From the IMG/VR virus record IMGVR_UViG_3300027129_000004, positions 24,107 to 88,106 of that record: a stretch of DNA of 64,000 bases, one strand, 5' to 3'. Position numbers and translations under genes: made by a program. The notes beneath the pieces were generated by a model, which was not told the DNA's origin, ran no database searches, and worked only from the letters and a program-made list of their open reading frames with translations. This document shows, piece after piece, positions 1 to 64,000 of the stretch (positions within the stretch are counted from its first letter, which is position 1; every line of letters begins with the position of its first letter). The DNA comes from a virus. Taxonomy: Duplodnaviria; Caudoviricetes.

Positions 1-31
1 TTATTCGTATTCCATTACATCGGTGTAAGAA

Positions 32-247
32 ATGATACATAAATGGACTACTGGAAATCCTAAAGAAAGTGGATATTATTGTTGTTTATATTATAATATA
101 AGACCCGATGGATATTTCTACAAACACATCTATTGGTGCGAAAAGAGAAAAAACTGGATTTCTTGGAGAAATCCTTTTAGTTCTTGTTTGCATCACTTTC
201 AGGTTGTAAAGTTTGCAGAAGAAACCAGGAGTAATTTTTACCCGTGA
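32..247 (+). CDS. hypothetical protein
   Basis: 71 aa ORF, phage-like N-terminus (W..G.P.ESGYY), co-oriented with the run. Confidence 0.6.
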   Translation: MIHKWTTGNPKESGYYCCLYYNIRPDGYFYKHIYWCEKRKNWISWRNPFSSCLHHFQVVKFAEETRSNFYP

Positions 248-265
248 ATATATGGAGAATGAGAA

Positions 266-637
266 ATGACTAATCCCTTAATTCAAAAATATTATGAGAT
301 TTATCCAGAAAAGAAAGAAGAACCAAAGAAAGAAGAATCAAAGAAAGAGGAGTATGAACTTACACTTGAATTTTTTGAGGAACTAAAAAAACTAAATTCA
401 ACTAATATTTCAGTCGCATCCAATCTCACAACTCCATCAGTAGCAACATCAAACACAGGTATTACAAAAATCAAATCCTACGACAAATACAGTGGGAATG
501 ATGCTTTCTTAGAATTGGCAGAAAAAGTAAAGAATGGAACCGCACAAGTAAAATGTGTATCTTTAGAGGTTGATGCTATTGGATGTTTCAGTTGTGGTAA
601 AAGAATAACCTTTGAGGTTTATGATTATGAACCTTGA
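266..637 (+). CDS. hypothetical protein
   Basis: 123 aa ORF with GGAG RBS. Confidence 0.7.
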   Translation: MTNPLIQKYYEIYPEKKEEPKKEESKKEEYELTLEFFEELKKLNSTNISVASNLTTPSVATSNTGITKIKSYDKYSGNDAFLELAEKVKNGTAQVKCVSLEVDAIGCFSCGKRITFEVYDYEP

Positions 638-719
638 AGAACTCCAAAAGTTCTTGGATGATAATAAAATCACACTTGAAGAGTATATGAGAGCAAATAT
701 GATTCTGATGAAGAGATGA
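627..719 (+). pseudogene. short or frameshifted paralog of the 1003-1161 ORF
   Basis: MNLEELQKFLDDNKITLEEYMRANMI matches the 1003 ORF; a 1-nt deletion (ATT-CTGATGAAG vs ATTACTGATGAAG) ends the frame early. Confidence 0.5.
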
Positions 720-748
720 ATTTTATGGTATTTTGAATAGAGGTTATT

Positions 749-1006
749 ATGACTAAACTTGAACTTACACAAGAACAAAGAGAATTTCTTGAAAATGAAT
801 TCAAGAGCATTCCTCAAGATATTGTAAAAGAAAATCAAACATTCACTACAATAGAGGGTATTGAAAACCAATTGAAAAAAACTGAAGAACAGATTGAATT
901 GGAAAATCCACAGTATCAAGATATTAGTGGTGTTATGACTTTTTATGGGTGTATGAGGAATGGAAAGTATAGTGTAAATAGATTTTTTGTACCTATAACA
1001 AAATGA
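749..1006 (+). CDS. hypothetical protein
   Basis: 85 aa ORF, GAGG RBS. Confidence 0.7.
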   Translation: MTKLELTQEQREFLENEFKSIPQDIVKENQTFTTIEGIENQLKKTEEQIELENPQYQDISGVMTFYGCMRNGKYSVNRFFVPITK

Positions 1007-1161
1007 CTGATGAAGTAAAAGAACTCCAAAAGTTCTTGGATGATAATAACATCACCTTTGAAGAGTATATGAGAGCAAATATGATTACTGATGAAGAACG
1101 GAAATATCTTGATAAGATATGGATGGATGCGATTTATAAGAACTTGGGTGAGAACACTTGA
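1003..1161 (+). CDS. hypothetical protein (52 aa)
   Basis: translated by hand (MTDEVKELQKFLDD...); ATGA overlap with previous gene; stop lies inside the palindrome at 1150. Confidence 0.7.
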   Translation: MTDEVKELQKFLDDNNITFEEYMRANMITDEERKYLDKIWMDAIYKNLGENT

Positions 1162-1208
1162 AGAACTGGCACAGGGGATTCTCTGGATGCCTCTTTAGGT
1201 GGTATGAT
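1150..1208 (+). promoter_or_regulatory. early promoter element: 24-bp palindrome + -10 box
   Basis: GAGAACACT-TGAAGA-ACTGGCACA, 29 nt, TATGAT. Confidence 0.75.
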
Positions 1209-1230
1209 AGTCTCATACGCAACCAAACCG

Positions 1231-1404
1231 ATGGACTACGAAACTCACATCGACATCCACCAGTATTTCCCTGATGATAGATTTTATTACAAACTCAAAG
1301 TCACAGATGTAATGAATATGGATTACTACTATGAGGGTAGTGCTAAAACTCTTGATGATGTTATGGATTGTATCAAACTTCACCTCAAACAACACCAGAA
1401 CTGA
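1231..1404 (+). CDS. hypothetical protein
   Basis: first ATG downstream of the promoter, in ORF 1204-1404. Confidence 0.7.
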   Translation: MDYETHIDIHQYFPDDRFYYKLKVTDVMNMDYYYEGSAKTLDDVMDCIKLHLKQHQN

Positions 1405-1405
1405 A

Positions 1406-1570
1406 ATGACTGAACAACCAAAACTCTACGAAATGAGTGTAGAAGAAGTCAAAGAGTATCTAAAAACTCAATCAAAACCACAAAGTTCTTATCAACCAGA
1501 AAAGAAAAAGAAACCAGAAGAACCACCTCAATACTTTTACGACATTTCTACAAATCTTTTTGTTGGATGA
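1406..1570 (+). CDS. hypothetical protein
   Basis: MTEQPKLYEMS..., starts at AACTGAAATGACT junction. Confidence 0.65.
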   Translation: MTEQPKLYEMSVEEVKEYLKTQSKPQSSYQPEKKKKPEEPPQYFYDISTNLFVG

Positions 1571-1896
1571 TTGACCTTTCACAACTGACCGAAGAACAAC
1601 TCAACGAACTTCAACTTCAAATCCAAAAGCATAAGGAACAACAGAAGACAAAGGATGCTCTGGAAAATCTACAAGGTTATAAAGTAACTTTTTATATTAG
1701 GTTTGACCCTGAAAAGCATAAGAATCATGATATGCTTACAAATGATGGAGAACTTGACCCGAACATTTTTGCTGATTATCTGTGTGATAATCTTGTTACA
1801 GACCTGATTAGGGATTTTGAATTGTATGGTTATGAGGATGTGAATTATCCTACTGTGGAAGTAGCAACAAAACAAGAAATTGAAGAGAAATTTTGA
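1567..1896 (+). CDS. hypothetical protein
   Basis: 109 aa, ATGA overlap. Confidence 0.75.
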   Translation: MIDLSQLTEEQLNELQLQIQKHKEQQKTKDALENLQGYKVTFYIRFDPEKHKNHDMLTNDGELDPNIFADYLCDNLVTDLIRDFELYGYEDVNYPTVEVATKQEIEEKF

Positions 1897-1905
1897 GGAA
1901 CTGAA

Positions 1906-2229
1906 ATGACTGCCTTCACTTACAAAGGATACGGACGCATCTACACTAATCCAGAGAATATTCAAGATGTAGAACAAATCATTCAAGAACTTGATGAGTT
2001 TGAGTGGGGTTATTATACAGGAGGACTTGTAGCATCTTGGGATATGTATCCAAATGTTGAGTATGTTGGTAAGTTTGAACTGAATGAAGAAAAGTTCAAA
2101 CAAATCTGTAAAGAACGAAACATTCCTGTTTTTGTCTTTAATGCTTATGATAATGATTATCCTCGTGGTTATGTCAAAACTTTGAATAAAGAAGAAATCA
2201 AAACACTTTCTTATGGAGAACTGAAATGA
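1906..2229 (+). CDS. hypothetical protein
   Basis: 107 aa, GAGG RBS. Confidence 0.75.
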   Translation: MTAFTYKGYGRIYTNPENIQDVEQIIQELDEFEWGYYTGGLVASWDMYPNVEYVGKFELNEEKFKQICKERNIPVFVFNAYDNDYPRGYVKTLNKEEIKTLSYGELK

Positions 2230-2432
2230 CTACGCAAATCACCAAAGAACAACTGAATCAACTTTGGAATGCGATTGAATACACACGGGGAACGATTGGA
2301 AATGGTTGTGTAATTGAAAGTACGGAAAAACCTGATTGGGTGCTCATTCATAAAGATAGGGCACATCAATCCAGAGAGTTTCTAAATCAAGCAAAAGACC
2401 TTGTAAATCAACTCAAAGCACAACTGAAATGA
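2226..2432 (+). CDS. hypothetical protein
   Basis: 68 aa, coupled ATGA. Confidence 0.7.
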   Translation: MTTQITKEQLNQLWNAIEYTRGTIGNGCVIESTEKPDWVLIHKDRAHQSREFLNQAKDLVNQLKAQLK

Positions 2433-2656
2433 CTAACGAAGAAAAACTCAATCTTCTCCTCAAGGTTCTCAAAGAAGTAGCAGAGGTAAAACACTGCTAT
2501 GAAGGTCTATTTGGAGATGATTATACTCCAAGTGCTGGTAGTTATGATGATGCCTTTGAAGATGGTTGTGCTTATGGTGAGATTACCTTTGCCCGCACTA
2601 TGTTAGAATGTATTGGTGAAAAGTTTGAGTATCCTTGTATGAAAGAAAATGACTGA
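2429..2656 (+). CDS. hypothetical protein
   Basis: 75 aa, coupled ATGA. Confidence 0.7.
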   Translation: MTNEEKLNLLLKVLKEVAEVKHCYEGLFGDDYTPSAGSYDDAFEDGCAYGEITFARTMLECIGEKFEYPCMKEND

Positions 2657-2831
2657 ACGAGTAAAATTCACACACATCACACGAGTGATTGGACCAAAAT
2701 CAGGTATTCATTATTTGGATGCTATTGATGAGAATGGACAACACTGGACTGCTGAAATGTCTCACGGTGTAGAACCTTGGATTGTTTATACTTCTAATTG
2801 GAAAAAAGACCCACAACAACCTTATGACTAA
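2649..2831 (+). CDS. hypothetical protein
   Basis: 60 aa, overlapping neighbours; HYLDAIDENGQHW motif. Confidence 0.7.
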   Translation: MTERVKFTHITRVIGPKSGIHYLDAIDENGQHWTAEMSHGVEPWIVYTSNWKKDPQQPYD

Positions 2832-3075
2832 ACATCCTACGAACGATTGGAACTTTCACGATGACGCAGAGGATGCCTTTGTAAAGTGGTTTAATGACTT
2901 TTATAGTCCTTATACTTTTCGTAGTGAGTGGTTTTATGGGGACTGTAAAGTAGAAGACGAAAAGACCCGTGAGGACATTATGTATGGTTGGATACACGCA
3001 TCTTTTGTTGCTGGTTGGGAAGCAGCAAACTATGCTAAACTGGAGGAGGAAGTAGGACTTACTGATAATGAGTGA
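2824..3075 (+). CDS. hypothetical protein
   Basis: ATG at 2824 within ORF 2782-3075. Confidence 0.7.
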   Translation: MTKHPTNDWNFHDDAEDAFVKWFNDFYSPYTFRSEWFYGDCKVEDEKTREDIMYGWIHASFVAGWEAANYAKLEEEVGLTDNE

Positions 3076-3610
3076 TATAATCTACTACAAAAATGGTGAG
3101 GAAACATTTCGTATTTCTCCTTCAACTGTTGGAACCAAATGCCCTGAAACTAAACTTGAAATCAAAATGATTGAACAAAAATTCACACTTGAACTCACAC
3201 TTGACGAACTTCACATGCTTGATAAGTATGTTGAATATTGTGAAGAAACAAAAGAGTTTTTTGAAAAACTTAAGAATGCTTATCCTAAACCAAAATCACC
3301 AATAGAAGAAGCATATAAGGACTGGTGTGGTGAGTATCCATTAGGTTCTCCAAGTGAAGACGCAAGGTGGGGTGCTTTTTTAGCAGGTTATCGAGTAACA
3401 CAACCAAAAGCAGTTCCAGTTGATGACCCTCCCGAATATGATGAAATTGAACACGATATTAGTGAAAATGTAGAAAATAAAACAATCCGTCAGGTGATAG
3501 ACCGATGGTGGATGGATACATTCACATCTAAAAATATGTGGTCTGTTAATGAATGTATTGATGACCTTGCTGACCAAATTCAATTTTGGATTTTGAGGAA
3601 TAAGAAATGA
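3068..3610 (+). CDS. hypothetical protein, mosaic family member
   Basis: 180 aa; shares modules with the 3607, 6347 and 8055 ORFs. Confidence 0.75.
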   Translation: MSDIIYYKNGEETFRISPSTVGTKCPETKLEIKMIEQKFTLELTLDELHMLDKYVEYCEETKEFFEKLKNAYPKPKSPIEEAYKDWCGEYPLGSPSEDARWGAFLAGYRVTQPKAVPVDDPPEYDEIEHDISENVENKTIRQVIDRWWMDTFTSKNMWSVNECIDDLADQIQFWILRNKK

Positions 3611-4422
3611 CTAACCCAATTGAAGAACTAAAAGAAAAAATTGCTACGATGCAACATAACCTCAAAGTATTGGAGCAACTTGAAGCAAGCACAACAGATG
3701 TAGAAAAGGCATACAGGGATGCCTACGGACATTATCCAGAAACAAGTAGTTTTGCTGTAAGTGATTGGGATGTTATAAGTTGGGAAGCATTCCAGAAGGG
3801 TTATGAGGCAGCACAACCAAAAGAAGTTTCAGTAGAAGAACAAACAAAACCGATGGAGGAAGTTGTGGATAGGTTGGAGAACAAATGGAATTCTGCAGCA
3901 GAGAATTCTGCAGCAGAGAATTCTGCTTATTATATTACTGATGAAGTAGTTGATAGGTTGATAAAACAACAACAAGCACAAAAACTCTACAATAGATTGT
4001 ATGATGAACCAGAGCATTATGATGAAGTGGAGTGGGATGAGAAGGATAATCCAAAACCTATGAATGAGGTTCTGGATAGGTTGGAGAATAAGTGGAATTC
4101 TGCGACAGAGAATTCTGCTTCTTATATTACTGATGAAGTTGTGAATAGAATGTTGAAGAAGTGGGAGGAAAATCCACCAGAGTTCTTGAAGTTTGAGTTG
4201 GGGGAAACCCTAGAAACCCGAATTTATAAGTGGTGGACTACTTGCTATAGCAAACACTGGACTATTGATGAGTGTACTGCAGATTTACTGGATATTGTAG
4301 AATTATTTCTTCCACGAGAACAATCGGCAGAGGGGTCTCAAAATATCAATACCGAAGTTGCTGTAGAAGCACATAATGAACTTTTGCAGAAAATCAAATC
4401 AAAATTGAGGAATAAGAAATGA
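3607..4422 (+). CDS. hypothetical protein with internal repeats, mosaic family member
   Basis: 271 aa; KPM.EV.DRLENKWNSA.ENSA.YITDEVV twice; 15-bp tandem GAATTCTGCAGCAGA. Confidence 0.8.
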   Translation: MTNPIEELKEKIATMQHNLKVLEQLEASTTDVEKAYRDAYGHYPETSSFAVSDWDVISWEAFQKGYEAAQPKEVSVEEQTKPMEEVVDRLENKWNSAAENSAAENSAYYITDEVVDRLIKQQQAQKLYNRLYDEPEHYDEVEWDEKDNPKPMNEVLDRLENKWNSATENSASYITDEVVNRMLKKWEENPPEFLKFELGETLETRIYKWWTTCYSKHWTIDECTADLLDIVELFLPREQSAEGSQNINTEVAVEAHNELLQKIKSKLRNKK

Positions 4423-4619
4423 AACTCCACGAACGACTTACGGAATGGTATTATACTCACGATGCCGTTCAATCTGGTGATGTAATCGCAAATGAGATTG
4501 TGAATGTTGTGAAAGAATGGTTGAAAAATTACCATAAAGAAGACAACAACAAATACGATTTTGACTATTTCAGTGGATGGGCAGATTGTATTGATATTTT
4601 AGAGAGAGATTTGAGATGA
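4419..4619 (+). CDS. hypothetical protein
   Basis: 66 aa, coupled. Confidence 0.7.
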   Translation: MKLHERLTEWYYTHDAVQSGDVIANEIVNVVKEWLKNYHKEDNNKYDFDYFSGWADCIDILERDLR

Positions 4620-4843
4620 GATACAATCCAGCAGATTGGGATACTTATACTCAAAAACAAAGAAAAGAGTGGCATTACAAACCATATGAAGAACAACGAG
4701 AGATTATAAATCAATCATATCTCTCAATTATTACTGATGAGAATGGAAATCTTGATGCTTTGAAAATCCTTGAGATTATTATGGATTTACAAGACCGAGT
4801 AGAAGACCTTGAAACAGAATGTGTGAGGAAGGATTATTTCTAA
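4616..4843 (+). CDS. hypothetical protein
   Basis: 75 aa, coupled. Confidence 0.7.
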   Translation: MRYNPADWDTYTQKQRKEWHYKPYEEQREIINQSYLSIITDENGNLDALKILEIIMDLQDRVEDLETECVRKDYF

Positions 4844-4992
4844 TGACCGAACAATACGGGAATCTTCCTGATGGTTTCTTTCTTTCTGAAAAGGGGATTG
4901 AAGACTTGAGAAACTCTAAAAAAGAATTGACGACTTATGGTAGAGAGAAACTGAGAGAACTTATTGAAAAGCAGAAGAAAGAGGACACCTGA
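4843..4992 (+). CDS. hypothetical protein (49 aa), duplicated at 7418
   Basis: MTEQYGNLPDGFFLSEKGIEDLRNSKKELTTYGREKLRELIEKQKKEDT; 147/150 nt identical to 7418-7567. Confidence 0.75.
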   Translation: MTEQYGNLPDGFFLSEKGIEDLRNSKKELTTYGREKLRELIEKQKKEDT

Positions 4993-5301
4993 CGAACGTA
5001 TTAAAGGCAAACTGTAATGTACAAAATTCTTTTACTGGAAGGACCTGATGGTAATAGGTATAAGGGAACTCTCTTACATACAGGCATTTGGTCCGTAGAA
5101 AAATTTGCAAATTTGAGATCATCTGTCTGGTGGGACACCGAAAAACAAGGTTATTGGGGGAGTAATATTTCTTACACTGACGAAGAGTTAAAAGAAACAT
5201 TCGTTATTTTAGCAGAAAGTGAAACCTATATTCATCCGTCCAACTTCATTATTCACGATGGACGATGAAAAACTCTTGGATCTGTAGGACACCTGACGAA
5301 C
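4982..5301 (+). mobile_element. 304-bp single-gene insertion flanked by a 16-bp direct repeat
   Basis: AGGACACCTGACGAAC at 4982-4997 and 5286-5301; uninterrupted equivalent site at 7556-7579. Confidence 0.6.
5017..5268 (+). CDS. hypothetical protein (insertion cargo)
   Basis: 83 aa ORF between the direct repeats. Confidence 0.7.
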   Translation: MYKILLLEGPDGNRYKGTLLHTGIWSVEKFANLRSSVWWDTEKQGYWGSNISYTDEELKETFVILAESETYIHPSNFIIHDGR

Positions 5302-5343
5302 TGGCACAAGATCCCTCCACAGGGGCACCAGATGCCCTATAAT
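5285..5343 (+). promoter_or_regulatory. early promoter element
   Basis: TAGGACACC-TGACGA-ACTGGCACA, 29 nt, TATAAT. Confidence 0.8.
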
Positions 5344-5366
5344 AGTCTCATACACACAGAACCCTG

Positions 5367-5756
5367 ATGAAACCCTTTGATTACTACTCCAAACCCCAAA
5401 CTGTTTATCCCAACAAAAAGGATTACATCACCTCTTATGTTTATGATAAGGGTGTAGTTCTTTGGTCTGGTCCTACTTGGGAAAAGGATAAAGCAGAACT
5501 AAAAGAAGAATATCCTAATGCTCTCATTCAAGAAATTTTGGATGAGGACGCATACAAGGCACAACGCAAAAAATATACTGATGAAGAGTTTAATCTTCAA
5601 GTACAGTTCCAGAATGATTTGTTTGAAGATTATGGTGTGACTGATAATCCTAAAAGGTTCATGTGTTTTGACCTTGCTTGGGAACAGGGACACGCTTATG
5701 GTCTTGAAGAAGTGTATAATAAGTTTGATGACTTGGTGGAACTTATTAAGGATTGA
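5367..5756 (+). CDS. hypothetical protein
   Basis: 129 aa; C-terminal LAWEQGHAYGLEEV motif of a phage hypothetical family. Confidence 0.8.
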   Translation: MKPFDYYSKPQTVYPNKKDYITSYVYDKGVVLWSGPTWEKDKAELKEEYPNALIQEILDEDAYKAQRKKYTDEEFNLQVQFQNDLFEDYGVTDNPKRFMCFDLAWEQGHAYGLEEVYNKFDDLVELIKD

Positions 5757-5813
5757 GGACACTTGATGAACTGGCACAGGGGATTCTCTGGGTGCCTCTG
5801 GATGGTGTATAAT
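5755..5813 (+). promoter_or_regulatory. early promoter element
   Basis: GAGGACACT-TGATGA-ACTGGCACA, 29 nt, TATAAT. Confidence 0.8.
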
Positions 5814-5901
5814 ACTCCTATACACCCAGAGAATGTGAGTATTCTCATATCACACAAGAACTCATCACCCAAACCGCAGAGGACATTCTATCTTTTTACA
5901 A

Positions 5902-6081
5902 ATGACTGAACGCAACTTCAAGAAAGAACTCTCTCACTCTGTTTATTATGATATGGAGGATGGGAATGATACTGAAACCATTTGTTATCCTTCCTTGATT
6001 TCTATTATCACAGAGTTGTGTGATAGAATTGAACAACTTGAAAAATCTCAACATACACACTCGGAAATGAACAATGACTGA
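5902..6081 (+). CDS. hypothetical protein (59 aa), paralog of 6873
   Basis: MTERNFKKELSHSVYYDMEDGNDTETI vs MTERNLKQQLQYSYYEDMEDGRTTETI. Confidence 0.75.
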   Translation: MTERNFKKELSHSVYYDMEDGNDTETICYPSLISIITELCDRIEQLEKSQHTHSEMNND

Positions 6082-6241
6082 AAACAAACTGAAAATTGAA
6101 CAAGAAGTGATTGATGACCTCTATTTTCAAATGAATGTCAATAAACCAAAAAAAAGATCCCAACAATTACTTGAAGAAGGTCTAATCAAAAAGGCATATT
6201 TGATGGGGTATTATGAATGTGAATGTAAGAACCAAAAATGA
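6074..6241 (+). CDS. hypothetical protein (55 aa)
   Basis: hand-translated MTENKLKIEQEVIDDLYFQ..., overlaps neighbours. Confidence 0.6.
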   Translation: MTENKLKIEQEVIDDLYFQMNVNKPKKRSQQLLEEGLIKKAYLMGYYECECKNQK

Positions 6242-6346
6242 AACACTCACCATACACACTTGGAATAATCACGGGATTTTGTATTGCTGCTCTGTATTTT
6301 ATGGCACCTGGTATCTTTGAGAGTTTCAAACAACCAGAAGCAAGTT

Positions 6347-6685
6347 ATGAAACAAATAGAAGAGTATCCTTATAAAAAATATACACCAGATGAAGTTGCT
6401 GATGAAGTAGAGTGGGATGAGAAAGATAATCCTGCTTCAATTGGATTCAAAATTGCCGATGAAGTTGTGAATAGGTTGGTGAAAAAACACCAAGCACAAA
6501 AACTTTTTAATAGATTGGTAGATGAACTTGGTTTCGAGTTTGATACTTGTAATGATATTGTAGATTTGGTGGAAGACTGGATTTTAGAAGAACAAAGTGC
6601 TTCTGGTTCGCAGAATGTGAATACTGAATTGCTTGTTGAGGGATTTAATGACGCAATACGCAAAATGAAAGAGATGTTGCGATGA
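6347..6685 (+). CDS. hypothetical protein, mosaic family member
   Basis: shares DEVEWDEKDNP, QAQKL.NRL and EQSA.GSQN.NTE with 3607-4422. Confidence 0.75.
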   Translation: MKQIEEYPYKKYTPDEVADEVEWDEKDNPASIGFKIADEVVNRLVKKHQAQKLFNRLVDELGFEFDTCNDIVDLVEDWILEEQSASGSQNVNTELLVEGFNDAIRKMKEMLR

Positions 6686-6691
6686 CTGAAA

Positions 6692-6880
6692 ATGACTAAA
6701 AAGAAAGACACTTGGAAAAAGTGGAACATCTATACCTCAATCCATCTCTTTGAGTATTGTGTGTATAGTTGGAGAAATCATATGTGGAACCATCTTGATG
6801 GATATCCAAATGAAGAGAGAATGAGAAACCTATTCTGGTATTATTTGAACTACGGACACGCAAACACTTATTATGACTGA
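6692..6880 (+). CDS. hypothetical protein
   Basis: 62 aa, Trp/Tyr rich. Confidence 0.65.
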   Translation: MTKKKDTWKKWNIYTSIHLFEYCVYSWRNHMWNHLDGYPNEERMRNLFWYYLNYGHANTYYD

Positions 6881-7055
6881 ACGAAACCTAAAACAACAAC
6901 TCCAGTATTCCTACTATGAGGATATGGAGGATGGTAGAACAACTGAAACGATTGATTATGATGCCTTGATTGAAATTATTGATGATTTGTATGATAAAAT
7001 TGAAACACTTCAAAGGGATAATGAATTCCTGAAATCTTATGCTTGGGAACAATGA
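6873..7055 (+). CDS. hypothetical protein
   Basis: 60 aa, paralog of 5902. Confidence 0.75.
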   Translation: MTERNLKQQLQYSYYEDMEDGRTTETIDYDALIEIIDDLYDKIETLQRDNEFLKSYAWEQ

Positions 7056-7246
7056 CTGACGAACAAATCTGCGAAATGGTTAATAGGCACCGATACCTTA
7101 TGAGGTGTGAGATTAAACACGCACTTGATAAATTTTGTGCTGAAAATGGGAACCAAGACTTCAGCACTGCCAATCGTTCAGAAGCATTCAACGATACAAA
7201 ATGGATTGAATTTGCTAAATGGTTCAAGGAGATAAGAGATGAATGA
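7052..7246 (+). CDS. hypothetical protein
   Basis: coupled ATGA start within ORF 7043-7246. Confidence 0.65.
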   Translation: MTDEQICEMVNRHRYLMRCEIKHALDKFCAENGNQDFSTANRSEAFNDTKWIEFAKWFKEIRDE

Positions 7247-7421
7247 AGAACTTTATATTCTTTATCTCAAACTTCGTGGTGGATATTGGAGAGTTAAGGA
7301 GGCATTTTCTATTTGGGGATTTTTGATGACCCATAGTTTGGAAAGATTAAATGAAAGATGTCACGGTTTAAATTGTTTTGATGAGTTTTATGCTACAATT
7401 AATGGTGGTTGGAAAAAATGA
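7239..7421 (+). CDS. hypothetical protein
   Basis: 60 aa, AAGGAG RBS. Confidence 0.65.
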   Translation: MNEELYILYLKLRGGYWRVKEAFSIWGFLMTHSLERLNERCHGLNCFDEFYATINGGWKK

Positions 7422-7567
7422 CCGAACAATACGGGAATCTTCCTGATGGTTTCTTTCTTTATGAAAGGGAGATTGAAGACTTGAGAAACTCTAAAAAAGA
7501 ATTGACGACTTATGGTAGAGAGAAACTGAGAGAACTTATTGAAAAGCAGAAGAAAGAGGACACCTGA
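7418..7567 (+). CDS. hypothetical protein (49 aa), duplicate of 4843
   Basis: differs from the 4843 copy by S15Y, K17R, G18E; stop inside the palindrome. Confidence 0.75.
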   Translation: MTEQYGNLPDGFFLYEREIEDLRNSKKELTTYGREKLRELIEKQKKEDT

Positions 7568-7614
7568 CCAACTGGCACAAGACCCCTCCACAGGGGCACC
7601 AGATGCCTTATAAT
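7556..7614 (+). promoter_or_regulatory. early promoter element
   Basis: GAGGACACC-TGACCA-ACTGGCACA, 29 nt, TATAAT. Confidence 0.8.
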
Positions 7615-7646
7615 AGTCTCATACACATAACAAATACTCTATTTTT

Positions 7647-7919
7647 ATGAACAAAGAACCACTCCAAGCAAAAGTATCCGACGAAGATTACCAAAAACTT
7701 CTTGATTACTTCAAAACTCAACTTGTTCAATCGGTTGTACCCAACAACCCTTTGAGTAAGGTTCAACAAACACGAACCATCTATTCCAAAATCAAAGAGA
7801 AAAATGTAGTAGAAGGTCTGGTTTCTTTTGATGGTGAAGAACCTGCTTGGGTTCCGATTGAAACCATCAACGGGATTTATTCCTTTATCAACAAAACCTT
7901 TGACAATTTTAACATTTGA
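7647..7919 (+). CDS. hypothetical protein
   Basis: 90 aa, directly after the promoter. Confidence 0.7.
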   Translation: MNKEPLQAKVSDEDYQKLLDYFKTQLVQSVVPNNPLSKVQQTRTIYSKIKEKNVVEGLVSFDGEEPAWVPIETINGIYSFINKTFDNFNI

Positions 7920-7928
7920 TAGTATAAT
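7900..7928 (+). promoter_or_regulatory. sigma70-type promoter for tRNA-Cys
   Basis: TTGACA-17 nt-TATAAT perfect consensus. Confidence 0.8.
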
Positions 7929-7939
7929 CGTCTGGTGCT

Positions 7940-8016
7940 GTGTCTGTGGACCGAGTGGTGAAGGCAACCGTCTGCAAAACGGTTAATCAACGTGGGTTCA
8001 AATCCCACCAGACACT
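7940..8016 (+). tRNA. tRNA-Cys (GCA)
   Basis: acceptor GTGTCTG/CAGACAC, anticodon arm ACCGT-CTGCAAA-ACGGT, T-arm GTGGG-TTCAAAT-CCCAC, U discriminator; no encoded CCA. Confidence 0.9.
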
Positions 8017-8054
8017 CTTATAAATTATGAGGCACTAAAGGAACTGAAATACAA

Positions 8055-8204
8055 ATGAGTGAAGACCTAATCTTCTATACAAATGGTAAAGAAACGTCCC
8101 GTATTCCTTCTCCAACTCTTGAAACTCTTACTCTTGGAACCAAAACACCAGAAACTAAACTTGAAATAGAAAAAACAATGGATAAAGAAGATACTGATAA
8201 ATAA
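8055..8204 (+). CDS. hypothetical protein (49 aa), possibly truncated homolog of the 3068 N-terminus
   Basis: IFYTNGKETSRIPS...GTKTPETKLEI vs IYYKNGEETFRISP...GTKCPETKLEI. Confidence 0.55.
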   Translation: MSEDLIFYTNGKETSRIPSPTLETLTLGTKTPETKLEIEKTMDKEDTDK

Positions 8205-8263
8205 TAGTGCTTATGTGTGTCGCAACCATAGCAGAGATTGGGTGCTTTCGGGCACCTTTTCTT
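8197..8263 (+). ncRNA. candidate late small RNA antisense to the endonuclease leader (with its promoter and terminator)
   Basis: ATAAATA, hairpin whose loop is complementary to 8276-8295, then GGTGCT-TTCG-GGCACC-TTTTCTT. Confidence 0.5.
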
Positions 8264-8264
8264 G

Positions 8265-8272
8265 TATAAATA
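8265..8272 (+). promoter_or_regulatory. T4-type late promoter
   Basis: TATAAATA 28 nt before the ATG. Confidence 0.75.
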
Positions 8273-8300
8273 CTATTGCGACACAACATAAAGCAGAACT

Positions 8301-9089
8301 ATGGAACTCAAAGAGTATCACTATGTTTATTATTCCTATGAGGAATATGGTAGAGGATATTTTGGTAGTAGAACTTGTAAATGTTTACCAGAAGATGATG
8401 TAAGATATTTTGGTTCTTACAGGGATAAGACATTCAAACCAACTCAAAAGATAATCTTGAAAAGTGATTATGCTACAAGAGAAGAGGCATATGATGATGA
8501 GATTACTTTACAAGAATATTATAAAGTAGTTGAAAATCCACATTTTTCTAATAGGGCATATCAAACATCTACAAAATTTTCTTATATAAGACCAACAGAA
8601 CAAGCAAGAGAAATTGGAAAAAAATCTGGATTAAAAGTAAAAGAACTTGGATTGGGATTTCACGCACTCACAAAAGAACAATTAAGTGAAAATTCTAAAA
8701 AAATGGTAGAAAAACATAGAAAAACTGGAACTGGTTTATTTACTTTAACTAATGAACAAAGAAGTAAAGGTGGATTAAAAAATAAAGAACAAGGTTCGGG
8801 AATTTTTTCTTTAACGGAAGAAGAAAAACAAAAAATAAGAAGTGAAGCAGGAAAAATAGGAGGGAAAAGGGCAGCAGAACTGAAAGTAGGTGCTCACGGA
8901 AGAACAAAAGAACAGATGAGTGAGGATGGTAAAAAAGTATCAAAATCAGTAAGAATACAAGCAGGAAAAACAACAAGTTCTCAAAGATGGATGTGTCTTG
9001 AAACAGGACATATTTCTACACCAGGAGGACTTTCAAAATATCAAAAACATAAAGGAATAGATACTTCTAGAAGAATAAGAGTATCATAA
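8301..9089 (+). CDS. GIY-YIG (Seg-like) homing endonuclease
   Basis: HYVY...GYFGSR, conserved E and N of the GIY-YIG domain; basic C-terminal repeats (G.G...LT.EQ). Confidence 0.75.
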   Translation: MELKEYHYVYYSYEEYGRGYFGSRTCKCLPEDDVRYFGSYRDKTFKPTQKIILKSDYATREEAYDDEITLQEYYKVVENPHFSNRAYQTSTKFSYIRPTEQAREIGKKSGLKVKELGLGFHALTKEQLSENSKKMVEKHRKTGTGLFTLTNEQRSKGGLKNKEQGSGIFSLTEEEKQKIRSEAGKIGGKRAAELKVGAHGRTKEQMSEDGKKVSKSVRIQAGKTTSSQRWMCLETGHISTPGGLSKYQKHKGIDTSRRIRVS

Positions 9090-9148
9090 AGGACACTTGA
9101 CGAACTGGAACAAGGTGCCTTTACGGGGCACCTTTTTTGTTGTATAAT
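9089..9148 (+). promoter_or_regulatory. early promoter element overlapping a terminator-like hairpin
   Basis: AAGGACACT-TGACGA-ACTGGAACA, AAGGTGCC..GGCACCTT-TTTT, TATAAT. Confidence 0.7.
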
Positions 9149-9169
9149 ATGAGAAATCAAAGGAACATT

Positions 9170-9475
9170 ATGGAAGATAGATTTTATCCAGATGAAATGT
9201 TTGAAGTTGCTGAACGAAGGGAGAAGAGTAATCGTGTTCTCCAAAGGTATAATGACTACTACAATATGGAGTGTGAATCATTACCAACTGGAGGACCAAT
9301 TAGTATGATGCATATGCAAGCAATTGCATTACAATCTGCAATTGATGCTCTGCGTTGCGAAAACCTGAATCGTGAGTATAATGAAATCGCAATCTCTGAT
9401 ATTGAGGATTTGATTGAACGATTGTATCAACAGAGTAATGAGTATCTTGAACGAGTGAGGAAACTGAAAAAATGA
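9170..9475 (+). CDS. hypothetical protein
   Basis: ATG with AAGGA RBS within ORF 9137-9475. Confidence 0.7.
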   Translation: MEDRFYPDEMFEVAERREKSNRVLQRYNDYYNMECESLPTGGPISMMHMQAIALQSAIDALRCENLNREYNEIAISDIEDLIERLYQQSNEYLERVRKLKK

Positions 9476-9490
9476 CTTACTCACCAAACC

Positions 9491-9549
9491 TGTGACACTT
9501 GTGAAACTGGCACAAGACCCCACCAATCCCCCTGTGGATGCCCTATAAT
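9491..9549 (+). promoter_or_regulatory. early promoter element
   Basis: TGTGACACT-TGTGAA-ACTGGCACA, 29 nt, TATAAT. Confidence 0.8.
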
Positions 9550-9571
9550 AGTCTCATATTCAAAAAGAGCA

Positions 9572-9835
9572 ATGACTGCTTCCAATCTTTCTAAAATCAA
9601 ACCTAAACTTCGCACTCAAGGCTCTGTATCTGGGAACTTTGGTAGGGCAAAAGTTAAAGCAGGTTCTCCTTTGCGTGATATTGGAATGACCGATGCAAAA
9701 GTAGTTAAAGTTTGCACACAAGAAGATTATCTGAAGAGACTCTATCTTGCATATGAGACAACTGAAGATGCTAAACTGAAAAAGTTTGTATTTTCTGAAA
9801 TTAAAAAGATTCTAATCCAACGAGGGGAATGGTGA
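9572..9835 (+). CDS. conserved cyanophage hypothetical protein
   Basis: SNLSKIKPKLRTQG.VSGNFG motif, recalled from cyanomyovirus early genes. Confidence 0.75.
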   Translation: MTASNLSKIKPKLRTQGSVSGNFGRAKVKAGSPLRDIGMTDAKVVKVCTQEDYLKRLYLAYETTEDAKLKKFVFSEIKKILIQRGEW

Positions 9836-10017
9836 GTAACACTGTTTACGCATATTCAGAAGTTGAACGTGCTTACAAGATTCTTAAAGAACTTGCAGAA
9901 CGTGAGAATAAACTTCATATGATGGATATGACCATCAATCTCCAGCATCTTGATGTTATTCAATACGAGATTCTTCCTGCACTGGAAGAAATCGTTTATT
10001 TTGACCCAACTCCTTAA
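9829..10017 (+). CDS. hypothetical protein
   Basis: 62 aa, GAGGGG RBS. Confidence 0.65.
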   Translation: MVSNTVYAYSEVERAYKILKELAERENKLHMMDMTINLQHLDVIQYEILPALEEIVYFDPTP

Positions 10018-10037
10018 TTGTCTACATAGGTATAACA

Positions 10038-10096
10038 ATGGACAGTTTTTTCACTGTCCATTTGCACTTGATTACGCACCGAAAGGGTGCTATGAT
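10038..10096 (+). promoter_or_regulatory. early promoter element (covariant arms)
   Basis: ATGGACAGT-TTTTTC-ACTGTCCAT perfect inverted repeat, 29 nt, TATGAT. Confidence 0.75.
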
Positions 10097-10240
10097 TACG
10101 AAGTAAATCACTCAAATGATGTTCGACACATTCAATTTTACTGGTGATGCCACTACCTTTATTGGTTTGGTTGGTGTTATTAGCACTGCTGTTATTGTTA
10201 TTACTGTTTTCCGTTCTTACTGGTCTAGTCCTTATCGCAA

Positions 10241-10462
10241 ATGAATTATTCAAAATCCATTCAAGAGTACGAAAAAGAACTCAAAGAAGCAAAGAAAAAG
10301 TTTGATAAACTCTCAAAGCAATATAAAAAGTGTAGAAGTGTTTATCAAGCAGAGATGATGTACGATGACCTAACAATTCTGAATGAAGATATTTCTGAAC
10401 TTCAGATGATTGTGAAGGAACTGCGTCAACAAAAGAAACTTGCCGAAATTGATGTTGTCTAA
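10241..10462 (+). CDS. hypothetical coiled-coil protein
   Basis: 73 aa heptad pattern. Confidence 0.7.
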   Translation: MNYSKSIQEYEKELKEAKKKFDKLSKQYKKCRSVYQAEMMYDDLTILNEDISELQMIVKELRQQKKLAEIDVV

Positions 10463-10464
10463 TT

Positions 10465-10695
10465 ATGTCTGACCTTTATACTGAAATCTTGGTGTTTAAC
10501 AAAATGTCTTTTAATCGTGAGCAACTTGTTGAGGATTATATCCAGCAAACGATTGGAGGAATGGATTATAAGACTATGGAACGTTTTGTTTATGATACTT
10601 TGAAAGATAATCTAGCAGATTATAATGATGAAGAATTGATTACAGAGGTTACAGACTACTACCCAGAATTGTTGGAGGATGTTGATACTCTGTGA
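10465..10695 (+). CDS. hypothetical acidic protein
   Basis: 76 aa; stop TGA lies in the palindrome left arm. Confidence 0.7.
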   Translation: MSDLYTEILVFNKMSFNREQLVEDYIQQTIGGMDYKTMERFVYDTLKDNLADYNDEELITEVTDYYPELLEDVDTL

Positions 10696-10749
10696 CACTT
10701 GTGGCACTGGCACACTAAAAGATCACAGCACCTCAAATCCTGCTATAAT
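10691..10749 (+). promoter_or_regulatory. early promoter element
   Basis: TGTGACACT-TGTGGC-ACTGGCACA, 29 nt, TATAAT. Confidence 0.8.
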
Positions 10750-10956
10750 TACTTCGTAATCAATCAACACCATGTTAGTCCTTGATTCTATTGGTTTCTA
10801 CGATAAGTTTCAAAATTATAATCTAATCCTAGATTTTTCTGGTCGTTGGGTAGAACATTATAATTATATGATATCTCCTTTTAATGAAAAATGGATAAAT
10901 AAAACCTATCAAGATGAGATAAGGCAAAATCGGTTTTACGATGTTTGATTGTGCCT

Positions 10957-11015
10957 TGTGCCACTGATTCTTCTGGCACATAACACTTTACAGACCCCAG
11001 AACCTGTGCTATGAT
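10957..11015 (+). promoter_or_regulatory. early promoter element
   Basis: TGTGCCACT-GATTCT-TCTGGCACA, 29 nt, TATGAT. Confidence 0.8.
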
Positions 11016-11043
11016 GTATTCATCAAGTCAAGGAGGTTTCAAG

Positions 11044-11187
11044 ATGATTGACACTTGTGTTCTTCACGATGATTACGAGGACTTTGCTAAAAAGTTTCTC
11101 GGTGTTGATTATGAGGACTTTATTGGTCTTCAACTTGGTCTTCCCGATGAAGATGAAATTGAAATTGAATACTCTTTAAGTATTTGA
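11044..11187 (+). CDS. hypothetical acidic protein (47 aa)
   Basis: AGGAGG RBS; MIDTCVLHDDYEDFAKKFLGVDYEDF... Confidence 0.65.
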   Translation: MIDTCVLHDDYEDFAKKFLGVDYEDFIGLQLGLPDEDEIEIEYSLSI

Positions 11188-11272
11188 TTTCATTTGGAAC
11201 GGGTTTGCCAATGGGTTGGAAATATCTAACCAATAAAGTTACCCATTTTTCGTTCCCTTGACTTTTCATTAA

Positions 11273-11503
11273 ATGTCTGCTAAACTGATTGCTCTTGCTT
11301 CCGAAATCGTTGATACCAACCCTGCTGCTGCTCAACTGATTGTTAGTCTGACTAAAGCAGAAACTGGTGCTGAACTCATCGAAGCACTTGATAACTATGA
11401 TTCCACCGTGCTTGAGAACTATTCTGAACCTGTGGATTCTGAAGATGAAGATGAAGGTGAAGTGACTCTCACCGATGCAGATGGTATTGTAACTTCTGTT
11501 TGA
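11273..11503 (+). CDS. hypothetical acidic protein
   Basis: 76 aa. Confidence 0.7.
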   Translation: MSAKLIALASEIVDTNPAAAQLIVSLTKAETGAELIEALDNYDSTVLENYSEPVDSEDEDEGEVTLTDADGIVTSV

Positions 11504-11541
11504 TTTTTGATTCTTTAATTTCTTAACCAACTAATTTTATT

Positions 11542-11793
11542 ATGGCACGTCGCAACAAGTCTGCATCTCGTCAAATGGTTGAAAATCTTCAAGAACAACT
11601 TGTTGAGTATTTTCAAGAAAACATCTTTGATGATTGTGATTACGAAGATTTGACTGGTTCTGACCTTCTTGAAGCACTGGTTGGCACTTTCCGTGAACTG
11701 GAAAGTGAAATCCAAAAGAAAATGAACCCGATTCAGTATGTGCTAAATAAAATTGACCCAGAGGATTCTGAATCTCAAGTCCTTAACGGTTAA
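11542..11793 (+). CDS. hypothetical protein
   Basis: 83 aa. Confidence 0.7.
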   Translation: MARRNKSASRQMVENLQEQLVEYFQENIFDDCDYEDLTGSDLLEALVGTFRELESEIQKKMNPIQYVLNKIDPEDSESQVLNG

Positions 11794-11878
11794 TTCTTAC
11801 GGGCATCAAAGGTCCAAACTTTGAATAAGACCCACACCCTCTATGCCTCTTAACAATGCACAAACCAGAGGGTCTCTT

Positions 11879-11951
11879 GGGCATATGGTGAAGTGGATTA
11901 TCACACGGCTCTTCTAAAGCCTTATCCCTGGTTCGAATCCAGGTATGCCTG
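11879..11951 (+). tRNA. tRNA-Arg (TCT)
   Basis: acceptor GGGCATA/TATGCCT, D-stem GTGA/TCAC, loop CTTCTAA, T-arm CCTGG-TTCGAAT-CCAGG. Confidence 0.9.
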
Positions 11952-11956
11952 TTTAA

Positions 11957-12029
11957 TATAAATAATAGTGCCTGAGTTGGGTGCAATCTTCACAGGTAAG
12001 ATAGTGGGGGCAGAAATGTCCCCTCTTCT
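11957..12029 (+). ncRNA. candidate late small RNA antisense to the endonuclease leader (with its promoter and terminator)
   Basis: TATAAATA, GTTGGGTGCAAT complementary to 12042-12053, GGGGGCA-GAAA-TGTCCCC-TCTTCT hairpin. Confidence 0.5.
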
Positions 12030-12031
12030 AA

Positions 12032-12039
12032 TATAAATA
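12032..12039 (+). promoter_or_regulatory. T4-type late promoter
   Basis: TATAAATA 25 nt before the ATG. Confidence 0.75.
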
Positions 12040-12064
12040 CTATTGCACCCAACAAAGAGCAGTT

Positions 12065-12640
12065 ATGAAAGGTACTATTTATTGTATCCACTGTATTTCC
12101 ACTGGAGAGAAATATATTGGACAAACCAGAAGAAGTATACAAGATAGACTAAGATATCACAAATACGCATCTGCAAAAAGTTCCAGAGCAAAATTATACA
12201 TACAAGCAAATAAAACTGGATGGGATGATTTCATAATTGGGATTGTTGAGCAGTGTGAGGTCAATCAATTAAATGGAAAAGAATGTTTTTATATTGAAAC
12301 ATTTAATACTTTAGAAAAAGGACTGAATAGTTCTCCAGGTGGAGGAAAATTCCCAGTTATGAAAGGAAAATTGCACCCTTTGTTTGGAAAAGGACATAAA
12401 AAGGAAACAAAATTAAAAATAAGCAAAAATCATCACAATGTCTTAGGAAAAAACAATCCAAGGTCAAATTATTATGAAGTTGAATTTTTAAATGGAAAAA
12501 AAGAAACTGTTCATTGTTTGACGGAGTGGGGAAGAAACAATGGATACAAAAAACAAAATTTATTTAATTTAGCTTGCAATCTCCAGAAATCACCTCACAA
12601 AGATATTTTAAAAATTACTAAAATTCAAAATGAAAGTTAA
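12065..12640 (+). CDS. GIY-YIG homing endonuclease with NUMOD3-like motif
   Basis: TIY...YIGQT..R...H, E, GLN; HPLFGKGHKKETKLKIS. Confidence 0.85.
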   Translation: MKGTIYCIHCISTGEKYIGQTRRSIQDRLRYHKYASAKSSRAKLYIQANKTGWDDFIIGIVEQCEVNQLNGKECFYIETFNTLEKGLNSSPGGGKFPVMKGKLHPLFGKGHKKETKLKISKNHHNVLGKNNPRSNYYEVEFLNGKKETVHCLTEWGRNNGYKKQNLFNLACNLQKSPHKDILKITKIQNES

Positions 12641-13403
12641 AGTAGCATCAGATTTGCACCTTGAATTTTTAAACTCTTTTGAAGAAATTCCAAACTTAGG
12701 AACTGCTGATATATTAGTGCTGGCAGGAGATATATTTCCAGCAAAGTATTTAAAAACAAATGGAAAATTAAAAGACATTTATCTTCGTTTTGTGGATAAA
12801 TGTTCAAAAGATTTTTCACATATATTATATGTTCTTGGGAATCATTGCTATTATGGATACAATTACGAAGGAAGTAAGAGGAAAATAAAAGAGCATCTTC
12901 CTCATAATTTCCAAATCCTTGACAATGACACAGTTAAGATTGGAGACTGGAACTTTATAGGTTTCACTCTCTGGACTGACTTTAGAAATGAAAATGCTCT
13001 AGAGATGATGGAAGCAGCACAAGTGATGAATGACTACAAAGTTATTCGTATTACTCCAAAGTATCGGAAACTGAATCCAACTGACACTCTTAATTTTCAT
13101 AAGGATAGTAAGAAGTATCTGTTGAATCAACTACAAACACTCAATGACAATGTATTTGTCATCAGTCATCATGCACCGAGTTATCAATCGGTTCCACAGC
13201 AATTCAAGAAACACGCAAATGGTGCCTATTGTAGTAATCTGGATGATTTGATTGTTAATCATCCACAAATTAAATACTGGGCACACGGACACACTCACAC
13301 TGCTTTTAATTATATGATTGAAGGTTGCCGAGTGATTTGTAATCCTGGTGGGTATCCTGGACAAGGAACTGGATTTAATCCAGATTTACTTTTTGACATC
13401 TAG
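12630..13403 (+). CDS. calcineurin-like metallophosphoesterase
   Basis: SDLH, LAGD, GNH, SHH, HGHTH motifs. Confidence 0.9.
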   Translation: MKVKVASDLHLEFLNSFEEIPNLGTADILVLAGDIFPAKYLKTNGKLKDIYLRFVDKCSKDFSHILYVLGNHCYYGYNYEGSKRKIKEHLPHNFQILDNDTVKIGDWNFIGFTLWTDFRNENALEMMEAAQVMNDYKVIRITPKYRKLNPTDTLNFHKDSKKYLLNQLQTLNDNVFVISHHAPSYQSVPQQFKKHANGAYCSNLDDLIVNHPQIKYWAHGHTHTAFNYMIEGCRVICNPGGYPGQGTGFNPDLLFDI

Positions 13404-13451
13404 ATATAAGGAAGGTAGAATCTTCCCACACATTAAACTCGCAAAAGGTCG

Positions 13452-13928
13452 ATGGACTACTTAAAAATTGAACCAAATCAAACTATTCTTGTTCTAAACG
13501 CATCCTATGAACCAATTAACTTTACTAATTGGAAAAGAGCAATCGTGCTGCTTATGAAGAACAAAGCACAAGCACTTGGTAAGAGAGTCATTCGACTGGT
13601 CAATTACATTAAGTTGCCCTACGAGAAACTAATGCAAAATAGACCATCACGAGCAATGATTTATAAACGTGATGGTCATAAGTGTCAGTATTGTGGTTCG
13701 ACTAAAGAACTAACTATTGACCACATCATCCCACGTTCTCGTGGTGGTGAAGATACTTGGGAAAATCTTACTGTTGCTTGTATGCCTTGCAACTCTAAAA
13801 AAAGTGATAAACTTCTTGAAGAAACTAATTTGTCTCTTCGCACTATTCCAAAAAAACCACTGAATAAGATGCTATTTGCTCTCGATAGAGCAAATGACCC
13901 AGAGTGGAATGAATACTCTTATGCCTAA
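13452..13928 (+). CDS. HNH endonuclease (McrA/HNH_5-like)
   Basis: LVLNASYEP, RD...CQYC, TIDHIIPRSRGG..WENL..AC..CN. Confidence 0.9.
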   Translation: MDYLKIEPNQTILVLNASYEPINFTNWKRAIVLLMKNKAQALGKRVIRLVNYIKLPYEKLMQNRPSRAMIYKRDGHKCQYCGSTKELTIDHIIPRSRGGEDTWENLTVACMPCNSKKSDKLLEETNLSLRTIPKKPLNKMLFALDRANDPEWNEYSYA

Positions 13929-14085
13929 ACTCAATAATGAGTTTTATACTGTAGAATATGAGTTTATGGGGAAGAGAAAGTTTGCTTGTTATTTTCAACT
14001 TGAATCCGCACAGGAAGCAATGATGAAAATGATTAAGAAAGGAATGGTTGTTAATGGATTAGAAACCAAGACTCTCAAAAAATAG
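13921..14085 (+). CDS. hypothetical protein
   Basis: MPKLNNEFYTVEY start overlapping the HNH stop. Confidence 0.6.
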   Translation: MPKLNNEFYTVEYEFMGKRKFACYFQLESAQEAMMKMIKKGMVVNGLETKTLKK

Positions 14086-14089
14086 TCAG

Positions 14090-14149
14090 TGTGCCACTTG
14101 TAGCACTGTCCCTAACACCTCTCCAAACCCCCTGGAGGGGTGTTATACT
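14090..14149 (+). promoter_or_regulatory. early promoter element
   Basis: TGTGCCACT-TGTAGC-ACTGTCCCT, 30 nt, TATACT. Confidence 0.75.
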
Positions 14150-14643
14150 ATGGAGACAAGCAAAGGGGAGGGATGACTCCAAATTGGCAGCACAACTCAG
14201 GAAAAAATAAGAATACTAAAGGTTCTTGTAAGGGGAAACTCAAAGCAAGAAAACAAGCATTGCAGCACATCAAACGCAAACTCAAAGTAATCTGATGACT
14301 TATCAAAATCTTCTGGAGATTCTTCAGACTCTCACTCTGGAGCAGTTGAAGATGGATGTGTCAATTTATGACATTAGTTATGATGAGTTTTGTCCAATGC
14401 ACAAATTTCATTTTGCAGATAACACTGTAGATGTGCTTGACCCTGACCACCCTTACCTTTCTTTCTGATTATGAACTCTAAAACTATTACTTACATCTTT
14501 CTTGCTTTTATTGCTGTTCTTGGATGGAACTCATTTGCAATTCAACGTGATGAGAAAATGTTTGATGCTTATGATAAAGCAGTAGTAATTAAAAAATTGT
14601 AATTTGAAGTGAGTATAAATTAAAGAAATTATTTAATTTATAG

Positions 14644-14874
14644 ATGCCACTTCATTACAAACCCAAAGTTGATGATTATGTCAGGTGGAAAAATCTAGAG
14701 GGATGGATTTATTTCAAAGATGATGCGTATGTTTCTATTGAGATTGCAGTAAAAGATAAAGTCTGCAATAAAGGTTCATTTCATAAGAAAGACCATCTTC
14801 TTGTATTGTGTTATTATGAACAATGGAATAATCTTGAGTATGTAAAGACAAGGCAATCGAAATATGAGGGGTAA
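14644..14874 (+). CDS. conserved cyanophage hypothetical protein
   Basis: Y.PKVDDYV.W...EGWIYF motif. Confidence 0.7.
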   Translation: MPLHYKPKVDDYVRWKNLEGWIYFKDDAYVSIEIAVKDKVCNKGSFHKKDHLLVLCYYEQWNNLEYVKTRQSKYEG

Positions 14875-14886
14875 GATTGATACCGA

Positions 14887-14945
14887 TGTGCCACCTGTAG
14901 CACTGGCACAGTAAATGAGCACAGACCCCCCTGATGCCCTACAAT
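14887..14945 (+). promoter_or_regulatory. early promoter element
   Basis: TGTGCCACC-TGTAGC-ACTGGCACA, 29 nt, TACAAT. Confidence 0.8.
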
Positions 14946-14971
14946 ACAGGGACACAAGCAAAGGAGACCAC

Positions 14972-15220
14972 TTGGCAGACCTCGATACTATCTTTAACTA
15001 CACCACCTCTCGTTGGGATTGGCATGAAGGTAATGTCAATCAAATGTGGATTCAAGAGATTGAAGAATCTCCTGATTTTTATCGTTATATTGCGGTTGCT
15101 TACAATCCTCGTAAGAATGTGAGCACAGTAGTATCTGAACCTCGTTGCTATGCTGACACCTTGAAATGGGTTCGTATGTATTGTGGTAATTTCTGTATTC
15201 TTCCTGAGTATTGCTATTGA
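14972..15220 (+). CDS. hypothetical protein
   Basis: TTG start after AAGGAG within ORF 14915-15220. Confidence 0.65.
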   Translation: MADLDTIFNYTTSRWDWHEGNVNQMWIQEIEESPDFYRYIAVAYNPRKNVSTVVSEPRCYADTLKWVRMYCGNFCILPEYCY

Positions 15221-15386
15221 TTATGCTTTACAACATTACAGTTAAGTTTAAGGATGGAACTGTCGAGACGTTTCAACGCAGAAGCAACATCAAACCCATC
15301 AACAGTGTAAAACTCACCGATAAGATTGCTAACGAAATCTTTCCACGAGAGTGGAAAGAAATCTCTTCCAAACCTGTTTATTGATT

Positions 15387-15644
15387 ATGTCTTTCACCAC
15401 TATCACTCTTGAAAAGTTTCACGAACTCCTGGCAGATGCTTATGCTGTCTGCGTGAATGACACTCTATACTTTGTGGGGTATGATACGGACGACAATCCT
15501 TACATTTCCGACAATGATGGGGATGATTATGTTGACCTCTCCACTGTAGATGGTGACATTGAAGTTCACAAAAACTATGTGTTCTTTTATGTGAACGGTG
15601 AAGCAATGCAAATGGTCTTTCTCAACATCAAAAAACTTTCTTGA
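15387..15644 (+). CDS. hypothetical acidic protein
   Basis: MSFTTITLEK...; flanked by an 18-bp direct repeat. Confidence 0.7.
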   Translation: MSFTTITLEKFHELLADAYAVCVNDTLYFVGYDTDDNPYISDNDGDDYVDLSTVDGDIEVHKNYVFFYVNGEAMQMVFLNIKKLS

Positions 15645-15646
15645 TT

Positions 15647-16027
15647 ATGTCTTTCACCTTTCCTCGTCTGTCTGCTGGTATCTACGAAGTTCAGAAGGAT
15701 TCTAACACTGTTGGATTCATTCGTAAAGCATCTGCTGCTAAGTGGATTATTGTTGATGTTGTAGACACTCCTCAACAAGTCACAAAGACTCTCAAAGAAG
15801 CAAAGGATGCTTGTGTCAATCTAATCATCTTTGATGTGGTTGACAAGACCCCTGAACCTGAGTATAATGACTCTGTAGGGGTTGATAAGGTGAATACTGA
15901 ACTTAATAAGGTTCTTGAGGGTTCTTTGCACTGCTATAAGCAGATTCCTGGAACTGATGAGTTTAAGGAAGTTTCTCCTGTTGAGTTTGGGTTTGCTGAA
16001 CCTACTCTTGAACCAATTTTGTTCTGA
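15647..16027 (+). CDS. hypothetical protein
   Basis: MSFTFPRLSAGIYEV... Confidence 0.7.
   Translation: MSFTFPRLSAGIYEVQKDSNTVGFIRKASAAKWIIVDVVDTPQQVTKTLKEAKDACVNLIIFDVVDKTPEPEYNDSVGVDKVNTELNKVLEGSLHCYKQIPGTDEFKEVSPVEFGFAEPTLEPILF
15840..15868 (+). promoter_or_regulatory. sigma70-type promoter inside a CDS
   Basis: TTGACA-17 nt-TATAAT. Confidence 0.6.
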
Positions 16028-16207
16028 TGTTTAAGTTTATTTTACATAAATTGTTTAATCAAAGAAAAATGCACGATTCTACTCTTGACCTGTTTTGTAA
16101 TCACGAGTCTGCTGAGTATGCAGATGAGTATGCAATGGAGATTGAACGTAAAGCAGCAGAACTAGAAGTGACTGTTGATTATTATATGGCCGAGTTTATG
16201 TGACCTC

Positions 16208-16266
16208 TGTGCCACTTGTGGAACCGTCCAGCACTCTTCCCGAACGCACGGGAGGGGTGCTATAAT
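16208..16266 (+). promoter_or_regulatory. early promoter element
   Basis: TGTGCCACT-TGTGGA-ACCGTCCAG, 29 nt, TATAAT. Confidence 0.7.
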
Positions 16267-16296
16267 GTATGAATACAAACGTTACTTGACTTATTG

Positions 16297-17532
16297 ATGC
16301 TGACTCTTCTTCCTTATCAACAACGTGCTCTGAAAGCAGTTCAGAACTCCATTAAAGGTTCTGTGTATATTCCTACTGGTGGTGGGAAAACTGTTGTGAT
16401 GATGGAAGATGCTCGTCAGAGGATTCTTAACGCACTGGAACCAATGACATTTGTTGTTGTTGCTCCTCGTATTCTGCTTGCAAATCAACTTTGTTCTGAG
16501 TTTGAAGCATATCTCAAGGACCAGAATGTTGCTTATATGCACGTTCACAGTGGTGAAACTCATCATCAATCCTCTACACGTCCAGCAGACATTGCAGAAT
16601 ACAATGACACTGCAATCGGAAGTGGCAAGCATCAGTTTATCTTCACCACTTACAATTCGATTGGTCGGGTGAATGAGTCTGATATTGAAATTGATGTTGT
16701 GTATTTTGATGAAGCACATCATTGCGTGAAACCATCTAACTTTGTGGGTATTGCTCATACTTCATCAGTTGCAGATAATGCTTATTTCTTCACTGCAACT
16801 CCGAAGTTCAATAACAGTATGGAGTCTATGAATAATACTGATGTTTATGGCAACAACATCATCAGTATTCCTGCACAAGAACTGATTGATGCTGGTAGTA
16901 TTATTCCTCCCAAAGTTGTGCCTTATGAAGCACAAACCATTCGCACTAAAGAAAATGCTGCATTTGTAGATGCAGAGAACATTGTAGGTATCCTGTCAGA
17001 GATTTCTGATTGTGATGCACCTAAAGTTCTTGTTGCTGCTCCTAGCACCAAAGTAATCTGGGCAATGTTTACTGAGAGTGATTTGCTTCAACAACTCAAT
17101 GATATGGGTTATACGATTATGCATATCACTTCTAAGCACGGTGCTTATATTGACAAACAGAAAGTGTCTCGTGAAGTCTTCTTTGAGAAGATGAATGAGT
17201 TTGGTGCAGACCCAGAAAAGAAGTTCATTGTGTTTCACTACAGCATCTTGTCTGAGGGTATGAACGTGCAGGGATTGACTGATTGCATTATGCTTCGCAA
17301 TCTTCCATTGATTGAAATGGCACAGACTGTTGGACGGGTTATCCGTATGCACGGTGATGACCGTAAAGCAATCGCAGATGGTAAGATGAAAGCAGGAGAG
17401 TTTGCTTTCTACAAGAAACCATTTGGCACTATCACGATTCCTGTTAATAACAACTATGGTGATAAGATTGCAAAGCAACTTCAAAATGTTGTGGATACTA
17501 TCTTTGTGAAAGGTGAAGTTCTTGGTGTATAA
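16297..17532 (+). CDS. SF2 DEAD/DEAH-box helicase (ResIII-like)
   Basis: Q-motif PYQ, PTGGGKT, DEAH, TATP, LSEG, QTVGRVIR. Confidence 0.9.
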   Translation: MLTLLPYQQRALKAVQNSIKGSVYIPTGGGKTVVMMEDARQRILNALEPMTFVVVAPRILLANQLCSEFEAYLKDQNVAYMHVHSGETHHQSSTRPADIAEYNDTAIGSGKHQFIFTTYNSIGRVNESDIEIDVVYFDEAHHCVKPSNFVGIAHTSSVADNAYFFTATPKFNNSMESMNNTDVYGNNIISIPAQELIDAGSIIPPKVVPYEAQTIRTKENAAFVDAENIVGILSEISDCDAPKVLVAAPSTKVIWAMFTESDLLQQLNDMGYTIMHITSKHGAYIDKQKVSREVFFEKMNEFGADPEKKFIVFHYSILSEGMNVQGLTDCIMLRNLPLIEMAQTVGRVIRMHGDDRKAIADGKMKAGEFAFYKKPFGTITIPVNNNYGDKIAKQLQNVVDTIFVKGEVLGV

Positions 17533-17559
17533 ATTATATTATGTGTCCCACATAGAATT

Positions 17560-17724
17560 ATGCCATTTACAAAGAAATTTCCACAGTCAGGAGAAACAAC
17601 CCATATTCGGGTTCCGAAATGTTATGCTGAACTCATTGAAGAACTGATGGTAACGTTAGATGAACGATTTGATGTAGATAAGGGCAAACATCTACTGAAG
17701 AAGTTCATACACAACTTAACGTGA
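17560..17724 (+). CDS. small putative ribbon-helix-helix-like DNA-binding protein (54 aa)
   Basis: MPFTKKFPQSGETTHIRVPKCYAELIEEL...; paralog at 25886. Confidence 0.55.
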   Translation: MPFTKKFPQSGETTHIRVPKCYAELIEELMVTLDERFDVDKGKHLLKKFIHNLT

Positions 17725-17738
17725 GTCCAATGATATCC

Positions 17739-17796
17739 TGTGCCACCTGTAGCACTGGCACAGTAAATGAGCACATACCCCTAAATGTGTTATAGT
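17739..17796 (+). promoter_or_regulatory. early promoter element
   Basis: TGTGCCACC-TGTAGC-ACTGGCACA, 28 nt, TATAGT. Confidence 0.8.
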
Positions 17797-17986
17797 AGTT
17801 CTATGGTTGAGGAAGACCTTCAATGACTTACACCCCACATCTTTCTAAGATTCCTTATTTGATGATTCCAGAAAACAGAGTGAATCTTGCATTCAACTGG
17901 TATCAACGAGATAGGAGTCATCCACAAAACTTTCCTGCTTATTCTTATTGGATTCAACAATGCACAAATGATGGGAGTGATTACTG

Positions 17987-18169
17987 ATGGAAATGCTTGA
18001 TACTGTTCTGACTATTGAGGAAGTTTTGACTGATAAACAATTGCTTGCTCTGCAAGACATTCTTTGCCATTACAAAGAGTTTCAGGAAGAACTTTACAAC
18101 TATCCTGAACCTGATACTCTCTTCACTAAGACTCAACAAGAACTGTTTGACATCTTTAACATCAAATGA
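17987..18169 (+). CDS. hypothetical protein
   Basis: 60 aa. Confidence 0.65.
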   Translation: MEMLDTVLTIEEVLTDKQLLALQDILCHYKEFQEELYNYPEPDTLFTKTQQELFDIFNIK

Positions 18170-18372
18170 CTTCTATTTCTTTTACCTCTGGTGAGTTGTT
18201 GGATATTATGTCCGTACTTGAAGAGAAAGAAAATGCTCTTCAACTTGCAGAGAATTATCAACTCTCTGCTTATTATATGCACCTTGGGGGTCAATTCCAA
18301 CGGATTTATGATAAACTGCAGGAGTTTGTTCCTGAGAACCGAGTTGCCAATCTTGTCCTTGCTGTGAATTGA
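18166..18372 (+). CDS. hypothetical protein
   Basis: 68 aa, coupled. Confidence 0.7.
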   Translation: MTSISFTSGELLDIMSVLEEKENALQLAENYQLSAYYMHLGGQFQRIYDKLQEFVPENRVANLVLAVN

Positions 18373-18641
18373 TGACTATGGAAACACACAGTCTGATTAT
18401 TCTTTCTACTGCACACCTACATCCATTGGAAGCAGCAAAGATTGATGAATTTTCTTATGTTGGAAACAAAGAATGTGCTCTTGTTTCCACTGTTTCAGAG
18501 ATGAGGGATTTCTATTATCAGGGTGGATTGGTTTGCTTGTGCGACCTGTTGAAATTGGTGCAAGAAAAATATAATGCAAAATATGTTCTCTTTGACCCTG
18601 ATGCAGATACTACTGATGAGTTCAGGTATTATCAATGGTGA
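18372..18641 (+). CDS. hypothetical protein
   Basis: LSTAHL ... FDPDA motif (DUF5983-like by recollection). Confidence 0.7.
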   Translation: MTMETHSLIILSTAHLHPLEAAKIDEFSYVGNKECALVSTVSEMRDFYYQGGLVCLCDLLKLVQEKYNAKYVLFDPDADTTDEFRYYQW

Positions 18642-18700
18642 TGTGCCAGTTGTAGCACTGGCACACTAAAAGAGCACAGAGGCACCAGATGCCTTATAAT
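18642..18700 (+). promoter_or_regulatory. early promoter element (perfect palindrome)
   Basis: TGTGCCAGT-TGTAGC-ACTGGCACA, 29 nt, TATAAT. Confidence 0.85.
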
Positions 18701-18721
18701 ACTCTCATACGAAACAAACCG

Positions 18722-18889
18722 ATGACCCTGACCGAAGCAAACAAGATATGGTCCGACTGTTACAACAGCGGCGACCTCTCACTGTGGAACAACTATACTA
18801 ACGCCCAGCGTGAGCAGGCAATCGCCACCCGAGACGCCCACTTCAACGGTCGCCAGTGGGGCATCTGGAACATCAACGATTGGGACTGA
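18722..18889 (+). CDS. hypothetical protein, GC-rich cassette
   Basis: 55 aa; about 55% GC against about 32% in the next gene. Confidence 0.7.
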   Translation: MTLTEANKIWSDCYNSGDLSLWNNYTNAQREQAIATRDAHFNGRQWGIWNINDWD

Positions 18890-18919
18890 TTGCCCTACCT
18901 GGTGGTCTGACTGGTAAGT

Positions 18920-18979
18920 GATGGCACTCTGAAAACTGGCACAGGGCATCCTTCGGAGTGCCCTTTGATGCCTTATAAT
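18920..18979 (+). promoter_or_regulatory. early promoter element
   Basis: GATGGCACT-CTGAAA-ACTGGCACA, 30 nt, TATAAT. Confidence 0.75.
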
Positions 18980-19004
18980 ACTCTCATACACAAAGGAACT
19001 TCAA

Positions 19005-19271
19005 ATGCTTGATGCCTTTACTGATTATCCTATTGAAAAACTTGATGATATTGAATTTGAAAAAGCACCCATTCGTAAATGCACCATTCTAACTTGGGAC
19101 AGAAATAAGTATTGTGATGTCCTTGTATATTTTGTAGATGAGGATGGTGATTTGCGAGGACACATTACTAACTTCAAGCAGTGGTATTTGTATAAGAATG
19201 AAGCACGACTTGATGATGGTATTCAATTTACTGATGATGAACTGAAAACTCTTCCTTGGACTTGCCGATGA
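19005..19271 (+). CDS. hypothetical protein
   Basis: AFTDYPI...APIR...DRNKYC phage motif. Confidence 0.75.
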   Translation: MLDAFTDYPIEKLDDIEFEKAPIRKCTILTWDRNKYCDVLVYFVDEDGDLRGHITNFKQWYLYKNEARLDDGIQFTDDELKTLPWTCR

Positions 19272-19450
19272 CTGCTATTGAAATTGATGAAATGATGAAC
19301 CGAATGGAATCATTTGGTGGTTCATTTGTTGTTGCACTTGCTTATGCAATGCGAAAAGCAGACCCATCAAATAAAACTAGACTGATTCTTGCCTTTCCTG
19401 AGTATGTGAAAGAGTATGGACCAGAAAGTCAGTTTCCTGCGTATGAATGA
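19268..19450 (+). CDS. hypothetical protein
   Basis: GGSFV.ALA.A...AD..N...L..AFPE motif. Confidence 0.7.
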   Translation: MTAIEIDEMMNRMESFGGSFVVALAYAMRKADPSNKTRLILAFPEYVKEYGPESQFPAYE

Positions 19451-19632
19451 TGAAACCTAAGTTCCGTGCCGTATTAGAAATGGCAATAGAAGAAGGTGTA
19501 AGGTTTGGATACAATCGTGCTTTTAAGCATAATTCAGAACCACACATTGATTCTATATCTGATAGTATAGTTACAGAAATCTTTAATTCACTTGACACTT
19601 GGTTTGATGACATCAACGACACTGAAAACTAA
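19447..19632 (+). CDS. conserved hypothetical protein
   Basis: LEMAIEEGVRFGYNRAFKH motif. Confidence 0.7.
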   Translation: MMKPKFRAVLEMAIEEGVRFGYNRAFKHNSEPHIDSISDSIVTEIFNSLDTWFDDINDTEN

Positions 19633-19633
19633 A

Positions 19634-20041
19634 ATGAATCCTGAAATTAAACAGAAATGGGTTGATGCTCTGCTTTCTGGCAAATACGAACAAGGCAGTG
19701 GGAAACTCCGTGGTGCAAATGGTTATTGTTGCCTTGGTGTTCTGTGTGACCTTTATTCACAAGAACACGATACTCAATGGGAGTTTAGGAGTCATGATGA
19801 AAATAGTGATGAAACTAATCCTGAACCAATGGACTATTGGTATTTCGATGGTGAGGGTGAGTTTCTGCCTAAATCTGTGATGAATTGGGCAGGATTTTCT
19901 CTTCATAGTCCTCAAGTTCGAGTTGATGTTACTGAGGATGATGATAAAGATGATTGGTCCTATAAGGAGTATATTGCCAATCTGAACGATACGGGTTATA
20001 CTTTTGAAGCACTTTCTAAACTAATCGAAGAACAATTTTAA
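19634..20041 (+). CDS. conserved phage hypothetical protein
   Basis: KWVDAL.SGKYEQG...YCCLGVLCDL motif. Confidence 0.8.
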   Translation: MNPEIKQKWVDALLSGKYEQGSGKLRGANGYCCLGVLCDLYSQEHDTQWEFRSHDENSDETNPEPMDYWYFDGEGEFLPKSVMNWAGFSLHSPQVRVDVTEDDDKDDWSYKEYIANLNDTGYTFEALSKLIEEQF

Positions 20042-20223
20042 TGGAAGAAGAAAACACTCTGACACAAGGACGTATTCCTACTCACAAAAGTGTAAACGTT
20101 GCACTTTTCTTTAATGATGAGATGGATGATGGTGAAGTGAGAGACTTTATTGAACGTATGACTGAAAAGTATCATCATCCTGATGATATTGTGAAAGATT
20201 ATGAATACTGGTATGATGAGTGA
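20041..20223 (+). CDS. hypothetical acidic protein
   Basis: 60 aa. Confidence 0.65.
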   Translation: MEEENTLTQGRIPTHKSVNVALFFNDEMDDGEVRDFIERMTEKYHHPDDIVKDYEYWYDE

Positions 20224-20237
20224 GTCTAGTGTGAGAC

Positions 20238-20296
20238 TGTGACAGTTGGGGGACTGTCCACCAAACCCCCCATTTCCCCCTCTGGGGTGCTATCAT
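20238..20296 (+). promoter_or_regulatory. early promoter element
   Basis: TGTGACAGT-TGGGGG-ACTGTCCAC, 29 nt, TATCAT. Confidence 0.7.
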
Positions 20297-20324
20297 TACA
20301 AAGTAATCGAGGTTAAGAGACCCA

Positions 20325-20720
20325 ATGCCTGCAACTGAAATGCAACTTAAAGAATCCACTGTTGATTTCATTAAGGATTTGGTTGAGCAATCCTATTATG
20401 ATGAAGATATGTATATTTTCATCGGTGAGCATGGTGAAGATACATTTGTTCAGTATTACGAAGAGTATGTTCAGTTTGGTGAATCTTATAACTATCGTGC
20501 TGTAGATACTTTCATTGAAGAGTTTGGTATTGATAATCTCTCTTCCTTTGAAGATGCTTACCGTGGTGAATGGGAGTCTAAAGCAGATTATGCGGAAAAC
20601 TTTGTAACTGATTGTTATTCTGTTGATTTCCCTGCTTTTATTGAGATTGACTGGGAAAATACCTTTGACAATCTTGATTCTGTTTATGTCAATGGTTTTG
20701 TTTTTGATACCAAATTCTGA
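20325..20720 (+). CDS. ArdA-like antirestriction (DNA mimic) protein
   Basis: very acidic; FEDAYRGEWES..DYAE...P.FI.IDWE.....L.....NGFVF resembles the ArdA C-terminal domain. Confidence 0.6.
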   Translation: MPATEMQLKESTVDFIKDLVEQSYYDEDMYIFIGEHGEDTFVQYYEEYVQFGESYNYRAVDTFIEEFGIDNLSSFEDAYRGEWESKADYAENFVTDCYSVDFPAFIEIDWENTFDNLDSVYVNGFVFDTKF

Positions 20721-20722
20721 AT

Positions 20723-20971
20723 ATGAAACTTCAATCTAACGATGGAAACATGGTGGTAGATTTCTACCCCATCAAAACACCTTTTGGTGATGTATCTCAA
20801 GAGTGGTTCTTGAAGACTCTCACTTTTATGGGTCAAAGTCAATCCAAGAAGTTTCTCAATCGCATTGAGATGAATCTTGAGATTGAAGAATATCTCAATC
20901 ACACTATTCCGTATGAAGTTGTAGACTTCAATACGATTCCACAACTTGCTAATCCTTTTATTGGTGTCTGA
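20723..20971 (+). CDS. conserved cyanophage hypothetical protein
   Basis: MKLQS.DG.MVVDFYP motif. Confidence 0.7.
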   Translation: MKLQSNDGNMVVDFYPIKTPFGDVSQEWFLKTLTFMGQSQSKKFLNRIEMNLEIEEYLNHTIPYEVVDFNTIPQLANPFIGV

Positions 20972-20973
20972 CA

Positions 20974-21189
20974 ATGCTTCTGAAACTAACTGACATTGAG
21001 TTTGATTTTGATGATGGAGAAGAAATCTCTGGGGAACTTCCTTATGATGAACAGGTTGCAGTCACTAAATCCGTGATTGGTGAAGTCTTTGAGGTTGAGA
21101 CTGAAGATGAACTTGCTGATGCAGTTTCTGACAGAACTGGTTGGTGTGTGAAATATCTTGATTATGTTGAAATCTCTGAATCTCACTGA
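20974..21189 (+). CDS. hypothetical acidic protein
   Basis: TDIEFDFDD...DELAD.VSD.TGWCV motif. Confidence 0.7.
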   Translation: MLLKLTDIEFDFDDGEEISGELPYDEQVAVTKSVIGEVFEVETEDELADAVSDRTGWCVKYLDYVEISESH

Positions 21190-21203
21190 GTCCAATGATG
21201 CCC

Positions 21204-21261
21204 TGTGCCACTTCTTCTAGTGGCACACTAAAAGAGCACAGACCCCTAAATGTGGTATTCT
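21204..21261 (+). promoter_or_regulatory. early promoter element (perfect palindrome)
   Basis: TGTGCCACT-TCTTCT-AGTGGCACA, 28 nt, TATTCT. Confidence 0.8.
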
Positions 21262-21316
21262 TAAAGGGTGGAAGGGGTCACACCCACCCACAAACGTCCA
21301 ACTAACTCAAACTAAA

Positions 21317-21514
21317 ATGACTGTTGATTTCTCTCGTGATGTGATGGTTGCTATGCTCTGCCAGGGTGATACTGGCAACGACATTCTGGATATTCTGAAT
21401 GTTCTTGTTCCCTATCAAACTGAACTCACTCGTGAGCAAGTTTGTGAAGACCTGGGCATTGCTGATTGTCCTGAGAATGATGATGAGATTGCCCGTGCTA
21501 TGGTTGCTGCCTGA
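21317..21514 (+). CDS. hypothetical protein
   Basis: 65 aa. Confidence 0.7.
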   Translation: MTVDFSRDVMVAMLCQGDTGNDILDILNVLVPYQTELTREQVCEDLGIADCPENDDEIARAMVAA

Positions 21515-21568
21515 GTTTAATTTGGGGGAGATTCAATTCTCCCTCTGTGGATTTAATTCATTTACTCT

Positions 21569-21766
21569 TTGATTCCAATGTTTGTTATCTGTCCCGCATC
21601 TTTTGATTTGATTGATGCTGAGTGGTTTGACAATGTATATGAAGCAAAAGATGAAGCACTTGATTGGAGTGTTGAACTCTCTGGTGAGAATGTGATTGTT
21701 TATCGGGCAGTTGAGGAAGATGATGGTGCTTATGAGTTTGATAAACTCTATGCCATCTCTGCCTGA
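21569..21766 (+). CDS. hypothetical acidic protein
   Basis: A.D.ALDWSVELSGE.V.V motif. Confidence 0.7.
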   Translation: MIPMFVICPASFDLIDAEWFDNVYEAKDEALDWSVELSGENVIVYRAVEEDDGAYEFDKLYAISA

Positions 21767-21918
21767 TGAGAACTAAAACACTCACATTTAGACCACCAAA
21801 TAAGATGCGAACTATAATTCTTATCTTTGCAGTTGCATTTATTTTCTCTCCGAGTGTGAGGAATGTAACTGCAAACACACTTTACACTGTTGCTGATATT
21901 ATCAGCACAAATCGGTGA
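21766..21918 (+). CDS. small hydrophobic protein (50 aa)
   Basis: hand-translated; IILIFAVAFIFSP hydrophobic stretch. Confidence 0.6.
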   Translation: MRTKTLTFRPPNKMRTIILIFAVAFIFSPSVRNVTANTLYTVADIISTNR

Positions 21919-21932
21919 GTCCAGTGTTGAGA

Positions 21933-21990
21933 TGTGCCACTTGTTCTAGTGGCACACGAAATGGGCACAGACCCCCAAATATGCTAATCT
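21933..21990 (+). promoter_or_regulatory. early promoter element (perfect palindrome)
   Basis: TGTGCCACT-TGTTCT-AGTGGCACA, 28 nt, TAATCT. Confidence 0.8.
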
Positions 21991-22051
21991 TAAAGGGTGG
22001 AGGGAGCAGGTCGCACTGTCCCACCCGAGTCTCAATCTTCATTCTTTTAAC

Positions 22052-22726
22052 ATGGACCGTTCACAAGTCATCTCCAAGATTCAGTCTATCCTGAAACTTC
22101 AGGAAGGAACTTCTTTTGATGGTGAAGCAGATGCTGCTGCCAAGATGATTGATAAACTGTGTAAGCAGTATGGTGTTACAATCACCGAAGCAACTGAAAC
22201 TCAAGTTTATGATGAATCTTTCATCAATTTCAAACGTGTGAATGTTGCACTTACAACTCTTCTGAATGCGATTGCATCTTTCTATGATGCAAAGGCATAT
22301 ATGAAGAATGGTGATGTTAAGTCTCTGCAAATCATTGGTAGTGAAGCACAACAAATCCAAGTGCGTCTCTATTATGATTACCTGAATCAAGTGATGGAGA
22401 AAGAAGCAGAAGTTGCATATCAAGCAGAGAAGATTATGTCTGCTCTAACTGGTGCAACTGTTTCTCGTAGTTTCAAACTTAATTTCCGCAAGGCATTTGC
22501 AGATAATGTTGCTCTGCGTTTGCGTGAAATGAAGAAAGCAGAGAACCGAGTTCACGATGATGCAAAAGCAGTGAGTGATAAACTCTCTACGATGCGATTC
22601 GGACGTGCAAAGAAGATGAATGGTGCTAATGGTGCTGGTGCTTATGCTGGTTCTAACGTTGGTGCTGGTGTATCTCTGAACCGTCAAGCAACTGGTTCTG
22701 TGACCAAACAACTGTGTGGAGTGTGA
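22052..22726 (+). CDS. DUF2786-domain protein
   Basis: VISKIQSILKL....F.GEADAAAKMIDKLCKQYG N-terminus typical of DUF2786. Confidence 0.7.
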   Translation: MDRSQVISKIQSILKLQEGTSFDGEADAAAKMIDKLCKQYGVTITEATETQVYDESFINFKRVNVALTTLLNAIASFYDAKAYMKNGDVKSLQIIGSEAQQIQVRLYYDYLNQVMEKEAEVAYQAEKIMSALTGATVSRSFKLNFRKAFADNVALRLREMKKAENRVHDDAKAVSDKLSTMRFGRAKKMNGANGAGAYAGSNVGAGVSLNRQATGSVTKQLCGV

Positions 22727-22770
22727 GTTAATCTCGCCTCTACTTCACTTTTCCCTTTATTCCTAATACG

Positions 22771-23103
22771 ATGAACGCACAACTGACAATTGATGAGTGT
22801 AAACTGATGTGGGTTGTTGGTGCATTGCAACGACTTGCAACTTTGGGTATGATTGGTCCTGATATTCCTCTGAAACTTTCTGGTAGTGCAGTAGATGATT
22901 ATCTTTATATTGATGAGCATCGGGAAATTCTGTTTGAATCTGATTTTGAGATTGCAAGTATTTTCACTGCTATTGTCAATAGTGAATGTGACCCAAAAGT
23001 TCAAAATCCTGATGATACCAAACCTCTGATTGAACTTCTTCTGCAATATAAGAACAATCGCACCGAGATTGTGAAGTATGCACTCTCGCAACAAGTTATT
23101 TGA
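22771..23103 (+). CDS. hypothetical protein
   Basis: 110 aa. Confidence 0.7.
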   Translation: MNAQLTIDECKLMWVVGALQRLATLGMIGPDIPLKLSGSAVDDYLYIDEHREILFESDFEIASIFTAIVNSECDPKVQNPDDTKPLIELLLQYKNNRTEIVKYALSQQVI

Positions 23104-23303
23104 AAATGACAATGGATAAAGATTTAATGCAAATCACACTGAGTAAGGAAAATTATAAGGTTCTACATAAACTCATCTGCGACCAAATGGTTTATATTCT
23201 TTCTCCGTTTGACAATGATGATTATGAACCAACGCAAGAACATCTAAAGATTCTCGACGCAGTTACAAAGTTCAGTTCTTATCAAGTTACTTACAATGTT
23301 TGA
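23100..23303 (+). CDS. hypothetical protein
   Basis: 67 aa. Confidence 0.6.
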   Translation: MKMTMDKDLMQITLSKENYKVLHKLICDQMVYILSPFDNDDYEPTQEHLKILDAVTKFSSYQVTYNV

Positions 23304-23544
23304 CCTTCTGAAGTTTAACCCCCATCATATTCCTGAGTGTATTCAAGCACGACATAAGTTTTCCAACGGTTGGGAGATTAGTGTAGTTGCTGGTCCACCG
23401 AATTGTGGTCTCTATGGCAACATCAATGAGAACAATTATGAAGTTGCAATTTTCCGTCCCAATGGAAATATGACTGAAGATGTAAATGGTTGGAATACTA
23501 AAGAAGAAGTATCTGCGATGATGTGGGTGCTGTCTCAACTCTAG
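23296..23544 (+). CDS. conserved phage hypothetical protein
   Basis: F.NGW.ISVV.....YG.....YEVAI motif. Confidence 0.75.
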   Translation: MFDLLKFNPHHIPECIQARHKFSNGWEISVVAGPPNCGLYGNINENNYEVAIFRPNGNMTEDVNGWNTKEEVSAMMWVLSQL

Positions 23545-23556
23545 TCTCTTATACCG

Positions 23557-23614
23557 TGTGCCACTTGTTCTAGTGGCACAGTAAATGAGCACAGACCCCT
23601 GGATGTGGTATATT
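23557..23614 (+). promoter_or_regulatory. early promoter element (perfect palindrome)
   Basis: TGTGCCACT-TGTTCT-AGTGGCACA, 28 nt, TATATT. Confidence 0.8.
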
Positions 23615-23663
23615 AAAGAGGTGGAGGGGTCTGGTCCCACCCGAGTCCCATTCTTCATTCTTT

Positions 23664-23882
23664 ATGCAAACTCTCGAACAACAACTTAAATCTGATTGGA
23701 ATGAAACAATTTCCAATCTGACTCCTGAAGAGAAGGAAATGCTGAAGAACTCTACTCCTCAAGATTGGATTAAAGCAATTTCTGATCTTGTAAAAAGTCC
23801 TGAGTTTTGGGCAAGTATTGCTGTTGCATTTGCTGAAGGAATTATTCGGGGGATTGATTCTTATGCAAATGAACAGTTCTGA
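23664..23882 (+). CDS. hypothetical protein
   Basis: 72 aa. Confidence 0.7.
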   Translation: MQTLEQQLKSDWNETISNLTPEEKEMLKNSTPQDWIKAISDLVKSPEFWASIAVAFAEGIIRGIDSYANEQF

Positions 23883-23932
23883 GTCCAGCATACCCATCAG
23901 GGATGCTGATAGGTAGAAGAACCGTTACCACC

Positions 23933-23961
23933 TTGACAAACACCCAGATCCGTGCTATGAT
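23933..23961 (+). promoter_or_regulatory. sigma70-type promoter
   Basis: TTGACA-17 nt-TATGAT with TG extension. Confidence 0.7.
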
Positions 23962-23983
23962 GAACGAAGTTCAGACTCAAGAA

Positions 23984-24157
23984 ATGACTGCTGCTCAACG
24001 GATGGAAAAGCAATTCTTCATTCAAATGATTCAACTTGTGAATGAAGTGCAAGGTAAGCAGAAACTTCCTTCTCAAGTTAATTCTTCTCGTAAGTCTGCT
24101 TGGTGTAAGAAAGTTTCTAATCCCAAGCAAAAGAAAGATGCACTTGCTCGCATCTAG
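23984..24157 (+). CDS. hypothetical basic protein
   Basis: MTAAQRMEKQFF... downstream of the promoter. Confidence 0.65.
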   Translation: MTAAQRMEKQFFIQMIQLVNEVQGKQKLPSQVNSSRKSAWCKKVSNPKQKKDALARI

Positions 24158-24352
24158 TTCTTAATTCTTTCATCTGTCCCACACAAACAACAAACAATGC
24201 TGATCAAAACTGTTTTCGATGTTCAAACCAAGCAAGCAGGTTATGCTATTTGTGATCCTGCCACTGAACGTTGTGGTTTTGTGACTTATAGCATCATCAA
24301 TGCTATTAAAGCAGGGCAATGTAAAACCTTCGCACAAGTTCAACAACTCATC

Positions 24353-24521
24353 AATGCCTGAAATGAATCAAATGTATGAAGTTACTTATCAGGTGCCTTA
24401 CAACGATTGTGAATGGAGAAGTCAATACTTTAATACTCTACAAGAAGCACAATCAATGGTAGAGTTTTATAGGTCTTGTGGATCTCCTGCTAAACTGATT
24501 GAACGTAAAGTAAGTAACTGA
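24353..24521 (+). CDS. conserved hypothetical protein
   Basis: YQVPYN.CEWRSQ.F.T..EA..MV.FYRSCGSPA motif. Confidence 0.65.
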
Positions 24522-24522
24522 A

Positions 24523-24762
24523 ATGACTCAAACTCTCACTGAAACCATCTACTCTGATGCTCTGTTATTTCTGACTCGATACTTCAATCAGTTTGATGAA
24601 TGTCAGTTGCAAGAACACGATGATTTGACTATTCAAGATATTGTTGATGTTCTTGGTTATGCAAGTTTCGAGGAGCATTATCATTCTGATGTAGCATATA
24701 TTTCTGATATTCAGACACTCAATAAACTTCGTAATGAAATTCGCAATCGGTTCTATCAATGA
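24523..24762 (+). CDS. hypothetical protein
   Basis: 79 aa. Confidence 0.7.
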   Translation: MTQTLTETIYSDALLFLTRYFNQFDECQLQEHDDLTIQDIVDVLGYASFEEHYHSDVAYISDIQTLNKLRNEIRNRFYQ

Positions 24763-25158
24763 CTGAACTCATCTTTCGATTCACACCTGAAGAACTTGAA
24801 GTGTTACAAGCATTGATTGAATTTCATTCTGGTTGTGAGATTCCCGAATGGTTAAGTGAAGATGCTTATGATTCTTTATTCGATAAAGTAATGAGTAATT
24901 AGAATGGAAAAATCCAATCGAACTCATATGCTTATCGAGGCACTTGAGTATTATATTCAAGACCTCAAAAAGAATAATTGCACTGAAGCATCTATTCAAG
25001 CATACACAACTCTTCTCAAAGAGATTGATGTTGACAACTACTCAGTCATTGATTAAAACAAAGATGAAACGTAAAGAAAAACTTGAACTACTATCTAAAG
25101 CACAAGATGGTAATGAACTTCTTCTAATCGCACAAGCAATTATTAACTCTCAAACCAA

Positions 25159-25359
25159 ATGATTATTCTTCAAAAAGAAAACTACGGTTGTGTTTATACA
25201 ATTGATCCTGATACTCAAGAACTCTTCTATGCCCCCATTCATACAAACAACACTGTAAATCTTTCTGAGTTTGCACCTGTTGATCTATCAAGTGTAGATG
25301 ATGAATATGATGTAATTACGATTCAAAAAGAACTGATTAACCTAAACACTAACACTTAA
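25159..25359 (+). CDS. hypothetical protein
   Basis: GCVYTID....LFYAPI motif. Confidence 0.7.
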   Translation: MIILQKENYGCVYTIDPDTQELFYAPIHTNNTVNLSEFAPVDLSSVDDEYDVITIQKELINLNTNT

Positions 25360-25533
25360 TCATAAGATGAAATAATCATTTATAACGATAAAATGTTTTA
25401 ATTGATAATTAAATTAAATGTATTAAAAAACATATGTTAGTGTTTTGTGTTGATATAATGATAGTGTTATAATAGTCTTTATATCCTCTTTAGACACTTA
25501 TAAATGCCTCTAGGTCTTGTTGTCTAGGCCCGC

Positions 25534-25593
25534 ATTATACCATAAGACCCAAAAAAAGTCAAGGGCATTACAGACACTCCTAGGGGTGGCACA
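25534..25593 (-). promoter_or_regulatory. leftward promoter with palindrome element
   Basis: minus strand: TGTGCCACC-CCTAGG-AGTGTCTGT, then TTGACT-17 nt-TATAAT (TG-extended). Confidence 0.7.
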
Positions 25594-25681
25594 AGACATA
25601 TAGACAATGAAACTCCTGAGACTCACACATCTTATGAGTCTTGGGAGTATTTTGCTAGTTACTCGTAAGACTCATAGGTCT

Positions 25682-25740
25682 CAAACCACTGCAGTAACTG
25701 GCACATCGTATCGTGAGTCTCACTGATTCTGCGATAGACT
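25682..25740 (+). promoter_or_regulatory. rightward palindrome promoter element (degenerate)
   Basis: CAAACCACT-GCAGTA-ACTGGCACA, 29 nt, TAGACT. Confidence 0.55.
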
Positions 25741-25834
25741 TATAGGGTCGGGAGGGGAGGGAATATTATAAACTCCCATAACTGATAAGAAATACGCAGA
25801 ACCCAGTGATTGCAATACTTTTTCGGGGCATTAT

Positions 25835-25884
25835 AGTTTTGTCCCAAAACCCCCTATAAATAACCCTAGTTTTGGGACAAAACT
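25835..25884. repeat. 16-bp perfect inverted repeat enclosing a late promoter
   Basis: AGTTTTGTCCCAAAAC ... TATAAATA (25855-25862) ... GTTTTGGGACAAAACT. Confidence 0.85.
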
Positions 25885-25885
25885 T

Positions 25886-26050
25886 ATGAGACCACAAAAG
25901 TATAAGAATTTGGGTGAAACTGAAAGAATGAGAGTGCCCTTATGCAAACAACTTACACGTTTGTGTGATGCATTAGATAAAAAGGCAGAAGATGGATATG
26001 ATGTCGTTGAGATATTAGATTCATTTATTGAGAGTATCAAGGACATATAA
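25886..26050 (+). CDS. small putative ribbon-helix-helix-like DNA-binding protein (54 aa)
   Basis: MRPQKYKNLGETERMRVPLCKQLTRLCDALD...; GET...RVP shared with 17560. Confidence 0.6.
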   Translation: MRPQKYKNLGETERMRVPLCKQLTRLCDALDKKAEDGYDVVEILDSFIESIKDI

Positions 26051-26054
26051 ACCT

Positions 26055-26492
26055 TTCGTTATTCATAGCACTTCGTCATAAGAATTCGTTATACATAAGA
26101 GTTCGTTATCCAGTTCGTCATCTCTGAGAGTTCGTTATACATAAGAGTTTGTTGTGCAGTTCGTTATACTATGAGTATAATAATATAACAATACTGTTAT
26201 ATGTTTATCATAAAAACAGTTCGTTATGCCACTCCCCATATGGTTTGCTATTCTGTTCGTCCTGTGCTATACTATTCGTTGTATACAGTTCTGTGTGCTT
26301 ACTTGTAGTCTCCCTTTCTTATACTTTACATCATTTCTTCGTTTATGCCCACTCCCGGTATGGTTCGTTATTAGAATCAAACAGTGTTACATAAGCACTT
26401 ATATCGTGCCCGTTCGTTATGCCCACTCCCGGTATGGTTCGTTATTAGAATAAAACAGTAATGAATATAAAATATTCGTAATTGTTCGTTTA
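26055..26492 (+). repeat. TTCGTTAT iteron-like array
   Basis: 9 exact TTCGTTAT and 16 TTCGT in about 440 bp, all on one strand; 42-bp direct repeat 26344-26385 / 26418-26459. Confidence 0.85.
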
Positions 26493-26671
26493 TTATAATA
26501 GACAGTTATTTTATGTTGTTTGTTATTCTTATACCTAACCGTTGCCCCCCCCGGTATATAATTTTAATGGGTCCTTCAAGGCTACACCGAACCGAAAACG
26601 AGAGAGTAATTGTCTTTCAAATAAAAAAATTTTTCCAAAAAATTTTTCCAAAAAAGTTAAAACATAAAATT

Positions 26672-27574
26672 ATGAATTACCCAGAAGGAACTATTAAGAC
26701 AAACACCCAAGGAAACAAATACATCAGAAAAGATGGAAAATGGGTATATATGAAAAAACCAAAAGAAGAAAGGAAAATATCAAAGGAAAATCCCAAAAGA
26801 GTTGTTTATAATTATCCCCCCATAAGATTGTCCGAAAATATGAGAGAAACTCAATATCCTGGGTATTATATCACTGAGGACGGGAGAGCATATCGCAAAC
26901 CTGGAAAATATGATAGGAATGGAAAATACGGAGAAATTAATGAAAATGGGTTAATATATCTAAAACCTGCGTTCAGGGGACACTCAAAATATCCAGAACA
27001 TCAATATGAATGCATAAACATCTCAATGTATGATGAAACTGGAAAGTATAAACAAATTAAAAAATCAATTCATCAATTAGTTGCGGAAGCATTTATTCCT
27101 AATCCTGAAAGACATAGTGAGATATTACACATAGATGGAAATAATAGGAATAATCATTATACAAATTTAAAATGGGGAACACATAAAGAAAACATGGAGA
27201 TGGTTGGTTTACCAGAAGGGAGTATTAGGAGAGCAAAAGGAAAGTCTAGTGATTATATCAAAAAAGATGGTGAGTGGATTTTAATTCCAAAAAATACACC
27301 TCCATGGAATAGGGGATTGAAAGGAGTATCATGGAATACATTACCTGATGGAACTGTTACAACAAGAAAAGTAAATGGAAAACCTGGAACTTTCATAAAA
27401 CAAAATGGTAAATGGGTTTACCAGACAAATAATCCTAAGTCTAGAGGAAAGAGTTTTAAAGAAAATAAACCAAAAAGAAAACCACTACCCGATGGAACTA
27501 TTAGAACTCGTGCTGATGGTACTACATGGGTAAAGGAAAATGGTAAATGGGTTTATCAAAAAACAAAAAAATGA
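26672..27574 (+). CDS. HNH homing endonuclease (NUMOD4/HNH_3-like) with four P(E/D)GT...K.GKWVY repeats
   Basis: IHQLVAEAFIPNP....ILHIDGN..NNH.TNLKW.T.KEN; first ATG after the A-tracts. Confidence 0.8.
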   Translation: MNYPEGTIKTNTQGNKYIRKDGKWVYMKKPKEERKISKENPKRVVYNYPPIRLSENMRETQYPGYYITEDGRAYRKPGKYDRNGKYGEINENGLIYLKPAFRGHSKYPEHQYECINISMYDETGKYKQIKKSIHQLVAEAFIPNPERHSEILHIDGNNRNNHYTNLKWGTHKENMEMVGLPEGSIRRAKGKSSDYIKKDGEWILIPKNTPPWNRGLKGVSWNTLPDGTVTTRKVNGKPGTFIKQNGKWVYQTNNPKSRGKSFKENKPKRKPLPDGTIRTRADGTTWVKENGKWVYQKTKK

Positions 27575-27604
27575 TATATAATAAAAAATGCCCCTGAAAG
27601 AATA

Positions 27605-27757
27605 ATGAGAATTAATTTTGATGATTACGAAAAAGACTTGTTGATTGATACGATACAGCATCGTTTAGATACTGATAAGTTATTGATTATCAATCATAGT
27701 TTAAGAGAAGAGATTGAAGATTTACTTCGAAAGATAGAAGAGGATGAATACGTATAA
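27605..27757 (+). CDS. hypothetical protein (50 aa)
   Basis: hand-translated MRINFDDYEKDLLIDTIQHRL... Confidence 0.55.
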   Translation: MRINFDDYEKDLLIDTIQHRLDTDKLLIINHSLREEIEDLLRKIEEDEYV

Positions 27758-27914
27758 TATTTCAGTTAAGGGAAATGAGATATTAAGTCAGGTGCCGCAG
27801 AGTGATTTACAGGAGAATCTGAAACTTGTCAGAGGAATTGTATGGACTTCTGGGGGAAATGACAAGGATATTCAAGTATCTCTAAATAAGAATGAAGACC
27901 ATTGCAATGAATGA
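27744..27914 (+). CDS. hypothetical protein (56 aa)
   Basis: hand-translated MNTYNISVKGNEIL... Confidence 0.55.
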   Translation: MNTYNISVKGNEILSQVPQSDLQENLKLVRGIVWTSGGNDKDIQVSLNKNEDHCNE

Positions 27915-27930
27915 GTTGTCGTGGTAAAAT
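27902..27930 (+). promoter_or_regulatory. sigma70-type promoter
   Basis: TTGCAA-17 nt-TAAAAT with TG extension. Confidence 0.55.
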
Positions 27931-27955
27931 AATGTAGTATCGAAAAAATTATTTT

Positions 27956-28705
27956 ATGGCTAAAGGATTTACAGTAAAAGCAAAACTTCCAACAGGACCT
28001 GTGGAAGGAGAGTTTAATTTAGAAGCAGCAAAGGAGATGATTCGAGGGAAGTCAATTGTATTTTGTCTTCCAGGACGAGGAGTTTCTTACATTTATCTGA
28101 AGAACTTTGTGCAACTTTGTTTTGATTTAGTACAGAGTGGTGCAAGTATTCAGATTAGTCAAGATTATTCGAGTATGGTAAACTTTGCACGATGTAAAGT
28201 ACTTGGTGCGAATGTTCTCAGAGGTCCCAAGCAAATTCCTTGGGACGGTAAACTGCAATATGATTATCAACTCTGGATTGACAGTGATATTGTCTTTGAT
28301 ACTGAGAAGTTCTATCGTCTTGTTGCAATGGATAAGGACATTGCTGCTGGATGGTATTGCACTGAGGATGGTCACACCACGTCTGTTGCACATTGGTTAG
28401 AGGAAGAAGATTTCCGTAAGTCTGGTGGTGTAATGAATCACGAGACATTGGAGACCATTCAGAAACGTCGTAAACCATTTACAGTTGATTATACTGGATT
28501 TGGATGGGTATTGATTAAGAAAGGAGTCTTTGAGAGTCTTGAATATCCTTGGTTTGCACCGAAGATGCAGGTATTTGAATCTGGAGAGGTTCAAGATATG
28601 TGTGGAGAGGATGTAAGTTTCTGTTTGGATGCAAAAGAGAAAGGATATGAGATTTGGTGCGATCCTTTGATTCGTGTTGGACACGAAAAAACAAGGATTA
28701 TCTGA
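27956..28705 (+). CDS. glycosyltransferase-like (GT-A fold) conserved cyanophage protein
   Basis: LWIDSDIVF (DxD), TGFGWVLI, GEDVSFC, RVGH motifs. Confidence 0.8.
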   Translation: MAKGFTVKAKLPTGPVEGEFNLEAAKEMIRGKSIVFCLPGRGVSYIYLKNFVQLCFDLVQSGASIQISQDYSSMVNFARCKVLGANVLRGPKQIPWDGKLQYDYQLWIDSDIVFDTEKFYRLVAMDKDIAAGWYCTEDGHTTSVAHWLEEEDFRKSGGVMNHETLETIQKRRKPFTVDYTGFGWVLIKKGVFESLEYPWFAPKMQVFESGEVQDMCGEDVSFCLDAKEKGYEIWCDPLIRVGHEKTRII

Positions 28706-28856
28706 TAAGTGTCTGGAAGGTCTTTCTTGACCTTCTTTAAGACGTTATGATAGAATGCTTCTGTGAGGGTTTGACGAGTCTTGTAGGAGCATTTTTAATG
28801 GCCTGAGAGACTTTATAAAAACCCCCTTGTAAAAACCGTTAGATGGAGAATTGAAA

Positions 28857-28994
28857 ATGGCACAAAAGAGTCGGAAAGATATGAAGATTGAGAGTATTCC
28901 TAAGAATACTCGACAAGGTGATGGTAGGAATACTAAATATGCTGCTACGAGTCGCAATGTAGCACGTAAAAAGTATAGAGGGCAAGGACGGTAA
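28857..28994 (+). CDS. small basic conserved protein (45 aa)
   Basis: GGAG RBS; PKNTRQG.G..TKY.ATSRN..RK.YRGQGR. Confidence 0.7.
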   Translation: MAQKSRKDMKIESIPKNTRQGDGRNTKYAATSRNVARKKYRGQGR

Positions 28995-28997
28995 ATA

Positions 28998-29627
28998 ATG
29001 GCTTATCTAAATCACAGTCTTCCAGATTGGTCCTGTTATATTCGTAATGAATTTCTTTTTAATCATAAAAAGGGTCACGGTGAAGTAACTAAATGTGATG
29101 TACATTGTGTTGCCAGTATTGAAAAAAGAGTTCCTTTATTTGAGGCATTCCTTGAAAATGGCGTGAATTGGACTCGTAGACCTCTTCACGCCTTTTGTTG
29201 GAAATCAGATGCAGAAATAGAACCTCTAGAAGATATTATGTACTGGGACTGCTTTTCTCCGTATGTTGATGTTCAAAAACGTGCTCGTCTCGCTGGATTA
29301 CAAGCAGAATTAATTCGTCCTGATGGAAGAAAGGTGATTGGAAGTTATATGTTTACTCTTGATTGGTCATGGGAAAATAAAGGAGTCACTGATCTTAATT
29401 TTTCAGAGACTCCTGAACATAAATGTGCTCATTTATTCAAGGTAGAAACTGGAAATTACTATGCATATCCAAATAATCGTATTATTTGGTATGATAATGC
29501 CTGGACATTTAATAGAATCGACAAAAATCCAGGGTATGAAATTGACTTAACTGTGTATTCGGTTGAAAATAAAAGAAAAATTGAAACATCCGATCATTAT
29601 ATGTACGAAATTAAAAATTTAAATTAA
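28998..29627 (+). CDS. conserved phage hypothetical protein
   Basis: 209 aa; YWDCFS, YMFTLDW, EHKCAH, YPNNRI motifs. Confidence 0.8.
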   Translation: MAYLNHSLPDWSCYIRNEFLFNHKKGHGEVTKCDVHCVASIEKRVPLFEAFLENGVNWTRRPLHAFCWKSDAEIEPLEDIMYWDCFSPYVDVQKRARLAGLQAELIRPDGRKVIGSYMFTLDWSWENKGVTDLNFSETPEHKCAHLFKVETGNYYAYPNNRIIWYDNAWTFNRIDKNPGYEIDLTVYSVENKRKIETSDHYMYEIKNLN

Positions 29628-29657
29628 AATAAATAAATTTTTACTAAAGATATTGAA

Positions 29658-29999
29658 TTGAAACAGTTTTCGATGGGCAATCACCTTCTTTTGGAGGTTT
29701 ATAACGTAGAACACAACCTTTTAAATGATGGCATTGCTCTTCAGGAGGTAATGGAACGTGGCATTCAACGTGCTGGAATGACGATTTTAAATATTTTTCA
29801 GCATTGTTTCTATCCTCAAGGAGTTACAATCGTAATTGCACTCTCAGAAAGTCATGTTTCTTGTCATACGTGGCCCGAGAAAGGTTGTATTGCGATAGAT
29901 GTTTACACTTGTGGTGAAGGAAAACCAAAATTAGTAGCATTAGAACTCTTAAAATATTTTAATTCGGAAAATTATAAACTTCGTCAGTTAGATCGTTAA
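29658..29999 (+). CDS. speD: S-adenosylmethionine decarboxylase proenzyme
   Basis: G.HLL, F.PQGVT, LSESH.S.HTWPE self-cleavage motif, DVYTCG. Confidence 0.9.
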   Translation: MKQFSMGNHLLLEVYNVEHNLLNDGIALQEVMERGIQRAGMTILNIFQHCFYPQGVTIVIALSESHVSCHTWPEKGCIAIDVYTCGEGKPKLVALELLKYFNSENYKLRQLDR

Positions 30000-30065
30000 A
30001 TAGTTTAAGGAGATAGAAACCTCCTTAAAAGTTCTGTTTTTAACTTTAAAAACAGAGGATCTAAA

Positions 30066-30305
30066 ATGTCATTTTACCAAGTTGATCGAGACAAAAATTA
30101 TATGAGGGAAATGTGGGGGACCACAAAACTCATTACAGATATCGATCCAGAAAAACCAAAAAGAGTTATTCAAGAAATTATGCACGATTATGCACCAAAG
30201 CACAATCTAAAGAAACAAACTGAATTGCATGAACGAATTAGGAATGATAGTGATTATGATGATTGGGATTATGGGACTGAACCATCCTATGGAAAAATGA
30301 TTTAA
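30066..30305 (+). CDS. conserved cyanophage hypothetical protein
   Basis: MWGT.KLITD ... KKQ.ELHERIRND motif. Confidence 0.75.
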   Translation: MSFYQVDRDKNYMREMWGTTKLITDIDPEKPKRVIQEIMHDYAPKHNLKKQTELHERIRNDSDYDDWDYGTEPSYGKMI

Positions 30306-30343
30306 AAAGTATTATAGATATATTAAATATACTCATTGTTTAA

Positions 30344-30742
30344 ATGCTTAGTATTTCTAGAAGTTTTAGGGACATTAGTTTGTCTTTTTCTAGACATCCA
30401 GTGACGAATGATGTTCTTGTATTAAAAAATGAGGATGCGATTAAAAAATCTGTTATTAACTTAATCAGAACTCGTATTGGTGAGAGGTTCTTCAATAATT
30501 TATTGGGAACCTCTGTTGATAATTCTTTATTTGAACTTAATGGACCAGAAGTTTCGACAATACTTGATGAAGAAATTAAAACAGTATTAAGTAACTTTGA
30601 ACCAAGAATTGTAGTTAGAGAAGTAATGGTTGAATCGATTGAAGATTCAAATGAATTGAATGTAAAAATTTCTTACGATATTGTTGGACTTCCATTTCCT
30701 CTTCAAAATATAGAGTTTCTTTTACAACCAACTAGAATATAA
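30344..30742 (+). CDS. gp25: baseplate wedge subunit gp25
   Basis: DISLSF..HP, AIKKSV.NL..T..GERFF, FEPRI; position before gp6. Confidence 0.9.
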   Translation: MLSISRSFRDISLSFSRHPVTNDVLVLKNEDAIKKSVINLIRTRIGERFFNNLLGTSVDNSLFELNGPEVSTILDEEIKTVLSNFEPRIVVREVMVESIEDSNELNVKISYDIVGLPFPLQNIEFLLQPTRI

Positions 30743-32622
30743 TGTCCTTCAATAATTTCACCAATCTAGATTTTAATGATTTACGATCTCAGATAAAAGA
30801 CTATCTGAGATCGAATAGTAATTTCACGGATTTTGATTTTGAAGGATCTAATTTTTCAAGTTTAATTGATGTATTAGCATACAACTCTTATATTACTGCC
30901 TTCAATACGAATATGGCAGTCAATGAATCCTTTATTGATAGTGCAACTCTTCGAGAAAATGTAGTCTCCCTTGCACGTAATATTGGGTATGTTCCTAGGT
31001 CCAAAAGTGCATCAAAAGCAAAGGTTAGTTTTACAGTCAATACAACAGGTTTAAATTCAAAAACAGTCACTCTAAAGGCAGGAATCGTTGCTTTAGGTGC
31101 TGTTGAGAATGGTAATTATATATTTTCAATTCCAGAAGACATCACAGTAGTTGTTGATAATAATGGATTTGCAAATTTTACAGGCATTGATGTTTATGAA
31201 GGTTCATATTTAACAAAAACATATACAGTAGATAAATCACAATTAAATCAAAGATTTACAATTCCAAATACTGGTGTAGATTCTTCTACGATTCGAGTAA
31301 AAGTTAGTGGTGTTATCACAGAAAAATATGAATCATATTCAAATATCTTTAAAGTAAATAAAAATTCAAAACTTTTTCTAATACAAGAAATAGATGATGA
31401 GAAATATGAGATTTTATTTGGTGATGATATTATAGGGAAAAAACCAATTAGTGGAAGTACTATTTTCATTAGTTATATTATTACAAATGGAAAGGAAGCA
31501 AATGGTGCAGCAAACTTTACCTTTTCTGGAATTTTAACTGATAACAATAGCACTTCAATTACAAATAATATTTCTTTATTAACTACAATTCAACCATCCG
31601 AAAATGGAGATGATATTGAATCAATTGATTCGATTAAGTATCTTGGTCCTAGAGTATATGCTTCACAATACCGTGCAGTGACTGCAAATGACTATAAAGG
31701 ATTAATTCCATATCTGTTTCCAAATGTGGATACTGTAACGGCATATGGTGGGGATGAGTTGGATCCACCAGAGTATGGTAAAGTTTATATTTCTATCAAA
31801 CCAAGAAATGGTAAATATCTTTCACAACTTACAAAAGATAGTATCAAAAAAGATTTAAGACAATATTCAATTGCTGGAATTAAACCAGAAATTATTGATT
31901 TGAAGTATATGTATGTTGAGATAGACACGACAGTTTATTATGATAAAAGTACGACAATAGATCCAAATAATCTACAATTAAGAGTTACAAAATCTCTAGA
32001 GTCTTATAGCAAATCAACTGAGTTGAATAGTTTTGGTGGTAGATTCAAATACAGTAAAGTTTCTTCATTGATTGACAATACAAGTACATCTATTACTTCC
32101 AATATTACTAAAATCAAAATCAGAAGAGATTTACAACCAGAATATAATAAATTAGCAACGTATGAAATATGTTTTGGAAATCAATTTCATATTAAAAAAT
32201 TAAATTCTGATGGTAGGGGATATAATATAAAATCAACTGGATTTACAGTAAAAGATACTAGTGGAACTTTGTATATGAGTGATGTTCCAAAAACTGATGA
32301 AATTGGGATTATATTTTTCTTCAAAATGGTTGATGGTCTTCCTGTGATTGTAAACAATAATGCTGGAACGGTAAATTATATGAGGGGTGAAATTAAATTA
32401 ACTACAATTACATTCACATCATCTACAAGCACTGCTGGTATTGAAATAGAAGCAATACCAGAATCAAATGATGTCCTTGCGTTAAAGGATATATACTTGG
32501 AACTAGATACTACTAAACTTAATGTAAGTATGTTGGAGGATGTAATTACATCTGGTGAAAATACTTCAGCAACACAATATGCTGTCACATCAAGTTACGT
32601 AAACGGAAATTATACAAGATAA
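30742..32622 (+). CDS. gp6: baseplate wedge subunit gp6
   Basis: LDF...K.YL....FTDFDFEGS..S.LIDVLAYN, RAVTA.DY. Confidence 0.92.
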   Translation: MSFNNFTNLDFNDLRSQIKDYLRSNSNFTDFDFEGSNFSSLIDVLAYNSYITAFNTNMAVNESFIDSATLRENVVSLARNIGYVPRSKSASKAKVSFTVNTTGLNSKTVTLKAGIVALGAVENGNYIFSIPEDITVVVDNNGFANFTGIDVYEGSYLTKTYTVDKSQLNQRFTIPNTGVDSSTIRVKVSGVITEKYESYSNIFKVNKNSKLFLIQEIDDEKYEILFGDDIIGKKPISGSTIFISYIITNGKEANGAANFTFSGILTDNNSTSITNNISLLTTIQPSENGDDIESIDSIKYLGPRVYASQYRAVTANDYKGLIPYLFPNVDTVTAYGGDELDPPEYGKVYISIKPRNGKYLSQLTKDSIKKDLRQYSIAGIKPEIIDLKYMYVEIDTTVYYDKSTTIDPNNLQLRVTKSLESYSKSTELNSFGGRFKYSKVSSLIDNTSTSITSNITKIKIRRDLQPEYNKLATYEICFGNQFHIKKLNSDGRGYNIKSTGFTVKDTSGTLYMSDVPKTDEIGIIFFFKMVDGLPVIVNNNAGTVNYMRGEIKLTTITFTSSTSTAGIEIEAIPESNDVLALKDIYLELDTTKLNVSMLEDVITSGENTSATQYAVTSSYVNGNYTR

Positions 32623-32623
32623 G

Positions 32624-35600
32624 ATGTCTGAAATCAAAAGAGTAAAAATTCAATCTATTGTTGAATCACAAATTCCAGAATTTTTAAATGATGATTCACC
32701 ACTTTTCAGGGAATTTTTAGAGCAGTATTATATTTCTCAAGAACATCAAACTGGTGTTGTAGACTTGTCAGTCAATTTACAACAATATAAGAGTATTGAT
32801 AACTTCAATAATGAAACATTTTATACTCAAGCAGTTCCTTGCATCTTAGCAGAAGACGTAACTTCTTTTGATGATATCATTCCTGTCAATCATACAATTG
32901 GATTTCCCCGAAAATATGGTTTATTGAAAATTGATAATGAAATTATCACATATACTGGTATTACTACAAATAGTTTTACTGGATGTGTTCGTGGATTTAG
33001 TGGAATAGACCAACATTCAAATAATGAATCTTTTGTATTTTCAACCACTGATTCAGCATCTCACACCAAAGCAGGAACAGTAACGAATTTAAATTTATTA
33101 TTCTTTAATGAAATATTTAAAAAATTTAAAACTCAATTTTTACCTGGATTTGAGGATAGGCAATTTGCAAAAGGATTAAATTTAAAAAATATTTTATCCA
33201 GAGCAAAAGATTTTTACATCTCAAAAGGAACTGATACATCCTATAAAATTTTATTCAGCATTCTTTTTGGTAAAGACATTCAAGTTATTAAACCACAAGA
33301 TTATCTTTTAAGACCATCAGATAATAATTATTTGGTGACTAAAAATATTTTAGTCGAACAGATAGTTAGAGATGAAACATTTAGAGTTAATGATTCTGAT
33401 TTAAGAAAACAATTAAAAGGAAAAACTATATTTGAAACTTTAAGTAATGGCAAAACTGCTAGTGCTGCTGTTTATAATGTAGAGTATAGACCAGTAGATG
33501 ATAGAGATTTATATGAAATTTCTTTAGATTCCACTTCTTTTATATTTAATTTTGAACCTACAAAAAAAACAAATATTTCCGAACTTGTCTCTGGAGGTTC
33601 TACTTCTATTATAGTGGATTCCACAGTTGGATTTAAGGAAAGTGGTTCTTTGTTTATAAATCCATCAAATTTGGCAAATCCAATAACTCTAACTTATACG
33701 GATAAGACTTTAAACGAATTTCTTGGAGTTTCTGGTGTTATTACGAATTTAAATTTTGGCGAAGAACTGGTAGAGGAAAACTTTTTATACTCGTATCTAG
33801 ATGATGGAACTAAAGTCGAATTTAGATTAATTAATGTTATTGATACTATTGATTATTCTGAAACATCTAGTTTGAGAATTGGAGACAAGATTCAACTTTC
33901 TTCATTTGGAAATGATTTGAATGATAGAAAAGAATTTAATTTTTGGAACTATAATATACCAACAACTCATAAAATAAAATCCATTGCTAATAATAGAATA
34001 TATTTTTATGATAAATTAACTTTTATTGTTGGAGATAAATTTAATTTATTGAATCCAAATGATGAAAATGATAATCTTTTATCTGCAACAGTAAAAGATT
34101 ATGGGTTTAATGATAATGGATACTATGTTGATATCGATGAAACATTAAATATATCATCAAAAACTGAAATCAAAAAAATAATTAAAAAGGCAAATAGTGC
34201 TTTAGATTATTTTCCGTCTATTGTTGATTTGCCAACAGGAGTTCAGAATACTTATGTTGATTATGATTTTAGTAATTTTTATGTTACTTCTTCTGGACTA
34301 CCAAATGATAAGATTTATGCAACAGATAGAAAAACAAAAGTTACTGCAGGCGTAGGTAATACAAATATTTTAAATTGCCCCAATCATAAATTTTATACTG
34401 GGGAAAAAATTTATTATAGTCCGTCTTCCAATTCTGGAATTAAAACATCAATTTACTTTTTGACAAGTATTGATGATAATAATATTAAACTTTCTTATAG
34501 TAATACTGATTTATATACCAAAAATTATATTAGATTTTCAAATGTGGGGACTGGAGATTATTTTGTAAAATTAAATTATCAAAATAAAACATTAGAACAT
34601 CAAAAATTATTTAAAAAGTTCAATTTAACTAAAAAAGAACAATTTTTTGACAATCCAGAAAAAAGAAAAACAATCAATAAAAAAATAGGTATTTTGGCGG
34701 ATGGAGTTGAATTATTTTCAACTACTATTTTCCAAGATAATATTTACTATGGAAAATTAAACTCCGTATCTGTTAATGCAACAGGACAAGGATATGATGT
34801 AATTAATTTTTCTGGAATAACCGTTGAGGATAATTCTGGATCTGGTGCTATATTAAATGGATGTATAACAGGAAGTCTAAAAGAGGTAAAATTATTATCT
34901 CCAGGAATTGGTTATCAGTCAAAACCAAAAATTACTCTTACTGGTGGAAATGGTTCTGGTGCTGTATTAGAATCAAATTTAGTAAAAACAAGAATTACTT
35001 CAAATTTTAAAGCAACTAGTATATACAGCAATAGTATTAATTTTTCACAAAACCATAATTTTGACAATTCAGAAGAAGTTTTTTACAGTAAAAATTCAAA
35101 TACTTCTATATCTCCTCTCATTGATGGTGCTTCATATTTTGTTGGTGTAACTAGCACAACACAAATTAAATTATATAATACAAAAAATGATTCTATATCT
35201 GGAATTAATACCATTTCAATTAGTGGTATTGGTTATTCTGGAGTTCATAGTTTCAAAACAGTAAATTCAAAAAATACAATAACAAAAATATATGTAAAAA
35301 ATGGTGGATTTGGATATTCAAATAGATTTGTGTCAGTTCCATCATTATTATCGGCAGATAATCAATCAAATGGAATTAATACTTTTGATGATTATATTTT
35401 TGCAAAAAACCATAATTTCAAAAATGAAGATTTGGTTTTATATACAACATCAGATACTGTGGTATCTGGATTGTCAACTCAAATCAATTATCACGTAACA
35501 GTAGTTGATGAAAATAAATTTAAACTATCAATTGCTGGAGTTTCTACAAATATTTCTAGAGAAAATTATATTAATAAAAAATATGTAAGTTTTGCTTCTA

Positions 35601-38600
35601 TTGGTGTTGGAACTCACAAATTTTCATATCCATCAATTGAGATTGGTGTTGAATCAATTAGTGGAATTGCTACCACAATTGTAGAACCATCCTTAGATCC
35701 GATTGTTCTTGGTTCTTTTGATAATATTTTTATAGAAAATACTGGAAGCAATTATGGAACACCAGATATTCTAAACTTCCATAGAAAACCATTTGTTTCT
35801 GTAAGAAAACAAACATCAGAAGCAATATTAAAACCAGTCGTTTCTAATGGTTTGATTGTTGATGTCCAAATATTAAATGCAGGAAATGGATATGCAAATG
35901 ACATTGACATTGTTGTTACTAGTGAAAGTGGAAAATATGCTGAATTATATCCAACTGTGGTAAATGGAAAAATAACTCAAGTTTTAGTTATCAATTCTGG
36001 AATAAACTATGATGAAACAAATACATCAATAACCATAAAGAAAAGAGGTTCTGGTGCTAGATTTGAAGGTAATATTTTCGAATGGCAAATAAATCAAATT
36101 GAAAAAAATAAGTCAATCATTAACTCTGAAGATGAAGGTGTTATTATACCAAGTGATGTTGACAAATTCGGATTACAATTTATAAATTATTATCCTTCCA
36201 AAAAATTAAGAAAAAATTTAAATAATTTTATCGATATAGAAGGAAATGAAAATCCACCAGCAGCAACAACAAATCCATATCAAATTTTAGGATGGGCTTA
36301 CGACGGAAATCCTATTTTTGGTCCTTATGGTAAAGTAAATGGGCAAATCAAAAGATTAAAATCAAGCTATAATAAAATTAGTGAGTCGGAAAAAAATCAA
36401 TTAATTGATTTAAATGTAAGACCAAATTTTGATGCTGGATTTTTTATTGATGATTTTTATTTTGATAGATCAGTATCTGAGGGAGATTTGGACGAGTGTA
36501 ATGGAATGTTTATAAACACTCTTGATTTTCCAAATATTAATTATGGATATTTCCTCAGTCTTGATGATGATGGAAATCCACAATATCCATATTTAATTGG
36601 TTCAAAGTTTAAAGATTTACCAATAGAAGAAAATTTTGAACCATCTTTCAACCAGGAATTGGATTTTAATAATTTGGATATAGTGAGAAATACTGGTCCA
36701 TATTATTTGAATTCTACATATGCATCCTATGGTTTAATTAATAAAATAGAATCAAAATACAAACAAGAATTTGTAGTAAAACAAATACGGTCTTCTGGTA
36801 TAAATTCTGTTTCAATTTATGATCCAGGTCAAGATTATAAATCAGGTGATAATATTGTTTTTGATAATTCAACTTCTGGTGGAACTGGATTATCTGCTGT
36901 AATTTCAAGAATTGAAGGAAAAGAAGTTTCGAATATTCAAATTGGAGTATCTACTTTTTCTGGTGTAACTTTTATCACAAAGGGAACAAGAATAAAAGGA
37001 ATTACAGAAACACCCCACAATTTGATTACAAATGATGAAATTTTAGTCACTTCCATTTCTTCTAGTCCGTATAATTATATTCAAGGATTTAAAAAAGTAT
37101 TAATAAATCAAAAAAGTGTTAGTTTAATAAATGATATTCCAAACCAATCAACTACTGGTGTAACAACTTATATTACTGTAAATGATATTTCTGGATTTGA
37201 AGTCGATAACTTAATTGGAATTGATACAGAAACTTTAAGAGTTATTGATATTTCATCTTCGGAATCAAAATTATTTGTAAATCGATATGAAAATTATACT
37301 GGAATTCATACTGCAGGAATTGCATCCGTAGTATTACTTCCAAATACATTTACATTCGATGCTCCCCAATATAATGATACTATCATAGAAAATAAAACCA
37401 CTTATTTCAATCCCAGCAATACAATAGGGATAGGAACAATTGGAACAAATTATTATAAATTGGTTGGTGTTAAAACTGATTTTGGAACATTTAATGCTGG
37501 AATAACCAGTTATATTGGAATTAATACTACTGCATTGGAAATTGGTGATTATGTTTCGGGAACTAATGTTTCTGCTGGGACAACTGTTATAAGTGTTGGA
37601 ATTGGAAGTATTCAAATTTCACCAAGTCATACTCTTGGTGGAGGAATTTCCACTTCTTTAATTACCTTTAAAAGATCAGTATATGATAAATTTGTTCCAT
37701 CTCGTTCAATTTATATACCAAATCACAAATATTACACAGGCCAATCTTTAACTTATAATGTTGGGTTGGGCGGAAATGGTATTGTAGTATCAAATACTGG
37801 CACAGGTTCTACATTTAGATTAAATCAAAATCAAACAGTCTATGCAGTCAATTTGGGAAATGACTATGTTGGATTATCTACCTTAGGTTTTACAACAACT
37901 ACAGGAATTGGATCAACATCAAATTCATTGTATTTTAGTTCATCAACAAATATTGGATTAGCACATTCATTAGCAACACAATATTCAAAACTTACTGGAA
38001 CTTTTGAAAATTATTCCGTAACTGTTTCTACAGCACAAACACATGGATTACAAACAGACGATAAAATAAAATTCAATGTATTTCCAAGTTTTTCAAATAC
38101 AATAAAATTAAGATACGATACTGCACTCAGAAAAATCACAACAGATAAAATTGATTTTGATGCTTCTTCAGTTGGTGTAAATACACAAACAAATGAGATT
38201 ACTATAACTGGCAATAAATTAAAAACTGGTGATAAAGTTGTTTATTATACTAATGGAAATACCTCCATTGGTGGATTGACTAATAATAATACTTATTACA
38301 TCTTAAAAGAAAACCCAGACAAAATAAAATTATCAAATTATCTTTACGACACAGCAGTCGGAACTTGTATTAGTTTCACAAGTGTTGGTGTTTCCAATCA
38401 TAGCATTGCTCTTATTAATCCACCAATCAGTCTCACTAAAGGTGATATATTGACTTTTGACTTAAGTGATGCTTCTGATATGGATTTGAGGTTATACAAA
38501 GATCCAAATTTTGCTAAAGAAATTGAAAACTTTAAATATATCAGCAATAACACAAGAGTATTAAATACTCAAACGACTGATGTTCCAAATGAACTATACT

Positions 38601-40948
38601 ATAATTTAATACCATTAACAGATTCATTTACAGAATTATTCCAAATTTCTTACGACAAAGAAGTTGTTGCAAACAATAGAATTAAAATTGTTCCTAGTGC
38701 ATTCAATAATGAATATCCAATTATAGGAATTGGAAGTACAGCATTCAAATTTAATTTAAACACAAAACCAGAAAATACATCATATACAACTTCAAGTGGA
38801 GTATCTACTATTTTTTATGATACAAATTCTACCAATACTTCTGGACCAATATCAAAAATAAAAGTTAATTTTGGTGGAAAAAGATACACAAAATTACCAA
38901 AAATATCTTCAATTGAAACTGTTTCTGGAAAAAATGCAATTCTCAAATCATCATCTTCTACCATAGGAAAAGTTGATTACTTAGAGAGAGTCAAAGATGG
39001 TTTTGACTACCCAACTGATAGCACATTAACACCATTTTTGAGCTCTCCAGCAATAGTTCAAATTAAAGATATTTCAAGGGTTGATTATGTTGGCATAATA
39101 ACTGGAGGAAAAGGATACAATACTGCTCCATCACTCAAAGTTATTGGAAATGATAAGATAAAGTTATCTGCCGAATTACAAAGTGGAAGTATTGTTGGTG
39201 TAAAAGTTGTTGAAAACACTAATGATTTAATCACACCATTAAGAATTGTACCTATAAACAATTCTAATGGATATGAGATTGATGACATCGTAGCAGAAAA
39301 TGATGGTTCTACAGTTACTTTAGAATTATTAAATGATACTCAATTATATCCATTAATTACAACTGGATATGGAAAAACAGAAACCGTATTCCCATTTGCT
39401 GTTGGAGATGAAATCTTTATAGAAAAATGCAGACAACAAGATAAAACAAAAGACAATTTCAACTCAAAAGATTATGGATATAAGTTTTTCACTGTAACTG
39501 GAATAAGTTTAGAAAATTTTACAGTAACCTTTAGTATGACTGGAGTGAAAGATACATTAAATTTAAATCAAAATAATCGTGAAGGTAATTATATCAATAC
39601 TTATGGTTATGGTGTTGTAATCAATAAAAAGGATATGCCCGAATTTGAGATGATTCTTATTGATGATTTGAATTATATTTCTGGGGAAAAAGTTACTGGA
39701 TTTGATAACTCTGGTAATTCAGTATTTTCTGCAATTGTTATGGAAAATGGTTGGGATAATGATATCAATCAATTGCGATTGGTTGATGCAAAAGGTGAAT
39801 TGGAAGTTGGAAATAAACTAAGAGGTGAAAAATCATTATTGAATGGTACTGTTGAATTTGCCAATAAGTTCAACTTAAAATCAACACTTGGAGCAACAAG
39901 AGATAAAGTCAATGATGCTGGGAATGAAGTTGGTTTTTTAAATAACTATCAACAAAGAATTTCAGACAATTCTTATTATCAAAAGTTTTCATATTCAATT
40001 AAGAGTGAAGTATCTTATGATGTATGGAAAGAACCAGTTCGTTCTGTTATTCACCCAGCAGGGTTTAAAGAATTTTCTGATTTAGATATAATTAGTATTG
40101 TTCCATCAACTGCAACCAAAAATCTAAAAGTTGGAATTGCAAACTCCACGTTAGATTTAATTATAAATCTTGATGATGTATCGTCATTTTATAGTAGAAA
40201 TAATCTATCATTAGTCACAGAAGATGAAGAAAGTTTATTTGAAGATGGTTCAATTGAGAGGGTAAATATTGGAGCAGAAGAAGCAAATGTTGCTGGTATT
40301 GGTATAACTGGACCCATTTTTGGTGTAGCACTCAAACCTTATACTTTAAGTAAAACAAATAAGGTTTTGGTAATGGACGACATAAGTAGTCAATTTGATG
40401 GTTCAAACGAGTACATTTCAATCGGAACAACAACTGCTACATTTGATAGTTTCTATCCATATTATATAAATCTCAATACTGACAATTTAAATGTTGGTGA
40501 TTATGTGGGATTTTCTGCTCTACTTATCCCAGACAATACCGTTATTACTGAAATTGGTATTGGTAGTGTAAGATTGAATCTTCCACACAGATTAAATCAC
40601 GGCATTGAAACATCTAGTGTAAAAATTAGAAGAAGACTTGCTGGAAGTTCTGTAGTTGGAAGTAAATCTTTCAGTTTAACTAGTAAGGGAACACCATTAT
40701 TCTATCGTGAATTTGATAGTTCTAATAGCAATATTGTTAGTATTGATAATGATATCATAAATCTTCCAAATCATAATTTCCAAACGGGACAGAAAATACT
40801 ATATTCTGGAGTAATTGGAAATATAAACCCAACAGGGGCAGCAACTACATCGGTTGATGATGCATTTGCTTATGGTATAAACAAAAAATTTGATGATACT
40901 ATCTGGGCTTCATTTGATATGACTACATTTACATTCGACTCAAATTAA
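32624..40948 (+). CDS. baseplate wedge initiator gp7-like giant protein (N-terminal part)
   Basis: follows gp6; QIPEF, FL.QYY.SQE, KDFY.SKGT, YYQ.FSY.IKS, HPAGF motifs; YHYH-like segment (GWAYDGNPIFGPY, DLDECNG). Confidence 0.75.
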   Translation: MSEIKRVKIQSIVESQIPEFLNDDSPLFREFLEQYYISQEHQTGVVDLSVNLQQYKSIDNFNNETFYTQAVPCILAEDVTSFDDIIPVNHTIGFPRKYGLLKIDNEIITYTGITTNSFTGCVRGFSGIDQHSNNESFVFSTTDSASHTKAGTVTNLNLLFFNEIFKKFKTQFLPGFEDRQFAKGLNLKNILSRAKDFYISKGTDTSYKILFSILFGKDIQVIKPQDYLLRPSDNNYLVTKNILVEQIVRDETFRVNDSDLRKQLKGKTIFETLSNGKTASAAVYNVEYRPVDDRDLYEISLDSTSFIFNFEPTKKTNISELVSGGSTSIIVDSTVGFKESGSLFINPSNLANPITLTYTDKTLNEFLGVSGVITNLNFGEELVEENFLYSYLDDGTKVEFRLINVIDTIDYSETSSLRIGDKIQLSSFGNDLNDRKEFNFWNYNIPTTHKIKSIANNRIYFYDKLTFIVGDKFNLLNPNDENDNLLSATVKDYGFNDNGYYVDIDETLNISSKTEIKKIIKKANSALDYFPSIVDLPTGVQNTYVDYDFSNFYVTSSGLPNDKIYATDRKTKVTAGVGNTNILNCPNHKFYTGEKIYYSPSSNSGIKTSIYFLTSIDDNNIKLSYSNTDLYTKNYIRFSNVGTGDYFVKLNYQNKTLEHQKLFKKFNLTKKEQFFDNPEKRKTINKKIGILADGVELFSTTIFQDNIYYGKLNSVSVNATGQGYDVINFSGITVEDNSGSGAILNGCITGSLKEVKLLSPGIGYQSKPKITLTGGNGSGAVLESNLVKTRITSNFKATSIYSNSINFSQNHNFDNSEEVFYSKNSNTSISPLIDGASYFVGVTSTTQIKLYNTKNDSISGINTISISGIGYSGVHSFKTVNSKNTITKIYVKNGGFGYSNRFVSVPSLLSADNQSNGINTFDDYIFAKNHNFKNEDLVLYTTSDTVVSGLSTQINYHVTVVDENKFKLSIAGVSTNISRENYINKKYVSFASIGVGTHKFSYPSIEIGVESISGIATTIVEPSLDPIVLGSFDNIFIENTGSNYGTPDILNFHRKPFVSVRKQTSEAILKPVVSNGLIVDVQILNAGNGYANDIDIVVTSESGKYAELYPTVVNGKITQVLVINSGINYDETNTSITIKKRGSGARFEGNIFEWQINQIEKNKSIINSEDEGVIIPSDVDKFGLQFINYYPSKKLRKNLNNFIDIEGNENPPAATTNPYQILGWAYDGNPIFGPYGKVNGQIKRLKSSYNKISESEKNQLIDLNVRPNFDAGFFIDDFYFDRSVSEGDLDECNGMFINTLDFPNINYGYFLSLDDDGNPQYPYLIGSKFKDLPIEENFEPSFNQELDFNNLDIVRNTGPYYLNSTYASYGLINKIESKYKQEFVVKQIRSSGINSVSIYDPGQDYKSGDNIVFDNSTSGGTGLSAVISRIEGKEVSNIQIGVSTFSGVTFITKGTRIKGITETPHNLITNDEILVTSISSSPYNYIQGFKKVLINQKSVSLINDIPNQSTTGVTTYITVNDISGFEVDNLIGIDTETLRVIDISSSESKLFVNRYENYTGIHTAGIASVVLLPNTFTFDAPQYNDTIIENKTTYFNPSNTIGIGTIGTNYYKLVGVKTDFGTFNAGITSYIGINTTALEIGDYVSGTNVSAGTTVISVGIGSIQISPSHTLGGGISTSLITFKRSVYDKFVPSRSIYIPNHKYYTGQSLTYNVGLGGNGIVVSNTGTGSTFRLNQNQTVYAVNLGNDYVGLSTLGFTTTTGIGSTSNSLYFSSSTNIGLAHSLATQYSKLTGTFENYSVTVSTAQTHGLQTDDKIKFNVFPSFSNTIKLRYDTALRKITTDKIDFDASSVGVNTQTNEITITGNKLKTGDKVVYYTNGNTSIGGLTNNNTYYILKENPDKIKLSNYLYDTAVGTCISFTSVGVSNHSIALINPPISLTKGDILTFDLSDASDMDLRLYKDPNFAKEIENFKYISNNTRVLNTQTTDVPNELYYNLIPLTDSFTELFQISYDKEVVANNRIKIVPSAFNNEYPIIGIGSTAFKFNLNTKPENTSYTTSSGVSTIFYDTNSTNTSGPISKIKVNFGGKRYTKLPKISSIETVSGKNAILKSSSSTIGKVDYLERVKDGFDYPTDSTLTPFLSSPAIVQIKDISRVDYVGIITGGKGYNTAPSLKVIGNDKIKLSAELQSGSIVGVKVVENTNDLITPLRIVPINNSNGYEIDDIVAENDGSTVTLELLNDTQLYPLITTGYGKTETVFPFAVGDEIFIEKCRQQDKTKDNFNSKDYGYKFFTVTGISLENFTVTFSMTGVKDTLNLNQNNREGNYINTYGYGVVINKKDMPEFEMILIDDLNYISGEKVTGFDNSGNSVFSAIVMENGWDNDINQLRLVDAKGELEVGNKLRGEKSLLNGTVEFANKFNLKSTLGATRDKVNDAGNEVGFLNNYQQRISDNSYYQKFSYSIKSEVSYDVWKEPVRSVIHPAGFKEFSDLDIISIVPSTATKNLKVGIANSTLDLIINLDDVSSFYSRNNLSLVTEDEESLFEDGSIERVNIGAEEANVAGIGITGPIFGVALKPYTLSKTNKVLVMDDISSQFDGSNEYISIGTTTATFDSFYPYYINLNTDNLNVGDYVGFSALLIPDNTVITEIGIGSVRLNLPHRLNHGIETSSVKIRRRLAGSSVVGSKSFSLTSKGTPLFYREFDSSNSNIVSIDNDIINLPNHNFQTGQKILYSGVIGNINPTGAATTSVDDAFAYGINKKFDDTIWASFDMTTFTFDSN

Positions 40949-40951
40949 AAC

Positions 40952-40958
40952 ATAAATA
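40952..40958 (+). promoter_or_regulatory. late promoter
   Basis: ATAAATA in the intergenic gap. Confidence 0.6.
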
Positions 40959-40982
40959 AACAAAAAGGCAGTCTATTAAATA

Positions 40983-42866
40983 ATGGCGAAACTAGGAATA
41001 TTTACTGGAACCTCACCAAATGATACTACTGGAGATACCTTATCTCAAGGTGCTGTAAAGATTAATAGTAACTTTAATGAAATTTATAATGCAATTGGAG
41101 ATGGGACAAATATAACAAATAGTCTTTCATCTATTACAGTTGCTGGACTTTCTACATTCACCAATGGACCAATGTTAGTTGGTTCTGGGATACAAACAGG
41201 AACCTCAAAACTTCAAATATCTGGAAATACTTTTATCACAGGTTCTGTTGGTGTAGGAACCACAAATCCATCATCAAAACTTCATATTGTTGGTGATGGT
41301 AGATTTACTGGTATAGTTACTGCTTCTAGTTTTAGTGGTAATGCTTCTTCTTCTGGTTATGCTACAACAGCAGGTATAGCAACTTACGCTACCAATGCTG
41401 GAACTTCAACATCAGTCATTGGTGGTATTGGTTCTATTACACAACTTCGAGTTACTGGAATTTCTACATTCGCAAATGGACCAGTTCTGATAGGTGGTGA
41501 AACTTCCACAGGAACATCAGGTCAAGTTTTTCAAGTCACTGGTATCAGTAGTGGTGTTTATATTGGTGGTTCAGTTGGTATTGGAACTACAAATCCAATA
41601 TCAAAACTTCACGTTGTCGGTAATTTACAAGTTGACGGAACAATTACTGGTAGTTTTTCTGGTACTCTTGAAAATGCAACAACAGCAACTAATGTTATTG
41701 GTGGTATTGGTTCCATTACACAACTTCAAGTTGGTCCTGGCATTACAACAGTAGGATTTATTACTGCCACTAGTGCTTATGTTGGAGTTGCAACAGTAGG
41801 GATTATTACTGCCACCAATCTTCGAGTTTCTGGCATCACAACAGTAGGTTTTATTACTGCTACTAGTGCTTATATTGGAGTTGCAACAGTAGATTTTATT
41901 ACTGCTACTAATTCTTATGTTTCTGGTGTTTCCACTTTTTCTGGTAATTCTTATTTTTCCAATTCAATAGGTATAGGAATTACAACTCCAACATCTTCGT
42001 TATCTGTAAATGGTTCAACGGTGATTGGAACAGAATTATTAAATATGACTGGTTTATCCAGTACATTCACAACTGTTGGAAGTAATACTTTTACAGTTCC
42101 TGCTGGTGTAACAAAGATTTCTGCTGTATTGATTGGTGGTGGTGGAGCAGGTGGTGCCTCTGGTGGTTCTTCTGGTGGAAATGGTGGAGGTGGAGGAGGA
42201 CTGATATATGTTAACGATTATTCAGTAACTCCAGGACAAACTCTCAATATCACTGTTGGTGCTGGTGGTGTTGCAGTTTCCGAAGGTGCGGGAGGAAATG
42301 GTGGAGATAGTTCAATAACAGGGATTGCTACAGCATTTGGAGGAAAAGGTGGTGCATCTGATTATCAAGGATCAGTTGGTGCTGGTGGTTCTGGTTCTGG
42401 AGGTCAAGGTGGAGCAACTGGAGGTTCTGGTGGCAGAGCAACATTAAATAGTGGTGCTGGAGGTGGAGGTTCTGGTGGTTATAGTGGCAATGGAGGAACT
42501 GGTGGAAATGGAGCAGGTGGTAGTGGAGGTGCAGGATCTGGTGGTGGAGCAGGTGGTGGAGCAGGTGGTGGTGACTCTGGATCTGGTGGTGGTGGAGTTG
42601 GTGTATTAGGACAAGGAACTTCTGGATCACTATCAAATGGTGCTGGAAATGCTGGTTCTGGTGGATCAAATGGATTAACTGGAAATACAACTAATGGTGC
42701 TGGTGGTGGGATATATGGTGGTGGAGGTGGTGGTGGTGATGGTGGTGCTGGATCTGTTATTGGAGGAAATGGGGCACAAGGTATTGTAAGAATTATATGG
42801 TCTCCAAGTTCTAAGTTTTCTAGATTATTCCCAACAAATCAAGTTGGAAACAGTATAAATCAATAA
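40983..42866 (+). CDS. tail fibre/baseplate-attached protein with gp9/gp10-like N-terminus and Gly-rich C-domain
   Basis: GT.PNDTTGDTL..GA.KIN.NF.EIY; VGIGTTNP repeats; GGGGAGG domain. Confidence 0.7.
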   Translation: MAKLGIFTGTSPNDTTGDTLSQGAVKINSNFNEIYNAIGDGTNITNSLSSITVAGLSTFTNGPMLVGSGIQTGTSKLQISGNTFITGSVGVGTTNPSSKLHIVGDGRFTGIVTASSFSGNASSSGYATTAGIATYATNAGTSTSVIGGIGSITQLRVTGISTFANGPVLIGGETSTGTSGQVFQVTGISSGVYIGGSVGIGTTNPISKLHVVGNLQVDGTITGSFSGTLENATTATNVIGGIGSITQLQVGPGITTVGFITATSAYVGVATVGIITATNLRVSGITTVGFITATSAYIGVATVDFITATNSYVSGVSTFSGNSYFSNSIGIGITTPTSSLSVNGSTVIGTELLNMTGLSSTFTTVGSNTFTVPAGVTKISAVLIGGGGAGGASGGSSGGNGGGGGGLIYVNDYSVTPGQTLNITVGAGGVAVSEGAGGNGGDSSITGIATAFGGKGGASDYQGSVGAGGSGSGGQGGATGGSGGRATLNSGAGGGGSGGYSGNGGTGGNGAGGSGGAGSGGGAGGGAGGGDSGSGGGGVGVLGQGTSGSLSNGAGNAGSGGSNGLTGNTTNGAGGGIYGGGGGGGDGGAGSVIGGNGAQGIVRIIWSPSSKFSRLFPTNQVGNSINQ

Positions 42867-42881
42867 AGGTATTAAAGAAAA

Positions 42882-44390
42882 ATGGCAAACAACACAGGAA
42901 CATTTTTTAACGTTAATGATAATGATGGCATACCTTTAGTTGGTGTTTCTACTGATGGTAAAGTGATGATCAATCACCTTTATGGAAACTGCTTGATTGG
43001 TTCAACATCAGCAACAGGAACAGCATCACAACCACTTCAAGTTACTGGTGGTGCTTATGTTTCTGGTTCTGTTGGTATAGGAACCACAAATCCAACCTCA
43101 AAACTATCAATCGTTGGTGATGGCAACTTTACTGGTGTCGTTACTTCTACTGGAGGTTTTGTAGGAAGTCTTACTGGAACAGCAACTACTGCCAATAACG
43201 TAAGTTCTACTATTGATATTAATACTTCTGGTATTATAACTGCTTCTAGTTTTACTGGAAATCTTACTGGTACAGCAACTACTGCTAATAACGTAAGTTC
43301 TACTATTAACATAAACACTAGTGGGATTATAACTTCTACTGGAGGTTTTGTAGGAAGTCTTACTGGTACAGCAACTACTGCCAATAACGTAAGTTCTGCT
43401 ATTGATATTAATACTTCCGGTATTATAACTTCTACTGGAGGTTTTGTAGGAAATCTTACTGGTACAGCAACTACTGCTACACATCTTGAAGATGCTGAAA
43501 ATATAACAACTGGCACAATAGCAAGAGAAAGATTAACTGGAACTTATGATATTAATATTACTGGGTCTGTAGTAAGTTCTGGTCAAGTGCTTGATAATTT
43601 GACCACTACTGGACTTTCCACATTTACCAATGGACCAGTATTAGTTGGTTCTGGAATACGAACAGGAACATCAAAACTTCAAGTATCTGGAGATACTTTT
43701 ATCACAGGAAATATTGGCATTGGAACCACAAATCCAACTGCAAAAGTCCATATAGGTGCTGCAACAACTTCTGACCCAGGCGGTTCTCCATTAAAAATTG
43801 GAGCAGGAACTACCATTTTAGCAACACCAGAAGTAGGTGCGATTGAGTATGATGGTTCTTACTTATATCAGACTCCAAACTCTACCTCTGGTAGAGCATA
43901 TGTTCCTCCTGTTTATTCATTTAGAAGAACTACTGATGGTTCAGCAATTGGTAACGCAATTGCTGATTTCTTTACAACACCAAGTTCATTAAGTTTAGAG
44001 GCATCATCGGTCTATAAAATTACTTGCTTCGCATACTTTACAAAAACTACAGCAGGTACTGCAACTTGGACTCATACGTTTTCTTCTGCTCCTACTATAT
44101 TCACATCATCTCTCACATATTCGCCAGTTACTGGTATTGCAAATGGAACACAGACAAATGTACTTTCATACTCTGGAGGTCAGTCTACTGCTTCGATGGC
44201 TCATGCTGCTACTGCATCATTATCTACGGGAGTGAATCATTTTTCAAGATTTGAATTAATTGCTGTAACAAATGCTGCCACTAACTGGAGACTTCGTTTA
44301 ACTCAAAGTGCTGGTACTGCTACTCCACTTGCTGGTAGTTTTTATACAATAGAAAAAGTAGGTCCATCAACTGGTACATTTGTCGCATAA
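42882..44390 (+). CDS. tail fibre-like protein
   Basis: VGIGTTNP repeats and tandem F.G.LTGTATTA units. Confidence 0.65.
   Translation: MANNTGTFFNVNDNDGIPLVGVSTDGKVMINHLYGNCLIGSTSATGTASQPLQVTGGAYVSGSVGIGTTNPTSKLSIVGDGNFTGVVTSTGGFVGSLTGTATTANNVSSTIDINTSGIITASSFTGNLTGTATTANNVSSTININTSGIITSTGGFVGSLTGTATTANNVSSAIDINTSGIITSTGGFVGNLTGTATTATHLEDAENITTGTIARERLTGTYDINITGSVVSSGQVLDNLTTTGLSTFTNGPVLVGSGIRTGTSKLQVSGDTFITGNIGIGTTNPTAKVHIGAATTSDPGGSPLKIGAGTTILATPEVGAIEYDGSYLYQTPNSTSGRAYVPPVYSFRRTTDGSAIGNAIADFFTTPSSLSLEASSVYKITCFAYFTKTTAGTATWTHTFSSAPTIFTSSLTYSPVTGIANGTQTNVLSYSGGQSTASMAHAATASLSTGVNHFSRFELIAVTNAATNWRLRLTQSAGTATPLAGSFYTIEKVGPSTGTFVA
43143..43481 (+). repeat. tandem repeat of 93-96 bp, about 3.5 copies, in a fibre gene
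   Basis: TSTGGFVGSLTGTATTANNVSSTIDINTSGII units. Confidence 0.85.
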
Positions 44391-44397
44391 GTCCTCA

Positions 44398-44404
44398 ATA
44401 AATA
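44398..44404 (+). promoter_or_regulatory. late promoter
   Basis: ATAAATA. Confidence 0.6.
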
Positions 44405-44432
44405 TAAGAATAAAAGAGTAGTTTTCGTAATA

Positions 44433-47400
44433 ATGCGAACAGTTCCAGGGTCAGGTGCAAGTTTTAAACCAGAGTTTGATACTGAGTTTTATTCTGTATC
44501 AAAAATTTATGTAATCGATGGTGGGTCTGGATATTCTTCAACTGACCCACCAAAAATTACGATACAAAATACCCAAACACCAGTAGTAGAAGGAGTTTTT
44601 TATCCTGTAATTTCTAGTGGTTCTATTCAAAGTGTAAAGGTAATCAGTGGCGGATCTGGGTATTATCCAATAACAGCAGAAAATCAAACAAGAATTGGAA
44701 TTGGCACAACATCTTTAGTCGAATCACAATTTGTGACTAAAGAATATGGTGCTGGAATTATAATGGGAGTGAGTGGTGGTATTGGAAGTGCAATATTTGA
44801 GAATGGATATAATGTAGCAATCAGTACTACAATTACTGGCATATCGACTTTGATACCTTATGCATCAAGTCGAATTTATGGATTTGGAAATCCAATTCCA
44901 TCTACTACATCTGGAATTGGAACTGGTGCAACATTTGAAGTTTGGATTACTTATGACGGTTCAGTAACTGGAAATCCAATTTCAACATCCATTATTCTCA
45001 AAGATGGTGGAAGAGGATATGGAATAGGAAATACAGTTTCAATTGCTGGAACTTATCTCGGAGGAGCAAATCCAACTCACACATTATCATTTAAAGTATC
45101 TAAAGTTTCAAGTACAGCAATAGTATCAGCAGCAAATTCAACATATACTGGTGTTGCTGGCACTACAACAGTTGGGGTTGGATCTGGTGCAAAATTTAAC
45201 ATATCAAGAGATTCTTCGGGAAAAATTAGTTCCGTTCAAGTTGCAAATGGAGGAAGATCTTATGCTATTGGAAATCAAACAGATGGGTCTTTGACGGACA
45301 TTATTAGCATTGCTGGAACATCTATTGGTGGATCTACACCAGCAGATGATTTATATCTTTCTCCAACACTTTTGGGAACAGATCTTTTGCCACAAGTTTT
45401 ATATATTGATAAATTAAATGATAATCAATTTAAAGTATCTGGGTTATCAACTTCTTCTAATTTAAATATTGATAATTATGGAATTGGAACTCATTCATTC
45501 ACTTATCCTGAACCAAATTCAAGTGCGTTAATTACCATTGACAATATCATCCAATCACCACTATACAGAAGAGGCACTACCTTATATCCAGCAGCATCAA
45601 TTGGAATTGGGAATACAATATATTTGAGATCTGGCATTTCATCATTATCATCTTTGGATGTTTTAATGGTGGATTTGGAATTGATGAAAGTGAGATCGGT
45701 TGGTATTGGTTCAACCAATAGTGTTATAGTGAATCGTGGATATTATGGAACAACAGCAGCAGGTCATACTGTTGGGGCAGCAGTTACTGTGATGAGAGGT
45801 GATTTTAATATAGTCAAGGATACAATTTATTTTACTGATCCTCCATACGGAAAAATAGGTCAAGAAAGCATACAAGTAAACTCATCATTTCAAGGAAGAT
45901 TTTTCTCAAGAAGATTTGAACCAGGAAATACATCAGATAAAAATTTAATTATCGATGACATTTCTAAAGATTTTACTGGAAAGGCAGAAACAGTAGGAAT
46001 TAGAACAGGAACTCTTAGTTCTTCAAGTAAAAATACAATAAGTGGAATTATTACATCTTCTTTAAGTTTAGGTGATGTTCTAAATTTAGAATATACAGAA
46101 AATGAATATATTGTAAGAAATACAGTTATTCAATCTATAGGTGTTGGGTCAATTACTATTGCTCCAAATCATAATGTAAATACTGGAATTGCCACAACAA
46201 CATTCAATATTACAAGATTAAATTATGTGTTGAAATCAAATGGGGAAAATATATCTGGATTATATTCTGATACTAATAGCAGTTCAAATATAAACAATAA
46301 TCCATTTATTCTATTGAATAATGTTTCTCAGATATCAGATAGTGATTTTATTATCGATACAGAAGGAAATAACACTATTAAGTTTATAAGTGGTGTTCCA
46401 AATGCTGGAAAAATTGTTAGAGTTGCGATTACGACTGGATATGGTTACCAGCCCCTCGTAGGTGCCTCTGCAACAGTTTCTGTATCTGCTGCTGGCACAA
46501 TATCAAATATTTACTTAACTGGTGCTGGAGGTGGTTATAGAATTGCTCCAGTAATTAGTGTTGCTTCTACAATTGGTAATGGTGCTACAATTACTGCTTC
46601 AATTGGTTCTGGTGGAACAATAACTTCACTAACTATAGTAAATGCAGGAACTGGATATACAACTACAGCAAAACCATCAATCAACATACCAATTCCTCCA
46701 AATTATAGCAATCTTGGTGTTGCTTATACTGGTGGTTCTAGTGGTGTCGGTGAAGGAGCAAAGGTTTCTGTGATCGTAAGTAATGGTTCTAGTATTACTG
46801 GATTTAATATAGATGATCCTGGATATGGTTACAAAGTTGGGGAAGTATTAACAGTTGTTGGTATTACCACAAACCCATCGGTTGGAGTGGGATTTAGTGA
46901 ATTTAGAATGACAGTATTGGAAACATTCACAGATAAATTTGGTGGGTTTTATCCAGGACAATTTGTTAGAATCAACAGTCTTGCGCCATTTTTTACTGGA
47001 AAAAAACGCAAATTCTTATTAACTGTCACAACTCTTGGCATAACAGATACATTTTCAGTAAGAGCAATTCCAGGTTCAGATCTAAACACAAGCAATAACT
47101 TTTTTGTTTTTATAAATGACATTTTACAAAAACCAGATGAATCTTATAAAATAATTGGTTCACAAATAATTTTCAATGAAGCACCAAAGGCAAATTCAAA
47201 ATGTTTGATTTTATATTATAGAGGATCAGATTTGGATGTAGAACAGGTAGATCCACCAAAAACAATAAAAGAAGGTGATTCCATTCAAATTGGAGAAAAC
47301 ATATTAGATCCATATGACAGAGAACAATTTGAACGTGTGGTGAAGAAAATTGTTTCTTTTGACACAGTTGATACATTTCCTTATGATAGTCTTGGTATTA

Positions 47401-49445
47401 ACACTAATCCCAAAAAAGCAAGACCTCTCAATTGGACTAAACAAACAAGAGATAGAATTATTAATGGTGTTTTATATTCAAAAGGAAGACCAGATTTAAA
47501 ATCGAGAAATACACCAACAACAAGAATTATTAAATCGATTGAGAAAAATGATACTACAATATATGTAAATAATGCTTTTCCATTATTTGTGGAAGATATT
47601 GGAAGAGGATTAACAGAAGAATTAAGAGACATTATTGTTCTTGATAATAAGACAGTCGATCCAGCATCTGGAACTGCTGTTGTTTCTGCCGCATCGACTA
47701 TTTCAAATATTACAATTACAAATTCTGGTTCGGGATATCAAATTGCAAATCCAACAGTTGCAATTTCTTCGGCATTCATAACAAGAAAAGATCCAATTTA
47801 TAATTGGAAAGGAACTTCTGGAATAACTACAAATTACGAAATAAAATCAATTACTTATGGAAATATTTTTGTTGGTGTTGGAACAAGTAGTCTTTTAGTT
47901 AAGAGTGTAGATGGAATATCTTGGTCCAATAGTAGTATTGGGTATGGAAACACAATTTCATTCAATTCTGTCGCATTTGCCGGAACAAATACTTATGTTG
48001 CCGTAGGACAAACTGGGAAAATCATAACAGCAACAACAACAGGAATTGGAACTGGAGTATCTTCTTGGATTGAATGTAAGTTATTTAACAGTACTATTAA
48101 TTTTGTTGGTGTTCCAGATATTCAAGATAGTACATATAATGGTGAATTCAAAGACATTTCTTATTCTTCATCTAAAAATACTTTTGTTGTTGTTGGTAAA
48201 ATTTCCAATTACAATCAAAAATCTCCAATTTTCACTGCTGTTGGGATTGGGACTACTCAATTCTTCGAACAAAACAAAACAAATATAAAAAATCTAAATT
48301 CAATTGCAAATAATAATAGTACTTTTGTTGCAGTTGGTGATGATGGAACAATTTATTATTCCTCCAATTTGGAAGTTTGGTCCATTATTGGAGATTCATC
48401 AAAACCAACTACGCAAAATTTAAATAAAGTCATATGGGATGGAACAAAATTTATTGCAGTAGGAAATAATGGGTCAGTAATAACTTCATTAAGTGGTAAT
48501 GCCTGGTCTTCGCAAACTAATATAAATATTACAAATAATTTAACAAATATAAACTATTATGATGGTGTTTATGTTGTGTTAGATGATAATGGGAATTTGT
48601 ATTATTCATTAGACCTTTCAACTTGGGAAAAAAGATCAACAAACCAATCAAATGCAATTAGAGATTTAATTTTTGTTCCATCATTAAGTTATGAGGGAAG
48701 ATATGTTGTAGTTGGATCTGGCACAACGATTATGTATGCAGAACCAATGTATAATAGAGCAACAGCAACGTCTTCGTCCACAAACGGTATTGTGACTTCG
48801 GTGTCAATCACAAATGGCGGATTTGGTTACTCCCAAACAAACGTTCCTCCTGTTATTTTTGATACTACAAAATCAAATAGAGAAAAGGTATATTCAATAA
48901 AAGCAAAAGGTGATTTTGGAACAATAACTGGCATCAATACTATAGGAATTGGTTTATCCTCTTTGGAATTTAAATTACAATCAGAAACTTATGATAATAC
49001 CAATCTTGGTATTGGATATTCATCACTTGATAAGTTTGGTGTATCATATAGTCAATTGGAAACTGGAGATTATTTTGTAATTTTTGACAGCAATGTGACT
49101 TCTGGATATGCTTTAACCGGAATAACAACCACTACTGGAATTAGAGTTGGAACAGCAACTTCATTCATTGATGGTCTGTATAGAGTAGAAAATATTATTT
49201 CAAATCCATCATCTGGAATAGTGACCGTGAGATGTGATTTTGTTTCTGTTCCCAATGGTGTAGATAAAGCAATAAATCTTGGAATTAATACGACTGGATT
49301 TTATGGAAGATATACTTGGAGTAAAATATATGATTATCAAAATAGAGCAAGAGAAAATCCAAAAGACTTTGTTGTAAATACGAATGATGGACTGACTGGA
49401 TTATCTACAGCAGCAGAAGTTTATAGAACTCGTGGTTTGATTTAG
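44433..49445 (+). CDS. large baseplate structural protein (probable C-terminal part of gp7-like protein)
   Basis: repeated GSGY Ig-like modules, YYRGS, WTKQ, F.G.Y.W C-terminus; beta-propeller-like insert; precedes gp8. Confidence 0.65.
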   Translation: MRTVPGSGASFKPEFDTEFYSVSKIYVIDGGSGYSSTDPPKITIQNTQTPVVEGVFYPVISSGSIQSVKVISGGSGYYPITAENQTRIGIGTTSLVESQFVTKEYGAGIIMGVSGGIGSAIFENGYNVAISTTITGISTLIPYASSRIYGFGNPIPSTTSGIGTGATFEVWITYDGSVTGNPISTSIILKDGGRGYGIGNTVSIAGTYLGGANPTHTLSFKVSKVSSTAIVSAANSTYTGVAGTTTVGVGSGAKFNISRDSSGKISSVQVANGGRSYAIGNQTDGSLTDIISIAGTSIGGSTPADDLYLSPTLLGTDLLPQVLYIDKLNDNQFKVSGLSTSSNLNIDNYGIGTHSFTYPEPNSSALITIDNIIQSPLYRRGTTLYPAASIGIGNTIYLRSGISSLSSLDVLMVDLELMKVRSVGIGSTNSVIVNRGYYGTTAAGHTVGAAVTVMRGDFNIVKDTIYFTDPPYGKIGQESIQVNSSFQGRFFSRRFEPGNTSDKNLIIDDISKDFTGKAETVGIRTGTLSSSSKNTISGIITSSLSLGDVLNLEYTENEYIVRNTVIQSIGVGSITIAPNHNVNTGIATTTFNITRLNYVLKSNGENISGLYSDTNSSSNINNNPFILLNNVSQISDSDFIIDTEGNNTIKFISGVPNAGKIVRVAITTGYGYQPLVGASATVSVSAAGTISNIYLTGAGGGYRIAPVISVASTIGNGATITASIGSGGTITSLTIVNAGTGYTTTAKPSINIPIPPNYSNLGVAYTGGSSGVGEGAKVSVIVSNGSSITGFNIDDPGYGYKVGEVLTVVGITTNPSVGVGFSEFRMTVLETFTDKFGGFYPGQFVRINSLAPFFTGKKRKFLLTVTTLGITDTFSVRAIPGSDLNTSNNFFVFINDILQKPDESYKIIGSQIIFNEAPKANSKCLILYYRGSDLDVEQVDPPKTIKEGDSIQIGENILDPYDREQFERVVKKIVSFDTVDTFPYDSLGINTNPKKARPLNWTKQTRDRIINGVLYSKGRPDLKSRNTPTTRIIKSIEKNDTTIYVNNAFPLFVEDIGRGLTEELRDIIVLDNKTVDPASGTAVVSAASTISNITITNSGSGYQIANPTVAISSAFITRKDPIYNWKGTSGITTNYEIKSITYGNIFVGVGTSSLLVKSVDGISWSNSSIGYGNTISFNSVAFAGTNTYVAVGQTGKIITATTTGIGTGVSSWIECKLFNSTINFVGVPDIQDSTYNGEFKDISYSSSKNTFVVVGKISNYNQKSPIFTAVGIGTTQFFEQNKTNIKNLNSIANNNSTFVAVGDDGTIYYSSNLEVWSIIGDSSKPTTQNLNKVIWDGTKFIAVGNNGSVITSLSGNAWSSQTNINITNNLTNINYYDGVYVVLDDNGNLYYSLDLSTWEKRSTNQSNAIRDLIFVPSLSYEGRYVVVGSGTTIMYAEPMYNRATATSSSTNGIVTSVSITNGGFGYSQTNVPPVIFDTTKSNREKVYSIKAKGDFGTITGINTIGIGLSSLEFKLQSETYDNTNLGIGYSSLDKFGVSYSQLETGDYFVIFDSNVTSGYALTGITTTTGIRVGTATSFIDGLYRVENIISNPSSGIVTVRCDFVSVPNGVDKAINLGINTTGFYGRYTWSKIYDYQNRARENPKDFVVNTNDGLTGLSTAAEVYRTRGLI

Positions 49446-49447
49446 TA

Positions 49448-49454
49448 ATAAATA
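49448..49454 (+). promoter_or_regulatory. late promoter
   Basis: ATAAATA. Confidence 0.6.
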
Positions 49455-49475
49455 GAAAAAAAGTATACGATTAAA

Positions 49476-51032
49476 ATGTCTGCAATTATATCAGATCAAT
49501 TTAGGATAATGAATGCTGAGACTTTCACAAAAAGTCTTATTGGTGTTGGAGATACGGCAAATACTTATTATACTTTTATAGGACAACCAAATGCTTTGAA
49601 TTCTCAAGCAAATGGATCAGCATCTTGGGGGGAGGGATTACCTCCATTGGATGGGTTTAAAGAAGAATGCGAAATAAAAGAGACTATTATTTCTATGAAA
49701 AAAGTCACTAGAAGTGACGTGAGAAGAATGGTAAGAAAAAAAACTTGGGAAAGTAATTTTACCTATGAAATGTATAGACATGACTATACAGTTTATAATT
49801 TATCCCCAATTACAAACTCTACATCATTATATGATGCAAATTATTATGTAATTAACGATGATTTGAGAGTTTATATTTGCCTACAAAATGGTACAGATCC
49901 AGAAAATCCAAAAGGAAAACCGTCAGTAGATAAACCAGATTTTGTAGATTTGGAACCAAGACCTGCGGGAACAAGTGGTGACGGATATATTTGGAAATAT
50001 CTGTATACGATCAAACCATCTGAAATTGTAAAATTTGATTCCATTGAATTTATTCCAGTTCCAGAAGACTGGGGAACAGTCGGTGAAAGTATTTCAATCA
50101 AAAATAATGCCATCAATGGGAAAGTACAAATTTTAACTATAAAAACTAGAGGTTCTGGATATGCTCCAATTTCAAAAACATTTGTAAATATTCCAATTCT
50201 TGGTGATGGCACTGGAGGAAAAGCAACTGTTATAGTTGATTCTTTTGGGAAAGTTTCAGATGCTTATGTTACTGATGGTGGAATTGGATATACCAAAGGA
50301 ATTATTCAATTTGAACCAGGGGCACCAGGAATTCCAGATGAATTAGTAAATACTGGAACAATTGCTAGTTTTGATGTAATTATTCCCCCCAAAGGAGGTC
50401 ATGGTTATGATATCTACAGAGAACTTGGTGCTTATAGAGTTTTAGTTTATTCTCGTTATAATACCGATGAAACAAATCCTGATACTATTATTGGAAATGA
50501 TTTTGCTAGAATCGGAATTATCAAAAATCCAACAAAAATAACGAGTGATGTTGAACCATTAGATGCAGCAGAAGTAAGTGCTCTGAAAGCATTAAAATTA
50601 ACTGGTGTTGCTACCACATTAACAACTTATGCAGTTGATTCTACAATCACTCAAACAGTTAGTAGTGGCACTGTTGCAATTGGTTTTGTTGCTTCGTGGA
50701 ACAATATAACAGGTGTCTTGAAATATTATCAACCAGTTGGACTAGCAACAGTTGGGGTTGGATATAAAATTAATGATTTTAGTTCTACTGGTTCATCTTT
50801 GGTAATAAATGGTGCTGCTTCTGGAACACCACTAAGTATTGATACTTCTTTTACTGGCATTAGTACCGTAATAAATAATAGGACATATCAACTGGGAAGC
50901 AACTTTGTTGCTGGTATTGCGTCTGCAGAATACAATAAAAAGTCTGGTGAAATCATTTATATTGACAACAGACCACCAATACCAAGATCAGCAAGTCAAA
51001 AAGAAGATATCAAAATCGTTTTGGAGTTCTAA
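49476..51032 (+). CDS. gp8: baseplate wedge subunit gp8
   Basis: MSAII.DQFRI.NA, YEMYRHDY, DGYIWKYLY, SGEIIYIDNR..I.R...QKEDIKIVLEF. Confidence 0.88.
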   Translation: MSAIISDQFRIMNAETFTKSLIGVGDTANTYYTFIGQPNALNSQANGSASWGEGLPPLDGFKEECEIKETIISMKKVTRSDVRRMVRKKTWESNFTYEMYRHDYTVYNLSPITNSTSLYDANYYVINDDLRVYICLQNGTDPENPKGKPSVDKPDFVDLEPRPAGTSGDGYIWKYLYTIKPSEIVKFDSIEFIPVPEDWGTVGESISIKNNAINGKVQILTIKTRGSGYAPISKTFVNIPILGDGTGGKATVIVDSFGKVSDAYVTDGGIGYTKGIIQFEPGAPGIPDELVNTGTIASFDVIIPPKGGHGYDIYRELGAYRVLVYSRYNTDETNPDTIIGNDFARIGIIKNPTKITSDVEPLDAAEVSALKALKLTGVATTLTTYAVDSTITQTVSSGTVAIGFVASWNNITGVLKYYQPVGLATVGVGYKINDFSSTGSSLVINGAASGTPLSIDTSFTGISTVINNRTYQLGSNFVAGIASAEYNKKSGEIIYIDNRPPIPRSASQKEDIKIVLEF

Positions 51033-51038
51033 AGAAAA

Positions 51039-54000
51039 ATGCCACAGAATACTAACCTAAACGTATCTCCATATTTTGATGATTTTGATGCGACAAAAGG
51101 GTATCAAAGAGTTTTATTTAAACCAGGAACCCCAATTCAAGCAAGGGAATTAACAACTCTTCAATCAATTTTACAAAATCAAGTTGAAAAGTTTGGGAAA
51201 CATTTCTTCAAAGAAGGTTCTATGGTTATTCCGGGTCAAATTGGTTATGACTCGGAATATAGTTGCGTACAAATTGATGACGCACATTTGGGAATTCCAG
51301 TATCATCATACATTGATAAGTTTATAGGTAAAAGTATAAAAGGGGAAACAAGTGGTGTTACTGCGGTAGTAGAAAATTATATTACAAATACAGTATCAGA
51401 AAAAAATAACTACACACTATATGTAAAGTATAAGAGTTCTAGTGATACAAATTTTACAAATAAAACTTTTGTTGATGGTGAAAATTTAATTTCATTGGAA
51501 AATGTGGATTACACATTATCTTCAATTAGAGCAAATACATCTTTTGCGACTTCGATTATTTCTGGTTCTATTGGTAAAGGGTCTGCAGCAAAAATTGAAG
51601 AAGGTGTGTATTTTGTTCGTGGATTCTTCATTACTGTTCCAAAACAAGTAGTAATTTTAGACCAATACACAAATACTCCAACATATCGTGTTGGTCTTTT
51701 GATTGACGAAGAGATTGCAGTAGCATCAAATAATTATAATGATTTGTTTGATAATGCTCAAGGATTTTCAAATTATGCTGCTCCAGGTGCTGATAGATTA
51801 AAAATTTCTACAACTTTAATCAAAAAAGAAATTGATGATTTTAACGATCAGGATTTCGTAGAATTGTTACGAGTAGAAAATGGTGGATTAACAAAGTTTG
51901 TAGATAGAACTGATTATAATTTAATTAGAGATGAATTAGCAAGAAGAACTTATGACGAATCTGGTGATTATTATGTAAGACCCTTTGATATTAATGTAAA
52001 GGAATCGTTAAATGACAGAATTGGAAATAATGGAGTTTATTATTCAAGCCAAAAAACTAAGCAAGGAAATAATCCATCAAAAGACCTTGCTTGCATTTCA
52101 ATAAGTCCAGGAAAAGCATACGTCCGTGGATATGAAATTGAAACGATTAGTAATACTATTGTAGATATAGAAAAACCAAGAACAACAGAACGAGCAGAGA
52201 ATGCATCAATTCCATTTAATGTTGGAAGACAGATTCTATTAAATAATGTCTTTGGTTCTATTGCAGTTGGATTAACAACACAAGTAAGTCTTTATGATAC
52301 CAGAACAGCAACACCAGGATCTTTATCTGGAACAAAGATTGGAGTTGCTAGACTTTATGATTTAAAATTAAAAAATGCAGCATATTCAAATGCTTCAACT
52401 CAATTTGAAAGTTCTCTTTATGATATTCAAACATATACAGTATTGACAATTAACACTGCATTGACACAAACTGCTCCAGCATATATTGAAGGAAAAAATA
52501 GTGGTGCTAAAGGATATTTGGTTAGCAATGCATCATCTACCACTTTAACATTATATCAAGTTTCTGGGTCATTTATAGCAAATGAGCAAATTAAAATTAA
52601 TGGTTTAGACATTTCTCGCACAATCACATCAGTAAAAGATTATTCTTTATCTGATGTTCATCAAATATACTCTCCTGGATTTACTGCTGACCCAATTTTA
52701 TCAAAAAATTTATCAGTTGCAGAACCAGGAACTCAATTTACTATTACTGGTAATAGTGGTGGAATTTCTACAGTAACAACTTCAAATCAAAACTTTTATG
52801 TTGGAGTTAATGTAGGTGATATTGTATCATACACAAAACAAGGGGAAAGTGTACCTACTTACAATAGAGTTTCTGCTGTTAGTGGATCCTCAAGATCTTT
52901 AACTATTGTAGCAACGACTTCTGTTTCCGGTGTTTGTTCTGGTGCTCTTCCAGGTTCAACTATTACTGTAAATGACTTCAAAGTATCATCTTTGGACGTT
53001 TTAAATACACAAAATGCCTTTTTATACGCACGTTTAAATAATTCAAAAGTTTCAAATTTAGATTTAACTGGTTCTGATGTAGTATTCAAAAAATCTTACA
53101 CTATTACTGCTGGTGAATTTAGTGATGGTGCCTGGAGTGCGACATTAGAAACAGACACTTCTTTAACGTTTGAACCATTTGATGAGGAAGATTATAATTT
53201 AACTTTTGCCGATGGAACTGTAGCAGTATTAGATAACCAAAAATTAGTTCCAAGTGGAAGAACCATATCTATTCAAAATATTACTGTAAATTCAGGTGCA
53301 GCAATATTAACTGCTACTCTCAAAAAAGTAAACACAAAAACTCGCAAAAAGATATACAATAGATGCTCTAGTCTAACAATCAACAAAACTTCTTCTGGTG
53401 TTTCCACATCCACAAGTGGTTTAACTATCAGCACTGTTTATGGATTAAGAGTTGAAGATGATGAGATTTCATTAAATGTTCCAGATGTAGAATCAGTTAT
53501 TGGAATTTTTGAATCATCTTCATCTTCAACTCCAACATTACCATCAATTACATTAATTGGATTAAATTCAAATATTTTAAATTCAATTAAAGGTGAAAGA
53601 ATAATTGGTAAAGACACTGGAGCAGTTGCAAGTTTAGCATCAAATGATGGAACAAATGAAGTAAAATTTGTTTATTTGAATGAAAATATTTTTTCTGTTG
53701 GTGAAAAAGTTACATTTGAGGAATCTCAAATTTCTGGAACTGTTGACTCAATTCAAGTTGGTGATAAAAATATTAGAACTAACTTTATTTTGGATGAAGG
53801 ACAAAGATCAGAATACCTTGATTTTTCTAGAATTATCAGAAAACCGCAAATTGCTGCACCAACCAAGCAGATAACAATTATTTACAATAATTATACAATA
53901 GATTCATCTGATGTTGGTGATTTTGTTGGAGTAAATTCTTACGATAAAGATAGATATGGAGATGACATATCATCAGTTGACGGAATATCTTTAAGTGATG

Positions 54001-57000
54001 TTATTGATTTAAGACCAAGAGTTGCTCCTTATTCTGGCACAAAATCACCATTTGAGTACGAATCTAGAATATTTACTGGAGAAAATTCATCTAGAAATAT
54101 TTTTGCACAACAAAAAGCATTAAATCTATCTTATGAGTATTATCTACCAAGAATTGATAGATTATTTTTAACAAAAGAAGGATCATTTATCGTAAATAAA
54201 GGTGTACCATCACTTCAACCAAAACTTCCAAATAGTTTAGATTCTTGTCTGGAAATAGCAACAATTCGTTTACCTGCTTATTTGAATAGGGCAGAAAATG
54301 CATCAACATCTTTGGTACAACACAAACGATATACAATGAAAGATATTTCCAGATTGGAAAATAGACTTTCAAATGTTGAATATTATACATCATTGTCTTT
54401 ATTGGAAACAGATACTCAAAATTTAACAATAAGAGATGCTACAACAAAATTAGATAGATTTAAATGTGGTTTCTTTGTTGATAATTTTAGATCTTATAAT
54501 GGAGGAGAAATAAGAAATCGTGATTATAAAGCAAGTGTCGATGATGCAAATGGATTATTAAGACCAACCCATTACACAACTTCTATAGATTTGCTTTTAG
54601 GATCTGAAGCAGTTATTGGAATTGGCCAGACATCAAATCCAGATGCTGATTTACGTTTTGTTAGTGATTTAGGTTCTCCAAATATAAAAAGAGTTGGAGA
54701 TATTGTATGTTTGAATTATTCTGAGGTTGAATATGTAAAAAATCAGTTTGCCACAAGAAGTGAAAATGTAAATCCATTTAATGTGATAAACTGGATTGGA
54801 TCAATTCAATTAAATCCATCAAGTGATACTTGGATTGAAACAAGAAAAACAGAAAGAACTTATGACATTGAAGGCAGTTATGATGCGTCAATGGCACTTG
54901 CCAATGCCGATAGTAATACTGGTCTTTCTCCAATTGATTGGAACTCTTGGGAAACCACTTGGACTGGTTCAAATGTTTCTAGTTCATCTTCTGGTCCAGT
55001 ATTTACTGGAAGTTCTACTGAATCATTTACCATCGATCCTGGTGGTGGAAGAAGATTGGTAACTGATGTTACAGTAACACAAAATAATTTTCAAACTACA
55101 ACAAATACTACAGTAACTACAACAACAAATCAATCTAGACAAGGAATTCAATTAGGTGTTACTGAAAGATTTGATTCCACAAATCTTGGAGATAAAATTA
55201 TTTCTAGAGAAATCATAACAACGATGAGATCTAGGAACATTGAAATTATTTCCAAAAGATTAAAACCATCATCAAGAGTTTATGCATTTTTTGATAATGT
55301 TGATATGACTTCATATGTTGTACCAAAATTGATTGAAGTTTCAATGTCTAGTGGAACTTTTGTTAGTGGAGAAACAATAGTTGGAAGTTTGGGTTCAAAA
55401 ACTATTAGATTTAGACTTGCAACACAAAATCACAAATATGGTCCATATAATTCACCAACAGAAACATTTTTATTAAATCCATATTTACTAGAAAATTCTT
55501 TATCTAGTTCATACTCATCAACAACTACGATATTAAATGTTGATACTGCAAGTTTAGAAATGCAGGCATCATCTGGTTTTTATGGTAGTATTGCAAAAAG
55601 TATGCAATTGGTTGGACAAACTAGTGGAGCAATTGCAAAAATCTCTGATGTTAGATTGATAGCAGATGAATCTGGAGTTTTCATTGGTTCGTTGTTTATT
55701 CCCGACCCAACAATTCCATCAACTCCATCATTTAGAACTGGAACAAAGACTTTTGTTTTAACCTCAAGTTCAACAAATTCTACAGTAGTTACTTCAGATG
55801 AAACTACAGCAGAAGTCAATTTCACTTCTGCTGGAACTTTAGACAATGTTGAAAATTCTACACTTAGGATCAGAAATGCAAATGTCGAAAGAATTCCACG
55901 CACAGATTCACGAACACTTGTCAATTCTGTCACATCAACATCTACTGCAAATACTGCTGATACTTCAACATCACAATCAACTAGATGGGTTGATCCTTTA
56001 GCACAATCATTTGAAGTTGCTGATACTAATGGAGTTTATATTACAAAATGTGATATTTTCTTCAAAACAAAAGACACCAAAGGAATTCCAGTAACACTTC
56101 AAATCAGAACGATGCAATCTGGTCTTCCAACACAAACATTTTTACCATTTTCAGAAGTAACATTAGATCCAAAAGATGTTAAAGCATCTGAAGATGGTAC
56201 TGTTGCAACTACTTTTACTTTCCCTTCTCCAGTTTATTTGGAAAAAGTTGGTTCTGGATATTCTATTGTATTAATCTCGTCTTCCGATTCGTATAATGTA
56301 TGGATTTCAAGAATGGGAGAACCAGACATATCAACTGCAAATAAACCAGATTCTCAAAAAATTATTGTTTCCAAACAACCGACTCTTGGTGCATTATTTA
56401 AATCACAAAATGGATCAACTTGGACTGCATCTGATTTGGAAGATTTGAAGTTTACCTTATACAGGGCAGATTTTGTAACTTCGCCAGCATCATTTAGATT
56501 CTATAATCCAGATCTATCTATTGGCAATAATCAAGTTGCAACATTGAGAAAAAATCCACTAAATGCGTATTCAAATTCGGCATTAATTGGTTTAGGTAAG
56601 AGTCTATCTACTTCGGAACAAACCTCATTAGTTGTCGGAAATACAATTAGTCAAACAACCAATACCAATTTTACTTCAAATCTTAAATCTCTTGTTGGTG
56701 CAGTTGGAATTGGTTCAACCTTAACATTAACAAATGTTGGTTCTGGGTTTACAAGTGGGGCAACAGTATATTCAAATATAAGTTTGATATCATTAACAGG
56801 ATTCGGACAAAATGCAAAAGTCAATCTTTCAGTTTCCTCTGGTGTAGCAGTCGCTGCAACTATTACTGATGGTGGTTCTGGATATGCTCCTGGTGATACA
56901 TTAACAGTAAGTTCTACTGATACTAATAATCTTGGAAAAAATCTCATCTTAACCATTCCAAACAATGTTGGAATTATTTCAGCAGTCAATTCTATTATTG

Positions 57001-58484
57001 TTGATAATATTCAAGGAAAATTAGACACATCGGGAACAAAAACAATTACCAATAATGGTTCTTCTATAGCAGGAGCAACTGTAACTAGTACTGTTAATAT
57101 TTCTGATGGATTGCACTTTAAAGTCAATCACCAAAATCACGGAATGTATTCACCAATCAATCAAGTTACTTTGAGTGGAATCGAATCTGATATTGCTCCT
57201 GTAAAACTAACTGCTGACTATTCTTCTACTTCTACTAGTGATATTACATTAAATTCAATCGGTACTTTAGAAACCTTCGAAAACATTGCTGTTGATTCAA
57301 ATAATCCAGGTTATATTGTTATTGATAATGAAATTATAAAGTATACAGGAACTTCTGGAAATACTTTAACTGGTATTAGTGGTGGAAGAGGAATTGACAA
57401 TACAGTTGCGACATTACACTTGACAAACGCATCCGTATTTAAATACGAATTCAATGGAGTTTCACTCAGAAGAATCAACAAAACTCATAAATTTACAGAT
57501 GTTGATTTAACAAAATATCCAATTGAACTTGATTCTTACCACGTAAAAATAGATCAATCGACACCAGGAACCAATAGAAGCACTGGAAATACTAATTCAT
57601 ATCCAGAGTTATTCTTCAAACAATCTAAATCTGGTGGAACATATTCGTCAACCCCAATTGTTGGGTCTTTTAATGGACCAAAAGCAACACAAAATATCAC
57701 ATTTAATAGTATTAGACCAAATATACAAACATTATTACCAGAAACAACATCAGTTGGAGCAAAAATCAGAACAACAACTGGAACAAGTGTGAATGGAACT
57801 GAAATTTCATTCACGGATAGAGGATTTGAAGATATATCTTTAAATTCTACCAATCAACTAAGTGAAACTTCTGCGATTTATTCTAAAGTAAATGAACTTT
57901 CAAATTTAACCACTTTACCCGGAAATAGATCATTCACTATGGAACTTCTATTGTCAACAGGTGATAGAAAAGTATCTCCAATGATTGATTTGCATAGAGT
58001 AAACATAATCACAACAATGAATAGGATTAATAATCCTGTTTCTGATTTTGCTTTAGATCCAAAAGTAAATCAATTGAGTGGTGACCCAAATGCAGCAATT
58101 TATGTTTCAAAAATTGTAAAGTTACAAAAATCAGCAGATAGTTTGAAAGTTCTCTTTGATGCTTATAGACACTCATCAAATGATATTAGAGTTATGTATA
58201 GATTGCTTAGAAATGATACTCCAGATTCACAACAATTATATGAATTTTTCCCAGGATATGACAATCTTGATGAGAATGGAAACGTAATCGATTCTTCAAA
58301 AAATAATGGAAAATCTGATAGATTCGTTCAAGCATCAAATACTTTAGGTGATTTTGGTAATTATGAATTTACTGGTAAAAATATAACTCCATTCAATGGA
58401 TTCCAAATTAAAATTATTATGACTGGAACAAATCAATCATATGTTCCACTTATTAGAGACTTAAGAGCAATTGCATCAATATGA
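51039..58484 (+). CDS. VrlC-like/DUF4815 virion structural protein
   Basis: NLNVSPYFDDF, QARELTTLQSILQNQ, APGADR, RFK.GFFVDNF, DPLAQSF, DLRAIA. Confidence 0.8.
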   Translation: MPQNTNLNVSPYFDDFDATKGYQRVLFKPGTPIQARELTTLQSILQNQVEKFGKHFFKEGSMVIPGQIGYDSEYSCVQIDDAHLGIPVSSYIDKFIGKSIKGETSGVTAVVENYITNTVSEKNNYTLYVKYKSSSDTNFTNKTFVDGENLISLENVDYTLSSIRANTSFATSIISGSIGKGSAAKIEEGVYFVRGFFITVPKQVVILDQYTNTPTYRVGLLIDEEIAVASNNYNDLFDNAQGFSNYAAPGADRLKISTTLIKKEIDDFNDQDFVELLRVENGGLTKFVDRTDYNLIRDELARRTYDESGDYYVRPFDINVKESLNDRIGNNGVYYSSQKTKQGNNPSKDLACISISPGKAYVRGYEIETISNTIVDIEKPRTTERAENASIPFNVGRQILLNNVFGSIAVGLTTQVSLYDTRTATPGSLSGTKIGVARLYDLKLKNAAYSNASTQFESSLYDIQTYTVLTINTALTQTAPAYIEGKNSGAKGYLVSNASSTTLTLYQVSGSFIANEQIKINGLDISRTITSVKDYSLSDVHQIYSPGFTADPILSKNLSVAEPGTQFTITGNSGGISTVTTSNQNFYVGVNVGDIVSYTKQGESVPTYNRVSAVSGSSRSLTIVATTSVSGVCSGALPGSTITVNDFKVSSLDVLNTQNAFLYARLNNSKVSNLDLTGSDVVFKKSYTITAGEFSDGAWSATLETDTSLTFEPFDEEDYNLTFADGTVAVLDNQKLVPSGRTISIQNITVNSGAAILTATLKKVNTKTRKKIYNRCSSLTINKTSSGVSTSTSGLTISTVYGLRVEDDEISLNVPDVESVIGIFESSSSSTPTLPSITLIGLNSNILNSIKGERIIGKDTGAVASLASNDGTNEVKFVYLNENIFSVGEKVTFEESQISGTVDSIQVGDKNIRTNFILDEGQRSEYLDFSRIIRKPQIAAPTKQITIIYNNYTIDSSDVGDFVGVNSYDKDRYGDDISSVDGISLSDVIDLRPRVAPYSGTKSPFEYESRIFTGENSSRNIFAQQKALNLSYEYYLPRIDRLFLTKEGSFIVNKGVPSLQPKLPNSLDSCLEIATIRLPAYLNRAENASTSLVQHKRYTMKDISRLENRLSNVEYYTSLSLLETDTQNLTIRDATTKLDRFKCGFFVDNFRSYNGGEIRNRDYKASVDDANGLLRPTHYTTSIDLLLGSEAVIGIGQTSNPDADLRFVSDLGSPNIKRVGDIVCLNYSEVEYVKNQFATRSENVNPFNVINWIGSIQLNPSSDTWIETRKTERTYDIEGSYDASMALANADSNTGLSPIDWNSWETTWTGSNVSSSSSGPVFTGSSTESFTIDPGGGRRLVTDVTVTQNNFQTTTNTTVTTTTNQSRQGIQLGVTERFDSTNLGDKIISREIITTMRSRNIEIISKRLKPSSRVYAFFDNVDMTSYVVPKLIEVSMSSGTFVSGETIVGSLGSKTIRFRLATQNHKYGPYNSPTETFLLNPYLLENSLSSSYSSTTTILNVDTASLEMQASSGFYGSIAKSMQLVGQTSGAIAKISDVRLIADESGVFIGSLFIPDPTIPSTPSFRTGTKTFVLTSSSTNSTVVTSDETTAEVNFTSAGTLDNVENSTLRIRNANVERIPRTDSRTLVNSVTSTSTANTADTSTSQSTRWVDPLAQSFEVADTNGVYITKCDIFFKTKDTKGIPVTLQIRTMQSGLPTQTFLPFSEVTLDPKDVKASEDGTVATTFTFPSPVYLEKVGSGYSIVLISSSDSYNVWISRMGEPDISTANKPDSQKIIVSKQPTLGALFKSQNGSTWTASDLEDLKFTLYRADFVTSPASFRFYNPDLSIGNNQVATLRKNPLNAYSNSALIGLGKSLSTSEQTSLVVGNTISQTTNTNFTSNLKSLVGAVGIGSTLTLTNVGSGFTSGATVYSNISLISLTGFGQNAKVNLSVSSGVAVAATITDGGSGYAPGDTLTVSSTDTNNLGKNLILTIPNNVGIISAVNSIIVDNIQGKLDTSGTKTITNNGSSIAGATVTSTVNISDGLHFKVNHQNHGMYSPINQVTLSGIESDIAPVKLTADYSSTSTSDITLNSIGTLETFENIAVDSNNPGYIVIDNEIIKYTGTSGNTLTGISGGRGIDNTVATLHLTNASVFKYEFNGVSLRRINKTHKFTDVDLTKYPIELDSYHVKIDQSTPGTNRSTGNTNSYPELFFKQSKSGGTYSSTPIVGSFNGPKATQNITFNSIRPNIQTLLPETTSVGAKIRTTTGTSVNGTEISFTDRGFEDISLNSTNQLSETSAIYSKVNELSNLTTLPGNRSFTMELLLSTGDRKVSPMIDLHRVNIITTMNRINNPVSDFALDPKVNQLSGDPNAAIYVSKIVKLQKSADSLKVLFDAYRHSSNDIRVMYRLLRNDTPDSQQLYEFFPGYDNLDENGNVIDSSKNNGKSDRFVQASNTLGDFGNYEFTGKNITPFNGFQIKIIMTGTNQSYVPLIRDLRAIASI

Positions 58485-58681
58485 TACCAGTAGAAGGACA
58501 CAAAGGATTGTATCGTGATGAAAAATCAAATGCAATCGTAAATTGCAATGATTATGAATACCAAGAATATTTGAGAGTCAAAAACTCATCATTAGAGGAA
58601 AAAAATGAAATTGAAAATTTAAAAACCGAATTGACTGAGATAAAATCGTTACTTGCAAAACTCTTAGAAAACAAAACCTAA
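58481..58681 (+). CDS. small conserved coiled-coil protein
   Basis: VEGH..LYRD..S.AIVN; EIKSLL. Confidence 0.75.
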   Translation: MIPVEGHKGLYRDEKSNAIVNCNDYEYQEYLRVKNSSLEEKNEIENLKTELTEIKSLLAKLLENKT

Positions 58682-58714
58682 ATATATTAGGAAAGATTTT
58701 ATCTAGTTATCATA

Positions 58715-59053
58715 ATGGCAATATATGTAGCTAATATAACAATTCCAGGGGGTGCTGATTTTAATCAGACATTTTTTCTTGAATCAGTAGCAAATACTCC
58801 ATTGGATTTGACTGGATATACTGGTTATGCAAAATTAAAAAAATCACCAGCATCATTAAATACTTCTGCTGTTTTTACAGTTTCTTTCCCCAATAGACCT
58901 GACGGAAGAGTTAAAATTTCTTTAGGTTCAACTATCACATCAACATTGAGACCAGGAAGATATTGTTATGACATACTATTAGATAGTGGAACAGCAAAGA
59001 CAAGAGTTGTTGAAGGAAGTGCTTTAGTTACTGCTGGAATTACCACCGCATAA
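58715..59053 (+). CDS. conserved virion-associated protein
   Basis: NI.I..GADF, DLTGY, L.PGRY.YD, TRVVEG; CTAAATA upstream. Confidence 0.75.
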   Translation: MAIYVANITIPGGADFNQTFFLESVANTPLDLTGYTGYAKLKKSPASLNTSAVFTVSFPNRPDGRVKISLGSTITSTLRPGRYCYDILLDSGTAKTRVVEGSALVTAGITTA

Positions 59054-59058
59054 AAACA

Positions 59059-59286
59059 ATGTCAGACATTAGAGTAAGAACTAATTCAGACAATTTAATA
59101 AAAGTAAGACTTGGTGCTGATAACGCAAACAGGGTAGTTTCTGCTGTTGCAAATTTAAAAATGAATCTTACCGATTTAAATGATGTCAATACAACTACAG
59201 CAATTCCAAACAATTCAGTACTTGTATACAATTCATCAACAGAACAATGGAATCCATATCCATTCATTGATGGTGGCACATATTGA
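59059..59286 (+). CDS. small virion-associated protein
   Basis: L.DL.DV, VLVYN....W, IDGG.Y. Confidence 0.7.
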   Translation: MSDIRVRTNSDNLIKVRLGADNANRVVSAVANLKMNLTDLNDVNTTTAIPNNSVLVYNSSTEQWNPYPFIDGGTY

Positions 59287-59313
59287 TAAATAATTAGAGT
59301 CTAAAATTAAATA

Positions 59314-60129
59314 ATGTCTCAACCATCAAGTCGTCAAGGATTAATTGATTACTGTTTGCGAAAACTTGGATATCCTGTTCTAGAAATTAACGTCGATGAC
59401 GACCAAATTGACGATTTGGTAGATGATGCTATTCAATTTTTTAATGAAAGACATTATGATGGTGCGGCAAGAGTATATTTAAAACACAAACTTCTACCTG
59501 ATGAAAAAACTATAGTAAGAACAGGTATCACAAGTTCAACTGCAAATTCTTCTGTTGGAATAACAACGGTCAATTATCAAGAAACAAATAATTTTATTCA
59601 ACTTCCAGATACAATTATTGGAGTGAATAACGTATTTAAATCAGATGCAAATACAATATCATCTGGTTTGTTTAATATCAAATATCAAATATTTTTGAAT
59701 GATTTGTATTATTATGGTGCTCTCGATTTGCTAAATTATGCAATGGTAAAAACACATTTGGAAGATATTAGCAGACTAATAACTCCAGATGTTCAATTGA
59801 GATTTAATAAAAAACAACATAGGTTGTATTTGGATATAGACTGGGCAATGGTAAATGAAAATAGTTATATTATTGTCGATTGTATTCGAATTGTAGACCC
59901 ATCAGACTTTTCTGCTGTATATAATGATTGGTGGTTGAAAAGATATTTGACTGCAATCATAAAAAGACAATGGGGTCAAAATTTAATTAAATTTAATGGA
60001 GTTCAACTTCCTGGTGGAATTACGATGAATGGTGAAAGAATATTAAATGATGCGATTAGAGAAATTGAAGAACTTGAGACAGAACTTAAGACTGATTATG
60101 AATTACCCCCAATGGATATGATAGGATAA
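59314..60129 (+). CDS. gp13: neck protein gp13
   Basis: LIDYCLRKLG.PVLEINVDDDQ, KRQWGQNLIKF.GVQLPGG. Confidence 0.92.
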   Translation: MSQPSSRQGLIDYCLRKLGYPVLEINVDDDQIDDLVDDAIQFFNERHYDGAARVYLKHKLLPDEKTIVRTGITSSTANSSVGITTVNYQETNNFIQLPDTIIGVNNVFKSDANTISSGLFNIKYQIFLNDLYYYGALDLLNYAMVKTHLEDISRLITPDVQLRFNKKQHRLYLDIDWAMVNENSYIIVDCIRIVDPSDFSAVYNDWWLKRYLTAIIKRQWGQNLIKFNGVQLPGGITMNGERILNDAIREIEELETELKTDYELPPMDMIG

Positions 60130-61508
60130 TGGCACCACTAAATCCCTATTTTCTGGGAGGTTCTTCCAGTGAGCAAAGACTTGTTCAAGATTTAATCAAC
60201 GAACAACTGAAAATGTATGGGCAAGATGTTGTGTATATGCCCAGACAATTGATTAATGAAAAAACTATTATCAAAGAAGTTTTAGTATCAAAATTTGATG
60301 ATAGTTTTAGAATTGAAGCATATATTTCAAATTTCAATGGATTTGGAGGACAAGGAGATATTTTATCAAAATTTGGAGTAAAGACAAGTGATGAACTAAC
60401 TCTTATCATTTCAAAAGAAAGATATGAAGATTTTATAACTCCATTTTTATTGGATGACCCAGATATCAAAGTTGCAACAAGACCACAAGAAGGAGATTTG
60501 ATTTATCTTCCAATTGATAATGGTCTTTTTGAAATTAAGTACGTTGAAGGTAAAGTTCCATTTTATCAATTAAACAATCTATATGTTTATGAATTGAGAT
60601 GTGAAATCTTTAGATACGAAGATGAACTTATTGATACCAGTATTGATGAAGTTGATAGGTCAGTTCAGGATTTTGGTTATATTCAAACCATTACTATGGT
60701 TAAAGATACTGCAACTACAGCAACTGCTACGGTTTCAATTGCTTCTACACAAAACAATTCAGTTCAATATATTGATTTAATTAATGATGGAACTGGTTAT
60801 CTATCTACACCAACAATTCAAATTACAAAAGCACCAGAAGGTGGAATAGATGCAACAGCAGTTGCTATTATGACCAGCAAAACAGGAAGAACGGGAAATT
60901 CTATTGATAGAATTCTTATAGTTAATCCTGGCATTGGTTATACACAAATACCATCAGTTACAATTGTCGGTCAATCTGGTTCTGGTGCAATTGCAACTGC
61001 TGTTCTTGCATCTAGAACTTTAGGTATTGTAACTATTACTTCTGGTGGAAGTCAATATTCATCTGCTCCTGTTGTTTCAATATCTACTGCTCCTGCTGGT
61101 GGAGTAAATGCAACAGCAGAAGCAGTCCTAACAGTCACTGGAATTGTAACGGCAATTCGTTACACCAATGCTGGTGCTGGATATACGGTTTCCCCAACAA
61201 TTACACTTACAAGTCCTATTGGAATTTCTACTGGTGACTTTGAGTTTAATGAATCGGTTAGAGGTGTTTCTACTGGAACTACTGGATACGTAAAAGATTG
61301 GGATGCGGATACTAGAGTACTTAAAGTTTCAATAGTTGGCGGAAACTTTGCTAATGGTGAATTGATAGTTGGTGCAGCAGCAACACATAAAGTATATTCA
61401 ATCAATACATTTGATGAGTATGACCCTTATGCGGAAAATATTCAAATTGAAGATGAAGCAGATGATATACTTGACTTTTCGCAAAAGAATCCTTTTGGTA
61501 ATTACTAA
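60129..61508 (+). CDS. gp14: neck/head closure protein gp14
   Basis: EQ.LVQDLINEQL, LSKFG, RPQEGDLIY, DFS..NPFG; inserted GSGY modules. Confidence 0.9.
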   Translation: MAPLNPYFLGGSSSEQRLVQDLINEQLKMYGQDVVYMPRQLINEKTIIKEVLVSKFDDSFRIEAYISNFNGFGGQGDILSKFGVKTSDELTLIISKERYEDFITPFLLDDPDIKVATRPQEGDLIYLPIDNGLFEIKYVEGKVPFYQLNNLYVYELRCEIFRYEDELIDTSIDEVDRSVQDFGYIQTITMVKDTATTATATVSIASTQNNSVQYIDLINDGTGYLSTPTIQITKAPEGGIDATAVAIMTSKTGRTGNSIDRILIVNPGIGYTQIPSVTIVGQSGSGAIATAVLASRTLGIVTITSGGSQYSSAPVVSISTAPAGGVNATAEAVLTVTGIVTAIRYTNAGAGYTVSPTITLTSPIGISTGDFEFNESVRGVSTGTTGYVKDWDADTRVLKVSIVGGNFANGELIVGAAATHKVYSINTFDEYDPYAENIQIEDEADDILDFSQKNPFGNY

Positions 61509-61530
61509 ATAATTAATAAACTCTATTGTT

Positions 61531-62589
61531 ATGTTAGGAACTTATAGTTACAATGAAATAATCAGGAAAACCATTATTGCTTTTGGTACACTTTTTAATG
61601 AAGTGTACATCAAGCACGAAGAGCAGGATGGTACTGATTATAGTTTTATGAAAGTTCCTATTGCTTATGGACCAATTCAAAAGTTTTTAGCAAGAGTAGA
61701 ACAAAAACCAGATTTGAGGAAAAGAGTTGCAATGACTCTTCCTCGAATGTCTTTTGAGATGACGAGTTTAAAATATGATAGTAGCAGAAAAGTTTCTGCT
61801 ATGCAGACGTTTAAGGCAATAAAAACTACTGATAGAACAGAACAAATTAAAGTTTTTATGCCGGTTCCTTATAATATTGGATTTCAACTTAGCATTATGA
61901 CTAAGTTGAATGATGATATGCTTCAAATTGTAGAACAAATTCTTCCAGCATTTCAACCAAATTTTACATTAACAATCAATTTAATCTCATCAATAGGTGA
62001 GAAGAAAGATGTTCCTGTAGTCCTGGAGGGAATTAGTATGGAAGATAATTATGAAGGTAATTATACAGAAAGAAGAGCTTTAGTATATACGTTAAACTTT
62101 ACAGCAAAGACGTATCTGTTTGGTCCAATTGCTGATAGCACTGATGGATTAATCAAAAAAGTTCAAGTGGATTATTATACAGATACTAATACTAAGAATG
62201 CGTCAAGACAATTGAGATATACTGCTACACCAAGAGCAATTAAGGACTATGATAATGATAATACAACAACACTCACTCAAGACATTGATGATAAAGTAAC
62301 TGCGTTTGATGTTTCGAGTGCTGTATCACTGGTTAATAATTCTTATATTATGATTGGCAATGAAGAAATGTATATTAAGAATATTTCCGGAAATACATTA
62401 AGTGTATTGAGAGGACAAGACAATACCACGATTACATCTCACACTGAAGGTGATTCAATTGATGCAATCACAACAGCAGATAATGAATTAGTTGAAATGG
62501 ACGATGATTTTGGATTTAGTGAATCTCGTTTTGATTTTGGTGATGGTAAAATTTATAGCACAACAAAGGGGATTGATGTATCATTATGA
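61531..62589 (+). CDS. gp15: tail sheath stabiliser/completion protein gp15
   Basis: IRKTIIAFGTLFN, VPIAYGP.QKFLAR, LPRMSFE, QIVEQILP.FQP. Confidence 0.92.
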   Translation: MLGTYSYNEIIRKTIIAFGTLFNEVYIKHEEQDGTDYSFMKVPIAYGPIQKFLARVEQKPDLRKRVAMTLPRMSFEMTSLKYDSSRKVSAMQTFKAIKTTDRTEQIKVFMPVPYNIGFQLSIMTKLNDDMLQIVEQILPAFQPNFTLTINLISSIGEKKDVPVVLEGISMEDNYEGNYTERRALVYTLNFTAKTYLFGPIADSTDGLIKKVQVDYYTDTNTKNASRQLRYTATPRAIKDYDNDNTTTLTQDIDDKVTAFDVSSAVSLVNNSYIMIGNEEMYIKNISGNTLSVLRGQDNTTITSHTEGDSIDAITTADNELVEMDDDFGFSESRFDFGDGKIYSTTKGIDVSL

Positions 62590-63008
62590 AAAGTAAATTC
62601 GAAAATATAGACGAAGCACTAGAAATAGAAGCAACTTCTGTATCAAAAGAAATTGTAAAAAAATCAAAAGAAGCAATAGCAAGACCAATCTCTGGAGAAG
62701 AAAGTGATAAGGATTATGAATACACACGAGGAAATTTGTATTCATTGATTGAAAAGGGCCAAGAAGCAATTGATAGTATTATGGATTTAGCACAACAAAG
62801 TGATAGTCCAAGAGCATATGAAGTTGCAGGTCAATTAATTAAAAATGTTGGTGATGTGACTGATAAGTTAATTGATTTGCAGCATAAAATGAAGAAACTT
62901 AAAGAGGAAGATACTAGAGGACCTTCTACTGTCAATAATTCTGTTTTTATTGGTTCAACAGCAGACCTTCAAAAATTATTGAAGCAAGGTCTAATGGACT
63001 CTAAATAA
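62586..63008 (+). CDS. gp16: terminase small subunit gp16
   Basis: DYEYTR.NLYSLIEKG, SPRAYEVAGQL, FIGST.DLQK. Confidence 0.9.
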   Translation: MKSKFENIDEALEIEATSVSKEIVKKSKEAIARPISGEESDKDYEYTRGNLYSLIEKGQEAIDSIMDLAQQSDSPRAYEVAGQLIKNVGDVTDKLIDLQHKMKKLKEEDTRGPSTVNNSVFIGSTADLQKLLKQGLMDSK

Positions 63009-63022
63009 TTAAAAAATTTCTA

Positions 63023-64000
63023 ATGAAAACTTTTCAGGAATTTATTTTAGAGGCAAGTTGCAATAAAACTCCAAAAGGAATGGATTGCCCATCACACGGA
63101 AGTGCAGAGTGCCCTAAAGTAAAATCACACAAAACGGTTAAAGCAATTGCAGCAAAGCATCGTTTGGATGTTTCTTTTATTGCAAATCAACTTAAGATGG
63201 GAATTCCCATCGAACACGAGCACACAAAAAACAAAACACTAGCAACTGACATTGCACTTCAACATCTTGAAGAAATTCCAGATTATTACACTCGTCTCAA
63301 AAAAATGGAAGCAAGTGCGAAAAAAGAACACAAGAAATTCAAAGACGTAAAGGAAACAGTTACGATTGAAGACGCAAATGGAAATACATTTTTGGAAATT
63401 ATTGATTTAATTAAACCAGAAAGAATGAAAGGTATTAGTGAGGGAAGAAAATCGGGAGATTATTCACTACACGATTGGTTTTCAAAAAGCAGATCAAGTG
63501 ATGGGAAACCGGGATGGGTTCAACTAGGAGGCAAATACGCAGGAAAACCTTGTGCGAAGCAACCAGGACAAACCACTAAACCAAAGTGTGGTTCATCAAA
63601 AATGGCTGCAAATATGTCCGATGATGAAGAGGATGCAGCAGCAAGAAGAAAAAGAAAAGAAGACCCAAATCCAGATAGGTCAGGACAAGCAAAAAATGTT
63701 GCGACTGAGGAATTTGTAAGCGAAGATGCCTGTAAAGAAAAAGTAAAATCTCGTTATAAAATTTGGCCTAGTGCTTATGCTTCTGGGGCACTTGTCAAAT
63801 GTCGTAAAGTTGGTGCTAAAAATTGGGGCAATAAAAGTAAAGATGTAAAAGAAGGGTATACACGCATACAGTCTCGTGGTTCTACTTATAGTATCGTGTT
63901 AAATTGGAGAGGAAAATATCTTTCAGTTCAAATGTTTTTCCCACAATTTGCTAGACCACCAAAAGATCAGGTTACTTATGAAGTGAGGAAGATATATCCT
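63023..64000 (+). CDS. putative internal head polyprotein (partial, runs off the window)
   Basis: CTAAATA at 63001; MKTFQEFILEA capsid-targeting-like N-terminus; MGI.IEHEHT..IALQHL.E.PDYY (DUF5661-like) and further small modules. Confidence 0.7.
   Translation, partial: MKTFQEFILEASCNKTPKGMDCPSHGSAECPKVKSHKTVKAIAAKHRLDVSFIANQLKMGIPIEHEHTKNKTLATDIALQHLEEIPDYYTRLKKMEASAKKEHKKFKDVKETVTIEDANGNTFLEIIDLIKPERMKGISEGRKSGDYSLHDWFSKSRSSDGKPGWVQLGGKYAGKPCAKQPGQTTKPKCGSSKMAANMSDDEEDAAARRKRKEDPNPDRSGQAKNVATEEFVSEDACKEKVKSRYKIWPSAYASGALVKCRKVGAKNWGNKSKDVKEGYTRIQSRGSTYSIVLNWRGKYLSVQMFFPQFARPPKDQVTYEVRKIYP

Follow-up and report, generated by a model that had tools for sequence, protein, structure and literature searches.

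A small foreign gene between two copies of a promoter-cassette box in the hyperplastic early-gene region of a riverine cyanomyovirus

The locus described here raises the question of how a single small gene came to interrupt a gene-promoter unit that exists uninterrupted in the same genome. The window, i.e. the whole stretch of 64,000 nucleotides that was analyzed (positions 24,107 to 88,106 of IMG/VR record IMGVR_UViG_3300027129_000004), belongs to a T4-like cyanomyovirus from river water, an uncultured virus of cyanobacteria, and represents its hyperplastic early-gene region. An earlier note on this DNA had regarded the two versions of the unit as a filled and an empty site, and had proposed that a gene cassette entered a palindrome under formation of a 16-bp duplication, either as an integron-style circle or by homology in the promoter element plus an illegitimate join.

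The interrupted unit and its cassette family

Coordinates and counts in the earlier note were all confirmed (Table 1). The 49-codon ORF49 occurs twice with 3 nt different, and of the 156 positions in the repeat that includes it (4842-4997 and 7417-7572) four are not the same in the two copies: three within ORF49 (4886, 4892, 4895) and one within the 16-mer at its end (4994). At 7418-7627 ORF49 and the 71-nt promoter element are uninterrupted, whereas the corresponding unit at 4843-5356 is split by 288 bp consisting of a 19-nt stub, the 83-aa ORF83 and a 17-nt spacer. Judged against copy 2 and the relative locus L011, which has the same cassette variant directly behind ORF49, it is indeed a one-gene unit that interrupts the ORF49-element unit at 4843; among the ORF49 relatives in IMG/VR the full element follows ORF49 in 8/12 cases. 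The 16-mer AGGACACCTGACGAAC is found exactly at 4982-4997 and 5286-5301, 304 bp apart, on either side of the 288-bp insert. Since the two copies already diverge at the next base in both directions (G/T in each case), the repeat measures exactly 16 bp; with up to 3 mismatches the 16-mer has 7 matches in the window versus 0.23 expected from shuffles.

Table 1. Features of the interrupted and the uninterrupted ORF49-cassette unit (window positions)
Feature	Position	Strand	Remarks
ORF75	4616..4843	+	Upstream neighbour of ORF49 copy 1; stop overlaps ORF49 ATG (TAATG)
ORF49 copy 1 (49 aa, function unknown)	4843..4992	+	Last codons and TGA stop inside the cassette 5' box
Left 16-mer, box-only 'half' cassette	4982..4997	+	No hairpin and no -10 after it
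Junction stub, 19 nt	4998..5016	+	In frame of codon 4982 reads ...DERIKGKL (stop)
ORF83, conserved small phage protein, function unknown	5017..5268	+	Promoterless here
Spacer, 17 nt	5269..5285	+	Between ORF83 stop and second 16-mer; unique to this genome among the loci compared
Complete cassette	5286..5366	+	Box 5286-5307, weak palindrome 5312-5325, -35-like TCCACA 5316-5321, -10 TATAAT 5338-5343
ORF129 (phrog_10980)	5367..5756	+	PHROG match; homolog in S-PM2 'ORFanage', 83% nt identity
Next cassette copy	5756..5826	+	65% identical to 5286-5356; better hairpin
ORF60	7239..7421	+	Upstream neighbour of ORF49 copy 2; same junction in L013
ORF49 copy 2	7418..7567	+
Uninterrupted cassette after ORF49 copy 2	7557..7646	+	Box 7557-7578, palindrome 7583-7596, -10 7609-7614
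ORF90 (phrog_15922)	7647..7919	+	Gene served by the copy-2 cassette

The elements at both sites belong to 15 full copies, all on the same (+) strand, of a composite cassette whose 22-nt 5' box, GGACACYTGANGAACTGGCAC, is followed by a variable GC hairpin, then by TATAAT as the -10, and finally by a leader that is conserved. These full copies all lie between record positions 2043 and 41847, within the initial 42 kb of 88 kb, compared with 0 in 20 shuffles; 15/17 box matches in the record have a -10, and no full copy was found in its structural (baseplate/tail) module. Together with the relatives, 103 distinct full copies were collected. The 16-mer is the conserved 5' box of this cassette family and not a target-site duplication. 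At copy 1 the break follows the 16th nucleotide of the box, and beyond the spacer the box begins anew and leads into a complete cassette. The exact 16-mer is carried by 4/103 family members, those of the window included, while 301/5253 random box pairs (5.7%) and 3/55 pairs within this genome are identical, which corresponds to roughly 20:1 in favour of a direct relation between the two copies.

The elements 5286-5356 and 7557-7627 differ at 3/71 positions (5298, 5312, 5337), and the string quoted earlier for a nearly identical downstream promoter matches with its one variable position. The 35 IMG/VR loci with this cassette variant represent 31 distinct gene contexts; the variant is not specific for ORF49, so that its 96% identity to the copy-2 cassette proves little. 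Its leader extends to the ATG of ORF129 in the 5286 copy and to ORF90 in the 7557 copy, and its putative sigma-70-like early promoter combines TATAAT with TCCACA 16 nt upstream (10/12), while type-B copies, judged by eye, read TTGAAA-17-TATAAT. What had been called an intact palindrome and promoter in the 7418 unit is an uninterrupted element, the palindrome of which is weak in this variant. In both copies of the variant the inner stem comprises only 4-5 bp, the outer pairing of the box with the stretch preceding the -10 is imperfect, and the folds are no more stable than those of shuffles (z +0.73 for the 5286 and -0.43 for the 7557 copy). In some other copies the hairpin represents a putative terminator with the -35 in its loop; the copy at 9112-9134 has a true terminator-like hairpin followed by a T-run, and such hairpins are also found in relatives.

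The foreign gene and its junctions

ORF83 is foreign to this genome. Its homologs (n=11 at E <= 1e-15, 52-98% identity) come only from other metagenome contigs and from the phages B3 and B23; no relatives were found in IMG/VR with either a single-protein or an alignment query, and the gene is missing in every close relative sampled. Five homolog loci represent five other neighbourhoods, and in all of them (5/5) an upstream ORF ends 0-7 nt before the ATG. The earlier note had asked whether ORF83 always sits beside the element in different neighbourhoods; 0/5 loci adjoin an element. In two of the loci with a homolog (L022, L025), members of this cassette family occur at other places, hence donors exist. 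The protein has no Pfam or PHROG match, and its AF2 model (pLDDT 77.9) gave no fold match at E <= 0.001 in Foldseek searches against PDB and BFVD. ORF83 would thus be without its own promoter and be read through from the ORF49 transcript, while ORF129 would keep its cassette promoter.

The 19-nt stub probably stems from the 3' end of a gene that once lay upstream; the TAA of the stub (5015-5017) overlaps the ATG of ORF83. Fuzzy DNA and peptide searches for the origin of stub and spacer in the relatives' loci and the 88-kb record returned the window itself only, a degenerate back-translated pattern for the stub peptide had 0 IMG/VR matches, and a nucleotide search with 4960-5320 found no match in cultured phages. 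The stub could alternatively be read as a collapsed cassette -10 and leader (GTAT...AAAGG...ATG), which would require two deletions. The insert (4998-5301) contains no terminal inverted repeats or any other inverted repeat.

An assembly artefact caused by the 211-nt repeat is very improbable. Repeats in this region do break de Bruijn assemblers, and Logan unitigs break at 4842-4993; however, contigs from 4/4 river metagenome runs cross both junctions from 4964 onwards with 0 differences (X1 and X20 4964-5900, X10 4964-5355, X12 4964-5344), the contigs have the same depth as the unique left flank, and ORF83 is intact and conserved. The four runs may be the own source of the record and hence do not provide independent support. 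Neither a 304-bp skip, corresponding to an empty allele, nor a back-joint 5301 to 4998 was present in the contigs of the 4 runs, a type of assembly that drops rare variants.

The surroundings of the insert form a mosaic of multiple events with two ORF133-like...ORF49 modules in tandem. The gene order in relatives is ORF133-like, [ORF66], [ORF75], [ORF60], ORF49, cassette and then the gene found at window position 9150. The ORF75-ORF49 junction of copy 1 recurs in L009, L010 and L020, the genes 3' of the ORF49 cassette differ among relatives, and the ORF129 homologs have different upstream genes with the cassette present or absent. Relatives also show other short-homology junctions at the ORF49 end, in L014/L015 (see below) and in L019, where an in-frame fusion has occurred with the cassette deleted. 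The 'empty' arrangement ORF49-element-ORF129 was found in 0/12 ORF49 loci and 0/19 ORF129 loci.

How ORF83 might have arrived

The reading that we prefer, with about even confidence, is that ORF83 was captured by short-homology recombination at the box, i.e. by shuffling of the type known from PeSL (promoter-early stem-loop) cassettes. The conserved 5' box would serve as short homology for the general recombination machinery of the phage, ORF83 might have entered either via a small circle or via crossovers with a co-infecting relative, and an earlier illegitimate join would have made the junction between box and stub. Of the two options offered in the earlier note, the one that combines homology in the element with an illegitimate join is the better fit and matches the published PeSL model (PMC2839356, PMC4122927), but neither an empty ancestor nor the source of the join was found. 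Several points count against capture. If a PeSL mini-circle had arisen between two full cassettes, these two and not a 16-nt half should be left, the left junction needs an illegitimate join whose source did not appear in the searches, a general recombination system would have had very little homology to work with (16 bp), and only one such site exists. Moreover, the junction together with the ORF49 duplication could go back to one unequal crossover, with no 304-bp insertion at all.

Such an unequal crossover between two genome types is a serious rival, which we regard as possible but somewhat less likely. According to this explanation the two 16-mers belong to separately derived cassette copies and nothing was inserted; instead, an unequal or illegitimate crossover of co-infecting genomes, or a deletion, joined an L009-type ORF75-ORF49-box arm to the 3' end of the gene upstream of ORF83, with the other arm already containing ORF83-cassette-ORF129...ORF60-ORF49-cassette. 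It would account for duplication and junction by a single event, and it agrees with the two tandem modules in the window compared with the single module order in relatives. It is also in line with the left junction of copy 1 being shared by L009 and L010 and that of copy 2 by L013, with the stub resembling a gene end, with the cassette variant being found behind many genes, and with locus L062, where the hairpin was lost and the box kept, the flanking boxes being 13/16 identical. However, the identity of the two 16-mers would then be a coincidence in view of the frequencies given above, GACGAAC occurs in 0/9 other ORF49-linked boxes, and the proposed parental arrangement is unobserved. The paralogous ORF271/ORF133 segments (~77-94% identity in patches) are far more diverged than the ORF49 copies (98%), hence a single recent duplication does not fit unless additional gene conversion is assumed.

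A site-specific integrase or transposase is not likely the agent. In a site-specific capture, which might be integron-like or driven by a nuclease, promoterless units ending with a box would be inserted at a fixed point of cleavage or exchange, the boundary between GAAC and TGGCAC. In its favour, the break coincides exactly with the end of the 16-mer, the unit has its own box at its end, and the box-only site L062 breaks at the same position; nevertheless, we consider this explanation quite unlikely. No match to PF00589 (tyrosine) or PF00239 was found in the 88-kb record, which is ~41% complete, with the PF00589 search control being positive in 14/14 genomes, and there is no integrase or resolvase among the 26 ORFs of at least 110 aa scanned with PHROGs. 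The integron-style attL/attR proposal of the earlier note is not supported; an attC-like structure and terminal inverted repeats are missing as well, a stub of foreign coding sequence lies at the left end, and the five homolog loci lie apart from elements. Homing endonuclease genes are frequent nearby (12065-12640, 13452-13928, 26513-27574) and have been considered as support for a nuclease-driven variant. The ORF at 8301-9089 resembles a GIY-YIG homing endonuclease by eye only, and was dismissed after Pfam and PDB sequence searches without significant match.

The census of box sites revealed L062 as the one other box-only site. It was rejected as a second filled site, since what follows its box can be aligned by eye to the type-B T-run, -10 and leader, and it is better read as a hairpin deletion. 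The box search is sensitive only to breaks at or after position 15, so that ascertainment accounts in part for the shared break position. No further half-sites exist among 78 IMG/VR hits (41 + 37) in related cyanophages, hence the statement that the locus gives direct evidence of an insertion hotspot was overstated for what is a single event. Also, six different genes are joined upstream at the ORF49 ATG with no element at those joins. A transposon-like insertion with a 16-bp target-site duplication is extremely improbable. The insert is discrete and lies between exact direct repeats, but its sole product, an 83-aa protein, has no Pfam or PHROG match, its ends lack inverted repeats, the 16-mer is a family-wide conserved motif, and ORF83 homologs elsewhere have no such flanks.

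Relation to known systems and meaning for cyanophages

By analogy, the cassette appears to be the cyanophage counterpart of the PeSL cassettes published for the T4-type phages RB49/phi1, T4/PST and KVP40/nt-1 (Arbiol et al. 2010, PMC2839356; Comeau et al. 2014, PMC4122927). In the model of these papers, units recombine with each other, one-gene mini-circles are thereby excised and integrated, and degraded '1/2 PeSLs' are described close to indels, to which the half unit at 4982-4997 may correspond; the circle suggested in the earlier note equals this mini-circle route. Both families are small composite units of a terminator and a promoter, both putative in the present case, repeated among small ORFs in hyperplastic regions and are linked to insertions, deletions and replacements between relatives. 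Likewise, the copies in this T4-like genome are clustered in the hyperplastic region, genes were gained, lost or replaced at units between relatives, and a predicted sigma-70-like early promoter sequence lies directly before a small gene. There are differences as well. The present phage is a cyanomyovirus, a conserved 22-nt box stands 5' of the hairpin instead of the AT-rich stretch described for PeSLs, the -35 is placed within the hairpin loop and not after the stem-loop as in the published units, and the 5286 and 7557 variant seems to have no terminator. Furthermore, the insert is flanked by a 16-nt half and a full unit rather than two full units, and a circle is a prediction from sequence here.

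The integron system (attC x attI, IntI) shares with our locus a promoterless one-gene unit in the same orientation at a repeated site bounded by short repeats. It differs in that here no integrase was found in 88 kb, an attC-like imperfect palindrome is missing, one end carries the stub of a foreign gene, the 3' end of the unit is a 17-nt spacer plus box, and the repeat is part of a promoter cassette found at ~100 other intergenic sites. Transposons and IS elements differ from the unit, in which ORF83 has no Pfam or PHROG match and terminal inverted repeats are missing. Illegitimate recombination between small direct repeats, for which Albertini et al. in 1982 are reportedly the cited source, resembles the present case in having junctions at ~10-16 nt sequences, such as 4982-4997 and the join at the ORF49 end in L014/L015, which falls within ~11 shared nt; it differs because the short homology here is a conserved regulatory box, by which events would be channelled to gene ends. 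Comeau et al. 2014 (PMC4122927) invoke such short-homology recombination for non-PeSL events.

Freshwater relatives carry this cassette family at high density, and it also occurs in the S-PM2 'ORFanage', where, besides the ORF129 homolog, we found 3 copies in 5.4 kb (8575, 9855, 11349). Puxty et al. 2015 (PMC4503421) suspect a freshwater-phage origin of these ORFs, list only one early promoter and two stem-loops in contrast to our 3 cassette copies, and judge PeSL-mediated acquisition unlikely because of the low density of early promoters and stem-loops.

A more far-reaching view would be that the 5' box is a dedicated exchange site, from which promoterless one-gene units with their own box at the end, here of 304 bp, would circle out and re-enter any cassette by box x box exchange. 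We regard it as doubtful; if true, T4-like cyanophages would have an integrase-free, integron-like gene capture, and the exchange enzyme would be the recombination machinery or a homing-type nuclease. Collectively, no new kind of mobile system emerges from the locus; it is best read as one clear instance of the repeat-guided gene shuffling described for T4 relatives and not as an integron-like system. Most unknown and host-adaptive genes of cyanomyoviruses reside in their hyperplastic regions, and little is documented about how these genes move. The locus offers an example at the level of junctions, in which a single genome contains both an intact and an interrupted copy of the cassette, and the 304-bp unit between 16-bp repeats is a concrete target for testing the mini-circle model.

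The split cassette and its intact counterpart

The window comprises bases 24107-88106 of the 88,106-bp IMG/VR virus record and is present in 20 riverine metagenome runs. We assign it to an uncultured T4-like cyanomyovirus, because PHROG matches in the window and record include a baseplate wedge, tail sheath stabilizer, small terminase, a helicase and several homing endonucleases, and because the Synechococcus phage S-PM2 was the sole nucleotide match among cultured phages.

Features of the window around the split site
Feature	Position	Remark
ORF49 copy 1	4843-4992	
ORF83	5017-5268	between the two 16-mers, preceded by 19 nt and followed by 17 nt
ORF49 copy 2	7418-7567	
tRNA-Cys	7940-8017	preceded by perfect TTGACA-17-TATAAT promoter sequence, 7900-7928
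tRNA-Arg	11878-11952	
Three homing-endonuclease-type genes (one GIY-YIG, two HNH)	12065-12640, 13452-13928, 26513-27574	PHROG

The repeat holding the two copies of the 49-codon ORF49 (4842-4997 and 7417-7572) has mismatches at 4886, 4892, 4895 and 4994. Behind copy 1, the 16-mer AGGACACCTGACGAAC stands exactly at 4982-4997 and again 304 bp further at 5286-5301, the repeat being exactly 16 bp because the bases on either side differ, and three of the 71 positions of 5286-5356 deviate from 7557-7627. An assembly artefact is unlikely, because Logan contigs of all four runs, possibly the source of the record itself, cross both junctions without differences, and their depths match those of the unique left flank (33.4/31.5, 17.5/18.4, 22.5/22.4 and 9.0/10.1); ORF49 copy 2 forms a separate contig. 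Hence, the split and intact ORF49-cassette sites described in the earlier note are real in their coordinates, 16-mer pair and junctions. The element is also present where that note placed a palindrome, but pairing is weak in the 5286/7557 variant. The copy-2-specific contig was shallower than the copy-1-specific one in three of four runs (22.5/31.5, 9.8/18.4, 18/22.4 and 9.8/10.1 for X1, X10, X12 and X20), which may reflect strain heterogeneity, contig depths being crude.

A PeSL-like cassette family

The box search found 15 full cassettes, all on the plus strand at record positions 2043-41847 (in the window up to 17741), and none in 20 shuffles. Each starts with the box GGACACYTGANGAACTGGCAC, which mostly abuts or overlaps the stop codon of the upstream gene, and continues through a GC hairpin that varies between copies and TATAAT into a conserved leader up to the ATG. 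Hairpin and T-run appear terminator-like in copies such as 9090-9148, and in relatives TTGAAA lies, by eye, in the hairpin loop 17 nt from TATAAT; the 5286 and 7557 variant retains only TCCACA-16-TATAAT. The arms read GGTGCC/GGCACC in one copy and GGGCAC/GTGCCC in others, and such differing yet complementary sequences suggest selection for pairing. The variant ACAGGGGCACCAGATGCCYTATAAT occurs at 35 IMG/VR loci in 31 distinct gene contexts, with at most four or five per contig. In one cassette upstream of the window (G000, the full record, 10863-10908), a 23-nt box variant stands twice in tandem (GGACACTTTCCAAACCGTCACAG x2).

According to PMC2839356 and PMC4122927, promoter-early stem-loops (PeSLs) of T4-type phages are composite terminator/promoter units in hyperplastic regions; degraded half units occur close to indels, and two units can give rise to a one-gene mini-circle. 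The cyanophage cassette fits this concept in its composite units and half unit, with the one-gene mini-circle as a possible route. For S-PM2, Puxty et al. (PMC4503421) judge the PeSL mechanism unlikely and report a low PeSL density in the ORFanage. Three full copies of the same family lie there within 5.4 kb (S-PM2 8575, 9855 and 11349, or 456, 1736 and 3230 of our S-PM2 region L065), that at 11349 coinciding with the stem-loop published at 11369-11391.

Gene neighbourhoods in related viruses

ORF49 is encoded by 12 IMG/VR loci. In eight (L009-L013, L016-L018) its last codons, ...EDT plus stop, lie inside the box and the rest of a full cassette comes next, that of L011 being the window's variant. 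In L014 and L015 (~2440-2455), the end of ORF49 runs, within ~11 shared nt at the box start, into the 3' end of the homolog of window ORF 8055-8204 (8184-8204 in the window) and its next gene. In L019 (3001-3400), a deletion has taken out the cassette and left ORF49 codons 1-41 as an in-frame fusion with the N-terminal part of the gene usually found downstream, a 9150-9462 homolog; L020 lacks a cassette. Six different genes precede the 14 ORF49 copies, the window's two included; in every case a stop/start overlap makes the join at the ATG, and no element is present there. Therefore, shuffling here is not limited to the cassette. The gene start ATGACTGA(A/C), overlapping the preceding stop, is common among small genes of the region.

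The 83-aa ORF83 is a genuine gene and conserved: it has 11 homologs (52-98% identity, many invariant columns), none of them in IMG/VR. Phage B3 and four metagenome contigs have their homologs in five different neighbourhoods, in each of which translation of the homolog is coupled to that of another upstream gene; a cassette adjoins none of the five, and two of these loci, L022 and L025, have one elsewhere. The 19 nt before ORF83 (...DERIKGKL*, TAA overlapping ATG) resemble the stub of a coupled upstream gene, for which DNA and peptide searches of the compared loci and the 88-kb record and an IMG/VR pattern search found no source.

Among 80 distinct boxes (≤1 mismatch) in ~323 kb of related DNA, 77 belong to full cassettes, the others being window 4982, L027 (truncated at the locus end) and L062:1685. 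At L062 (1685-1720), a box-only cassette follows a homolog of window ORF 8301-9089; it was rejected as a second filled site and assigned to hairpin deletion by its retained T-run, degenerate -10 and leader-like sequence, its flanking boxes differing at 3/16. Two IMG/VR scans for the box with non-element sequence after it (41 and 37 matches) gave one full variant (L134) and otherwise unrelated phages. The split site is thus singular, and 'direct evidence' of an insertion hotspot, as proposed earlier, overstates this one event. By eye, the 262-aa ORF 8301-9089, whose homologs adjoin cassettes in L014, L061, L062 and L067, looks GIY-YIG-like at its N-terminus and contains NUMOD-like repeats; neither Pfam nor PDB sequence searches of it returned a significant match. 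Upstream lie a hairpin and TATAAATA (8240-8271), the T4 late-promoter motif.

Origin of the split junction

Recombination at the conserved 5' box of a PeSL-like cassette most likely produced the split junction. The best single scenario, to which we give about an even chance, is that a promoterless 304-bp ORF83 unit would have been captured through box homology. Of 103 distinct full cassettes, four carry the exact 16-mer, counting the window's own, two boxes taken at random agree completely in 301 of 5253 pairs (5.7%; 3/55 within this genome), and GACGAAC is absent from all 9 other ORF49-linked boxes; on these grounds a direct relation of the two copies is favoured ~20:1, which disfavours two separate boxes. 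The main competing origin, which we rate as strong but less probable, is a crossover, unequal or illegitimate, of two cassettes that were derived separately. The 'empty' order ORF49-cassette-ORF129, with ORF129 the gene after the 5286 cassette, was found in none of 12 ORF49 and none of 19 ORF129 loci. The window carries two tandem ORF133-like...ORF49 modules (3607-4992 and 6284-7567), while the left junction of copy 1 is common to L009 and L010 and that of copy 2 to L013, so a single unequal crossover of two genome types could account for the ORF49 duplication as well as the 4997/4998 junction. Relatives carry just one module, in which the presence of ORF66, ORF75 and ORF60 varies. Against a crossover, the paralogous parts of ORF271 and ORF133, which have repeated segments in common, are far more diverged than the ORF49 copies (98% identical). 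A paralogous ORF pair of ~60 aa (5902-6081 and 6873-7055; both phrog_16080) shows 70% nt identity.

The integron-style insertion suggested earlier is unlikely, since neither PF00589 nor PF00239 matched in the 88 kb (record ~41% complete; controls positive), and the missing terminal inverted repeats of the insert argue against it; a transposon is unlikely too. Collectively, the split cassette is best read as an example of the already known PeSL-type shuffling.

Follow-up and report, generated by a model that had tools for sequence, protein, structure and literature searches.

How do homing endonucleases stay harmless to the phage that carries them? Among the restraints described in PMC2988022 are promoter choice, autorepression, intragenic terminators, RNase E cuts and cis hairpins. 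The question is posed again by a freshwater T4-like cyanophage, analysed here in a window of 64,000 nucleotides (positions 24,107 to 88,106 of IMG/VR record IMGVR_UViG_3300027129_000004), which places a portable control cassette before each selfish nuclease gene. The upstream RNA arm of this cassette pairs with the leader of the nuclease mRNA, and it looks built to be made as a small late antisense RNA of its own. The order of the elements is invariable: TAAATA (P1), the stem-loop SL1, an intrinsic terminator (T1), TATAAATA (P2), a leader complementary to SL1, and the ATG (Table 1). Every element listed in a preliminary description of the locus was found where that description had placed it, by direct sequence check, repeat finder, fold and terminator scan.

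Table 1. Coordinates of the cassette features and of a second module copy in the window.
Feature	Position	Strand	Basis or remark
Inserted cassette, approximate extent	8184-9191	+	comparison with the empty-site relative L176
P1, late-promoter-like box gATAAATA	8197-8203 (core TAAATA 8198-8203)	+	motif
ATAGTGC	8204-8210	+	directly 3' of P1
Hairpin arms TGCTTATG / CATAGCA	8208-8215 / 8227-8233	+	loop holds TGTGTCGCAA (8216-8225)
5' arm (antisense segment)	8208-8225	+	complementary to leader 8276-8295, with two bulges
SL1 stem-loop, TGTGTCGCAA in apical part	8209-8232	+	RNAfold of 8209-8263, covariation
Predicted late small RNA, ~54-55 nt	8209 to ~8262/8263	+	prediction, from P1 +1 to U-tract
T1, intrinsic terminator GGGTGCT-TTCG-GGCACCT then TTTCTTG	8240-8263	+	terminator scan; adjoins P2
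P2, consensus T4-type late promoter TATAAATA	8265-8272	+	motif
3' arm, leader segment TTGCGACACAACATAAAGCA	8276-8295	+	sequence, repeat finder, fold, covariation
Homing-endonuclease-like ORF, 262 aa	8301-9089	+	ATG at 8301
Second module copy	11957-12067	+	directly after tRNA-Arg; 82 bits

Within the two arms the repeat finder reports an inverted repeat of 10 nt without mismatch (8216-8225 / 8276-8285), and in the two promoter regions a direct repeat (8197-8210 / 8266-8279) that is 86% alike. The fold of RNA 8190-8330 has -42.7 kcal/mol (z = -4.59) and encloses the terminator between the paired long-range arms; 0 of 200 shuffles fold as well. T1 consists of a stem of G+C (8240-8257, 7 pairs in the terminator scan), a TTCG loop and, behind the stem, a run of T. 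SL1 starts at the predicted +1 of P1, G8209, which is the sixth nucleotide past the box. At the level of the motif, the predicted +1 of P2 is G8278, and the late mRNA would therefore begin within the 3' arm and lack the 5' arm. The 3' arm covers the ribosome-loading region and ends 5 nt upstream of the ATG.

The gene downstream behaves as a mobile one. Its product has a GIY-YIG-like N-terminal motif, seen by eye only, and its C-terminal 130-160 amino acids are common to the other nuclease genes of the contig. In tblastn it is 44% and 42% identical to paralogs (E 2.6e-28 and 2.3e-25) that match the homing-endonuclease families phrog_314 and phrog_655; searched itself, the ORF falls in no Pfam family within cut-off (E up to 1), and PHROGs and PDB sequence searches name nothing. 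The relative L176 has an empty site at the position of the cassette, ATGGA is repeated at both cassette edges (8179-8183 and 9170-9174), and the module is present in only 3 of the 58 loci that have the neighbouring gene. Sporadic occurrence and an empty site, as expected of a free-standing homing endonuclease gene, are thus both found for the gene at 8301-9089. Parts of the stretch occur in 20 of the 21 metatranscriptome runs listed. The RNA data are assembled contigs of four runs (X1-X4), a form that shows no transcript starts or ends; a contig of run X1 departs from the window at 8182 with letters like those of the empty site, and the contigs of the four runs give zero cover of 8444-9139.

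The cassette is not peculiar to this gene. It precedes all five homing-endonuclease-like genes of the 88-kb contig, matches to model R1 are present at 40 of 41 IMG/VR loci that were found via the protein and code for nuclease relatives, and the cultured phage S-SRM01 has six copies. A motif-plus-structure screen returned at least 106 unique modules from at least 128 instances; the 106 come from the contig itself (5), from protein-found loci (27) and from pattern-found loci (74), and the counts from the pattern scan of viral contigs hold among the matches listed and are not prevalences. The pattern scan also produced A+T-rich chance matches, many of them in giant-virus bins, and an initial loose duplex-energy screen, which mixed true modules with chance matches, was replaced by the stricter one. 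In the second module of the window the arms have a different sequence with complementarity retained, and the gene downstream (12065-12640) encodes a 191-aa GIY-YIG/NUMOD3 nuclease; across this survey there are at least 66 distinct arm sequences. The target ORFs are nucleases of ~190-330 aa, and GIY-YIG-like and HNH nucleases alike carry the module. With the module shared by both kinds of nuclease, the other role considered in the preliminary description, that of an RNA cofactor for autoregulation, finds no support.

When 7600-9500 was compared with cultured phages at near identity, the sole match was to S-SRM01, over 15% overlap, and a search for distant matches among cultured phages gave S-SRM01 as the sole match for two modules and none for a third. 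Rfam cmscan of 7500-12500 (E up to 1) gave no match on either module; its matches in that interval were two tRNAs, an abiF RNA and a sub-threshold plastid match on a tRNA. The heptamer ATAAATA is depleted in the window, with 14 sites where 30.3 +/- 5.1 are expected (all 100 shuffles had 14 or more), and its strand bias is 13:1 toward the + strand. The cassette is real, and its arrangement is far above chance.

What does selection maintain in it? In alignment A3, which like the other alignments behind the pair counts had been fitted to the very structures under test, 97.7% of cells are paired over the 17 pairs of the arms and the 6 of the terminator, with both-side changes at 23 of 23, a result equalled by 0 of 500 shuffles, and slid controls are just 30-52% paired. 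The arm pairs are individually 95-100% paired, with both-side changes at all 17, and the terminator helix is 97.5% paired, with both-side changes at all 6 of its pairs. Column-based pairing on a plain MAFFT alignment was unreliable through gaps, and covariance models were used instead. Independently of any alignment, cognate arm-leader duplexes have -21.2 kcal/mol against -9.1 kcal/mol for non-cognate ones, and an arm ranks its own leader first in 50 of 66 modules; in the 5x5 arm/leader matrix of the contig the diagonal runs from -20.6 to -23.5 and the off-diagonal from -5.3 to -16.5. Complementarity to the target is maintained by compensatory change across the module set. The preliminary description would have counted a lack of covariation between loop and leader as its refutation; the two do covary, across dozens of homologous modules, and their complementarity is under selection. 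Arms and terminator contain many G-U pairs (at two positions, for instance, 13 and 8 cells), which argues for selection on the + strand RNA and not on DNA.

A hairpin that acts purely in cis would produce every one of these covariation results just as well, and the module certainly encodes such a classical lock too. The hairpin with an internal late promoter is the known lock of the T4 family, in which a hairpin that sequesters the ribosome binding site has a late promoter between its arms; it is documented in PMC2988022 for I-TevI, I-TevII, I-TevIII, segB and Aeh1 mobE, and also for T4 soc, e, 39, 25 and 26. Both systems have an inverted repeat whose 3' arm lies over the region where translation of a homing endonuclease gene starts, both have TATAAATA between the arms, from which the late mRNA would start without the 5' arm (here at motif level), and both would have the purpose of keeping the nuclease silent until late. 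However, the cassette adds a strong predicted intrinsic terminator within the loop, and it places the 5' arm in a covarying stem-loop of its own behind a second invariant late-promoter box, as a separate putative promoter-to-terminator unit. It is also modular, common to GIY-YIG-like and HNH genes, with an arm sequence that is individual to each. At 25836-25885 the same window also has a simple hairpin of the T4 type, its loop containing a late promoter, that shows no upstream TAAATA and no terminator; a cis lock alone therefore needs neither.

The box with which the cassette begins is strictly conserved. P1 TAAATA is present in 105 of the 106 listed modules, which were detected without requiring it (5/5 on the contig itself, 27/27 in protein-found loci and 73/74 in the pattern-found loci listed). 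Among 67 aligned modules there are 15 invariant columns, of which 14 are the two boxes (P1 TAAATA and P2 TATAAATA) and one is a T in the terminator tail. An A+T-rich 5-mer followed by a purine at the sixth nucleotide past the box is found behind P1 in 59/66 modules and behind P2 in 64/66, a spacing that fits the T4 late box, which lies at -13 to -6 with variants tolerated at -13/-12 according to PMC2988020. In this phage c/a/a/gATAAATA stands before four structural genes, P1 shares its NATAAATA form with the boxes of the baseplate and adaptor genes, and the empty-site comparison locates P1 inside the mobile unit. With an invariant motif, the right spacing and a form that the promoters of structural genes also have, P1 is a candidate promoter. 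The preliminary description had credited the upstream arm with a late promoter and a terminator of its own, and both motifs are conserved, that of P1 strictly. P1 may nevertheless be weak, since mostly it is without the first T of TATAAATA, which is present in just 20/66 modules, with CTAAATA in 9/66. Its TAA is often the stop codon of a frame that enters the cassette, which would be another reason for keeping part of the motif; here the second TAA (8202-8204) ends a short remnant reading frame.

Directly behind this box a small RNA is predicted to begin. The first paired base of SL1 is 3-6 nt past the P1 box in 60/66 modules, and the predicted P1-to-terminator RNA folds as two hairpins, SL1 and the terminator, in 66/66. 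The closing stem of SL1 has -6.68 kcal/mol for cognate against -3.86 kcal/mol for non-cognate strands, with 0 of 5000 permutations as low; by column count the SL1 helix is just 75% paired, owing to a one-column shift in one subfamily, and alignment-free tests were used in its place. Folding z-scores for SL1 are modest (median -1.5; below -1.5 in 33/66 modules), and the predicted free RNA leaves only some half of its arm core unpaired (median 0.54). Net of the opening of SL1, the modelled duplex between small RNA and leader has a median of -14.0 kcal/mol and is below -5 in 66/66 modules, whereas shifted non-cognate pairs have -2.2 kcal/mol in the same energy balance. An RNA of roughly 55 nt had been proposed at the outset; the predicted product of ~54 nt (8209 to ~8262) agrees with it and would have the two-hairpin shape that is typical of antisense RNAs. 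An action of the predicted small RNA in trans is plausible. Among co-resident modules 3/106 pairs are cross-reactive within genomes, compared with 975/18800 between genomes; sharing a genome brings no measurable gain in orthogonality over random pairing, and the comparison does not separate cis from trans.

These features may be read as a cassette that controls a free-standing homing endonuclease gene from its 5' side at four levels and travels with the gene, and for the whole of this reading, the trans-acting P1 RNA included, we consider the chances evenly balanced. T1 would halt transcripts that enter from upstream. Any read-through RNA would contain both arms and close a 17-20-bp hairpin over the leader, so that the nuclease would not be translated, as in the classical T4 lock. 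P2, situated between the arms, would start a late mRNA that lacks the 5' arm and so would be translatable. P1, at the left edge, would be a further late promoter and drive an RNA of ~55 nt consisting of SL1 and T1, with a loop and 5' strand that complement the opening 17-20 nt of the P2 mRNA. As both RNAs would be made late, the small RNA would accumulate, pair with the leader in trans and cap nuclease synthesis or limit it to a short pulse, an incoherent feed-forward in which late transcription would switch on mRNA and repressor alike.

The most serious competitor, which we think possible but clearly less probable, is that the module is a cis lock with an insulator and nothing besides: the terminator and hairpin would silence upstream transcripts, P2 would give the translatable mRNA, any short RNA would be a by-product that has no function in trans, and the first TAAATA would be kept as a stop codon, as the end of the cassette or as a silent promoter-like relic. 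Such a lock is the documented mechanism for the T4-family endonuclease genes named above, it is compatible with all of the arm covariation, and in several contexts the TAA of P1 does serve as a stop codon. Hairpins with TATAAATA before metagenomic phage endonuclease genes have also been reported already (PMC2677866). That study by Dassa et al. (2009) deals with free-standing endonuclease genes of 'fractured genes' in ocean metagenomes, and shares with our cassette a leader hairpin with TATAAATA at metagenomic phage endonuclease genes; however, its account of these hairpins describes no upstream second box and proposes no small RNA. The word 'terminator' is absent from its main text, and a motif figure in its supplement may bear on the comparison. 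What a lock in cis leaves unexplained is the invariance of a six-letter TAAATA, 3-6 nt from SL1, in 105 of the 106 listed modules, when a stop could be TAG or TGA and stand anywhere. It also leaves unexplained why the 5' arm sits inside its own covarying stem-loop, and the simple lock of the same genome has neither element. If P1 fires, moreover, a terminated RNA complementary to the leader would coexist with it in the cell, and the modelled duplex is strongly favoured.

Two further explanations were weighed. Polymerases travelling from P1 to T1 might transiently occlude P2 and thereby lower the amount of nuclease mRNA, the RNA product being irrelevant; with P1 and P2 69 bp apart, the U-tract ending 1-2 nt before the P2 box and this spacing conserved (CTTTTCTTGTATAAATA or close variants in most modules), the geometry suits such interference, which nonetheless strikes us as improbable because it needs neither SL1 nor complementarity between transcript and leader, yet both are conserved and covary. 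Least probable of all, to the point that we would give it little weight, is a DNA-level element, with the repeated terminator-promoter block as a recombination substrate by which nuclease genes and leaders are shuffled and the inverted repeat as a cruciform or protein site: the terminator-P2 block is 41/42 identical in two modules of the contig whose arms and nuclease types differ, identical arms precede different nuclease ORFs in other contigs, one RNA contig switches at 8282 from this module into the leader of another, and PeSL cassettes have been proposed to mediate such shuffling (PMC4122927), but the common G-U pairs of arms and terminator would be C-A mismatches on the other strand, which points to selection on the + strand RNA, and shuffling, which may well occur, would be a side effect.

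A small-RNA unit of the kind favoured here would have relatives in function. In IS10, the loop of the antisense RNA-OUT pairs with the 5' end of the enzyme mRNA, RNA-IN, and the antisense RNA then covers the ribosome site. There, as predicted here, a mobile element limits its own DNA-cutting enzyme by an antisense RNA; RNA-OUT, however, comes from the opposite strand, whereas the cassette uses an upstream inverted repeat on the same strand. The c4 RNA, which controls an antirepressor in a temperate phage, is encoded on the same strand upstream of its target and cut from the target's own transcript, and its loops set the specificity between phages P1 and P7. With c4 the cassette shares a small structured upstream RNA, loop pairing with a downstream leader that blocks translation (here predicted), and covarying segments that set specificity; it differs in its predicted late promoter and terminator, its selfish nuclease target and its lytic phage, and there is no sequence relation. 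In phages P1 and P7, c4 is an antisense RNA that targets the ant mRNA (PMC12197685).

Nearer in host, the cyanophage S-PM2 produces CfrI, an antisense RNA located between psbA and the homing endonuclease gene F-CphI (PMC5931967, PMC12197685). Here too a cyanophage non-coding RNA is tied to a homing endonuclease gene; as described in these sources, though, CfrI comes from the opposite strand, measures ~225 nt and belongs to a single locus; it has no pair of late promoters and is not a portable unit of promoter, stem-loop and terminator. PeSL elements (PMC2839356, PMC4122927) are likewise short repeated terminator/promoter units in variable regions of T4-like phages with possible modular exchange, but the promoters described there are early and no leader-complementary arm is reported; the main text of PMC4122927 never uses the term 'late promoter'. 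StxS is a short RNA of Stx phages that arises from PR'-tR', where a late promoter is followed by immediate termination (PMC7547250). A late promoter with an adjacent terminator thus yields a small regulatory RNA in that system as well, although the account in PMC7547250 has it as a by-product of antitermination with host targets and not complementary to the downstream gene. Membership of the type I toxin-antitoxin systems was considered and rejected, as the targets are nucleases of ~190-330 aa and not small toxic, usually membrane, peptides. The likeness to a type I antitoxin drawn in the preliminary description is accordingly one of analogy only: the target here is the mRNA of a 262-aa nuclease, and there is no sign of an addiction logic.

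The combination of P1, SL1 and terminator as a separate small-RNA unit appears to be undescribed, and a literature search found no description of a second upstream late promoter or of a small RNA for such cassettes. If the small RNA were inert, the module would still offer a clean, strongly covarying version of the T4 lock, one that is modular in a new way and includes its own insulator. The cultured phage S-SRM01, with its six copies, makes the idea directly testable, and the family offers dozens of natural pairs of arm and leader whose specificity is set by 12-18 nt. Tentatively, and with rather less assurance than we attach to the reading of the single cassette, freshwater T4-like cyanophages may possess a large family of portable small-RNA/leader pairs in which each nuclease gene has its own late antisense RNA. 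Homing endonucleases would then have their first known case of control by a small RNA, and the at least 66 distinct arm sequences would constitute a ready-made set of orthogonal riboregulators. A dedicated antisense RNA within a self-contained cassette would be a new layer of control that moves with the gene, and it would explain how nucleases of different families settle harmlessly at new sites.

Every sequence element that the preliminary description had listed for the twin-promoter module is present: a first late-promoter-like box (P1), a stem-loop (SL1) carrying the 5' arm, an intrinsic terminator (T1), a second box (P2) and a leader segment holding the 3' arm lead, in this order, to the ATG of the 262-aa homing-endonuclease-like ORF (see table). 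The RNA of 8190-8330 has a folding energy of -42.7 kcal/mol, its long-range arms closing around the terminator, which none of 200 shuffles equalled (z = -4.59). The twin arrangement occurs five times in the 88,106-bp source contig (34% G+C), whose 3' 64 kb make up the window, each time immediately 5' of a nuclease-like ORF. A covariance model of the module has exactly five matches in the contig and matches 40 of the 41 IMG/VR loci with relatives of the 262-aa protein. A structure screen requiring only P2, a terminator-like hairpin and at least nine contiguous arm pairs returned at least 128 instances and at least 106 unique modules in the loci examined, a sample that is not unbiased, as presence of the first box was a condition of the pattern scan that supplied some of the loci. 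Six complete modules, likewise placed before GIY-YIG-like and HNH ORFs, occur in S-SRM01 (Kyanoviridae), a cultured freshwater phage. Among 65 ORFs lying 3' of distinct modules, phrog_314 is matched by 47 and phrog_655 by 27; both families carry the annotation homing endonuclease.

Features of the twin-promoter module and its surroundings (window positions, except where L001, the source contig, is named)
Feature	Position	Strand	Details
P1 box	8197-8203	+	ATAAATA
SL1 stem	8208-8215 / 8227-8233	+	TGCTTATG / CATAGCA, TGTGTCGCAA in loop
T1	8240-8263	+	G+C stem, TTCG loop, T-run; also in terminator scan
P2 box	8265-8272	+	TATAAATA
Leader segment	8276-8295	+	Complement of 8208-8225 with two bulges; perfect 10-nt core
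ATG of 262-aa ORF	8301	+	Contig nuclease with module
Contig nuclease 1	L001 6142-6384, 6341-6904		80-aa GIY-YIG-like fragment, then overlapping 187-aa NUMOD3 ORF (other frame)
Contig nuclease with module			261-aa ORF
Contig nuclease with module			254-aa HNH-type ORF
Contig nuclease with module	12065-12640		191-aa GIY-YIG/NUMOD3 ORF
Stem-loop-plus-TATAAT units	7557-7630, 9090-9150	+	Two related units flanking variable segment 7582-9089
Sigma-70 promoter	7900-7928	+	Perfect, 12/12 (TTGACA, 17 nt, TATAAT); 12 nt before tRNA-Cys (7940-8017)
abiF RNA (RF03085)	11837-11873	+	Rfam, 48.8 bits vs gathering score 37, E 4.3e-07; immediately 5' of tRNA-Arg (11878-11952)
Plain T4-type lock	25836-25885	+	Inverted repeat AGTTTTGTCCCAAAA / TTTTGGGACAAAACT, TATAAATA in loop; 3' arm ends 1 nt 5' of ATG of 54-aa ORF (25886-26050)

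The complementarity between arm and leader covaries among homologous modules; lack of such covariation would have counted against the preliminary description. In an alignment of 35 distinct rows fitted to the arms-plus-terminator structure, 97.7% of 771 cells hold standard pairs and all 23 pairs have changed on both sides; no shuffle out of 500 reached any of five pairing measures, and sliding the partners by 1-3 columns left only 30-52% paired. Because fitting to the structure favours such counts, alignment-free tests were added. The duplex of a module's 5' region with its own leader comes to -21.2 +/- 1.9 kcal/mol, vs -9.1 +/- 3.5 kcal/mol for leaders of other modules, and the cognate leader ranks first in 50 of 66 modules and second to eighth in the remainder, a likely result of nearly identical arms among related modules. 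When the five arms of the contig are set against its five leaders (5x5 matrix), the diagonal runs from -20.6 to -23.5 and the off-diagonal from -5.3 to -16.5. On the small-RNA side the complementarity begins at the base predicted to be first, takes in the variable loop and ends at a conserved GCA; on the leader side it begins at a conserved TGC, where the mRNA is predicted to start, and ends at a conserved AGAG(C/T)AG just 5' of the ATG, so that it covers the region of ribosome loading.

Judged by its form and placement, P1 behaves like a promoter. Among the 106 unique modules listed, 105 have TAAATA at most 30 nt before the 5' arm: 5/5 from the contig, 27/27 from protein-found loci and 73/74 from pattern-found loci. 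The two boxes account for 14 of the 15 invariant columns (the other being a terminator-tail T) in a 67-row alignment whose members were picked after a check for TAAATA upstream of the arm. After each box comes an A+T-rich pentamer with T at the fifth nucleotide, and then a purine at the sixth (P1, 59/66; P2, 64/66). According to passages of PMC2988020, the first base of the 8-bp T4 late box is at -13, and the box lies roughly one helical turn before the transcription start; variants with A(-13) occur at 9 of 50 sites in T4, and Aeh1 has a/gC at -13/-12. The sixth nucleotide is thus where +1 would be expected, and both NATAAATA and CTAAATA fall among the accepted variants. In this phage three baseplate-wedge genes and a head-tail adaptor gene are preceded, 21-29 nt 5' of the ATG, by cATAAATA, aATAAATA, aATAAATA and gATAAATA, identical in form to P1. 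ATAAATA has 18 sites on the + strand of the contig and one on the - strand; in the window it is about twofold depleted and lies almost exclusively on the coding strand.

Comparison of loci indicates that the cassette is mobile, with P1 inside the mobile unit. In a relative with the empty site (L176), nothing separates the homolog of 8110-8183 from the beginning of the downstream gene: ATGGAT and then the counterpart of 9189 onward. The window's insertion comes after ATGGA(T) at 8179-8184, P1 begins 13 nt later, and an 8-codon remnant frame ends at a TAA of the P1 region. A 49-aa ORF at 8055-8204 (+) is most likely leader plus remnant start and not a gene, since L176 identifies 8110-8183 as the downstream gene's leader and ATGGAT at 8179 as its original start, severed by the insertion. 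Only three of 58 loci holding the downstream gene have the module. In loci L004 and L005 the same nuclease comes right after the homolog of ORF 7409-7567, the box following that ORF's former stop, and in four other relatives (L164, L165, L167, L215) this homolog is joined straight to the stretch from 9090 onward, the variable segment being missing. An RNA contig from one metatranscriptome run departs from the window at 8182 with letters like those of the empty site.

At 8282 an RNA contig of the same run crosses from this module to that of the HNH gene, through either chimeric assembly or, as it may signal, recombination of modules. The terminator-P2 blocks of the two (8241-8282 and L001 10047-10088) are identical at 41 of 42 positions and their arms differ. 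The arm of the HNH-gene module (L001 10002-10100) recurs in L015-L023 in front of ORFs whose beginning resembles that of the 262-aa protein (MELK...), so modules and nuclease ORFs change partners at the ATG or close to it. The contig's first nuclease gene is broken into two ORFs, the 187-aa one with three NUMOD3 stretches: a homing endonuclease gene, frameshifted or in decay, whose control module is intact. A second nuclease module lies directly 3' of the tRNA-Arg that follows the abiF RNA match. The stem-loop-plus-TATAAT units look like PeSL-like early promoter/terminator cassettes, thought to mediate module exchange; PeSL cassettes as described in parts of PMC4122927 are early-promoter units, unlike the late-promoter module here.

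In structure models the P1-to-T1 unit resembles an RNA gene. Pairing in SL1 starts 3-6 nt after the P1 box in 60 of 66 modules, and all 66 predicted RNAs fold to exactly two hairpins, SL1 and the terminator. The SL1 closing stem covaries with its own 3' strand, the cognate pairing reaching -6.68 vs -3.86 kcal/mol for non-cognate strands, a value matched by none of 5000 permutations; the column-based count is weaker (75% paired, 4/5 pairs changed on both sides), one subfamily that includes the window's module being shifted by one column. Heterodimers with the 60 nt at the 5' end of the P2 mRNA are favourable by a median of 14.0 kcal/mol after the cost of opening SL1, with net energies below -5 in 66/66, vs -2.2 for shifted non-cognate pairs; for the window's module the dimer reaches -40.1 vs -19.4 and -5.4 for the monomers. 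Parts of 7000-13000 occur in 20 metatranscriptome runs, and 8444-9139 is uncovered by contigs of the four examined; being assembled contigs, which show no ends, these data are neutral on a small RNA.

How might such a cassette act? By analogy and covariation, its cis part is close to certain. T1 would shield the nuclease gene from transcription entering upstream, such as early transcripts from the sigma-70 promoter, which would enter the cassette and reach T1; read-through RNA would be locked by paired arms, and P2 mRNA, beginning inside the 3' arm, would be open. P1 is predicted to yield a late RNA of about 55 nt that pairs in trans with the P2 leader. The full model, cis lock plus this RNA, has in our judgment an even chance of being right. 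In favour of the small RNA are that P1 is invariant and regularly spaced, has the form of real late promoters of the same phage and lies inside the mobile unit, together with the separate covariation of SL1, the favourable duplex with the leader, and the contrast with the plain lock before a 54-aa ORF of no PHROG family, which has neither upstream box nor terminator. Against it, P1 falls short of the full consensus, SL1 partly hides the arm, and part of the P1 motif also serves as a stop codon; action of the cassette in cis only is a tenable though less probable reading. Even without P1, upstream transcripts ending at T1 would have SL1 at their 3' end, and the orthogonality of co-resident modules is uninformative on cis vs trans action. 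Promoter occlusion is improbable. The frequent G-U pairs indicate that the structure is read on + strand RNA, and a DNA-level role is very improbable. The interpretation first proposed is supported in part: arm pairing is under selection, and the small-RNA layer is credible but still a candidate.

The nearest functional analogies are the c4 RNA of phages P1 and P7 and IS10 RNA-OUT. Locks with an embedded late promoter are described in parts of PMC2988022 for I-TevI, I-TevII, I-TevIII, segB and Aeh1 mobE, and PMC2677866 reports metagenomic endonuclease genes preceded by leader hairpins with TATAAATA; its relevant passages mention no second box, and the word terminator is absent from its main text. 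CfrI of S-PM2 differs in being an opposite-strand RNA, according to parts of PMC5931967 and PMC12197685. The words promoter and terminator are both absent from the S-SRM01 genome paper, and in the literature searched neither an upstream late promoter nor a small RNA was found described in such cassettes. The cassette represents a known mode of control in a new, modular form, and its candidate small-RNA layer is testable in a cultured phage.

Follow-up and report, generated by a model that had tools for sequence, protein, structure and literature searches.

The module at 11957-12064 (M5), which stands directly in front of a GIY-YIG homing-endonuclease gene, belongs to a family of modules whose two separated arms pair with each other, and we show here that this pairing is real, occurs at the RNA level in the sense strand and is kept by compensatory change, with a fixed geometry and a link to nuclease genes. 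In its consensus form, the family has a first late-promoter-like box (P1, N[A/C]TAAATA), a CCUGA...UCAGG hairpin holding a variable 5' arm, a terminator hairpin, a second box (P2, TATAAATA), the 3' arm, AGAG-YAG, and finally the ATG of the nuclease gene. Functionally, we posit, with a probability of roughly 0.55, that the module serves free-standing homing-endonuclease genes as a portable cassette for expression control, in which a T4-style translational mask with a nested late promoter is combined with a terminator.

Module M5 and the other modules of its contig

The window (the whole 64-kb stretch of DNA that was analyzed) comprises bases 24107-88106 of an 88,106-bp contig (34.8% G+C) from a T4-like myovirus, with genes for T4-type baseplate wedge, neck and tail-sheath-stabilizer proteins. 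Among named phages, those closest to it are B3, B23 and S-SRM01 of the Kyanoviridae, with no more than 65–80% identity over short parts. The box TATAAATA is present eight times in the contig, always on the + strand, and six of the eight occurrences fall within five modules, M1 to M5, whose arms all differ (9–15 bp) and each of which precedes a nuclease-like gene (Table 1). No module stands in front of two further HNH genes, at 13452-13928 and 26513-27574, and the N-terminal half of the M4 protein matches no Pfam family. A promoter scan called a perfect (12/12) sigma-70-type promoter at 7900-7928, upstream of tRNA-Cys and M4; at M5 it called no sigma-70-like promoter, the box TATAAATA there coming without a −35 element. 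In some copies P1 overlaps upstream stop codons, as in M4 with the ORF at 8055-8204. The same genome also carries what looks like the plain T4 form of the arrangement, a 16-bp hairpin at 25835-25884 with TATAAATA in its loop and the 3' arm 1 nt before the ATG of a 54-aa ORF.

Table 1 Features of module M5, its surroundings and the other modules of the contig (window coordinates unless the contig is named).
Feature	Position	Strand	Details
tRNA-Arg(TCT)	11878..11952	+	ARAGORN; Rfam tRNA, 58 bits
M5: P1, late-promoter-like box TATAAATA	11957..11964	+	predicted start G11970, one base 5' of CCUG
M5: ATAGTGC	11965-11971	+	exact word match
M5: local hairpin CCUG(A)...CAGG, loop holding 5' arm	11971..11996	+	CCTG 11971-11974, CAGG 11993-11996
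M5: 5' arm ('seed') GTTGGGTGCAAT	11976..11987	+	perfect 12-nt inverted repeat with 3' arm
M5: G+C-rich terminator-like hairpin GGGGGCA-GAAA-TGTCCCC, tail TCTTCT	12006..12029	+	hairpin 12006-12023, tail 12024-12029
M5: P2, canonical T4-type late promoter box TATAAATA	12032..12039	+	predicted start G12045, inside 3' arm
M5: 3' arm ('target') ATTGCACCCAAC	12042..12053	+	5' end of predicted late mRNA
M5: AGCAG	12058-12062	+	exact word
M5: ATG	12065	+	exact word
M5 gene: GIY-YIG + NUMOD3 homing endonuclease, 191 aa	12065..12640	+	Pfam 28 bits (cut-off 22.6); phrog_314, phrog_5123
Calcineurin-like phosphoesterase gene	12630-13403		start overlapped by end of M5 nuclease gene
M1 module	second box at contig 6107		upstream of window
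M2 module	second box at contig 7694		upstream of window
M3 module	second box at contig 10067		upstream of window
M4 module (8197 module)	8196..8303	+	GATAAATA 8196-8203; 5' arm 8209-8225; terminator 8240-8257; TATAAATA 8265-8272; 3' arm 8276-8294; ATG 8301
M1 gene, 80 aa			phrog_15526, annotated unknown function; GIY/YIG-like words by eye, no Pfam GIY-YIG match
M2 gene			phrog_314, homing endonuclease
M3 gene			phrog_655, annotated homing endonuclease; weaker matches to HNH endonuclease families
M4 gene, 262 aa	8301..9089	+	C-terminal half homologous to M2/M3 nucleases (E 4e-32, 7e-29)

Every sequence word that the sequence-only reading had listed for M5 lies where that reading placed it, and the perfect 12-bp complement between its arms was recovered independently by a repeat search of the window as an inverted repeat (11976-11987 and 12042-12053) with arms 54 nt apart, both on the + strand. 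Perfect inverted pairs of at least 12 nt within 100 nt number five in the 64-kb window; a lone 12-nt inverted repeat is thus not rare, and the case for M5 rests on the module family. The scaffold words said to be common to M5 and the 8197 module are indeed shared, since within the window TAAATAATAGTGC is found exactly only at 8198 and 11959 and TATAAATACTATTGC only at 8265 and 12032, and the two nucleases are as different as had been claimed, with no BLASTP similarity between the M5 protein and that of 8301-9089 (E 5.1). The GGGGGCA hairpin is likewise in its place, but a terminator scan called the M4 copy (8240-8257) and not that of M5, whose tail TCTTCTAA has only 4 T in 8. An Rfam scan of 7800-12300 at E ≤10 returned only tRNA, abiF and chance-level matches, and over 11957-12064 only SSRC38, with an E-value of 8.8.

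The 3' end of the tRNA-Arg gene lies 4 nt before the start of M5, which makes the tRNA-Arg unit the upstream transcription that would enter the module. At the other end, the P2 box closes 25 nt 5' of the nuclease ATG. In the predicted read-through fold of M5, the helix between the arms extends on its 5' side to 11970-11973 (GCCU) and gains extra pairs on its 3' side to AGAGC at 12056-12060, the sole Shine-Dalgarno (SD)-like stretch, 5 nt 5' of the AUG, while the AUG itself stays outside.

Distribution, exchange and pairing in the module family

The module is widespread in uncultured phage contigs. Two pattern scans of IMG/VR yielded at least 191 loci: pattern 1, which fixed P1, CCTG and P2, gave at least 124 matches, at least 83 of them with an exact arm complement of 9 nt or more, and pattern 2, which fixed only TCAGG, TATAAATA and AGAGYAG, gave at least 109 distinct matches, at least 73 of them with an exact complement of 8 nt or more. 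TAAATA was found 5–7 nt before CCT in 71 of the 73 complementary pattern-2 matches listed, unasked for by the pattern, the exceptions being a copy with TATATAA and a non-module. A scaffold-only pattern (TAAATA-N6-CCT-N40-72-TATAAATA-N10-40-ATG) gave at least 134 distinct matches, and in 125 of these the arms pair at no fewer than 9 of 11 positions (79 at 11/11, 43 at 10/11 and 3 at 9/11), and the remaining 9 of the 134 listed are without other module features; as a control, arms taken from different modules mostly pair at 6–8 of 11 positions. Among cultured phages, S-SRM01 has at least four modules and Synechococcus phage B3 has one (the pattern scan alone gave three and one). The carriers are T4-like, Kyanoviridae-type cyanophages of freshwater (lakes and rivers). 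A blastn search with the M5 module against 50,697 phage records, an insensitive one given the short query with variable arms, found no match; against named phages, the M3 and M1 modules matched only S-SRM01, and another family member gave only a chance-level 37-nt match in a Fusobacterium phage (E 0.08).

Downstream of the modules, 98 of 107 ORFs of at least 40 aa (among the matches listed) can be assigned to one of five homing-endonuclease-like families, those found behind M1–M5; a TnpB-like ORF and a NUMOD-type protein are among the others. The tie to mobile nucleases that the sequence-only reading had inferred is thus borne out, as is its view of the module as portable, one and the same arm being found behind differing upstream genes and before differing nuclease families. 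The search of phage genomes for the pattern and the tabulation of downstream genes had been set beforehand, and they found the module elsewhere, linked to nucleases and with its complementarity kept. The same upstream sequence together with the same arm also occurs with different nuclease families. Since one arm is found with several families and several unrelated upstream sequences, and vice versa, the cassette recombines on both sides; despite this recombination, arms that lie 55–65 nt apart stay matched. The possibility that the arm is part of the nuclease gene or of its insertion site was considered and rejected, the same arm occurring with several genes and sites.

Pairing was assessed in a MAFFT alignment of 126 modules, made up of the 125 that pass the 9-of-11 filter and M4. 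The core helix is 93.7% paired, a percentage that the filter makes somewhat circular even though it removed only sequences lacking any module feature. Each of the nine pairs has changed on both of its sides, and as many as five types of pair are seen at one position; these covariation counts are not circular, and the earlier proposal that seed and target change together therefore stands. None of 500 shuffles matched the named structure, and sliding the partner by 1–3 columns left 40–51% paired. With the register set from Watson-Crick matches only, the internal mispairs that have two good pairs to either side comprise 60 G.U/U.G, 1 A.C and 12 others; many of the 60 represent one conserved G.U where CUG pairs with UAG, and several others recur elsewhere in the helix. 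Because a constraint at the DNA level or on the opposite strand would give A.C as often as G.U, the pairing molecule is sense-strand RNA. Predicted folds are stronger for the sense strand than for its complement (−40 versus −32.8 and −38.1 versus −34.7 kcal/mol), with z-scores in M5 of −4.13 for the read-through fold (−40 kcal/mol) and −3.15 for the opposite strand. An opposite-strand RNA and a DNA cruciform were both considered and rejected, given the better sense-strand folding together with the G.U rather than A.C mispairs.

The family helix proves longer than the seed recognized earlier, pairing CUG-A-arm with arm'-U-YAG over about 14 bp. It ends 9–13 nt before the ATG in 95 of 110 modules (among the matches listed), with the consensus end at UAG, and its most frequent version reaches no further than the opening bases of the AGAG stretch. 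Among the matches listed, 98 of 112 distinct NATAAATA..AGAGYAG..ATG leaders are preceded upstream by an exact complement of at least 8 nt, the other 14 being modules with G.U interruptions or non-modules. Every true leader has its 5' arm in cis, and neither an arm nor a target stands alone, among the matches listed.

Positionally, the two promoter-like boxes are fixed with respect to the arms: among the matches listed, exactly 6 nt separate TAAATA from CCT in 108 of 110 modules, and the 3' arm starts 3–5 nt after the second box in 104 of 110. Both boxes share a TAAATA-N4-pyrimidine-purine layout in the alignment, where −1 of P1 (n = 126) is T in 118 modules and C in 8 and +1 is A in 68 and G in 57, and P2 has T in 107, then G in 108 or A in 16. 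The invariance of the P2 box itself across the 126 aligned modules is by construction, as the family searches required it. In P1, TAAATA is preceded by A in 75 of 126 modules and by C in 51, which gives NATAAATA or CTAAATA. In phage Aeh1, the late promoter CTAAATA begins at −12 (PMC1524935), so that the predicted start in the module falls on the conserved purine, and NATAAATA is reported as a late-promoter motif of cyanophages (PMC2984593). The contig's own baseplate, neck and sheath-stabilizer genes, which have no full TATAAATA, are preceded by N[A/C]TAAATA at 20–40 nt. If both boxes fire, one RNA would start from the foot of the CCUGA hairpin and the other from within the 3' arm. The local CCUGA/UCAGG stem is 93.6% paired across the family, and 26 of 26 one-sided changes in it keep a standard pair. 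Finally, the 3' hairpin is predicted to fold at −8 kcal/mol or below in 124 of 125 modules; in 65 of 125, the 8 nt that follow the last predicted helix contain at least 4 U, an undercount since the fold often pairs part of the U-run.

Candidate modes of action

We infer that the promoters and the terminator function as such and that the helix blocks ribosomes. The principle would be that the variable 5' arm pairs with a 3' arm formed by the first 11–14 nt of the late mRNA. Transcripts arriving from upstream (in M5, from the tRNA-Arg unit) would first meet the intrinsic-terminator-like hairpin, and in those that read through, CUG-A-arm would fold onto the 3' arm to form a long-range helix of 12–18 bp that ends 5–10 nt before the AUG and covers or abuts the weak AGAG ribosome site, leaving the nuclease untranslated. 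P2, nested between the arms, would by contrast give late transcripts that begin in the 3' arm, lack the 5' arm and carry an unstructured, translatable leader. The net effect is that nuclease output would probably be held low. Consistent with this scheme, the read-through RNAs of all five contig modules are predicted to fold into the long-range helix (−34 to −44 kcal/mol), and the leader started at P2 in M5 has a predicted fold of only −1.8 kcal/mol (z +1.22).

The gene downstream of the nuclease plausibly depends on read-through, because in phage B3 the phosphoesterase homologue lies in an operon of small genes and is not preceded by a nuclease. At the transcript level, 20 metatranscriptome runs contain part of 7800-13500, and the four that were examined consist of assembled contigs, which are uninformative on starts, ends and strand; gaps between RNA contigs, covering most of both M4 and M5, carry no weight either way. 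One RNA-library contig of 195 nt (run X1) spans 11989-12183, from the hairpin through P2 into the gene, and may be carried-over DNA.

We rank the cis mask first because of its T4-family topology, the read-through folds, the unstructured P2 leader, the plausible need for read-through and the presence of the simple T4 form in the same genome. The sequence-only reading, which proposed a separate small RNA (sRNA), had left out the T4 precedent, in which a hairpin with its 5' arm upstream of a late promoter silences read-through transcripts in cis; such silencing accounts for the covariation of the arms equally well. Three points speak against the cis mask. With the AUG placed outside the modeled helix, masking of the ribosome site would be weaker than in T4 e or I-TevI. 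P1 and the local stem are superfluous to it, yet are among the best-conserved parts of the module. And if the terminator is efficient, it would leave few transcripts able to form the cis helix. An independent function for the 5' half is probable, since it carries a conserved local stem and, at a constant 6 nt before this hairpin, its own late-promoter-like box.

That function could be that of a small-RNA gene, which we regard as possible at odds clearly short of even. The RNA would start from P1 at the purine before CCUG and end at the terminator, with a predicted length of 46–70 nt (median 55), and the seed in its loop would pair in trans with the 5' end of the P2 mRNA, the pairing spreading to about 14 bp beside the ribosome site. 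The nuclease would then be repressed in proportion to phage genome copy number, as with IS10 RNA-OUT and RNA-IN, either beside the cis mask or instead of it; the two are not mutually exclusive. The conservation of P1 points this way, as the box is retained where the search did not ask for it (71 of the 73 complementary pattern-2 matches listed) and at a fixed spacing (108 of 110), although the overlap of P1 with upstream stop codons in some copies may add to that conservation. P1 also shares the layout of P2, resembles the motifs before the contig's structural genes and matches late-promoter variants reported for Aeh1 (CTAAATA, PMC1524935) and for cyanophages (NATAAATA, PMC2984593). Structurally, the local stem is conserved (93.6% paired), with CCUG as its 5' strand in 121 of 125 sRNA-only folds, but only 75 of those 125 leave 60% or more of the arm unpaired, and in the M3 type half of the arm is taken up by the local stem. 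Pairing of a loop with an mRNA 5' end is moreover the documented mode of IS10 control (PMC4513863).

Energetically, co-folding is predicted to bring the five cognate pairs of RNA and leader a net gain of −8.6 to −19.6 kcal/mol, against −0.4 to −6.7 kcal/mol for 19 of 20 non-cognate ones, the remaining pair, M1 RNA with the M5 leader, gaining −11.2 kcal/mol. Of the orthogonality that had been claimed for the modules, the predicted strength of cognate over most non-cognate pairs thus holds, whereas seeds that share a contig differ from one another no more than chance would give (0 of 36 non-cognate within-contig combinations at 11/11, versus 3.8% of random combinations between contigs). Against the small RNA also stand its status as a predicted molecule, the contigs from RNA runs carrying no start or end information, and the promoter class and late timing that both RNAs would share, which make it hard to see when the nuclease would be made. 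Furthermore, among the leaders listed, no target lacks its cis arm and no arm lies away from its target. We tentatively entertain, as the less probable case, a combined picture in which the 5' half would be a real late gene for an RNA of ~55 nt, and the family a natural library of dozens of distinct sRNA-leader pairs, each throttling one nuclease in trans by copy number while the same arm silences read-through in cis.

It is quite improbable that the duplex instead activates the gene, the 5' arm burying the mRNA 5' end, in trans or in cis, and shielding it from 5'-end-dependent decay so that more nuclease would be made late. The 3' arm does start where the P2 transcript is predicted to begin, at its first or second base, which would make the duplex 5'-terminal, and the helix stops before the AUG; however, it abuts or covers the sole SD-like stretch, the P2 leader alone (−1.8 kcal/mol) has no inhibitory structure to open, and the documented homing-endonuclease leader structures are all repressive (PMC2988022). 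We give least credence, and very little, to the idea that the module is merely a seam at the DNA level, a PeSL-like (promoter-early stem-loop) terminator/promoter recombination cassette whose inverted repeat is a protein-binding or recombination site without an RNA role: although the arm CTGTAAGTCGCA is found in 5 upstream clusters and 4 gene families and ACTTGGTGGTT in 6 clusters and 3 families, one metatranscriptome contig changes from the M4 module to an M3-type leader at 8282, and PeSLs are reported as terminator-promoter composites that mark exchange points (PMC4122927), A.C mispairs should then equal G.U (1 was observed against 60), hypervariable arms with kept complementarity (55 distinct 5'-arm strings in 110 core modules, among the matches listed) are ill-suited to a protein-binding site, and PeSL promoters are of the early (sigma-70) type whereas those of the module are of the late type. 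An RNA role leaves room for the module to act as a recombination seam as well; as the sole explanation, the seam is disfavored by the G.U asymmetry.

Precedents, novelty and meaning

The closest precedents for the cis mask come from the T4 family. For T4 e, soc, 49, I-TevI, I-TevII, I-TevIII and segB and for Aeh1 mobE, transcripts from upstream are reported to form a leader helix that hides the ribosome site, and a late promoter in or just before that helix gives transcripts without the 5' strand, which are translated (PMC3014915, PMC2988022, PMC2330249). As in these nested promoters (late or middle), the module has a late TATAAATA-type promoter between or over inverted-repeat arms before a homing-endonuclease gene, its late transcripts would lack the 5' arm, and long upstream transcripts are predicted to fold shut; some copies also lie, like segB, in a tRNA gene region. 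The module differs in being one conserved, exchangeable cassette used with at least five nuclease families in more than 100 contigs, in holding its arms 55–65 nt apart around an intrinsic-terminator-like hairpin, and in placing its 5' arm within a conserved hairpin of its own behind its own late-promoter-like box. Its 3' arm constitutes the mRNA 5' end and does not reach the AUG, whereas the corresponding T4 arm contains both the SD sequence and the AUG.

Insertion sequences offer a second comparison. In IS10, the hairpin loop of RNA-OUT is described as pairing with the mRNA 5' end, the pairing then spreading and blocking the 30S subunit in a manner that scales with copy number, and the left end of IS200 combines a terminator against impinging transcription, an SD-sequestering stem-loop and the art200 sRNA (PMC4513863). 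The module resembles both in that a terminator, a leader structure and, possibly, a loop-pairing small RNA guard the gene of a selfish nuclease or transposase. RNA-OUT and art200, however, are opposite-strand antisense RNAs with 35–90 nt of complementarity, whereas the RNA of the module would come from the same strand, upstream, with 11–14 nt of complementarity, and is only predicted. The module thus has the IS10-type complementarity between a loop and an mRNA 5' end and lacks overlapping transcription from the opposite strand. Fold-back inhibition of read-through transcripts was also reportedly described for IS10 by Davis, Simons and Kleckner in 1985.

Two phage systems are more distant. PeSLs are reported as mobile cassettes of terminator and promoter in T4-type phages (PMC4122927, PMC2839356), and, like the module, they are short terminator-then-promoter composites repeated at gene junctions of plastic regions, where they coincide with module exchange; they differ in their early sigma-70 promoters, in standing before all sorts of genes and in having neither covarying long-range arms nor a nuclease link. 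CfrI of cyanophage S-PM2 is an experimentally detected RNA of ~225 nt, reported to be antisense to an endonuclease gene and to psbA (PMC2984593); it shares with the module the status of a non-coding element of a T4-like cyanophage tied to a homing-endonuclease gene, and has no likeness to it in sequence or layout.

What is already known, then, is that a homing endonuclease can be guarded by a leader helix in which a late promoter is nested. What is new is an exchangeable and widespread cassette for unrelated nucleases, with an enclosed terminator, a second promoter-like box with its hairpin, and a large natural series of compensatory changes. A search of the literature, covering main texts, found no description of the cassette, and in the text of the S-SRM01 genome paper the words promoter, terminator and small RNA are absent.

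If the small RNA exists, it would answer the question, raised in a review of T4 (PMC3014915), of whether trans-acting regulatory RNAs are used by T4-related phages, and it would provide ready-made orthogonal RNA-leader pairs for engineering. If the combined picture is true, the system would also be the first in T4-like phages in which an sRNA functions in trans, and it would parallel IS10 antisense control from the same strand. S-SRM01, a cultured phage with at least four copies, makes the cassette directly testable, and the natural compensatory series is big enough to define the pairing rules. More broadly, homing endonucleases shape the mosaicism of phage genomes, and their restraint toward the carrier is known from few cases in the T4 family; here, the T4 logic would be packed into one swappable unit that, throughout a whole group of freshwater cyanophages, serves many nucleases unrelated to one another as well as at least one TnpB-like gene.

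Predicted transcription into M4 and a possible exchange between modules

The sigma-70-type promoter upstream of M4, the fourth of the contig's five modules, adjoins the 5' side of tRNA-Cys (window 7940-8017). It is probably an early promoter, and its transcripts would enter M4. A contig assembled from the metatranscriptome run X1 tracks M4 to window 8282, and from there continues into a 3' arm and leader of the type found at M3, a module upstream of the window, and on into the beginning of an HNH gene. Either the modules have recombined naturally, or the assembly passed from one to the other at their common scaffold.

Features discussed in this part, by window position or by comparison locus
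Feature	Location	Strand	Detail
Sigma-70-type promoter	7900-7928	+	TTGACA-17-TATAAT, 12/12 match
abiF RNA (RF03085) match	11837-11873	+	Rfam, 48.8 bits (gathering score 37), E 3.9e-7
HNH endonuclease gene	13452-13928	+	no module
HNH endonuclease gene	26513-27574	+	no module
Perfect 16-bp inverted repeat	25835-25884	+	18-nt loop holding TATAAATA (25855)
Module with arm TTGGTTCGCA	L075 (243-kb IMG/VR contig), 3847-3960		before 398-aa ORF
Variant, 13-nt arms on either side of TATAAATA	L030, around 2085	+	
Module start abutting tRNA-like 3' end (GGTTCGAATCC...)	L028, around 3020	+	

Nuclease genes and simpler hairpin leaders

Two HNH endonuclease genes in the window lack a module, and the cassette is therefore not universal among the nucleases of this phage. 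Elsewhere, the L075 module precedes an ORF whose first residues, read by eye, resemble those of an IS200/IS605-type TnpB.

Plainer hairpins were also found. The 3' arm of the 16-bp inverted repeat stops 1 nt short of the ATG of a 54-aa ORF (window 25886-26050), a plain arrangement like that of T4 gene e; this hairpin has neither terminator nor second box. In the L030 variant, the 3' arm likewise stops 1 nt short of the ATG, here of a nuclease gene of the M1-like family (M1 being another module upstream of the window). This variant lacks the TAAATA box, the CCTG hairpin and any clear terminator, and may therefore stand midway between the simple T4 form and the complete cassette.

Setting of M5 beside tRNA genes

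The abiF RNA match lies immediately 5' of tRNA-Arg and of M5, the module preceding the GIY-YIG gene. Like M5, the L028 module sits directly 3' of a tRNA-like end, and such insertion beside tRNA genes recalls T4 segB. In Synechococcus phage B3, the phosphoesterase homologue (56071-56856), counterpart of window 12630-13403, is preceded by no tRNA, module or nuclease and has a small overlapping ORF in front; by this comparison, the B3 locus looks like an empty site for the M5 cassette.
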